DNA of 33,040 nt from Myxococcota bacterium. Lineage in GTDB: Bacteria; Myxococcota_A; UBA796; CAJQPC01. Both the position numbers and the translations under genes were made by a program. The stretch spans positions 1-33,040 of the forward strand of contig JAZAMN010000067.1 in assembly GCA_036229005.1 (NCBI GenBank), read 5' to 3'. The notes under the pieces were generated by a model, which was given only the letters and a program-made list of their open reading frames with translations, was not told where the DNA came from and searched no databases. Below, one piece after another: positions 1 to 33,040 of the stretch. Numbering within the stretch: the stretch's first letter is position 1; each line of letters starts with the position of its first letter.

Positions 1-217
1 GACGCCACCGGGTCCTCTCGCTGGCCCGCCTGGCAAGGGAGGTCCTGGCAACACCCATGAGACGCTATTTCGGGGCGGCCTCCCTACGTCGTGAGGCCTA
101 CAGGCTGAGGGCTGCAGTGGTTTGTGGGGATTGGTAAGGGCCTTGCCCCCTACTCAAAAAACACAGCCAGGCGCTCCTACCCGGCACTCCCGCTCAACGA
201 GGCACTCATCCCCAACC

Positions 218-1234
218 TCACTCCCCAGTGTCCTTCCCCGTATCCCCACCAGTATCCCCGGTATCCCCACCCAACTCACACTCCTCCGAGTTGTTCGCGC
301 ACTGCGCGTGGCAGTTGTCCTCGGAGACCGCCTGGATGGCGGCCTTGCCGGCGACGCCGGAGGCCTCCTCGACGCGGACGCGCATGCAGCCGGCGGGGTC
401 CTCGCAGGGCTCGCAGTAGACCCCGAAGAGCTCCATGCGCTCGCAGTAGTCCTGCTCGTAGTGGGCGTTCAGCGGCGTCATGCCGATGGCGCCGGCCAGG
501 CTGACGGCGCCGAGTTGGGTGCCGTCAGGTGAGATGAGCGCGTTGATGCGGGCTTCGTAGAGTGTCACCGGGCCAGCATCGGTGGCCAGGGTCACGCTGT
601 CCGCGCTCCAGCTCCCCGTGGCGGCCTCCAGGTCCACGACGCCGGTCATGGGGTCGGTCGCGTCGCAGAAGTCCTGGTCACCCGCCGCGATCTGGGCGAG
701 CTCCAGGCCCTGGTCCGAGCGCAGCGTGCCGCGCCCCAGGATCCAGCCGCCCAGCAGAGTCTCCACCTCAGAGGCCAGGCTGCTCGGGGCGACCACCGAG
801 CTGTCGGTGGTCATGCGCAGGTCCCAGGCCAGGGTCTCCAGAGTGGCCTGGTCCACGGTCACGGCCGTGCCAAAGGGCGTCGTGGTGAAGGTGCCCTCGC
901 GGTAGGTGCACCCCGTGTCCACCCACCAGTTGTAGGTGGTGTTGGGCTCCAGCGCCTCGGTGGGGGTCAGGGTCAGCACGCCGTCCACCCACTCGATGTC
1001 CTCGTCTACACCCACGATGTCGGCGGTGCCGAACCACTCGCCGTCCAGGGTGATGGAGACGGATGTGCTCAGAGGCAGATCCACCTCCCCCTGACCGGGC
1101 TCGAAGTCCAGGATCCAGGTGCAGTCCCGCTCACCCGTCTCCCAGGCGGTCTCCCAGGTGGGCTGGTTGAAGATGCGGTCGCCGATGACGGCGAACATCC
1201 CGGGCCAACAAGCGGTCAGCGTGAGCAGCAGCAT
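218..1234 (-). CDS. Lipoprotein with Ig-like (Big_5-type) domain and Cys-rich acidic C-terminus
   Basis: Lipobox LTAC; 'LTLTPTEALEPNTTY' is typical of Big_5-like domains; Cys cluster near the end; DTG low-complexity tail; GC3-rich codons. Confidence 0.75.
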   Translation of the reverse strand: MLLLTLTACWPGMFAVIGDRIFNQPTWETAWETGERDCTWILDFEPGQGEVDLPLSTSVSITLDGEWFGTADIVGVDEDIEWVDGVLTLTPTEALEPNTTYNWWVDTGCTYREGTFTTTPFGTAVTVDQATLETLAWDLRMTTDSSVVAPSSLASEVETLLGGWILGRGTLRSDQGLELAQIAAGDQDFCDATDPMTGVVDLEAATGSWSADSVTLATDAGPVTLYEARINALISPDGTQLGAVSLAGAIGMTPLNAHYEQDYCERMELFGVYCEPCEDPAGCMRVRVEEASGVAGKAAIQAVSEDNCHAQCANNSEECELGGDTGDTGGDTGKDTGE

Positions 1235-1302
1235 CCGGTCCTCTCATCCCTGCAGGGGTCAGTGTGCCCCGCCGCGGCCCAGCCCGCCAACCGGCCCTGT
1301 AC

Positions 1303-3648
1303 TCACTCGCAGATCCCTGCGCTGTTGCAGGTCTCCCCGGAGCCACAGTCCGCGCTGGTGGTGCACTGGGCGCAGTCGGTGACATCGCCGGTGCTCGACT
1401 GCACCAGGTGGTCGCTGTCGACGATCGCGAAGCCCGGGATCACCACGCCGTCGCCATAGGTGCAGGAGGCGCTGGCGCACATCGTGTCGTAGTCGTCGTA
1501 GCCGCTGACAAAGCCCTCGGCCCAGACCAACTCGAAGGGGTCGATGGCGCAGTTCAGGTTGGTGCTCCACTGCACCTCAAAGGCGTAGAGGCCCGGCTCG
1601 GGGAAGCTCACGTAGGTGAACTTCTTCCACTGGCCGTCGCTCCACTGGACGCTCAGGACCTCCGTGCCCTCGATGGAGAAGGACAACGCGTCGTTCCCGA
1701 TGAGCCCCATCGTGTAGTTCAGGGGGTCATCACAGCCAATGTTGAGGTAGCCCCGGAAGCGCCCGGCGCCCACGCTGCTGGTCCCGCTCAGGGTGGGCCA
1801 GTCGTTGGTGCTGCTGGAGTAGTTGCCCATGGACGCGGCGTAGTCGCTGCCGCAGCGGTTGGAGTAGTCCAGCTCGTCCACGGTGTCCGACTCGCTGTAG
1901 GTCGCAGACTCCAGCGCCGTCATGTAGGTGGACAGGTTGGCGCTGTAGTGCGGGTTCGCGCTGGTGGAGAACTCGCCGATCAGGCTGCAGGCCCCGCCGT
2001 GGCTGGGGCTCTCGACCTCGCCGTGGGAGGGGGAGGAGATGAGCGTGGGATCGGAGCAGTCGGTGTCGGCGGTCCCATCACAGTCCGTGTCGGCCCCATC
2101 ACAGATCTCATACGCGTCGGTGTTGACGAGGCCATCGGCATCATCGCAGTCCGTGTTGTCCTCGACATAGCCGCTGGGCGCCTCGCACTGGGTGGTCGGG
2201 CTGGCGGAGTCATCGCCGAAGCCGTCACAGTCCAGGTCCGGATACCAGTCCGTGGCGTCCGTGGCGTTGTTGTCGACCGTGCCGTCGCAGTCGTCGTCGA
2301 CCTCGTTGCAGGTCTCCGTGCCGGCGGGGCTCACGTCCGCGTCGGTGTCGTCGCAGTCGCTGCTGTCCGAGGTCCACCCCGAGGGCTCCTCGCAGGCGGT
2401 GGTCGTGTAGTCGGTGGAGCCGTAGCCATCGCCGTCGTAGTCGATGTACCAGGTGCTGGCGTCGGCCGCGTCGTCCTCGTCCGTGTCGCCGTCACAGTCG
2501 TCGTCCACGCCGTTGCACAGCTCGCTGGCCGCCGGAGAGACCGCCGCGTCGCCGTCGTCGCAGTCCAGGGCGTTCCCCACCGCTCCGCTCGGCGCCGTGC
2601 AGGCCTCCGAGCTGCTGCCCGCGTCTCCGTAGCCGTCCGCGTCCGTATCCGCGTACCAGGTGGCGGCGTCCGAGGCCTCCTCGTCCACGCTCCCGTCGCA
2701 GTCGTCGTCCCCGGCGTTGCAGACCTCGCTGCCCGCGGGGTTCACGCTGGCGTCCCCGTCGTCGCAGTCCGTGCTGTCCGCCAGGTACCCGGAGGGCTGC
2801 TCGCAGGCGACCTTGCTGGCTCCCGCGTCGCCGTAGCCGTCCGTGTCCGCGTCGGCGTACCAGGTGCTCGCGTCGGCGGCGTCGTCCTCGTCGCTGTCGC
2901 CGTCGCAGTCGTCGTCCACCCCGTTGCACAGCTCGGTGGCGCCCGGGTTCACCTCCGCGCTCCCGTCATCGCAGTCGCTGCTGTCCGCGACCGCACCACT
3001 GGGGGCCTCGCAGGAGACCGAAGCGCTGTCGGGGTCCCCGTACCCATCGCTGTCGGAGTCGGTGTACCAGGTGCCTGCGTCCACCGCCGAGTCCTCGTCG
3101 ACCTCCCCATCGCAGTTGTTGTCCACACCGTCGCAGACCTCGGCCGCGTCGGGGTTCACGCCAGGGCTCGCGTCGTCGCACTCCTCGCAGGCCGCGAAGC
3201 CGTCCCCATCGGCGTCCGCGTAGCCCACCGAGCCGTCGCAGTTGTAGTCGGCCGGGTCGGTGCAGTCGTCTTCTGCCGCGCCCGGGTGGTAGGCGGTGTC
3301 GCCGTCGTCGCAGTCCCCATCCAGCTCCACGGTGCCAAAGGGTGCCTCGCAGGCCTGGGTCCCCTCCCCCGTCCCGTAGCCATCGCCGTCGGAGTCCAGG
3401 TACCAGGTGGCCGCGTCCACGGCGTCCACGTCCACGCGCCCGTCGCAGTCGTTGTCCACGCCATCGCAGAGCTCGTCGGCTCCCGGATACACGGCCGCGT
3501 CGTTGTCGTCGCAGTCCTCGGCCGCGCCGATCCCGTCGCCGTCCAGGTCCACCAGCTCGCCGGTGTCGTCCTCGACCAGGGCCGAGGTGTCCAGGGCGGC
3601 GTCCTTGGTGCGGCAGCCGAGCGCGGCCAGGATCAAGAGCAGGGACAT
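1303..3648 (-). CDS. Lipoprotein with 8 putative metal-binding (MopE-related) repeats and a C-terminal PA14/TraA-like domain
   Basis: Start reassigned to ATG 3648 (MSLLLILAALGC lipobox, GGAG upstream); 8 x (D/E)CDD...P...E.C...D..CDG repeats with WY.D.DGDGYG linkers; C-terminal RFRGYLNI...F.EPGLY..E and CTTSADC motifs. Confidence 0.85.
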   Translation of the reverse strand: MSLLLILAALGCRTKDAALDTSALVEDDTGELVDLDGDGIGAAEDCDDNDAAVYPGADELCDGVDNDCDGRVDVDAVDAATWYLDSDGDGYGTGEGTQACEAPFGTVELDGDCDDGDTAYHPGAAEDDCTDPADYNCDGSVGYADADGDGFAACEECDDASPGVNPDAAEVCDGVDNNCDGEVDEDSAVDAGTWYTDSDSDGYGDPDSASVSCEAPSGAVADSSDCDDGSAEVNPGATELCNGVDDDCDGDSDEDDAADASTWYADADTDGYGDAGASKVACEQPSGYLADSTDCDDGDASVNPAGSEVCNAGDDDCDGSVDEEASDAATWYADTDADGYGDAGSSSEACTAPSGAVGNALDCDDGDAAVSPAASELCNGVDDDCDGDTDEDDAADASTWYIDYDGDGYGSTDYTTTACEEPSGWTSDSSDCDDTDADVSPAGTETCNEVDDDCDGTVDNNATDATDWYPDLDCDGFGDDSASPTTQCEAPSGYVEDNTDCDDADGLVNTDAYEICDGADTDCDGTADTDCSDPTLISSPSHGEVESPSHGGACSLIGEFSTSANPHYSANLSTYMTALESATYSESDTVDELDYSNRCGSDYAASMGNYSSSTNDWPTLSGTSSVGAGRFRGYLNIGCDDPLNYTMGLIGNDALSFSIEGTEVLSVQWSDGQWKKFTYVSFPEPGLYAFEVQWSTNLNCAIDPFELVWAEGFVSGYDDYDTMCASASCTYGDGVVIPGFAIVDSDHLVQSSTGDVTDCAQCTTSADCGSGETCNSAGICE

Positions 3649-3714
3649 GGGGAACTCCGGGGTCAGGGGCCGGCATACTACCGAAGACACCGGCCCTGTG
3701 GCAGCATTCGCGCC

Positions 3715-6054
3715 ATGTGGACATGGATCACCGCACTCTCTCTCGCCAGCGCGCCCAGCCTGGCCGGCCCGAACCCCGCCTTGGAGGCCGATCTCCAGAC
3801 GCTCCAGGCGCAGCGCTGGCAGGACTCCCTGGACAGCACCGAGTACGCGGCCTCGCCCTACCAGAGCGCCGCCGATCTGCCCCCCGTGCTGGAGGTGGAG
3901 ACCGCGTTCCAGGCCTTCAACGACTACTACTACTTCGCGCTGGTGGACGGGCGGCTCTACTACAAGCCCCGCTTCAAGCGCCCCGCCGGCGAGCCCGACT
4001 GGGTGACCGACCTCCCCTGGAAGCTGCTGGGCCACGGCGGCGGCCTCCCCTACCGCCTGGACCACCGCAAGGCCGAACAGCTCGACACCACCTGGGCCGA
4101 CGGGGACCGCAACGGCTTCGTCCACGACCGGGCCTTCGAGACCGCCACCCCGGACCAGTGGCGGGACTACATCGACGTGGCCGGCTGGGAGGCCGCCAGC
4201 GCCTGGTCCGATGAGCCCATCGCCCTGGACCCCGAGTTCCCCAGCGCCGAGCGCCTGATCGCCATCACCGCCGACGCCGACGAGATCGCCGTGCTCACCA
4301 GCGACCGCCGCATGTTCTACCGGCGCAAGTTCGCCAACATCTTCGTCAGCGCCGAGTGGCAGGCCGGCTGGGGCCAGTCCAAGGACCTGCCCGTCTACTT
4401 CCCCGAGCACCTCAGCGACCACCTGGGCTGGTCCCTGGGCCGCATCACCGCCGCGGGGGTCGGCTACAAGGAGGGCCCCGACGGCCGCATCTTCGAGTGG
4501 GGCCCCGCCGCCGTCTCCATGGAGACCATGGTCTGGCTCAGCCCCGACGGCCGCAAGATCTACTACCTGGACTCCGGCACGCCCCCCGAGGTCGTCCACT
4601 TTGTCGAGGCCCCCTTCCGCGGCCAGTGGCGCGGCGAGGCCATCAACTCCGCCGCCTCCACCGTCATGCTCATCGACCGCTTCGGCGCCGTGCAGACCAA
4701 GATCGCCGACTTCGACCTTCTGGGCAGCACCCCCACGCACCCCTACTGCTACAACCAGGAGTGCGACGACGAGCCCTTCTACGCCCCCGGCGACATCCGC
4801 TCCGGCATGGCCGACATCCGCCTGCCCCCCGAAGGCTGGATGGTCCACAGCCCGGTCCTCCCCCCCGAGCAGTGGGACGAGCAGAACTTCCTCACCCGCC
4901 GCATCAGCATCCTGCAGACCGGCAAGGGCAACGCCTCCCGGGAGCTCCGCATCGTCGGGATGAAGGAGGGAGAGGTGGGGACCTGGTACAAGGCTCTGAC
5001 CGACACCGTCTGGTCATTTCGGGCCGCCGCGCCTGGTGACCTGGGCTTCGCGTTCACCGACGAGGACAGGCTGTCCCCCTCCGAGCTCGCCCAATACAGC
5101 GCGGACGCCGACCTGCAGGCCCTCCACGCCGCCGAGCCCTCCCTGGATCAGGAGCTGGTCGGCAAGCTCGCCCTGCGCGAGGGCGTGGTGCTGGACTTCG
5201 TCATCGACGACTTCAACCTGGAGGCCAGCCCCTGGCAGGCCCACATCCGCTGGCGCGAGGTCGACCTGCCCCTGCAGGTGCACGTGGTCCAAGCCTGGAA
5301 CCCCTACATGGCCCCCCACAGCGGCCCCGGGCGCCCGGAGATCCACAGCTACGAGGCCACCCTCTCCTTCGACCGCGCCGATCTCGAACGCCGCATGGCC
5401 GGCGGCGAGGCCAGCTCGGTCGAGGGCCTGATGATCCGCTCGCTGCTGGAGGAGCTGGAGAACGACAAGTTCGCCCTGGTCATCAACGCCAGCGAGCGCG
5501 GCTTCGAGGTGCTGCCCAAGTCCAAGCGCCGCATGGGCAAGGGCTTCGCCGTCGCGCTCCAGCCCACCCTGCGCCCGGAGAGCGAGGCCGTCTCCGACTG
5601 GTTCACCGCCTTCTGGAACACCCAGGCCGGCCACATGGGCTGGACCGCCGAGCTGGCCGCCCTCTCGGCCCAACCCCAGTGCGGCCAGGGCTGGGCCGCC
5701 CAGGTCGTCGAGCTGGACCAGCGCATCACCACCGAGCGCAAGGAGCTCAATCAGGTCTGGCGCGAGGCCCGGCGCTTCTCCCGCTTCACCTTCACCACCA
5801 GCGGGCTGATGTACGTCACCCAAGCCAAGACCCTGGACGCGGCGCTGGACAACCGGCGGGAGTGGCGCGGCACCGAGGTGCGCCCCAACGAGCTCCGCTT
5901 CAACGTCATCACCGGCGTCACCAGCCGCATCCCCTACCTGGCCGCCAACATCGCCCGGGTGCAGCGCGCGCGCGCCCAGGCCGCCGCGTCCGAGGCCGAG
6001 GCCCTGCAGCCCGAGCTGGACGCCCTGGTCGAGATCGCCGAGGCTTGTGACTGA
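3715..6054 (+). CDS. Secreted hypothetical protein (779 aa), aromatic-rich, probably beta-rich with a helical C-terminus
   Basis: Real start is ATG 3715 (MWTWITALSLASAPSLA signal peptide); strong GC3 bias; the 5' part of ORF 1264..6054 is the antisense shadow of the neighbouring gene. Confidence 0.8.
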   Translation: MWTWITALSLASAPSLAGPNPALEADLQTLQAQRWQDSLDSTEYAASPYQSAADLPPVLEVETAFQAFNDYYYFALVDGRLYYKPRFKRPAGEPDWVTDLPWKLLGHGGGLPYRLDHRKAEQLDTTWADGDRNGFVHDRAFETATPDQWRDYIDVAGWEAASAWSDEPIALDPEFPSAERLIAITADADEIAVLTSDRRMFYRRKFANIFVSAEWQAGWGQSKDLPVYFPEHLSDHLGWSLGRITAAGVGYKEGPDGRIFEWGPAAVSMETMVWLSPDGRKIYYLDSGTPPEVVHFVEAPFRGQWRGEAINSAASTVMLIDRFGAVQTKIADFDLLGSTPTHPYCYNQECDDEPFYAPGDIRSGMADIRLPPEGWMVHSPVLPPEQWDEQNFLTRRISILQTGKGNASRELRIVGMKEGEVGTWYKALTDTVWSFRAAAPGDLGFAFTDEDRLSPSELAQYSADADLQALHAAEPSLDQELVGKLALREGVVLDFVIDDFNLEASPWQAHIRWREVDLPLQVHVVQAWNPYMAPHSGPGRPEIHSYEATLSFDRADLERRMAGGEASSVEGLMIRSLLEELENDKFALVINASERGFEVLPKSKRRMGKGFAVALQPTLRPESEAVSDWFTAFWNTQAGHMGWTAELAALSAQPQCGQGWAAQVVELDQRITTERKELNQVWREARRFSRFTFTTSGLMYVTQAKTLDAALDNRREWRGTEVRPNELRFNVITGVTSRIPYLAANIARVQRARAQAAASEAEALQPELDALVEIAEACD

Positions 6055-6089
6055 GCGCAACTCTCCGCCCCCAGGCCCCCACCCCAACC

Positions 6090-6485
6090 ATGCTGCTCCC
6101 TCTCCGAATCGCGCTGCTTCAGGGTGTCCTCGCCTGCGGGCTGGGGCTGCTGGATGTGTGGCTCACCGGCGGGCCCGGGGTGTTGTGCTTGGTTGTGGGG
6201 CTCTTCATCGGTGCCCTCCTCTCCCTGGGACGCACCCAGCCCGAGCGCACCCGCCTGCCCCAGCTCGCCCTGCGCGTCGCGGTCCACCACGCCGTCCTGG
6301 GGGGCGCGGTCTACGGCCTGCTGGTCGAGGTCCCCGCTTGGTGGGCCCCGGGCGCCATCGGCCTGCTCACCGGCGGCGCGGCCCTGGTCCTCACGATGGT
6401 CGCTGGAGACGCCGCCCTGCACTGGTTCGGCGAGCCCGAGACGCCGACCGTCCCCGAGCGCCTGCCCCCGCCCCGCTTCGACTGA
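6090..6485 (+). CDS. Small membrane protein (about 4 TM helices)
   Basis: Leu/Gly/Val-rich hydrophobic segments; GC3 bias. Confidence 0.65.
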   Translation: MLLPLRIALLQGVLACGLGLLDVWLTGGPGVLCLVVGLFIGALLSLGRTQPERTRLPQLALRVAVHHAVLGGAVYGLLVEVPAWWAPGAIGLLTGGAALVLTMVAGDAALHWFGEPETPTVPERLPPPRFD

Positions 6486-6488
6486 GCC

Positions 6489-7565
6489 GTGGTCTCCGAG
6501 CTGCTCTCCCCCGCCGAGGTCCTGGCCGTCAACCTGGTCCTGGCCGGCTTTGACGCCTGGCTGCTGCACCGCATCCGCCGCCACCGCGCCCCCAAGCTCG
6601 TGTTCACCGGCCTGCTCGCCGGCTTCTCCCTGACGGGCATCCTCGCCCTGGGCCTGATGCTGGTCGGTTCGAGCACCGCGTTCGGGGTCATGCAGCTTCT
6701 GTGCTGGGCCCTCTTCCTGCACGGTCCCGTGGTGATCCTGGCCTCCGCGCTCTGGATCCCCACCCTCCGGCCCGCCCTGGTGCTCCCCCTCCTCAGCACC
6801 CTGCTCGCCGGCGAGGTCTTCCTGAGGGAGCCCAAGGCCCTCTCCGTCACCGAGCTGGAGCTGCCCATGCCCGGCCTCCAGGAGCCCCTCACCCTGCTGC
6901 TCATCGCCGACCTGCAGACCGACCAGGTGGGCGCCTACGAGCGCCAGGCCCTCGCACAGATCCAGGCCCTGCAGCCCGACTACCTGCTCTGGGCGGGCGA
7001 CTACGTGCAGGTCTACGACCCCCAGGGCTACGAGGAGGAGCGGGCTGCGCTGAACGCCGAGCTCCTGGACCTCACCACTCCGGGTCTGGCGGTGGGCGGA
7101 GACATCGACGGACTTGGGCGCTGGCCCGAGGTCTTCAGTGGCACACAGACCCGCGCCCTCACACAGAGCGAGACCGTCGACCTGGGCCCCATCGTGGTCA
7201 CCGGATTGACCCTGGCCGACTCCCGCAGCGCGGCGCCGCCCGTGCCGACCGTGCACAAACCCCATGTTGTGCTGGGGCACGCGCCGGACTTCGCCCTGGC
7301 CCACCCCGACGCCGAGCTGCTGCTCGCCGGACACACCCACGGGGGCCAGATACAGATCCCCGGAGTCGGCCCGCTGATGACCCTCTCCAAGGTCCCGCGG
7401 GACTGGGCCAGCGGGGTCACACAGATACACCCCGAGAGCACCCTGGTGGTGTCTCGGGGTGTGGGCCTGGAGCGCGCGGACGCGCCCAGGATTCGGCTCT
7501 TCTGCACGCCGGAGCTGGTGTTGATCCGGCTGGTTCCAGCCCCCCAGGAGCCAGCGCCCCTATAG
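6489..7565 (+). CDS. Membrane-anchored metallophosphoesterase (calcineurin-like, YkuE/YaeI type)
   Basis: N-terminal TM helices; motifs ADLQ, AGDY, GGDID, GHAPD, AGHTHGGQ, VSRGVG and RLFCTPE. Confidence 0.88.
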   Translation: MVSELLSPAEVLAVNLVLAGFDAWLLHRIRRHRAPKLVFTGLLAGFSLTGILALGLMLVGSSTAFGVMQLLCWALFLHGPVVILASALWIPTLRPALVLPLLSTLLAGEVFLREPKALSVTELELPMPGLQEPLTLLLIADLQTDQVGAYERQALAQIQALQPDYLLWAGDYVQVYDPQGYEEERAALNAELLDLTTPGLAVGGDIDGLGRWPEVFSGTQTRALTQSETVDLGPIVVTGLTLADSRSAAPPVPTVHKPHVVLGHAPDFALAHPDAELLLAGHTHGGQIQIPGVGPLMTLSKVPRDWASGVTQIHPESTLVVSRGVGLERADAPRIRLFCTPELVLIRLVPAPQEPAPL

Positions 7566-7599
7566 CGAGAGCCTCAGTAGCGAGAGCCTCAGTAGCGAG
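7563..7599. repeat. 15-bp tandem repeat, about 2.5 copies (TAGCGAGAGCCTCAG)
   Basis: Full copies at 7563 and 7578, partial at 7593; spans both convergent stop codons. Confidence 0.9.
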
Positions 7600-8371
7600 C
7601 GCTCTGGCCGCCGTCGATGGGCAGCACCGTGCCGTTGACGAAGGCGCTGCCGTCGCTCAGGAAGAAGGCGACCACGGCCGCGACCTCCTCGGGCTGGCCG
7701 GCGCGCTTGGTCGGGTTGATGGAGAGGAACTCCTTCGCGGCGACCTCGGGGTGCTCGGGGTTGATCTGCTTGAAGGAGTTCTCGACCATCGGGGTCCAGA
7801 TGACCCCCGGGGCGATGGCGTTCACGCGGATGCCGGTCTCGGCGTATTCGATGGCGGAGTTGCGGGTCAGGCCCACCACGCCGTGCTTGGCGGCGGCGTA
7901 GCCGGACTGGTTGCCCACGCCGCGGATGCCGCCCACGGAGGCCGTGTTCACGATGGAGCCGCTGCCCTGCTTGGCCATGACGGCCAGCACGTGCTTCTGG
8001 CCGTAGAACACGCCCTGCAGGTTGATGGCCAGGACCTTGGCGAACTCGTCGGAGCCGTAGTTCTCCGTCAGGTTCTGCTTGCCCTCGATGCCGGCGTTGT
8101 TGAAGAAGCCGTCGATGCGCCCAAAGGCCTCGACGGTGCCGTCCACATAGGCCTTGACCTGGTCCTCCTTGGAGACGTCGGCCAGGAAGGTCTTGTAGGT
8201 GGCCTCGGGAGCGGCGGCCTTGATCTGGGCCTCGGTCTCCTGCAGGCCCTTCTCGCTGATGTCGACCAGCCCAAGGGTCGCGCCCTGCTTGGCCAGGTAG
8301 ACAGAGGTGGCGCGGCCGAGGCCCGAAGCTGCACCGGTGATGAGGATGACCTTGTCGCTGAACTGTGCCAT
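7589..8371 (-). CDS. Classical SDR oxidoreductase, levodione-reductase-like
   Basis: TGAASGLG, NNAG and YAAAK catalytic motifs; FFNNAGIEGKQN, ASVGGIRGVGNQSGY and IDGGQS match my recollection of levodione reductase; AGGAG RBS. Confidence 0.92.
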   Translation of the reverse strand: MAQFSDKVILITGAASGLGRATSVYLAKQGATLGLVDISEKGLQETEAQIKAAAPEATYKTFLADVSKEDQVKAYVDGTVEAFGRIDGFFNNAGIEGKQNLTENYGSDEFAKVLAINLQGVFYGQKHVLAVMAKQGSGSIVNTASVGGIRGVGNQSGYAAAKHGVVGLTRNSAIEYAETGIRVNAIAPGVIWTPMVENSFKQINPEHPEVAAKEFLSINPTKRAGQPEEVAAVVAFFLSDGSAFVNGTVLPIDGGQSARY

Positions 8372-8373
8372 GG

Positions 8374-8412
8374 TTGGCTCCTGCTTGTTGTTTCAACAGG
8401 TGTAGGAGCCAA
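8374..8412 (-). promoter_or_regulatory. 5' UTR hairpin that sequesters the SDR ribosome-binding site
   Basis: Perfect 9-bp inverted repeat 8374-8382/8404-8412 (mRNA UUGGCUCCU/AGGAGCCAA) plus inner UGUUG/CAACA stem; the AGGAG lies in the 3' arm just before ATG. Confidence 0.55.
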
Positions 8413-8495
8413 ACAGCTACGCAGTGCACACCAAATCCGCAACAGCGAGTCCACTGCTGAGGCACTATTCCTGATCTGCATCGTCAGATGTCGAT

Positions 8496-10325
8496 TTAGC
8501 GCCGCCGTCGGCTCCCCATCCAGAGCAGCGGCAGCAAGAACGCCACCCAAGCCGCCGAGCTCCCGGCCCCACAGCCACCGGACAGCAGCACCTGCGCTTG
8601 GGTCTCCACCGGCTCGGCGCTGTCTCCCGAGTCCGGGCTCCCGGTCTCTCCGGTCTCGCCCGTGTCCCCGCTGTCCCCCGAGTCACCGCTGTCCCCGCTG
8701 TCCCCCGAGTCGCCACCGGTGTCGGGCTCGTCGACGCCGTCCACCAGGTGCTCCCAGGCCTCGCGTCCCGGCCCGCCGAATGCGCCGATGTCCGAGCGGG
8801 AGGCCCCATGGAGGCCATCCAGGATGCTGGGGTCCCCGTTGTCGATCAGCGGGGAGCCCGCGGCCGGCAGCGGGTCGGTGGAGCAGTCGGTGGAGTCGAA
8901 ACCGCTGTAGAAGCCGGCGGCCTCCTTGAGGTTGCTGGGATCGCTGTACTGCACGATGCCCGCGCTCGATCCCAGGTCCTCGAAGAGGTTGTATAGGACG
9001 TTCTGGGCCGCTGGGGTCGTGGTCCACAGCGCGCTGGCGCCCACCACCGCGTTGTTGACGAAGTTCACCGAGCTGGGCTGGTAGCCATCTGCGGAGCCGA
9101 TGGGCACGTCCACGCCCACAAAGGTGTTGTTCGTCGCGGTGATGATGCCGTCGGTGACCAGCATCGGCAGTGAGCCCGAGCCATTCCGGAACACGCTGTT
9201 GTAGACCTCGAACCCCGAGACCGAGAGAACCACGTGCCCATTGAGGCTGGAGTTCAGCGTGCAGGCCCGCACCCGATGCAGCGTGACCTGGCTCGCCCCT
9301 CCCCCCATCAGGGCGGCCTCTGCGCCGGCCTTGGCGCCCTCCACCCGGACATCGGCGAAGGTCACCTGACCCGCCGACGGGTAGGAGAAGAGCACCCCGC
9401 CCGAGTTCTGCGCGTAGCTGTCCACAAAGCGCCCCCCGATGACGCTGAGCTGCCCCCCATTGAGCACCAGGTCCCCGCCGCGCACGCCCTCCGAGCCGCT
9501 CATGTCCACGTCGGTCAGCACGTGGAAGTCCCCGTCCAGCGACACGGCCGTGCCCGAGTTCTGGGTGAAGGTGCTCCCGGTCACCTGGGTGCTCACCAGC
9601 GCGTTCGCGCGGATTGCCGAGCCCGCCTGCTTGGTCCCGCCAAAGCGCGTGAAGCTCCCCCCGGTCACCTGCAGGGTCTGGGTGTTCGTGGTGCCTGATA
9701 CATAAACCCCGCCGCCCTCGCCCTGCGGGCCGACCTCCAGGGCCACGTCCTCCAGGATGACGCTCCCCGCGTAGGCCAGGGGCCCCTCGATGAGGGCGAT
9801 GGACCACCCAGCGGGCCCCCAGGCTGAGGCAGATCCCAGGTAGTTGACCTGGACCAGCCCACCGCTGAGATCCAGATCCGCGTCCTTCACGCAGACGCCC
9901 CCTTGGTCCGTCGAGGACACCTCGGGCGTGATCACCACGTCCACCCCGCTGACGACGCTCTCCTCCAGCACCTGCAGCGCGCAGTAGGGCCCCTCGATGC
10001 TCACCCCGCTCTGGGGGTTGTAGACGCTGTAGGGGACCGTGAGGATGGACACCTGCTCCAGCGTCACCTTGGCCGCATCCACAGCGCGGATGGGGGGGAT
10101 CCTGACCAGCGCCCCATCCGCGCTGCGCAGCACCAGGTCCCGGCCAATCTCCAGCCCGCCCCCGCCCGGCTCCCCGCCCACCGCGTAGTCGCTGAGCAGG
10201 TTCAGGGTGAGCACGCTCTCCGACCCGGTGTCGGCGACCGCATCGCTGATGGTCGTGTAGTCCCCCGTAGACCCCACGCTGTAGGTGGCGGCGAGGGGGG
10301 CGGACGAGAGCAGGAGTGTCAGCAT
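8496..10325 (-). CDS. Secreted right-handed beta-helix (pectin-lyase-fold) surface protein with MYXO-CTERM-like anchor
   Basis: Signal peptide; DYTTISDAV N-cap; GGG/N-rich repeats; SPLIDNGDP...RSDIGAFGG cap; (GDS/GET)n linker; GGC + hydrophobic helix + RRRR end. Alternative start GTG 10331. Confidence 0.85.
   Translation of the reverse strand: MLTLLLSSAPLAATYSVGSTGDYTTISDAVADTGSESVLTLNLLSDYAVGGEPGGGGLEIGRDLVLRSADGALVRIPPIRAVDAAKVTLEQVSILTVPYSVYNPQSGVSIEGPYCALQVLEESVVSGVDVVITPEVSSTDQGGVCVKDADLDLSGGLVQVNYLGSASAWGPAGWSIALIEGPLAYAGSVILEDVALEVGPQGEGGGVYVSGTTNTQTLQVTGGSFTRFGGTKQAGSAIRANALVSTQVTGSTFTQNSGTAVSLDGDFHVLTDVDMSGSEGVRGGDLVLNGGQLSVIGGRFVDSYAQNSGGVLFSYPSAGQVTFADVRVEGAKAGAEAALMGGGASQVTLHRVRACTLNSSLNGHVVLSVSGFEVYNSVFRNGSGSLPMLVTDGIITATNNTFVGVDVPIGSADGYQPSSVNFVNNAVVGASALWTTTPAAQNVLYNLFEDLGSSAGIVQYSDPSNLKEAAGFYSGFDSTDCSTDPLPAAGSPLIDNGDPSILDGLHGASRSDIGAFGGPGREAWEHLVDGVDEPDTGGDSGDSGDSGDSGDSGDTGETGETGSPDSGDSAEPVETQAQVLLSGGCGAGSSAAWVAFLLPLLWMGSRRRR
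8641..8723 (-). repeat. Coding 9-bp-unit repeat encoding a DSG/DTG/ETG linker
   Basis: GDSGDSGDSGDSGDSGDTGETGETG in the translation. Confidence 0.85.
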
Positions 10326-10331
10326 GGCCAC

Positions 10332-10414
10332 AGGCTACCCCAAGCCATCGGGCGCGGCGGCAGGGTCGACTCCCACTGGACATCCGCCCAGGCGCACGCC
10401 GGGCGCGCTACCTT
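10332..10414. promoter_or_regulatory. Divergent promoters with -10 boxes 6 nt from the start codons (probably leaderless)
   Basis: Plus: TACCTT 10409-10414, 6 nt, ATG 10421. Minus: TAGCCT 10337-10332, 6 nt, ATG 10325. No SD at either start. Confidence 0.5.
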
Positions 10415-10420
10415 CCCAGC

Positions 10421-11098
10421 ATGCAAGCGCGCGTACTGGTGGTCGAAGACGACACAGAGCTGGCCACCATGGTCCGGGACTTCCTGCTGCGCGAGGGCTT
10501 CTCGGTGTCAATCGAGGGCCGGGGTGACCGCGCGGCGCAGCGGATCTTGAGCGAAGGCCCCGACGCCGTGCTCCTGGACCTCCGCCTGCCCGGCCTGGAC
10601 GGCATGAGCGTCTGCCGGGAGCTGCGGCCTCAGTACAGCGGCGCCATCCTCATGCTCACCGCCCGCGGCGACGAGGTCGACGAGATCCTGGGCCTGGAGC
10701 TCGGCGCCGACGACTACTTGACCAAGCCCGTGCGCCCCCGCGTCCTCCTGGCGCGCCTGAGAGCCGCCCTCAGGCGGCGGTCTCCAGCCCCCGCCGACTC
10801 CCTGGAGCTGGGCGCTCTCGTGCTCCACCCCGCCCACCGCCAGGCGACCCTCCAGGGGCGCCCTCTGGATCTGCCCACGGCCGAGTTCGAGCTGCTGCTC
10901 TATCTGGCCAGGAACGCGGGCCAGGTCGTGACCCGGGAGGCCCTCTATCCCGCGCTGGTCGGCGTCCCCTACGACGGCCTGGACCGCGGCATGGACCTGC
11001 GGGTCTCGCGGCTCAGGCGCAAGCTCGGAGACGACCCCCGCCGCCCCCGCTGGCTCAAGTCCGTGCGAGGCGCGGGCTACCTCCTGGTGCCGGAGTGA
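10421..11098 (+). CDS. OmpR/PhoB-family response regulator (RstA-like)
   Basis: VVEDD, LLDLRLP phospho-Asp, GADDYLTKP; winged helix DLRVSRLRRKLGDD...KSVRGAGY; start reassigned to ATG 10421. Confidence 0.95.
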   Translation: MQARVLVVEDDTELATMVRDFLLREGFSVSIEGRGDRAAQRILSEGPDAVLLDLRLPGLDGMSVCRELRPQYSGAILMLTARGDEVDEILGLELGADDYLTKPVRPRVLLARLRAALRRRSPAPADSLELGALVLHPAHRQATLQGRPLDLPTAEFELLLYLARNAGQVVTREALYPALVGVPYDGLDRGMDLRVSRLRRKLGDDPRRPRWLKSVRGAGYLLVPE

Positions 11099-12321
11099 GG
11101 CGCCTCTACCTCCGCGTCCTGTCCGCCGCGATGCTGGCCTTCCTGGTCGGAGCGACCCTGTTGGGGCTCACGCTGCTCCGGGTCCGGGACGCCGACCGTC
11201 AGGTGGTGGCCCAGAGCCTCCACGGCGGCATGGTCGCCGCCGAACAGACCCTCTCCGACCGCGGCGCGACGCCCCAAGTGCTGGCCGAGCTCCGCCGCCA
11301 GTTCCGCTTGGACCTCCAGCTCCGCCCCCCGAGCGAGCTCCCCGCCCAGGCTCAGCGCGAGCTCGCCCCCGGCGAGACCACCTACTTCATGTCCGCGGAC
11401 GGTGGCTTTGCGGCCATCCCCCACCGCCAGCAGGTCCTGGTGCTGGGCCCCATCCCGGACTTCCAGCTCCCGCCAGCCTGGGAGCTGCTGCTCACCTTGC
11501 TCCTGGTCAGCCTGGTCTTTGCGGGCGTGCTGGCCCTGGGCCTGTTGCCCACCTGGCGCCGCTTGGGCGAGCTGGAGTCCGGCGCCCTGGCGCTGGCCAG
11601 CGGACGCTTCGACACCCGCGTCCAAGAGAGCGGGGAGCTCTACCAGCTCGGACACACCCTCAATCACCTCGCTGGCGGGATCGAGTCCCACCGGCGCGCG
11701 CAGGCCGAGCTGCTCCATGCGGTGAGCCACGAGCTCCGCACGCCCCTGGCCCGCCTCGCCTTCGCCCTCGAAGCCCTCCCGGTGGAGGAAGGGGACCTGG
11801 GCCCCGCTGAGCGTGAGATCCACCACCTGGACGCCCTGGTCGGGGAGCTCCTGACCTGGTCTCGTGCCGGCGAGGACACCCTCTCGCCGACCCCCTTGGC
11901 GCTCCCCCAGGACCTGCCGGACCAGACGCTCTCCCTGTCGGGCCCCCCCGTCCGGCTCCTGGTGGACCACCGCCTCTTCCTTCGCTGCCTGGACAACCTG
12001 GTCCGGAACGCGCGGCTGCATGGCGCCGAGCCGATCCGGGTCCACTGGACCCGCGACGGTCAGCGCCTGACGCTCTGTGTCGATGACGCGGGCGCCGGCA
12101 TCCCCGAGCACGACCGTCAGCGCGCGCTGCAGCCCTTCGCCCAGCTCGGAGCAGGGCCGGGCCACGGCCTGGGGCTCGCCATCGCAGACCGGAGCTGCGC
12201 GCGTCACGGGGGCACTCTGCGCCTGGAGACCAGCCCGCTCGGAGGCCTCCGCGCCCGCACCGACTGGCCTGTACATGTTGATACAGAGCGCGACACAGGA
12301 ACAAACGACAGCGGCGACTGA
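11095..12321 (+). CDS. Sensor histidine kinase (RstB-like; 2 TM, HAMP, HisKA, HATPase)
   Basis: GTGA overlap with the regulator; H-box VSHELRTPL, N-box NLVRNA, G1 DDAGAGIP, G2 GHGLGLAI. Confidence 0.93.
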   Translation: MRRLYLRVLSAAMLAFLVGATLLGLTLLRVRDADRQVVAQSLHGGMVAAEQTLSDRGATPQVLAELRRQFRLDLQLRPPSELPAQAQRELAPGETTYFMSADGGFAAIPHRQQVLVLGPIPDFQLPPAWELLLTLLLVSLVFAGVLALGLLPTWRRLGELESGALALASGRFDTRVQESGELYQLGHTLNHLAGGIESHRRAQAELLHAVSHELRTPLARLAFALEALPVEEGDLGPAEREIHHLDALVGELLTWSRAGEDTLSPTPLALPQDLPDQTLSLSGPPVRLLVDHRLFLRCLDNLVRNARLHGAEPIRVHWTRDGQRLTLCVDDAGAGIPEHDRQRALQPFAQLGAGPGHGLGLAIADRSCARHGGTLRLETSPLGGLRARTDWPVHVDTERDTGTNDSGD

Positions 12322-12339
12322 GCCAGGCAGCCTGGACGC

Positions 12340-13461
12340 ATGAAGCGACTGACCGGCCTCGACCTCGCGCGCTCGCTGGCCCTGATGGGCATGGTCTGCG
12401 TCAACATCCCCCTGGTCTTCTCGGCCCTGGACACGGGCGCCGCCGCCCAGCTCATGGATCTGATGGCTGGACGCGCCGCTGCGCTCTTTGTCGTCCTGGC
12501 CGGCGCCGGGAACAGCCTGATGACCCGCGGCGGCCGCCAGGACAGCGCGCGCGCCGCCCACGACCGCGGGCTCATCGTGCGTCGGGCCCTGTTCCTCTTC
12601 GTCCTGGGCATTGGGTGGCTGCCCCTCTGGCCCGGCGACATCCTCCACTTCTACGGCGTGTGGATGCTGATGGCCGCCGGCCTGTTCACCCTCCCGACCC
12701 GCGCCCTGCTCCCGCTGGCCGCCCTCTTCACCCTGGCCTTCCCCGTGCTGCTCGCGGTCGGGCCCTCCTACGAGACCGCCTGGGACTGGGAGACCTTCAC
12801 CTACGCGGATCTGTGGACCCCGCGCGGCTTCTTGAGGAACACCTTCTACAACGGACTCCACCCCGTGTTCCCCTGGTTCGCCTTCTACCTGGGAGGCATG
12901 TGGCTGGGCCGCCAGGACCTCGACCTCCCCCGCCGCCCGCGCCGGCTGCTGGTGGTGCTGGTCCCCCTGTGGCTGCTCATGGAGGCCCTGGGGATTGGGC
13001 TCACCCAGGCGCTCCTGAACCAGGGCCTGTCCCCCGTCGAAGCCGACGCCATCGGCGGCGTGAGCTCCATGCCGCCCATGCCCCAGTACGTGCTGGGCGC
13101 TGGCGCTGCGGCCATGGTCGTCACCCTGGTCTGCATCCCCATCGCAGAGCGTTTCCCCCGCCTGTGCGCGCCGCTGGTCGCCACCGGCCAGCTCGCCCTG
13201 ACCCACTACGCCAGCCATGTCTTCCTGCTGCTCTACCCTCTGGCGCTGCTGTGTGCGCCGGAGACCCTGGAGCTGCCCGGAGCCCCCCGCCTGCGGATGA
13301 GCGGCCCTCTGCTCCTGGGCGCCATGGCCACCTGGGCCACCCTCAGCGTCGGCCTGTCCTGGGCCTGGCGGCGTCGCTTCCCGCGGGGGCCGCTGGAGTG
13401 GGTCATGCGGCGCCTCACCACCCCCCAACCCCAGAGCACTGCTCGGGAGCAGCAAGCATGA
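12340..13461 (+). CDS. DUF418/YeiB-family multi-pass membrane protein
   Basis: RLTGLDLARSLAL start, GDILHFYG, GQLALTHY, RGPLEW.MRR end. Confidence 0.88.
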   Translation: MKRLTGLDLARSLALMGMVCVNIPLVFSALDTGAAAQLMDLMAGRAAALFVVLAGAGNSLMTRGGRQDSARAAHDRGLIVRRALFLFVLGIGWLPLWPGDILHFYGVWMLMAAGLFTLPTRALLPLAALFTLAFPVLLAVGPSYETAWDWETFTYADLWTPRGFLRNTFYNGLHPVFPWFAFYLGGMWLGRQDLDLPRRPRRLLVVLVPLWLLMEALGIGLTQALLNQGLSPVEADAIGGVSSMPPMPQYVLGAGAAAMVVTLVCIPIAERFPRLCAPLVATGQLALTHYASHVFLLLYPLALLCAPETLELPGAPRLRMSGPLLLGAMATWATLSVGLSWAWRRRFPRGPLEWVMRRLTTPQPQSTAREQQA

Positions 13462-14042
13462 TCCTCCTCTTCCTCGCGGTCAGCCCCACCTCGCCGTCGC
13501 CACAGAGCCTGCTGGAGGCGAGCCTGGCCGGCCCGTCCTGCGGTGTGGCGACCATTGAGCTGCGCCAACAAGCCGCCCTCCGTCCCCTCTGGAGAGACAG
13601 CGAGCACCACCGCATCACCGCCCGCCTCCAGGGCGGCGTCTGGAGCGATGTCCAGCACACCCCCCTGGCCGACCACGACCCCAGCACACCCCTGGAGGAG
13701 GGCCCCTACCCCTTTGTACTCCCCGGCGTCGGCCAGTGGCCCAATGACCCCGACCCGGTGTTGTGGAAGGACGGCCTGCCGACCCCACGCCCAGCCGGAC
13801 AGGGCTGGCTGTGGACCACCCCCGACTACCGCCTGAGCTGGCAGCCGGGCCGGGTCAACCTGGAGGCTCCCGGCCGGATGCAGGAGGAGGGAGGGGGCTG
13901 GATTGAGGACCTGAACTGGTCCCTCACCTTCGACGCACAAGGGCGCCCGGAGCGGGAGAAGGGCTCCCTGCGCGCCGGCGAGGACGGGGTTGCGCTGACC
14001 TTTGCCTGGACGGTGGAGTATTCGTGGGCGGCGTGTGGGTGA
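13458..14042 (+). CDS. Hypothetical exported protein (194 aa)
   Basis: ATGA overlap with the DUF418 stop; short hydrophobic N-terminus; Trp-rich beta-like body. Confidence 0.65.
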   Translation: MILLFLAVSPTSPSPQSLLEASLAGPSCGVATIELRQQAALRPLWRDSEHHRITARLQGGVWSDVQHTPLADHDPSTPLEEGPYPFVLPGVGQWPNDPDPVLWKDGLPTPRPAGQGWLWTTPDYRLSWQPGRVNLEAPGRMQEEGGGWIEDLNWSLTFDAQGRPEREKGSLRAGEDGVALTFAWTVEYSWAACG

Positions 14043-14070
14043 GGCGAGGGTGGGGTTGTGAGGGGGGGGC

Positions 14071-15459
14071 TCAGCTCAGGCTGGCCAAGACGTGGTCCCA
14101 GGTCGCGCTTCTCTCGAAGTAGCTCTGATGGTTCACGCCGGGCTCGTTGAACTCCAAGAGCCGCCCATCGGTCACAGGGAAGGTGCCCTTCGGCCCAGTC
14201 ACCCCAGGGGCTCCACAGGTCACGGTTGGTACGATCAGATCGCAGTCGCGCCCCTCGAAGGCCAGGTCCTCGAAGGCGTCGATGGCGAGCTGACTGAACT
14301 CGCCCCCTCCGGTGAGGCGGCACTGCACGGCGTAGTAGCTGGCGCTGGTCTTGAACGTCTCGCTGTCGTTGAGAGCGGCGAGCAGCTCGCTCTCGGTGCC
14401 CTGGGCCGCAAGACCGGGGAAGCGAGAGGCCAGGGTGACCGCCCCTTTGAGGATGATGCTGATGGCGGCGACCACCACACTGAGGCCCCAGACCTGACAC
14501 AGACGCGCCAGGAGTTTGGGAAAGAGCATCGCGCTCTCGACGACCTTCATCAGGTTGTCCTCGTCTGCGAGGGGGGTGCCGGCGTTTGGGGTGCCGACAA
14601 AGACCAGGCGGTGGACCTTGATCTTGGAGATGCCAGGGATCCCCTTCCTCCCCACCCGCTCGGTCAGACGTCGGGCGACCAGGCCGCCTCGGCTCACCGC
14701 GACGATGTCCAGATCCAGGCTGTGGCCGTCCAGCTGCTTGAGCAGGCCGACGACGTTGCTGCGGGGAGACTGGCTCAGCACGCGGTAGTCCATTCCGACG
14801 ACCCGGCCTTCATAGCGGTCCAGCAGCCCCTTGAAGCCCGCCAGACCGGCCTCGCTGCCCTGCCCGAAGCCCTTGTGGCAGGCGCGACCGGTCCCATGGA
14901 TGAGCATCAGCGTGCGGCCCTCTGCCAGGTGGTCCCAGTCCACGGGGCCAGCGGGGGTAGGTGAGCTCCAGTCGCTGAGGCTCATGGGGCGCAACAGATC
15001 GCGGAAGCCCTTCCGCTCATCCAGCTTTCTGGCGATCTTCTTGGCGACCCGATGCTTGAGCCACTGGATCTTGGCCTTGCCGAACTCGGCCGCGCGTCGG
15101 CCCATCCAGCGGAGCGCGGCCTTGGTGGCCCGAACCACCAGCTTGCCTGCGATCTTGCGGCCGATGCCGACCAGATCCTCTCCTGAGAACACCAGGGCGA
15201 AGTCGGCAGCACGTCGGACCGTGAGCAGCAGCTCGAAGACCTCGAGCTCTTCGTCGGCGCCATCGTCCCCAGGACCAAAGGGCTCGCTGTTCAGGTCCGC
15301 GGGGGGCTCGATGTAGAGCTCGGTGACGGCGACCACCTCAACGCCCAGCTCCCTTGGATCGCCGGCGCCAAAGCTCTCCGCCTTGGGGAGCTCGGCGAGC
15401 TCCAGGTAGAAGCCCTTGGCGGTGGCATCGCCAGCCTCTGAGAATTCGATCTGCTCCAT
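14071..15459 (-). CDS. Alpha/beta-hydrolase (lipase/esterase-like, PGAP1/LCAT-like motifs) with charged N-terminal extension
   Basis: LIHGT oxyanion motif, VAVSRGGLVAR elbow, FVGTPNAGTPLA, CDLIVP (Asp), NHQSYF (His); GGAG RBS 7 nt before ATG. Confidence 0.85.
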   Translation of the reverse strand: MEQIEFSEAGDATAKGFYLELAELPKAESFGAGDPRELGVEVVAVTELYIEPPADLNSEPFGPGDDGADEELEVFELLLTVRRAADFALVFSGEDLVGIGRKIAGKLVVRATKAALRWMGRRAAEFGKAKIQWLKHRVAKKIARKLDERKGFRDLLRPMSLSDWSSPTPAGPVDWDHLAEGRTLMLIHGTGRACHKGFGQGSEAGLAGFKGLLDRYEGRVVGMDYRVLSQSPRSNVVGLLKQLDGHSLDLDIVAVSRGGLVARRLTERVGRKGIPGISKIKVHRLVFVGTPNAGTPLADEDNLMKVVESAMLFPKLLARLCQVWGLSVVVAAISIILKGAVTLASRFPGLAAQGTESELLAALNDSETFKTSASYYAVQCRLTGGGEFSQLAIDAFEDLAFEGRDCDLIVPTVTCGAPGVTGPKGTFPVTDGRLLEFNEPGVNHQSYFERSATWDHVLASLS

Positions 15460-15502
15460 GATCTACTCCAATTGGGGGGGCTATTCGGCCGACTGTCTGT
15501 GT

Positions 15503-16633
15503 TCAGTCACCGCCGATGATGATGTGGGAGCCCAGGGGCTCAGGGCTGTTGGTGACCGGCCGCCAGTGGTCTCCGGAGAGCTGCGGCTTGACCTCGACAC
15601 CTGGCTGCGTGGGGTCGCCCAGGAACTGCACCCAGGGACCGTCTCCGAGCTGGGCATCCAGGGCCTGCGCGACCCGCTCGCGCGCCTGCTGGGTCTCGGG
15701 CGTTGAGAAGAGCCCCAGTCCGTCGTAGAGCAGGCGGAGCGAGGTCTGGAGCACCGGCAGGCCCTCATAGGCAGCGCGCAGGAAGACCTGGTCGATGGGC
15801 TCGCGGCTCTGGCCCGTCCGCAGCAGCCAGTGTCCGTAGATGGCGGTTGCGTCGGAGATCCCCAGGTAGGTCCCCAGGTTCTCCCACCAGTGCTCCCGAC
15901 CCCGCAGGTGCCCTGCACGAAGCAGGTGCATCGCTCCGACGATTGCGCCGGTGGGGTCTCGGAACTTCTCGTGGAAGAGATCGATGGCGATGCCCTTGGC
16001 GAGCAGCCCCGCCTCGCGATTGGCGCCCAAAGCGCCGAGCTCCAACAGGTGGTCCATGGCCGGGTTCTGTGTACTCACCCGTAGCACTCCGTTCAGCTCC
16101 AGCTCGGCCCGTGCTGACGCAGAGGGCACCCCACAGCAGCGGGCGCTCAGGGTGGGGCTGGCGACCTGGATGAAGCTGCAGAACTCGGGGTACTCGGAGG
16201 TGCGCCACCGGCCTCCGACGCACCGCCAGTAGCGGTAGTGCAAGCCAGAGAAGCGACTCCCCAGCGCCTTGTGGACCTGGACGTCAGCCAGCCGCTCTGG
16301 GTCCAACTCCAGCTCCGGTGACGCCGCCGCGACCTTCACCAGGCGACGCCAGCTGGACTTGGGGAGCTTGCTCGGGCGATCCGACATCAAGGCCGACAGA
16401 TCGAGCTCCGGGCGGTCCCGCAGGTCGAGCTCAACCGTGTCGTTGGGCCGCAGGACCTGTTGGTGGGTCTGTGTTCCATCGCGGAGCTCGAGCCACAAGG
16501 TCTGTCCATCCAGGTCGAGTTCGGTGGGCTCCCCGGCCAGCAACGTGCCTGATGACTGCGGCTCGAAGGTCTCCGGGTGGATCAACGTCCAAGGGAGCAC
16601 CTGGTGGTCGGCGTGGACGGTCAGGCTTGCCAC
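15503..16633 (-). CDS. Hypothetical protein coupled to the caspase gene (beta-rich N-terminus, helical C-terminus)
   Basis: GTG 16633 with GGAGG 7 nt upstream, overlapping the caspase stop; C-terminal LFHEKFRDP...W.ENL...GLPVLQTSLRLLYDGL. Confidence 0.75.
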   Translation of the reverse strand: MASLTVHADHQVLPWTLIHPETFEPQSSGTLLAGEPTELDLDGQTLWLELRDGTQTHQQVLRPNDTVELDLRDRPELDLSALMSDRPSKLPKSSWRRLVKVAAASPELELDPERLADVQVHKALGSRFSGLHYRYWRCVGGRWRTSEYPEFCSFIQVASPTLSARCCGVPSASARAELELNGVLRVSTQNPAMDHLLELGALGANREAGLLAKGIAIDLFHEKFRDPTGAIVGAMHLLRAGHLRGREHWWENLGTYLGISDATAIYGHWLLRTGQSREPIDQVFLRAAYEGLPVLQTSLRLLYDGLGLFSTPETQQARERVAQALDAQLGDGPWVQFLGDPTQPGVEVKPQLSGDHWRPVTNSPEPLGSHIIIGGD

Positions 16634-17721
16634 TTGAGCACCTCCACGGCCGCAGGCGGCACCACCAAGGCGTCGGTCTCCACCGCCTTGGGCTGGGCGC
16701 CATCCTTGGGCTCCGCTCGCAGGGTCCACTGTCCCGGAGAGAGGGCCCCCCGCCAGATGCGCTGTACGGGCTTGGGGAAGGCAACGCTCTCCCCGCCTGA
16801 GTGGGCCCTCAGGTCGGACTTGCCAGCATTGGGCCGGGGATCCGCGTGGACCACAACCCGGACCGTCGGGGGCTCGGGCAGCTCAGTCAGGGTGATGTCC
16901 GCGTCCCCTTCGATGAAGGTCGGGGGTTTGTGTTGGTCCAGGCGCATGTACTGGGAGACCGCCTCGAGCAGCCGGTCCGCGCGGGTGCTCCAGGTGCCCA
17001 TCTCCTTTGCGGCGGCACCCCCTCGGAGCGCCTCGATCAGCGCCTCGCAGAAGAAGCTGGGGGCCCCCTCTGCCCCAAAAGCCTGCGTGAACGCTTTGGT
17101 CGCGAGCAGCCCGGTGGACTTGAGGTCCACCCAGTCTGCGGCATCGAACACAGAATCGAACATGCCCAGGGGCGCGTCGGTGAGGGCCGGCATCGCCTCG
17201 TTCCGGCAGGCGTCGATGAACCAGAGCTGCTCACGGGGCCTGGCGGAGGCGAGCCCGCTGCGGGACTTCTGGAAGCTGATGCCCCGAAGCATCATGGGCC
17301 CCACCCCGCTCCCGAAGTCCTCGGGCAAGAGCACCGGGTCGGCGCGCAGACCGTGACCGCAGTAGTAGCAGAGCAGTCGGTCATCCGGGCGGTCGGAGGC
17401 GGCCTTCCACGCTGCGGCGGTCTCCAGGATCTTCTGGAAGCTCGCGCGGGGCGGGCTCCACCCTGCAGGCAGCTCCGGCTCCTGCCCCGCGATGGGCGAG
17501 AGCAGCAGACGAAGGGAGCCCAGGGGCTTGGGGCCCAGCTCCGCCTGCGCCACAAGGTGCTTGGCCATCGCGACGGCCGAGTGAGGCGGTGAGCTCAAGC
17601 TGCCCATCATCTGTAGCTCTTCGGGCCCGGTGTCCCCGCCCAGGTTCGGGTAGTGTCCTACCCCAATGACCAGAGCGTGGGTGGCTGGGCCGGCGCGGTC
17701 CTGTTGGTAGACGACTGGCAG
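16621..17721 (-). CDS. Caspase-family cysteine protease (peptidase C14) with C-terminal beta-sandwich; probable CTG start
   Basis: THALVIGVGHY first strand in frame upstream of the ORF-track start; catalytic YYCGHG and FIDACR; small-subunit-like ATKAFTQAFG...SFFCEALIEAL; GGGAGG 5 nt before CTG. Confidence 0.9.
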   Translation of the reverse strand: MPVVYQQDRAGPATHALVIGVGHYPNLGGDTGPEELQMMGSLSSPPHSAVAMAKHLVAQAELGPKPLGSLRLLLSPIAGQEPELPAGWSPPRASFQKILETAAAWKAASDRPDDRLLCYYCGHGLRADPVLLPEDFGSGVGPMMLRGISFQKSRSGLASARPREQLWFIDACRNEAMPALTDAPLGMFDSVFDAADWVDLKSTGLLATKAFTQAFGAEGAPSFFCEALIEALRGGAAAKEMGTWSTRADRLLEAVSQYMRLDQHKPPTFIEGDADITLTELPEPPTVRVVVHADPRPNAGKSDLRAHSGGESVAFPKPVQRIWRGALSPGQWTLRAEPKDGAQPKAVETDALVVPPAAVEVLKWQA

Positions 17722-17759
17722 CGGGGCCTCCCTCTGTTCCTATGTAGGCTGGGAGGGAG

Positions 17760-17765
17760 ATTGTA
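17760..17765 (-). promoter_or_regulatory. Possible -10 element (TACAAT) for the caspase operon
   Basis: 5/6 match to TATAAT about 40 nt upstream of the CTG start; no convincing -35. Confidence 0.35.
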
Positions 17766-17882
17766 GCTTTGCGACGGGGAGACTGATTGAGCCCCCGGCC
17801 ATCCCAGGAGAGTCGGCCAGCCGACCACAGGCTGATCACACCACCGGTCAGGCCCGTTGGACCGGATGGGCAGGCCCAGGTC

Positions 17883-19244
17883 CTACTGCCGCCCGTAGCT
17901 CTGCGAGTTCATCCACCACTCCACACCCACACCCACGTAGTGCCGGTGCATCCCCTGCGCGCGGCTGTCCATGGGGTCGTACCAGTCCTGGGCGTCGCTG
18001 TTCAGGCGGCTGTAGCTGTAGATGCCGTAGATCATCGGCCGGGAGAAGGTGCCGGGGGTGGGGGTGATCTGTGGGAAGACGGAGAGCTTGGTGACCTGGG
18101 GGACGTCGACTGTGTCTGTGCGAGGATTGACGCCGTTGGGGCGCAGGACCTGGTGGCTGGCCTCCAGGCCGAGGCCGACGTGCTCGGAGACGTGGATGGT
18201 GGGCCGGGCGACCAGGGCCATCTCCCAGCCGTCGTCCACGTCCTGGACCTGGCCGTCGGCGTCCTGGAAGGCGCGGGCGTAGCCGCCCAGGGCGACAGAG
18301 ACCCGGTCGATGCGGTGGTTGGCCCCCGCGGCGATGAGGCTGCTCTGGGCGGCGCTGACGCTGTAGTCGGGAGCGAGGCCCTCGGTGGGGATGCTCAGCT
18401 CGCCGTAAGCGGCGAGACCAGTGGCGTGCCGGAGCCAGAGGTGCACGAAGGAGTCCGGGGCCCAGCCCCAGGCGCTGAGCTGGGCACCGACAACGACGCC
18501 GCCATCGGCAGGCAGGTCCTCGGTGAACTCGTTGTCGACGATGCGGGTGCCCTCGGGGAGGTGGTGGTGCTCGCCGTAGAGCCGACCCTGGAGGGTGAGG
18601 CGCTCGCTGATGGGGAGCTGGTAGCCGACGCGGGCGCTGAGGATGCGGCGCTGACGGTCCAGCACCAGGACGTCCTGGCTCTCGACGCCGCCCGGCGTGG
18701 GCAGGCTCCAGCTCTGGACCTGGTAGTCCTCACCGACCAGGCGGTTGACGCCGCCATGGAGGCGGACCTGGAGAGGGCCCCGGTTGACCTCGGCGCCGCC
18801 ACCGATGGTGTTGAGCATGTCGAGGGGCCAGAAGTTCAAGAGGTAGAGATCGTCCCCTCGATACATCCGCGAGCCGGCCCAGAAGCTGACCTCGGTGTCG
18901 GCGGGGGCCTGGAGGGTGGCCATGCCGTAGAGGTTGCGGAGGGCCAGATCGGCGTCCCACTGGCCGTCGTAGTGGAAGGGCGCGCCGGAGAGCGCGGGGG
19001 TGATGAGGACGCGGAAGCTGGCGCCGTCGTCGAAGCTGCGGAACCAGCCCAGGTCGATCTCGGCGTAGGGATCGGCCTCCAGGCGGGGACCGAAGGCGGT
19101 GATCTGGACGGGCTGACCGGCCCCTCCCTGCAGGTCGCCGGCGGCCTGGGCGCGGCCATAGGAGCCGAGCACGAAGCCCTCCTCCTGGACCTGGGGCGGG
19201 TCCTGGGCGAGGGCGAGGGGCATCAGCAGCATGGAAAGGGACAA
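17883..19244 (-). CDS. Carbohydrate porin (LamB/maltoporin-like outer-membrane beta-barrel)
   Basis: GSYGR, RLE..YAEIDL, LRNLY, WAGSRMYRGDD.Y..NFWPLD, C-terminal GVGVEWW; TTG start with GGAGG. Confidence 0.85.
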   Translation of the reverse strand: MSLSMLLMPLALAQDPPQVQEEGFVLGSYGRAQAAGDLQGGAGQPVQITAFGPRLEADPYAEIDLGWFRSFDDGASFRVLITPALSGAPFHYDGQWDADLALRNLYGMATLQAPADTEVSFWAGSRMYRGDDLYLLNFWPLDMLNTIGGGAEVNRGPLQVRLHGGVNRLVGEDYQVQSWSLPTPGGVESQDVLVLDRQRRILSARVGYQLPISERLTLQGRLYGEHHHLPEGTRIVDNEFTEDLPADGGVVVGAQLSAWGWAPDSFVHLWLRHATGLAAYGELSIPTEGLAPDYSVSAAQSSLIAAGANHRIDRVSVALGGYARAFQDADGQVQDVDDGWEMALVARPTIHVSEHVGLGLEASHQVLRPNGVNPRTDTVDVPQVTKLSVFPQITPTPGTFSRPMIYGIYSYSRLNSDAQDWYDPMDSRAQGMHRHYVGVGVEWWMNSQSYGRQ

Positions 19245-19313
19245 GGGGGCCTCCGCTTGGGGCTCTGACCGCCGAGCGGGCGGATGATCACACAGCCAGG
19301 GCCGCCTTGGGGG

Positions 19314-21131
19314 TCAAAGGGCCGGAGTGCCCAGCTCTGCGTAGGGATCCAGGACCTCGGGCACGCCGGTCTGCTCCCAGGTCTGGAGGTAGTGCCGGAG
19401 CTGGAGCTGGCCCTCCTCCAGGCCGATCAGCTCGCCGTGGCTGGAGGGGATGACCTCGCCGTCGTCGGTGGCCCGGTCGAACTGGAAGAGGCCCGCGGTC
19501 AGCCCGTCCTCGTTGGCGGACACCGGCGCAGAGGGGCCCGTGCGGAGGCCGCTTACGGGGTGGACCTGGGGTTGGAGAAGGGGCAGATCCAGACCTCGAG
19601 CCATGTACTCCCCGGCCGTGACGGGCACGACGGTGTCCCAGGTGGACACGGGCATGAGCAGGTGCGGCGGGGTGGCGCTGTCCAGCCGCTCGCTGCGGAC
19701 GTGGGCGGCCCAGACGGCGGGGTCGGCGGGATCCAGCGCGGTCTGAGCCATGCTGAGAACCCGGCGGTAGTCGGCGTCGGTGGCGAGCTCGTTCTGGACC
19801 CCGGAGGTCAGGATGGCCATGAACTCGTTCTCCTGGGCGAAGGTGGCCAGGTGCCCGCCCGCGAGGGGGATCGCGGCGGCCTGGACCTGGTCGCTCTGGG
19901 CCATGAAGCCCGCGCCGAGCAGACCACCCAGAGAGACGCCCACGTAGGCGAAGCGCCCGGTGTCCAGGTCGTCGGTGCCGTCGCCGTCCACGTCGGGGTG
20001 TGCCATGAGCAGGGCGACCGCCTGGAGGCGCTCCAGGTTGGTCTGCAGGAAGTTGTGCAGCAGCGCCTGGCCGTCCATGCCCAGGGGCGAGAGGGTGATG
20101 CCCAGGAAGGCGGTCGCGTCGGAGTCGCTGGCGTCCGCGGCGGTGGGGTGGTCGCCGTGCTCAAGAGCGTCGACGCTGAGGACGGCGAAGCCCAGATCGG
20201 CGGTGCGCCGGAAGGCCCAGCCTCCCCCACTGCGGCTGGAGCCGAGGCCGTGGCCGTAGAGGAAGAAGGGCGCGGGATCGCCGCGGTCTGGCAGGTAGAC
20301 GTTGACCTGCAGCAGGTGCGTGCCTTGGATGTCTGGGGAGAGCAGGCCACCGGCGATGCGGTGGTCGTCGGCCCGGAAGCTGCCGCGGCAGAGGCGGCCG
20401 CTCTCGTAGGGCTCGCAGGTGGGGGCCTCTTCCCAGTCCAGGGTGCGGGCGGCGGCCTGGGCCCCGATCTCGGCGAGGCCGGCGAGGCTGTCCTGGGTGG
20501 TGAACACGGTGGCAGCGGAGATCTCCCAGGGCTCCAGGCCGAGCTCCTCTGGGAGGGTGCTGTAGGTGGCGGTCCCGGGCTCGGTCCCCTCCCCTTCGAG
20601 CAAGGCGCTGAGCTCGGCGTCCGGGACGATGCAGCGGCCGGTCGCGCTGCTGTGGTCGCGGGTGAGCACGACGGCGTGGCGGTGGCCGGGGGCCAGCGGG
20701 GCCAGCGGCTGCACCTCGAGCACGGTCGCGCCGTTCCACAGGTGGGCCTGGTAGGCCTGGCGCTCGCCGGTCTCCAGATCGACCAACATGAGGCCGGCGT
20801 CCTCCAGGCTCTGCTCGGCGCTCTGGGGGATCTCACCGAGCTGGCCGTCGAACTCCATGAGGATGGCGCCCAAGCGGCCGGCGCCGCTGCGCTCGTTGAC
20901 TGGGGCGACCATGCCAGCCATCGCCTCGGGGACGGCGTCGAGCACAGACTGGGGCAGGTTGACCCGGAGCCCGGTGGGCGAGCTGCTGTCCGCGACGGTC
21001 CAGGCGTCGTCCGGGAACTGATGGACCGGGCCTGCGGGATCGCCGGCGCTCCACAGGTGCTGGGGCCCCGTGCAGGGGTCCACGGTCTGACAGGCCGAGA
21101 GAAGCAGCAATCCCACCACAATGAACTCCAT
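19314..21131 (-). CDS. Lipoprotein alpha/beta-hydrolase (lipase-like) with N-terminal Ig-like region
   Basis: Lipobox LSAC; QPLAPLAPG..HAVVLT; YGHGLG; GVSLGG nucleophile; DPADP, DTVVP, SHG. Confidence 0.85.
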   Translation of the reverse strand: MEFIVVGLLLLSACQTVDPCTGPQHLWSAGDPAGPVHQFPDDAWTVADSSSPTGLRVNLPQSVLDAVPEAMAGMVAPVNERSGAGRLGAILMEFDGQLGEIPQSAEQSLEDAGLMLVDLETGERQAYQAHLWNGATVLEVQPLAPLAPGHRHAVVLTRDHSSATGRCIVPDAELSALLEGEGTEPGTATYSTLPEELGLEPWEISAATVFTTQDSLAGLAEIGAQAAARTLDWEEAPTCEPYESGRLCRGSFRADDHRIAGGLLSPDIQGTHLLQVNVYLPDRGDPAPFFLYGHGLGSSRSGGGWAFRRTADLGFAVLSVDALEHGDHPTAADASDSDATAFLGITLSPLGMDGQALLHNFLQTNLERLQAVALLMAHPDVDGDGTDDLDTGRFAYVGVSLGGLLGAGFMAQSDQVQAAAIPLAGGHLATFAQENEFMAILTSGVQNELATDADYRRVLSMAQTALDPADPAVWAAHVRSERLDSATPPHLLMPVSTWDTVVPVTAGEYMARGLDLPLLQPQVHPVSGLRTGPSAPVSANEDGLTAGLFQFDRATDDGEVIPSSHGELIGLEEGQLQLRHYLQTWEQTGVPEVLDPYAELGTPAL

Positions 21132-21263
21132 TCACGCCCCCAGTCATAGCTCGGGCTCACGCGATCTGCCGCGTGTGCCGATACACCTGGGGAGGCAACG
21201 GCCTCCGCGCGGCGCGGTGAGGACAGGTCACCAGCGCCCCCCACGTCCCTCACCCCAGGGGCG

Positions 21264-21304
21264 GCGGTCCTGGGTCTACGCTCCCACTTGAGGCCCAGGA
21301 CCGC
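21264..21304. terminator. GC-rich hairpin downstream of lysR (terminator- or REP-like)
   Basis: Arms 21264-21277 and 21291-21304, 13/14 complementary; no U-tract. Confidence 0.35.
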
Positions 21305-21324
21305 ACGGGGTGCGCGCGCGCGGC

Positions 21325-22242
21325 TCAGGGCTCCAGGAGCTGCTGGACGACCTGGATGACACGCCCGCGGAACCACTGGTGGCCAGCGTCGGCGTTCAGG
21401 CGTTCGGACCACATGGCGGCGGCGGGCACGATCGGGAGCGCGAGCGGGGGCTCGAGAATGACCAGCCCCAGGGGCTCGGCGACCTGCCTGAGCAGGGGCT
21501 CCGCGCTGGTGAAGAGCATGTCCGAGCCCGCCGCGAGGTGGGCCGCCAGCAGGAAGGTGGGGAGGACCAGACCGACCTCGCGCTGGAGCCCCAAGGCCTC
21601 CACGGCCGCGCCCACCGGACTGGGACCGCCTGGGGTGCGGACCAGGATGTGGGGCCAGCGCACATAGGTCTCGGGCGTCCAGGGCAGCGCGAGGGCCGGG
21701 TGTCCCTTGCGCAGCGCCACGGCCTGGCGGATGTCCCCCAGCCGACGCACCATCACGCCGGGGGCCTGCTCCGGCATCACGCCCAGAGTCAGGTCCACGG
21801 CCGAGACGGCGGAGACATGGGTCCCCACGTGCAGCGCGAGCTTGACGCCGGGCGCATCCGAGAGGGCCTGCAGCAGACTGGGGAGCGCGGGCGCGATGGT
21901 GTCCGGACAGGCCAGCCCGAAGCCGCGCTGGGCGGTCTTGGGGTCGAACTGCGCGCCGGCGCTGAGGATGCGCCCCAGATCCGCGAGCAGCGCCCGGAGC
22001 ACCGGCGCCATGGCCTCTGCGCGGGGCGTAGGCACCATCCCCCTACCCTCCCGGACCAGGATGGGGTCCCCCAGGTGCTCCCGCAGCTTCCGGAGCGAGT
22101 GACTCACCGCGGGCTGCGTGAGGCCCAGGGTGCGCCCAGCCTCCGTCACGCTGTGGGTCTGCAACAGCGCATCGAGCACCCGCAGCAGGTTCAGGTCCAT
22201 GCCGCTCAGGGGGAGCCCACCTGATACATTCGTTTCATGCAT
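21325..22242 (-). CDS. LysR-family transcriptional regulator
   Basis: MDLNLLRVLDALL...SVTEAGRTLGLTQPAVSHSLRKLREHLGDPILVR HTH; C-terminal HQWFR; TAACAT -10 box 6 nt before ATG 22242. Confidence 0.95.
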   Translation of the reverse strand: MHETNVSGGLPLSGMDLNLLRVLDALLQTHSVTEAGRTLGLTQPAVSHSLRKLREHLGDPILVREGRGMVPTPRAEAMAPVLRALLADLGRILSAGAQFDPKTAQRGFGLACPDTIAPALPSLLQALSDAPGVKLALHVGTHVSAVSAVDLTLGVMPEQAPGVMVRRLGDIRQAVALRKGHPALALPWTPETYVRWPHILVRTPGGPSPVGAAVEALGLQREVGLVLPTFLLAAHLAAGSDMLFTSAEPLLRQVAEPLGLVILEPPLALPIVPAAAMWSERLNADAGHQWFRGRVIQVVQQLLEP

Positions 22243-22260
22243 GTCTCAATGTTAAACATT
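22224..22260. promoter_or_regulatory. LysR-type operator and divergent promoter region
   Basis: ATACAT-N7-ATGCAT dyad with T-N11-A (22225/22237 and 22229/22241); palindrome AATGTT-A-AACATT 22248-22260; AT-rich patch. Confidence 0.6.
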
Positions 22261-22316
22261 AATTGGGTGGATTGCTTCAAGGAGGCGAGATTGAGGGGGC
22301 CAAGCGGAGGCAACGC

Positions 22317-23267
22317 ATGAACATCTTCATCACCGGCGGCTCGGGATTCCTGGGCGGACACCTCATCAACGGACTGCGCGGCGAGCACCGCATCCTGGCC
22401 CTGGCGCGCTCGGAGCGCTCGGCGGCCATCATCCGGGAGCGCGGCGCAGAGCCCGTGTCCGGTGCGCTGGACACCCTCAGCGCCGAGCAACTCCAGGACA
22501 TCGACGTCATCATCCACGCCGCCGCCCACGTGGAGGAGTGGGGCCCGCTGGCCGACTTCGAGGCCGCGAATGTGACCGGCACCGAGCGCCTGTTGGAGGC
22601 AGCGAGGGCTGCAGGTGTGCCCCGCTTCGTCCACATCTCCACCAACGCCGTGGTGGTCCAGAACGCTGACCAGCTTGGTGTAGACGAGGACTACAGCCCG
22701 TCCGGCAGGCTGCCCTTCCACTACGCGACCACCAAGGCCGCCGCGGAGCGGGCCGTGCTCGCGGCCAACAGCCCGGAGCTGTTCACCCTGGCGCTGCGTC
22801 CCTGCTTCATCTGGGGCCCCGGAGACACCACGTTGCTGCCCGCGATCGCCGCGATGGCGGAGCAGGGACGCTTCATGTGGCTGGATGGCGGCCGCAAGTC
22901 CGTGTCCACCACCCACGTGGACAACCTGGTGCACGCGGTTCGACTGTCACTCACTCAGGGGCGCGGCGGTGAGGCCTACTTCATCGCAGACGAGGACGAT
23001 CTCACCCTGCGCGCCTTCGTGAGCGGGCTGGCGCAGACCCGCGGGATCGCGCTGCCGGAGACCTCAGTACCCGGGGCCCTGGTTCGCCCGGTAGCCGGCA
23101 TCGTGGAGAGCACCTGGGTGGCCCTGGGCATCCAGCGCGACCCGCCCGTGACCCGCATGGCGGCCTCGCTGATGTCCACGGCAATGACGGTGCGCACGGA
23201 CAAGGCCCGGCGCGAGCTGGCGTGGGCTCCCGTGGTGGACCGCAGCGCCGGGCTCGCGGCCCTCTGA
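22317..23267 (+). CDS. NAD-dependent epimerase/dehydratase (extended SDR, 3-beta-HSD-like)
   Basis: Start ATG 22317 with GGAGG; TGGSGFLG, HAAA, YATTK, LRPCFIWGPGD. Confidence 0.92.
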   Translation: MNIFITGGSGFLGGHLINGLRGEHRILALARSERSAAIIRERGAEPVSGALDTLSAEQLQDIDVIIHAAAHVEEWGPLADFEAANVTGTERLLEAARAAGVPRFVHISTNAVVVQNADQLGVDEDYSPSGRLPFHYATTKAAAERAVLAANSPELFTLALRPCFIWGPGDTTLLPAIAAMAEQGRFMWLDGGRKSVSTTHVDNLVHAVRLSLTQGRGGEAYFIADEDDLTLRAFVSGLAQTRGIALPETSVPGALVRPVAGIVESTWVALGIQRDPPVTRMAASLMSTAMTVRTDKARRELAWAPVVDRSAGLAAL

Positions 23268-23271
23268 AGGC

Positions 23272-24237
23272 TCAATGCGGGGGCTTGGCGGCCAGCCTCC
23301 GAGCCAGGCGCTCCAGCACCCGGCCCTTGAGCGTGCTGGGGCCCGCCTCGTCCAGGCTGGCGGCCGCGACCGCGTCGTCGAAGGGCGTGGGGACGAAGCC
23401 CGGGAGCTCGTCCCAGAGGGGCGTCCCCGTGGGGATCAGGTCGTGCTCCAAGCCGTGGACCAGCTCCTGGGCGACCGCGAAGTCCGCCCGACTGACCAGC
23501 TTGAGCCAGTAGCTACTGAGCTGCGGGGTGAGCACCGGCACGGGGTAGACCTTGGGCTCCATGCCGCGCAGGCGGGCGACCCGGATGAGGATGTCCTTGG
23601 CGCTGAGGGTCTCGGGGCCGGGGAGCTCGAAGACCCGGGAGCCGGAGAGGGGCAGCGTCAGCGCGGCGTGCAGGCCGGTGATGACATCGTCGATGGCGAC
23701 GGGGCAGGAGCGGCTGCTGAGCCAGCGCGGGAGCAGCATCACGGGCAGGCGGCTGGAGAGGTCGCGGACGATCTTCCATGACTCGCTGCCCTGGCCGATG
23801 ATCATGCCGGCCCGCAGCTCCAGGCAGGGCACCCTCCCCTCGCGCAGGATGCGCCCGGTGTCCAGGCGGCTCTGCAGGTGTTCGGACGGGGGCCCAGCGG
23901 GCGCGACCCCGCCCAGGTAGACGATGCGCTCCACGCCGTTCTCGGCGGCCAGGCGGGCGAAGCGGCGGGCCGCAGCGCGCTCACGCTCGGCGTAGCCGGG
24001 GCCATCCGCCATCAGGTGGACCAGGTAGACGGCTGCGGTCACGCCACGCAGTGCCTCGTCGACGGAGACCGGGTCGTCGAGGTTGAAGTGCACCCAGGGG
24101 ATCTCCGGGCGGGCCTTGGCCGCCCGCTGGTGGGAGCGGGAGCCCCCGAGCACCGAGATCCCCTCCTCCAAGAGCTTGTCGACCAGGCGGCTGCCCACGA
24201 AGCCCGTGGCGCCGGTGACGAGGATGCGCTGGCTCAT
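23272..24237 (-). CDS. NAD(P)H-binding atypical SDR (YbjT-like N-terminal domain)
   Basis: Start ATG 24237; LVTGATGFVG, YLVH.M, SEHLQSR, LRAGMIIGQGSES, PVAIDDV. Confidence 0.9.
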   Translation of the reverse strand: MSQRILVTGATGFVGSRLVDKLLEEGISVLGGSRSHQRAAKARPEIPWVHFNLDDPVSVDEALRGVTAAVYLVHLMADGPGYAERERAAARRFARLAAENGVERIVYLGGVAPAGPPSEHLQSRLDTGRILREGRVPCLELRAGMIIGQGSESWKIVRDLSSRLPVMLLPRWLSSRSCPVAIDDVITGLHAALTLPLSGSRVFELPGPETLSAKDILIRVARLRGMEPKVYPVPVLTPQLSSYWLKLVSRADFAVAQELVHGLEHDLIPTGTPLWDELPGFVPTPFDDAVAAASLDEAGPSTLKGRVLERLARRLAAKPPH

Positions 24238-24632
24238 GGGATGCGGGCCTCCCGCTGGGCGAGGAAGCGGGCGAAGCGGCGCATGGTCCACTCGTGAACC
24301 CAACCGTGCGTGGGCCGGTAAAGCCACAGCGGGAGGGTCGGCGAGAAGCCCGTCAGCGAGGTCACCGAGCCCTGTTCATCGGCCTCGAAGGTGAAGTTTC
24401 CGCCCGGCTTGGCCAGCAGCCCGCCGTCCACGCTGTAGGCCCCGGGGCGCTTGAGGGTGAGGAGGATGGCGCGCAGCCCGAGCAGGAAGATGGTGACCCG
24501 CTGGAGCTCGATGCGGACGGACACCAGGGGCCCGAGCGCGCCATCGAGCCAGGACCAGTAGAGGCCCGCGAGCTCGGCGGCGGAGGGGTCGGCCAGCGCG
24601 GGGTAGCGCTGGATGGAGTCGACGGTGGGCAC
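24234..24632 (-). CDS. Small protein resembling the C-terminal domain of long YbjT-like SDRs
   Basis: ATGA overlap with the SDR; motifs VDSIQR, YWSWL, DGGLLA, F.PTLPLWLY..THG.VH...M..F; start uncertain (GTG 24632). Confidence 0.65.
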   Translation of the reverse strand: MPTVDSIQRYPALADPSAAELAGLYWSWLDGALGPLVSVRIELQRVTIFLLGLRAILLTLKRPGAYSVDGGLLAKPGGNFTFEADEQGSVTSLTGFSPTLPLWLYRPTHGWVHEWTMRRFARFLAQREARIP

Positions 24633-24748
24633 GTCCTTGTGTGTCGGAAAGTCGGGGGGTGTTGCGGAGGGGGGCTGGCGCGCGCGCTCGAAATCCCCCG
24701 AAATGTCGACCACTGGGACCAACCGTTAGAGATGACGGGGAGCCCGAT

Positions 24749-27700
24749 ATGACCTGGATCTTCGCCCTGCTCGCCGCTTGCACCCCTCAGCAGACGGGCT
24801 GCGACCCCAACCTGGAGGTGGGCTACCAGGACGCCGACGGCGATGGCTACGGAGACCTGAGCCAGCCGGTGACCGAGTGCCAGGCGCTGCCATCGGTGCC
24901 GGACGCCAGCGACTGCGACGACCAGGACCCGGACGTGCACCCGGACAGCACTGAGGTCTGTGACGGCGTCGACAACGACTGCAGCGGCGCGGTGGACGAC
25001 GACGCGAGCGACGCCCCGGTCTGGTACGCCGATCTGGACGGCGATGGCTACGGCGACCCCGAGAGCACCGTGGCGGCCTGCAGCCTGCCCTCCGGGTACA
25101 CGGACGACTCCCAGGACTGCGATGACAGCGACGGCGCCATCCAGCCCCTGGCCGACGAGCTCTGCGACGGGGTCGACAACGACTGCGACGGGGAGACCGA
25201 CGAGGACAGCGCGGTCGACGCCCTGACCTGGCACGCGGACCTGGACGGCGACGGCTTCGGGGATGCCAGCGCCCCTGCCCTGGCCTGCGCCCAGCCCAGC
25301 GCCCACGTAGCCGACCACAGCGACTGTGATGACAGCGACCCGGACACCTTCCCCGGCGCCCCTGAGCTCTGCGACGGGCACGACGACAACTGCGACGGCG
25401 TGACCGATGAAGACAGCGCCGTGGACGCCGGGAGCTGGCACCTGGATGCGGACGGGGACGGCTTCGGTGACCCGGACGACGCGCTGCCCTCCTGCGATGC
25501 CCTCAGCGGGCGCGTAGCGGACAGCAGCGACTGTGACGACAGCGATCTGGCCATCCACCCGGACGCGCTGGAGGTCTGCGACGGGATCGACAACGACTGC
25601 TCGGGCGCTGCGGACGAAGACAGCGCCGTGGACGCCCTCACCTGGTACGCCGACAGCGACTCGGATGGGTATGGAGACTTCACCGACAGCGCGCAGGCCT
25701 GCACCCAGCCTTCGGGGCGGGTGTCCCGGGCCGGCGACTGCGACGACACGGACGGCGCCACGTACCCCGGCGCCGATGAGATCTGCGACTCCGCGGACAA
25801 CGACTGCGACGGCAGCAGCGATGAATCCGCCGTGGACGCGGGGACCTGGTACACCGACGCGGACAGCGACGGCTACGGCACCACAGCCAGCGCGACGGTC
25901 TCCTGCACGCAGCCCTCGGGGACGGTGGCCAGCGACGGCGACTGCGACGACGGCGACGCGAGCATCAGCCCTGGCGCGACAGAGCTCTGTGACAGCGTGG
26001 ACAACGACTGCGACGGAAGCACCGACGAGGACGACGCGGCCGACGCAGCGACCTGGTACGCCGACGCGGACGGGGACGGCTACGGAGACAGCAGCAGCAC
26101 CACCACCGCCTGCACGCAGCCCAGCGGGACCACCAGCGACGCGACGGACTGTGACGACGGCGACGACAGCGCCTACCCCGGCGGCGAAGAGCTCTGCGAC
26201 GGGGCGGACAACGACTGCGACGGCAGCGTGGACGGGACCTCGGTCCCGGGCGACTACAGCACCATCCAGGGCGCGATCGACGCGGCGTCATCGGGCGACC
26301 TGATCTGCGTGGCCTCAGGCACCTGGTATGAGACGCTGGACTTCTCCGGGAAGGACGTCATCGTCGGGGGAAGCTCCGGGAGCGGCGCCACCACGCTGGA
26401 CGGCAGCGGGAGCGGACCGGTGGTGACCGCGGACTCTGGCGAGTCCACCAGCGCGATGCTCCATGGCTTCACCGTCACCAACGGAGACGCCCAGTACGGC
26501 GCCGGGATCTACGTGGAGAACAGCGGCCTGAGCCTCAAGGACGTGGTCTCCACCGGGAACAACTACAGCGGGAGTTGCTTTGGCGCCGGCCTCTACAGCA
26601 GCAACGCGACCCTGGCGATCCAGGACAGCCGCTTTGACGCCAACACCTGCGACGCCGGCTGGGGGGTGGGCGCCTACCTCAGCGGCTCCACAGTGACGGT
26701 CCAGAGCACCAGCTTCGACCAGAACAGCGCGGGGAACCACTCCCTCGTCTACGGCGTCGGACTCTACCTGAGTGGGACGACGCTGAGCGGCACGGATCTG
26801 TCGGCCTCCGAGAACGAGGCTGAGGGAGGCGGCGCAGCGAGCGCGCTGGGGCTTGGACAGTACAACGGAACCAGCACCATCACTGGCCTGGTGGTCGAGG
26901 GAAACCAGACCACCGACACGGGCTCCGGCGAGATCACCAGCGCCTCCGGGGGGGTGATCGCGCTCAGGGGGAGCAGCGCCTCGGCCACCTGGACCGACCT
27001 GAGCCTGGATGACAACACCATCGCGGCCGACGGGGACATCCAGGGAGGCCTGCTCTACTGCCGAGACGGCACCCTGGTGCTGGACACCGTCTCCATCTCC
27101 GGCGTCGACGTCAGCACCAGCCAGGACGACATCGAGGGAGGGCTCTTCTATCTGGAGAGCTGCACCGCGAGCATGGCCGGGCTGGAGATCGATGGAAACA
27201 GCGTCAGCCAGACCAGCACCGCGTTGGGGGGCTACACCGCCTATGTGGACGGCGGACTTCTCCAGTTCGTCGACACCACCGCGACCCTGGATGACCTGAG
27301 CGTCACGGACAACGCCGTCTCGCACGTCTCGACCGCGGGAGGTGTGGACGGTGGCCTGATCTATGTCGAGGGTACAAGCCGGGTGGACATCTCGGACTTC
27401 GAAATCCATGACAACACCCTGGATTGTGGCGGGAGCTGCTCAGGCGCGCTGTTCTACAGCTACGCAAAGAGCCTGGATCTCTCCCAGGGGTGGCTGGCGG
27501 ACAACATCGGCCAGAGCGGCCTGTGGTGGGGTGGCGTCGGCGCGGTGTTGACCCCCGTGAGCCTGACCAACGTCATCGTGGCCAACAACCAGCTCCAGGA
27601 CGGCGCGGTCGGCACGACCTTCTATGGCAAGTCCAACGCCGATCTGGAGCTGACCAACGTGGACCTGGTCGACAACGGCTGCAGCTCGGGCAGCTCGGGC

Positions 27701-28075
27701 AGCTGCACCGGCGGCGGGATTCTTGCCCAAGGCGGTGACTACACCTTCCTCAACGTGAACGTGGTGGGCCACACCAGCGCGGCTGGAGGCGTGATCTACG
27801 ACTACTACAGCACCGCCAACACCTCCTTCGAGTACTCGAACTTCTACAACAACGGCGGCTCCGCCTTCACCAACGTGACCACGCCCAGCAGCAGCGACGG
27901 GAACCTCTTCGTGGACCCCAGCTACACCGACACCAGCGCGACCGACGCCATGGACTGGGACCTGAGCCTCGCCAGCGGCTCCAGCTGCATCGACGCCGGA
28001 GACAGCAGCCTCCGGGACCGGGACGCCAGCCGCTCGGACATCGGCGCCTATGGAGGCTGGGGCGGCAACTGGTAG
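24749..28075 (+). CDS. Lipoprotein with 7 MopE-related repeats and a C-terminal beta-helix domain (1108 aa)
   Basis: Start ATG 24749 (MTWIFALLAAC lipobox, GGGGAG RBS); 7 DCDD..P...E.CD..D..C repeats; VPGDYSTIQGAIDAA cap; GGL/GAG repeats; SSCIDAGD...RSDIGAYGG end. Confidence 0.9.
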   Translation: MTWIFALLAACTPQQTGCDPNLEVGYQDADGDGYGDLSQPVTECQALPSVPDASDCDDQDPDVHPDSTEVCDGVDNDCSGAVDDDASDAPVWYADLDGDGYGDPESTVAACSLPSGYTDDSQDCDDSDGAIQPLADELCDGVDNDCDGETDEDSAVDALTWHADLDGDGFGDASAPALACAQPSAHVADHSDCDDSDPDTFPGAPELCDGHDDNCDGVTDEDSAVDAGSWHLDADGDGFGDPDDALPSCDALSGRVADSSDCDDSDLAIHPDALEVCDGIDNDCSGAADEDSAVDALTWYADSDSDGYGDFTDSAQACTQPSGRVSRAGDCDDTDGATYPGADEICDSADNDCDGSSDESAVDAGTWYTDADSDGYGTTASATVSCTQPSGTVASDGDCDDGDASISPGATELCDSVDNDCDGSTDEDDAADAATWYADADGDGYGDSSSTTTACTQPSGTTSDATDCDDGDDSAYPGGEELCDGADNDCDGSVDGTSVPGDYSTIQGAIDAASSGDLICVASGTWYETLDFSGKDVIVGGSSGSGATTLDGSGSGPVVTADSGESTSAMLHGFTVTNGDAQYGAGIYVENSGLSLKDVVSTGNNYSGSCFGAGLYSSNATLAIQDSRFDANTCDAGWGVGAYLSGSTVTVQSTSFDQNSAGNHSLVYGVGLYLSGTTLSGTDLSASENEAEGGGAASALGLGQYNGTSTITGLVVEGNQTTDTGSGEITSASGGVIALRGSSASATWTDLSLDDNTIAADGDIQGGLLYCRDGTLVLDTVSISGVDVSTSQDDIEGGLFYLESCTASMAGLEIDGNSVSQTSTALGGYTAYVDGGLLQFVDTTATLDDLSVTDNAVSHVSTAGGVDGGLIYVEGTSRVDISDFEIHDNTLDCGGSCSGALFYSYAKSLDLSQGWLADNIGQSGLWWGGVGAVLTPVSLTNVIVANNQLQDGAVGTTFYGKSNADLELTNVDLVDNGCSSGSSGSCTGGGILAQGGDYTFLNVNVVGHTSAAGGVIYDYYSTANTSFEYSNFYNNGGSAFTNVTTPSSSDGNLFVDPSYTDTSATDAMDWDLSLASGSSCIDAGDSSLRDRDASRSDIGAYGGWGGNW

Positions 28076-28096
28076 CTGCTGCCCCAGCCCGGTCCC

Positions 28097-29257
28097 TCAG
28101 TCCACGTCCGCCGGATCCACCAGCTCCATCCAGGTCACCGAGCTGCCATCCACCGACTCCGCGATGGCGATGTGCGACATGGCCGAGCGGTCGGTCGCGC
28201 CGTGCCAGTGACGCACGTCCGGCGGGATGCGCACGATGTCGCCGACCCGGATGGTGTGACGCTCCAGGCCCTCCTGCTGCACCCATCCCTCGCCTGCGGT
28301 CACGATCAGGGTCTGCCCGCGGGGGTGGGTGTGCCAGGCGGTGTGGGCGCCCGGCTGGAAGTGCACCATCCCGCCGCCGTTCTTGCCCTCGAGATCGGCC
28401 AGGAACAGGGACTCCACCTGGACCTCTCCGGTGAACTTGTCGGGGGGACCGGCGAAGCTGGGGGCCTGCTCGCGGGGGGTGACCTGCACCGCCTCGGGCA
28501 TCTTGTCGGCCGAAGCACCCTTGGACTCCTGCCCGCCGGCGAGGACCTGCGTGACCACCGGCAGGGCGGAGAAGGCGCGGGGCCAGCCGCAGAAGAAGGC
28601 GAGGTGGTTCAGGACCTCGCTGGCCTCAGTGGGGGTGAGGCCGGCGGCCAGGGCGCGCTCCAGGTGGAAGGGGAGCTGCTCGGGCTGGCCCATGGCGATC
28701 AGCGCGGCCACAGTGACCAAGCTGCGGTCGCGGGGGGCGAGGCCAGGGCGGCGCCAGATCTCGCCAAAGAGCAGCGCGTCGGTGTAGTGCGCGAGCCCGG
28801 GGGCCAGGGCGGCGAGCTGCGCCTCGGAGGCCTTGCGGGCGGCCTCGCGGTCGGGGTCCAGTGAGAGCGGCGGCGCGTCGCTGGGGGTCAGGGTCAGGTC
28901 CCGCTCATCGAGCACCTCGGCCAAGGCGATGGCGGTGTCCGTCCCCACCGGAAACCCGGCGTAGAAGCTCAGGTGTGTGGCCACCTCGGACAGCTCCTCG
29001 GGGCTGAGGCCGTTGTCCAGGGCGAGGCCCATGTGGGCCCGGAGGGGAGCCTGTCGGCCGCCGACGCTGAGCGCCGCGACGGTGATGAGGGAGCGGTCGC
29101 GGGGGGACAGCTCGGCGCGCTCCCAGAGCTCGCCGTGGACGATGTCAGCGTGGATCCGGGCCTGGGTGGGGGCGGCGGCTTCCGGCTCCGCCTTCCGCGC
29201 CCCGAGGCCACCGGTGAGGGTGGCGAGGAGGGCGACGGCTGCGGTTGGGTTCTTCAT
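28097..29257 (-). CDS. Carboxymuconolactone-decarboxylase-family tandem domains fused to a cupin_2 domain
   Basis: Two copies of GE.W.R..L.PRDRSL.TVAAL...HL.F..G.P; cupin WHTHPRGQ and RHWHGAT; AGGAG RBS. Confidence 0.9.
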   Translation of the reverse strand: MKNPTAAVALLATLTGGLGARKAEPEAAAPTQARIHADIVHGELWERAELSPRDRSLITVAALSVGGRQAPLRAHMGLALDNGLSPEELSEVATHLSFYAGFPVGTDTAIALAEVLDERDLTLTPSDAPPLSLDPDREAARKASEAQLAALAPGLAHYTDALLFGEIWRRPGLAPRDRSLVTVAALIAMGQPEQLPFHLERALAAGLTPTEASEVLNHLAFFCGWPRAFSALPVVTQVLAGGQESKGASADKMPEAVQVTPREQAPSFAGPPDKFTGEVQVESLFLADLEGKNGGGMVHFQPGAHTAWHTHPRGQTLIVTAGEGWVQQEGLERHTIRVGDIVRIPPDVRHWHGATDRSAMSHIAIAESVDGSSVTWMELVDPADVD

Positions 29258-29319
29258 GACAGGCTCCTGTTGGCTTCTCCCTCAAGCTATGGACGCGCCG
29301 CCTGCCCCAGAATGGGGCT

Positions 29320-29673
29320 TCATGCCGTTGGCGTGCCTGATCCTGCTTTGGCCGGCAGGCGCGCGCTGGCCACCGTGGTCAACAGGAGCAGGCTCCCGGC
29401 GATGCCCAGGGACACCCGCAGGCCCAGCTCGGCCCCCAGACCGCCGAGCAAGGCACCGAACACCGCCACCCCGAGGGCGCCCCCCACCTGCCGGCTCGTG
29501 TTGAGCACGCCGCTCGCGATGCCTGCCCGATGCGGCGGAGACCAGCTCAGCAGGAGCGCCGTGGCCGAAGGCATCGCCGTGCCGCCGCCGAGGCCCACCG
29601 GGACCATCCAGGCGACCAGCTCCACAGGACGCGCCCCGCACGCAGCAGCGCGATCACACCAAGGACCAGCACC
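29320..29673 (-). pseudogene. C-terminal fragment of a DHA2-type MFS transporter
   Basis: GGGTAMPSATALLL...RAGIASGVLNTSRQVGGALGVAVFGALL; probable frameshift near 29635; no valid start; boundary near 29673 approximate. Confidence 0.8.
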
Positions 29674-29751
29674 TCGGGCCCATCCCCTCCCCCGCGGATT
29701 CTGGGGTGTACGTGGCGTACGGCGGGACCTTCTGAGGACGCTGTCCTGCGC

Positions 29752-29950
29752 AACCCCCAGTGAGTGCACCAAGCCCGCGCCCACCCCAGAGTGAGTGCAC
29801 CATGCTCGCGCACAACCCGGTCCGAGTGCACCGCCACAGGCCGCTGGGCGCCGAGAATGGGGAGATCGGCGTGCGTTCGTCCCGAGTTGCGTCGCTCCAA
29901 GGTGCATTCAGCGGGGGTTGGGTCGCTTCACGGTGCACTCGGCGAGGGTT
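29752..29950. repeat. Five copies of AACCC-N5-GA(G/A)TGCACC (3 direct, 2 inverted) at 31-bp period
   Basis: Cores at 29762, 29793, 29824 (+) and 29901, 29932 (-). Confidence 0.9.
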
Positions 29951-29988
29951 ACGCCCGGCCCGTCGGCCCATGCGGAGCCACGGCCCCA

Positions 29989-30351
29989 TCAGAAGCTCCC
30001 CGCTCGGACCCCAGCCACCTTGCCATCCTTGAAGACCAAGGTCCCCGGGGCATATTCCGCGCCCCCAACGCTCAAGGTGTCGTAGCTGACGACCTGCGTG
30101 AGCGCGCCGGAGGCATCCAGGAAGACGTCGAGCCTGGCGGGCAGGGAGACGCCCCCGAGCGTCGCGGAGCGGCCCAACATGCAGCGGGCAAGCGAGCCGT
30201 CGCGGTGCAGGGTGGCGGCGTTCTCGCAGGGGAGCCCGCCGACGCCCAGGTGCTGGCGCGAGGGCTCGTTGTCGAAGACGGTGAGCTGGCGGTTCGAGGC
30301 GCTGCCGGCCTCCAGAACGAACCAGAAGCCCACCCGGGCACCGCGTTGCAC
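29989..30351 (-). pseudogene. Probable C-terminal fragment of a beta-hairpin repeat protein
   Basis: Coding-like codon use; repeated GG.(P/S)...(H/D).(D/S)G.L pattern; no RBS; lies between the two MFS fragments. Confidence 0.5.
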
Positions 30352-30378
30352 CAGCAGCCAGCGGCCAGTCCAGCGTGG

Positions 30379-30732
30379 TCAGCGCGCCCCCGAACCCGCC
30401 CTCTGCGCGACGCGAGCCAGGATGAGCGCCGTCAGGCTGGGGGCCAGCGCGCAGCCCACCGAGCTCAGGGTGAACAGCGCCAGCCCGCCCATCAGCGTCC
30501 GCCGCGCCCCCAGTCGGTCCGAGAGGGCGCCTGCGAGCAGGAGCAGCGCGGCGAAGGGCAGCGTGTAGCCGTCCACCACCCACTGCTGCCCCCGCAGGCC
30601 GCCCCCGAGGTCCTGGTGGATGGCCGGGAGGGCCACCCCCACCACCAGCGCATCGAGCGTGATGATGAAGAAGCCCAGCGTGGCCGCCGCCAGGGCCCTG
30701 CGGAGATCGGGAGCCTCAGAAGGTCGCGGCAT
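30379..30732 (-). pseudogene. N-terminal fragment of a DHA2-type MFS transporter (TM1 to start of TM4)
   Basis: LGFFIITLDALVVGVALPAI, QWVVDGYTL, motif A GALSDRLGARR; stops just after ARVAQ. Confidence 0.85.
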
Positions 30733-31876
30733 CGATCACGTAGCGGTAGCGGGCCTCCTTGGACTGCACCTTGACCCAGGCCTCGGAGATATCGTCGGCG
30801 GAGATCACCTGGATCTGCGGCAGCACGCGGTTGTCCGCGCAGAAGTGCACCACCTCCTGGGTCTCCGGGATGCCGCCGATCAGCGACACGTTGAAGTTCA
30901 CCCGCGAGATGGACAGCGCGATGGCCGACAGCGTGAGCGCGAAGCCCTCGGGCATGCCCACCTGCGTGAAGGTCCCGTGGGGCCTCACGACCGACGCGTA
31001 GCTCGCCACGTCGTACTGCACCGGCACCGTCGAGATCACCCAGTCCAGGCTCCCGCGGTGGGCCAGCAGCGCCTCCGGCCCGTCCACGACGACCGCCGTC
31101 GCGCCCCAGGACTCGATGTCCGCCACCTTGTCCGGGCTTGTCGTGAAGGCCACCACCTGCGCGCCCTTGGCCACGGCCAGCTTGACCGCGAGGTGCCCCA
31201 GGCCGCCGATCCCGACCACGCCGACCTTGTCGCCCACGTCGAAGTTGGCCTGCATGATCGGCGAGTAGGTCGTGATGCCCGCGCACAGCAGCGGCGCGGC
31301 CTCCTGCAGCGTGATGTGCTCGGGGATGTGCACGGCGAAGTGGTCCCGCACCACGATCTGCGAGCTGTAGCCGCCCTGGGTGATGCCCGTGGGCTCCCGC
31401 TCGTCGGGGTAGCCGTAGGTGAACAGGGTCTGGCCCTTCTCGCAGTGGTGCTCCTCGCCGTGGTCACAAGAGGGGCAGTCCATGCAGCTATCCACCATGC
31501 AGCCCACGCCCGCCCGGTCACCCACCTTGAAGCGGGTCACCTGCTCGCCGACCGCGGAGACGATGCCCACAATCTCGTGGCCGGGCACCTGCGGGTAGAC
31601 CTGGGGCCCCCAGTCGCCGATCTCCTGGTGGATGTCGGAGTGGCAGATGCTGCTGTACTTGACGTCGATCACCACGTCCTGCGGACCCATGGGGCGGCGC
31701 TTGAAGCTGAAGGGCTTGAGCTGGCCGCTGGTGTCGAAGGCCGCGCGCGAGCGGACCTCGTCCGGGTCCCCGCCCTTGCGCTTGGCGAACGAAGCGGTCG
31801 GGGTGGCCAGCGCAGCGGCGGCGATGCCGGCCGCTCCGACAAAGTTGCGGCGGGACAGATCGGACTTGGAATCCAT
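30716..31876 (-). CDS. Zn-dependent NAD(P) alcohol dehydrogenase (CAD/YahK-like) with twin-arginine signal
   Basis: Start ATG 31876 with GAGGAGGA; SRRNFV; ICHSD, GHE, structural Zn C..C..C.......C, LLCAGITTY, GIGGLG, RYRYVID. Confidence 0.93.
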   Translation of the reverse strand: MDSKSDLSRRNFVGAAGIAAAALATPTASFAKRKGGDPDEVRSRAAFDTSGQLKPFSFKRRPMGPQDVVIDVKYSSICHSDIHQEIGDWGPQVYPQVPGHEIVGIVSAVGEQVTRFKVGDRAGVGCMVDSCMDCPSCDHGEEHHCEKGQTLFTYGYPDEREPTGITQGGYSSQIVVRDHFAVHIPEHITLQEAAPLLCAGITTYSPIMQANFDVGDKVGVVGIGGLGHLAVKLAVAKGAQVVAFTTSPDKVADIESWGATAVVVDGPEALLAHRGSLDWVISTVPVQYDVASYASVVRPHGTFTQVGMPEGFALTLSAIALSISRVNFNVSLIGGIPETQEVVHFCADNRVLPQIQVISADDISEAWVKVQSKEARYRYVIDAATF

Positions 31877-32024
31877 GGGGTCCTCCTCAGAGCAGTGGAT
31901 CAAGCCCTCTCAAATTAGAGAGCCCACCCCCTGACCACCATGGCCCTGCGTGCTCGTGTCATGCCCATTCCTGCCAGCGAGGACAGGCTGAGGCTGACGA
32001 ACCGGCGGCGCGGTGGCGGTGGAC

Positions 32025-32483
32025 CTATTCCAGCCCCGGTCTCCAGCGGCACTGGCACCGAGAGCAGGTCCGGTAGCCGTCCTTGCCGGGCGGGCCCCAG
32101 AGGTGGCCGACGACGAGTTCGCCGTGCCTGGCCTGCACATCCTGGATGCTGTCGTAGGGGACGAAGGCGTCACCCTCCTGCATGACGACGTGCTGACTGA
32201 TCCGCCGCCCTCCAACCTGGGGCGGGAGGATGAAGCCGACCACGCCGACCCCGGATGCGGAGATGCACTCTGCCAAGAGGCCAGTGTGCCAGCAGTCGAA
32301 CTCGTTCAGGTCGCCCACGCTCCAGACGTCTGGGGCGGTCTCAATCAAGGCGAGGCTGGCGTGCTCTCCCCCCAACAATCCAGGACCGATGCCCATCGCG
32401 AGCAATGCCTCGCCGAGTGGCTTCGCGACCTCTCCTTTGGGACTGATCCGGTGGATGGCGCAGTTGGGGAGCCTGGCGAGCAT
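32025..32483 (-). CDS. Hypothetical protein (possibly frameshifted near the 3' end)
   Basis: Coding-like codons from ATG 32483 (GAGG upstream); no recognisable motif; ORF track starts it at TTG 32558 inside the hairpin. Confidence 0.45.
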   Translation of the reverse strand: MLARLPNCAIHRISPKGEVAKPLGEALLAMGIGPGLLGGEHASLALIETAPDVWSVGDLNEFDCWHTGLLAECISASGVGVVGFILPPQVGGRRISQHVVMQEGDAFVPYDSIQDVQARHGELVVGHLWGPPGKDGYRTCSRCQCRWRPGLE

Positions 32484-32521
32484 CGGAACCTCGGCGGGGC
32501 CGAGAGGCTGGCCCCAGAGCT

Positions 32522-32601
32522 GAGTCGCCCCGAAGGGTGATTCTCCGTCCTCGCGCAAGGCCTCTGCGCGACTGGAAGGTCACCCTACGGGGCGAAACTC
32601 T
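32522..32601 (-). ncRNA. Candidate structured leader or small RNA (about 80-nt hairpin)
   Basis: 16-bp stem with 15/16 pairs (32580-32595 with 32525-32540) plus 7-bp apical stem; begins at the predicted TSS. Confidence 0.4.
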
Positions 32602-32607
32602 GCAGAG

Positions 32608-32636
32608 AAGGTAGAACTTCGATGAGGGAACGTCAA
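32608..32636 (-). promoter_or_regulatory. Sigma70-like promoter TTGACG-N17-TACCTT
   Basis: -35 at 32636-32631, -10 at 32613-32608, exact 17-nt spacer. Confidence 0.6.
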
Positions 32637-32734
32637 GCCCTCTTTGGACAGGGGGCCTCAGGGGGGGATGGTGGCCGGCTGGGAGGACGGTTCCGCCGCC
32701 GTTGCGTTTCACCCCCACCGGCTTTGATCCGTCT

Positions 32735-32766
32735 CGGCGACCGGCGACCGGCTACCGGGGACCGGC
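32735..32766. repeat. Heptamer tandem repeat CGG(C/G)(G/T)AC, about 4.5 copies
   Basis: cggcgac cggcgac cggctac cggggac cggc. Confidence 0.8.
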
Positions 32767-32915
32767 ATGACGTCGAGGCTCTCGTGGGTCCCGGGTGCCC
32801 CTGGCGGGCGAATGAAATCGTGGCCCGCACACAGTGCCGGGCCCTCCCCGAGGCGCCTCCCCAAGTCGGCTGCCACCAACACTGGAGCTTGGAAGCACGC
32901 CATCGCCGGTCGCCA

Positions 32916-32938
32916 GGTGTGTCCCGTCAAGTGGTGTA
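32916..32938. mobile_element. Possible IS256-family terminal inverted repeat
   Basis: GGTGTGTCCCGTCAAGTGGTGTA; the reverse strand TACACCACTTGACGGGACAC resembles IS256-type ends as I recall them; no transposase in the window. Confidence 0.3.
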
Positions 32939-33040
32939 CGAGTCGTGGGGGGTGTTCGAGTCCGTTTGCTCCGGTGGGTTGATAGGGGTGGGCGCGAGAG
33001 GGGGGTCCCCGCTCGCGGGAGTGGGTGGGGGGTGAGGGGA

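What the first reader, a model, noticed from the sequence alone, without database searches (positions are those of the whole stretch)
14071..17721. Caspase + unknown partner + alpha/beta-hydrolase operon: candidate protease-activated conflict or cell-death system
Seen: three co-oriented genes (13-nt overlap, then a 43-nt gap), each with its own SD. They encode a C14 protease with intact His (CGHG) and Cys (DACR), a 376-aa unknown protein, and a Ser-Asp-His hydrolase. None has a signal peptide. The block uses visibly more A/T-ending codons than its flanks and sits between unrelated envelope genes. Established: prokaryotic caspase-like proteases activate neighbouring effectors by cleavage (bacterial gasdermins; Csx29 cleaving Csx30), and lipase-type enzymes act as abortive-infection effectors (CapV in CBASS). 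Inference: an acquired protease/adaptor/effector module that matches no named system I recognise.
Basis: partly seen in the sequence, partly recalled or inferred. Interest (0 to 1): 0.85.

Follow-up and report, generated by a model that had tools for sequence, protein, structure and literature searches.

The report
Canu caspase re-keyed to a lipase
The first two genes match the protease pair of the Canu anti-phage system published in 2025, but the usual DNA-cutting partner is replaced by a lipase-like enzyme carrying two copies of the same predicted cut motif, so this is likely a new variant in which the protease would switch on a membrane-attacking enzyme instead.

Summary
The three genes are real, intact and arranged as described. 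Gene 1 is a CanA-type caspase (CTG start, H123/C172). Gene 2 is not unknown: it is CanB (Pfam Y4kD_C; Ig-like plus TPR-like), found beside the caspase in 78 of 80 genomes. Together they are the CanAB protease of Canu (Tuck et al., Science 2025). Canu's defining nuclease CanC is absent. In its place is a DUF7379 lipase-fold hydrolase. Its N-terminus carries E-S-F-G and E-P-F-G. These match the two sites needed for Canu defence (E-G-L-G, E-S-M-G) and are invariant in homologues 48-64% identical. None of 101 other DUF7379 proteins has two such motifs; 5 of 5 examined sit behind CHAT proteases instead. The same motif marks other genes beside CanA: MBL nucleases, a second hydrolase family, astacins at their pro-peptide junction, and tyrosinases. 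Contig-length matches imply the linkage recurs in two other organisms. Cleavage, toxicity and phage defence are untested. Verdict: new effector variant of a known system, pointing to CanAB as a general zymogen-licensing protease.

The parts
16621..17721 (-). CanA-type caspase (Peptidase C14, MALT1-like), 366 aa, CTG start; His123 at 17353-17355, Cys172 at 17206-17208
   Evidence: Pfam PF00656 E 1.4e-6; PADLOC caspase E 5.6e-16; all 10 PDB sequence hits of the family profile are MALT1, E 5e-4 to 2e-3; family motifs shared with KaeCanA by eye
15503..16633 (-). CanB / Y4kD-family partner, 376 aa: Ig-like sandwich 1-72, second beta domain 132-187, TPR-like helices 190-327; no C-terminal fused domain
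   Evidence: PF27295 Y4kD_C; AlphaFold2 pLDDT 81.6; structural matches to TPR proteins Z 8-10 and CnaB/Ig domains Z 7-8, generic folds; beside the caspase in 78 of 80 genomes; motifs shared with KaeCanB by eye
14071..15459 (-). DUF7379 lipase-fold alpha/beta-hydrolase, 462 aa: acidic N-terminal pro-region, basic segment 101-150, catalytic domain from about 180; Ser256 (14692-14694), Asp407 (14239-14241), His444 (14128-14130); predicted zymogen effector
   Evidence: PF24096 E 1.4e-33; Foldseek best hit T1 lipase E 2.8e-8; triad invariant; residues 1-80 hold 21 D/E and 3 K/R, residues 101-150 hold 18 K/R and 3 D/E (counted)
15367..15378 (-). Predicted CanA cut site 1, E28-S-F30-G31
   Evidence: E, F and G invariant in four clade sequences 48-98% identical; at the start of a low-confidence loop, 30-42
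15274..15285 (-). Predicted CanA cut site 2, E59-P-F61-G62
   Evidence: E, F and G invariant in the same four sequences; at the start of a low-confidence segment, 59-98

Best explanation
The operon encodes a Canu-type caspase and its partner followed by a lipase-fold hydrolase with two E-x-F-G motifs, and it likely works as an abortive-infection switch in which the CanAB complex, once triggered by phage, would cut the hydrolase at those motifs and release an active, probably membrane-damaging enzyme. Shown here: gene identities, the near-obligate CanA-CanB linkage, intact catalytic residues, the twin motif and its conservation, and the absence of a CanC nuclease. Shown by others for the Klebsiella prototype: CanA and CanB form a complex, CanAB activates CanC, and the Gly of each motif is needed for defence against T4. 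Inferred: cleavage between F and G; removal of an acidic pro-region that masks the basic segment and active site; lipid as substrate; phage as trigger; CanB as sensor or scaffold; and recruitment of the hydrolase from CHAT-protease operons by replacing Arg-Gly-type sites with E-x-F-G.
For: (1) CanB lies beside the caspase in 78 of 80 GTDB loci; 45 have an MBL nuclease, 21 an upstream alpha/beta-hydrolase, 0 both at E<1e-15. The effector slot is exchangeable. (2) KaeCanC's essential G104 and G189 lie in E-G-L-G and E-S-M-G. All 54 CanA-linked MBLs carry E-x-[FLM]-G and 43 carry it at least twice. (3) The window hydrolase has strict E-x-F-G twice. Chance: 2 of 2189 genome ORFs in their first 180 aa (one is probably this gene), and 0.29% of shuffles; for the relaxed motif 1.6% and 3.5%. 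(4) Both motifs are invariant in homologues at 64% and 48% identity while neighbouring residues vary. Of 101 other DUF7379 N-termini, 97 have no strict motif, 4 have one, none has two. (5) Other DUF7379 proteins keep conserved Arg columns (88 of 101 have two or more RG). 5 of 5 full-length standalone copies examined lie directly behind a CHAT protease, and all 3 plasmid hits are CHAT-domain proteins. So the family is habitually protease-coupled. (6) Caspase cluster 1 and hydrolase cluster 3 share contig lengths 42945 and 34818; CanB P0095 and hydrolase P0246 share 21570. This implies linkage in two further organisms. (7) 5 of 5 astacin-like genes directly upstream of CanA have E-x-[FL]-G with the catalytic-domain Trp 9-11 residues from the Gly; 0 of 7 unlinked astacins do. 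This fits a cut before Gly giving the mature N-terminus (astacin maturation recalled). (8) No CanC-like gated MBL was found in the 94%-complete genome.
Against: No DUF7379 gene lies beside CanA in 80 GTDB loci, 33 metagenome loci, 5 plasmid loci or 4 loci from relatives, and no close hydrolase homologue was found in 181 other genomes of the class. The variant is rare. Linkage in the two other organisms rests on matching contig lengths; I did not read those loci, and neither shows all three genes. The motif was noticed after seeing the MBL consensus, so the chance figures are partly post hoc. P0245 and P0246 also each contain two RG dipeptides at unshared positions, and one Arg-type protein (P0306) has four relaxed motifs; no RG background was computed. 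7 of 25 CanA-linked upstream hydrolases lack the E-x-[FLM]-G form. Both sites lie N-terminal to the catalytic domain, unlike the internal gating loops of CanC and LcHydrolase. Low model confidence at the sites may reflect the alignment. The window shows no other defence or mobility gene among 30 ORFs scanned. The actual scissile bond has not been mapped even in KaeCanC in the sections I read.
Confidence: 0.7

Rival explanations
1. CanAB does cut and activate the hydrolase, but the trigger or outcome is not phage defence: for example stress- or development-linked lysis or lipid remodelling in a large-genome marine bacterium.
For: No defence island in the window. CanA neighbours elsewhere include tyrosinases, astacins and S8 proteases, which are not classical death effectors. 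CanB fusions to housekeeping domains could report general stress.
Against: The only tested member is anti-phage. Distribution is patchy: 4 of 154 genomes in the order have CanA and 0 of 3 other genomes of the genus. Plasmid copies lie among transposases and S8/AAA, TIR and CHAT genes.
Confidence: 0.13
2. The hydrolase is a bystander. CanAB is an orphan that lost its nuclease or acts directly on host proteins, and the motifs are coincidence.
For: DUF7379 was seen beside CanA in none of 122 other loci read. Effector-less caspases can defend alone (PMC12642450 discussion).
Against: Twin strict motif invariant across 48-64% identity and absent as a pair from 101 relatives; 43-nt spacing with its own SD; contig-length co-occurrence in two more organisms.
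Confidence: 0.1
3. The hydrolase is constitutively active or an accessory enzyme, and cleavage inactivates, relocates or degrades it; or its N-terminus is a pseudo-substrate that restrains CanA.
For: The sites are outside the catalytic domain, and the triad region is modelled confidently without them.
Against: In the tested protease-effector pairs, cleavage activates. The motif's position in astacins fits activation.
Confidence: 0.07

Closest known systems
Canu (CanABC, Klebsiella aerogenes; Tuck et al., Science 2025, PMC12799240; seen: passages, the whole Canu results section, figure legends, supplementary table rows)
   Same: Gene order caspase, Ig/TPR partner, effector; CanA and CanB families; twin Gly-containing E-x-[FLM]-G motif in the third gene.
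   Different: The third gene is a DUF7379 lipase-fold hydrolase, not an MBL nuclease; the sites are in an N-terminal pro-region; the window's CanA groups with hydrolase-linked caspases (36-row group, SH-like support 95, 23 hydrolase-linked, 1 MBL-linked).
Caspase plus alpha/beta-hydrolase zymogen module (LcCaspase/LcHydrolase; Evans et al. 2025, PMC12642450; seen: parts 1-4 of 7, figure legends, first part of Table S1-S2. Pairing first noted in Kaur et al. 2020, PMC7159879; passages)
   Same: A caspase beside a Ser-Asp-His hydrolase with two predicted cut sites; cleaved LcHydrolase is toxic; substrate unknown.
   Different: Different hydrolase family: the upstream hydrolase of CanA loci resembles LcHydrolase by eye, but aligns to DUF7379 over only 23 columns, probability 13%. 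LcHydrolase sites are Arg-Gly and internal; no CanB is described there.
CHAT protease plus DUF7379 operons and fusions (seen here; no paper found naming DUF7379)
   Same: Same hydrolase family coupled to a caspase-fold protease.
   Different: CHAT rather than C14 protease; conserved Arg sites instead of E-x-F-G; no CanB.
CBASS CapV (recalled, not tested against a sequence)
   Same: Lipid-hydrolase effector of abortive infection.
   Different: Patatin fold, activated by a cyclic dinucleotide; no cyclase or patatin in this window.

Membership tests
Canu (CanABC) | CanA: MALT1-like caspase with His-Cys dyad | tested here: met
   H123/C172; PF00656; MALT1 is the only PDB sequence hit of the family profile; motifs match KaeCanA by eye
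Canu (CanABC) | C-terminal Ig-like domain on CanA | tested here: inconclusive
   A conserved C-terminal region of about 80 aa is present, but CanA was not folded
Canu (CanABC) | CanB with Ig-like and TPR folds next to canA | tested here: met
   78 of 80 loci; conserved motifs match KaeCanB by eye
Canu (CanABC) | CanC MBL-fold pro-nuclease downstream | tested here: not met
   Third gene is DUF7379; the two weak MBL hits elsewhere in the genome lack the gating motifs
Canu (CanABC) | Two conserved Gly-containing predicted cut sites in the effector | tested here: met
   E28-S-F-G31 and E59-P-F-G62 against E-G-L-G104 and E-S-M-G189 of KaeCanC
Canu (CanABC) | Location in defence islands or near transposases | tested here: not met
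   None among 30 window ORFs scanned; several plasmid homologues do
Canu (CanABC) | CanAB complex, effector cleavage, phage protection | not testable with these tools
   Needs bench work
Caspase-alpha/beta-hydrolase module (LcHydrolase type) | Intact alpha/beta-hydrolase encoded beside a caspase | tested here: met
Caspase-alpha/beta-hydrolase module (LcHydrolase type) | Hydrolase of the LcHydrolase family | tested here: not met
   Indirect: profile comparison with the CanA-linked upstream hydrolase, which resembles LcHydrolase by eye, gave probability 13% over 23 columns; no direct alignment to LcHydrolase was run
Caspase-alpha/beta-hydrolase module (LcHydrolase type) | Two internal Arg-Gly cut sites | tested here: not met
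   No RG in the first 185 aa of the window hydrolase; E-x-F-G in an N-terminal region instead
CBASS CapV | Patatin effector with a CD-NTase cyclase | tested here: not met
   Pfam scan of 30 window ORFs; PADLOC scan of the three genes gave only 'caspase'

The most novel reading that the evidence does not exclude
Canu is one branch of a larger platform. CanAB is a general licensing protease that reads one code, E-x-[F/L/M] then Gly, on a menu of unrelated zymogens: MBL DNase, two alpha/beta-hydrolase families, astacin metalloproteases, pro-tyrosinases and S8 proteases. New effectors are captured by rewriting their cut sites, as this lipase was re-keyed from Arg-type CHAT sites. CanB is the sensor and in many loci carries fused copies of host proteins that phages target (EF-Tu, IF2, sigma-70, RNA polymerase alpha-CTD, FabF), working like the integrated decoys of plant NLR receptors.
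Probability: 0.5. Interest if true: 0.8.

Novelty: new variant of a known kind. Interest (0 to 1): 0.62.

Why it matters
Canu was defined from its nuclease, so nuclease-less branches fall outside that definition. This locus gives a testable prediction at residue level (two cut sites, one dyad, one triad) for a non-nuclease output. It also gives a four-letter rule that flags likely substrates beside any CanA. If right, it shows how a defence protease captures new effectors by cut-site rewriting, assigns a role to two unannotated families (Y4kD, DUF7379), and makes CanB's role, left open in the Canu paper, testable through natural fusions to host proteins.

Tried and rejected
Metagenome scan with the single caspase found nothing; the second scan gave 33 loci, none from the window's own clade. 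Viral contigs: no relative. NCBIfam gave only a sub-cutoff EACC1-type caspase hit, 28.7 bits against 140: rejected. PADLOC and this Pfam copy do not recognise gene 2. CanB fold searches gave only generic TPR and Ig matches, none with Foldseek E<=0.001. No sigma-70 promoter, convincing terminator or flanking repeat. Empty-site test: in one same-genus genome the four left-flank genes are syntenic and followed by another gene; in two others the porin gene has other neighbours. The module is absent there, but the flanks are not adjacent, so no insertion site could be defined. No RNA holder listed. Literature: y4kD, y4kE, DUF7379 and PF27295 gave no relevant paper; Canu terms gave only the original paper and Evans et al. 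as relevant; caspase with tyrosinase/astacin gave the two Kaur papers, whose passages did not describe this system; pYEATS with caspase gave one preprint, seen as a listing only. Two cited papers (PMC7685563, PMC10681802) were not held and could describe related pairings. Figures of the Canu paper (Fig. 4B, S2) and the supplementary figures of Evans et al. were not visible and may show such loci. Of 11 control astacins, 4 were dropped because the match began mid-domain. A CATRA/CATASP identity was considered from memory and dropped: no such Pfam hit.
Full report
Observation. The caspase begins at a CTG (17721). The database gene call is 329 aa and would lose the conserved first strand. GC3 is 0.85-0.86 against 0.88-0.93 in flanks, a modest shift. 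A contig from another public run covers the left flank and the whole block, so it is not a misassembly. The best-covering runs are labelled marine or seawater metagenomes.

Gene 1 is a C14 caspase of a family of about 370-390 aa (90 hits), whose only PDB sequence matches are MALT1. Gene 2 is PF27295 Y4kD_C, with 300 representatives at E<=0.001. Its model (pLDDT 81.6) has an Ig-like sandwich, a second beta domain and TPR-like helices. Gene 3 is DUF7379, with a lipase fold and invariant S256, D407, H444.

Neighbourhoods. I took the best 80 of 150 GTDB loci found with a caspase alignment; the set is biased by its seed motifs and includes many Streptomyces. Gene 2 lies beside the caspase in 78, downstream in 77. 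An MBL-fold gene follows in 45, an upstream alpha/beta-hydrolase precedes in 21, none has both, none has DUF7379. Of 33 mostly short metagenome loci, 16 show gene 2, 7 MBL, 5 the upstream hydrolase. One locus fuses caspase and partner, another fuses partner and MBL. So the pair is the core and the effector varies.

Known system. Tuck et al. 2025 (PMC12799240) describe Canu: CanA is a MALT1-like caspase, CanB co-purifies with it, and CanAB converts the MBL pro-nuclease CanC into an active DNase; defence against T4 needs both active sites and both predicted cut sites. By eye, KaeCanA and KaeCanB carry the consensus motifs of my alignments; I ran no direct alignment to them. The window therefore has CanA and CanB but not CanC, and no gated MBL was found elsewhere in the genome. 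Evans et al. (PMC12642450) show that a different caspase-linked hydrolase becomes toxic after two cuts at Arg-Gly.

The link between caspase and hydrolase. KaeCanC's essential glycines lie in E-G-L-G and E-S-M-G. All 54 CanA-linked MBLs have E-x-[FLM]-G, 43 at least twice; 18 of 25 upstream hydrolases have it, 10 at least twice. The window hydrolase has E-S-F-G (28-31) and E-P-F-G (59-62). E, F and G of both are invariant in four sequences down to 48% identity. Two strict motifs occur in 2 of 2189 genome ORFs and 0.29% of shuffles, and in 0 of 101 other DUF7379 N-termini. Those others keep conserved Arg columns, and 5 of 5 full-length standalone examples lie directly behind a CHAT protease. 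This is indirect, but the homologues involved are exactly those with the twin motif.

Support for the cut register. Five astacin-like genes directly upstream of CanA all have E-x-[FL]-G just before the catalytic domain, with the domain's Trp 9-11 residues from the Gly. None of 7 unlinked astacins from 4 genomes, 6 of them from one genus, has it. Two tyrosinases upstream of CanA have the motif at the boundary to their C-terminal DUF7868 domain, and a CanB-fused S8 protease has it before its catalytic domain. A cut between the hydrophobic residue and Gly fits all of these; it is an inference.

Mechanism. Likely: a phage signal activates CanAB; CanA cuts after F30 and F61; the acidic N-terminal region (21 D/E in residues 1-80) is released from the basic segment (18 K/R in 101-150) and the lipase domain; the enzyme attacks membrane lipid and the cell dies or arrests. 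Each of these steps is inferred. The trigger is unknown. The window's CanB has no fused domain, but 16 of 92 complete CanB proteins have C-terminal extensions over 90 aa: 9 of 22 hydrolase-linked, 6 of 17 other, 1 of 53 MBL-linked. Identified extensions include EF-Tu, IF2, sigma-70 region 2, ketoacyl synthase, TPR, pentapeptide repeats, pYEATS, DUF2188, trypsin-PLD and S8; RNA polymerase alpha-CTD and RAMA appear in longer database hits. Copies of host proteins suggest a decoy-sensing role (analogy to plant NLR integrated domains, recalled); untested.

Origin. In a FastTree of 105 caspases the window protein and its 53% relative fall in a group dominated by hydrolase-linked caspases (support 95); long branches make finer placement unsure, and I claim no order of events. 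CanA was found in 4 of 154 genomes of the order and in none of 21 others of the family. Same-genus genomes keep the flanking genes without the module. It is accessory.

Against. The trio was not read directly in any second genome; no close hydrolase was found in 181 other class members; the window is not a defence island; the motif statistics are partly post hoc; the sites are outside the catalytic domain; nothing functional was tested.

Verdict. It works like Canu and shares CanA and CanB, but fails Canu's defining nuclease feature, so it is a new effector variant and not a Canu member in the strict sense. I found no paper describing CanAB with DUF7379 or the shared motif across effector families, with the gaps listed under Tried and rejected. 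Interest 0.62.

Noticed in passing
L083:9017-11599, L034:9059-12670, L043:9092-11143, L062:8990-11497; proteins P0124, P0137: CanB fused in one reading frame to a near-complete EF-Tu, to IF2, to a sigma-70 region-2 domain, to a ketoacyl synthase, or to RNA polymerase alpha-CTD; candidate integrated decoys.
   Followed up: partly
L030:7115-7981, L036:7124-7951, L043:6681-7508, L084:7064-7912, L060:7011-7931: Astacin-like metalloproteases directly upstream of CanA with E-x-[FL]-G at the pro-peptide junction; absent in 7 unlinked astacins.
   Followed up: yes
L094:578-2053, L095:2417-3736: Tyrosinase plus DUF7868 genes upstream of CanA-type caspases, each with two E-x-[FL]-G motifs, one at the domain boundary; possible protease-activated phenoloxidase.
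   Followed up: partly
L001:6809-10802 (Sinorhizobium fredii NGR234 symbiotic plasmid): Upstream hydrolase, caspase and Y4kD-family gene in a row: the hydrolase-type CanAB locus that probably gave the Pfam family its name (gene names recalled).
   Followed up: partly
L167-L171: Standalone DUF7379 hydrolases in actinobacteria sit directly behind CHAT proteases and carry conserved Arg sites: a probable further protease-zymogen module.
   Followed up: partly
L034:6980-7912: A 310-aa ORF with no Pfam match directly upstream of CanA with E-S-F-G at position 50; candidate new effector.
   Followed up: no
L004, L009, L049 (Tle1-like), L024, L033, L118 (patatin), L054, L061, L064, L065, L067 (S8): Extra lipase or protease genes directly upstream of CanA in MBL-type loci, mostly without the motif.
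   Followed up: no
window 17719-17721: CTG start codon with a GGAGG six bases upstream; the database call starts 37 codons later and drops a conserved strand.
   Followed up: yes
window 1303-4848 (-) and 24641-28075 (+): Two large proteins with 7-8 MopE-like putative metal-binding repeats (PF11617).
   Followed up: no
L032:9059-9649, L057:9122-10442, L046:6772-8004: Apparently degraded loci: a CanB-MBL remnant, CanB missing, and an upstream hydrolase split by a stop.
   Followed up: no
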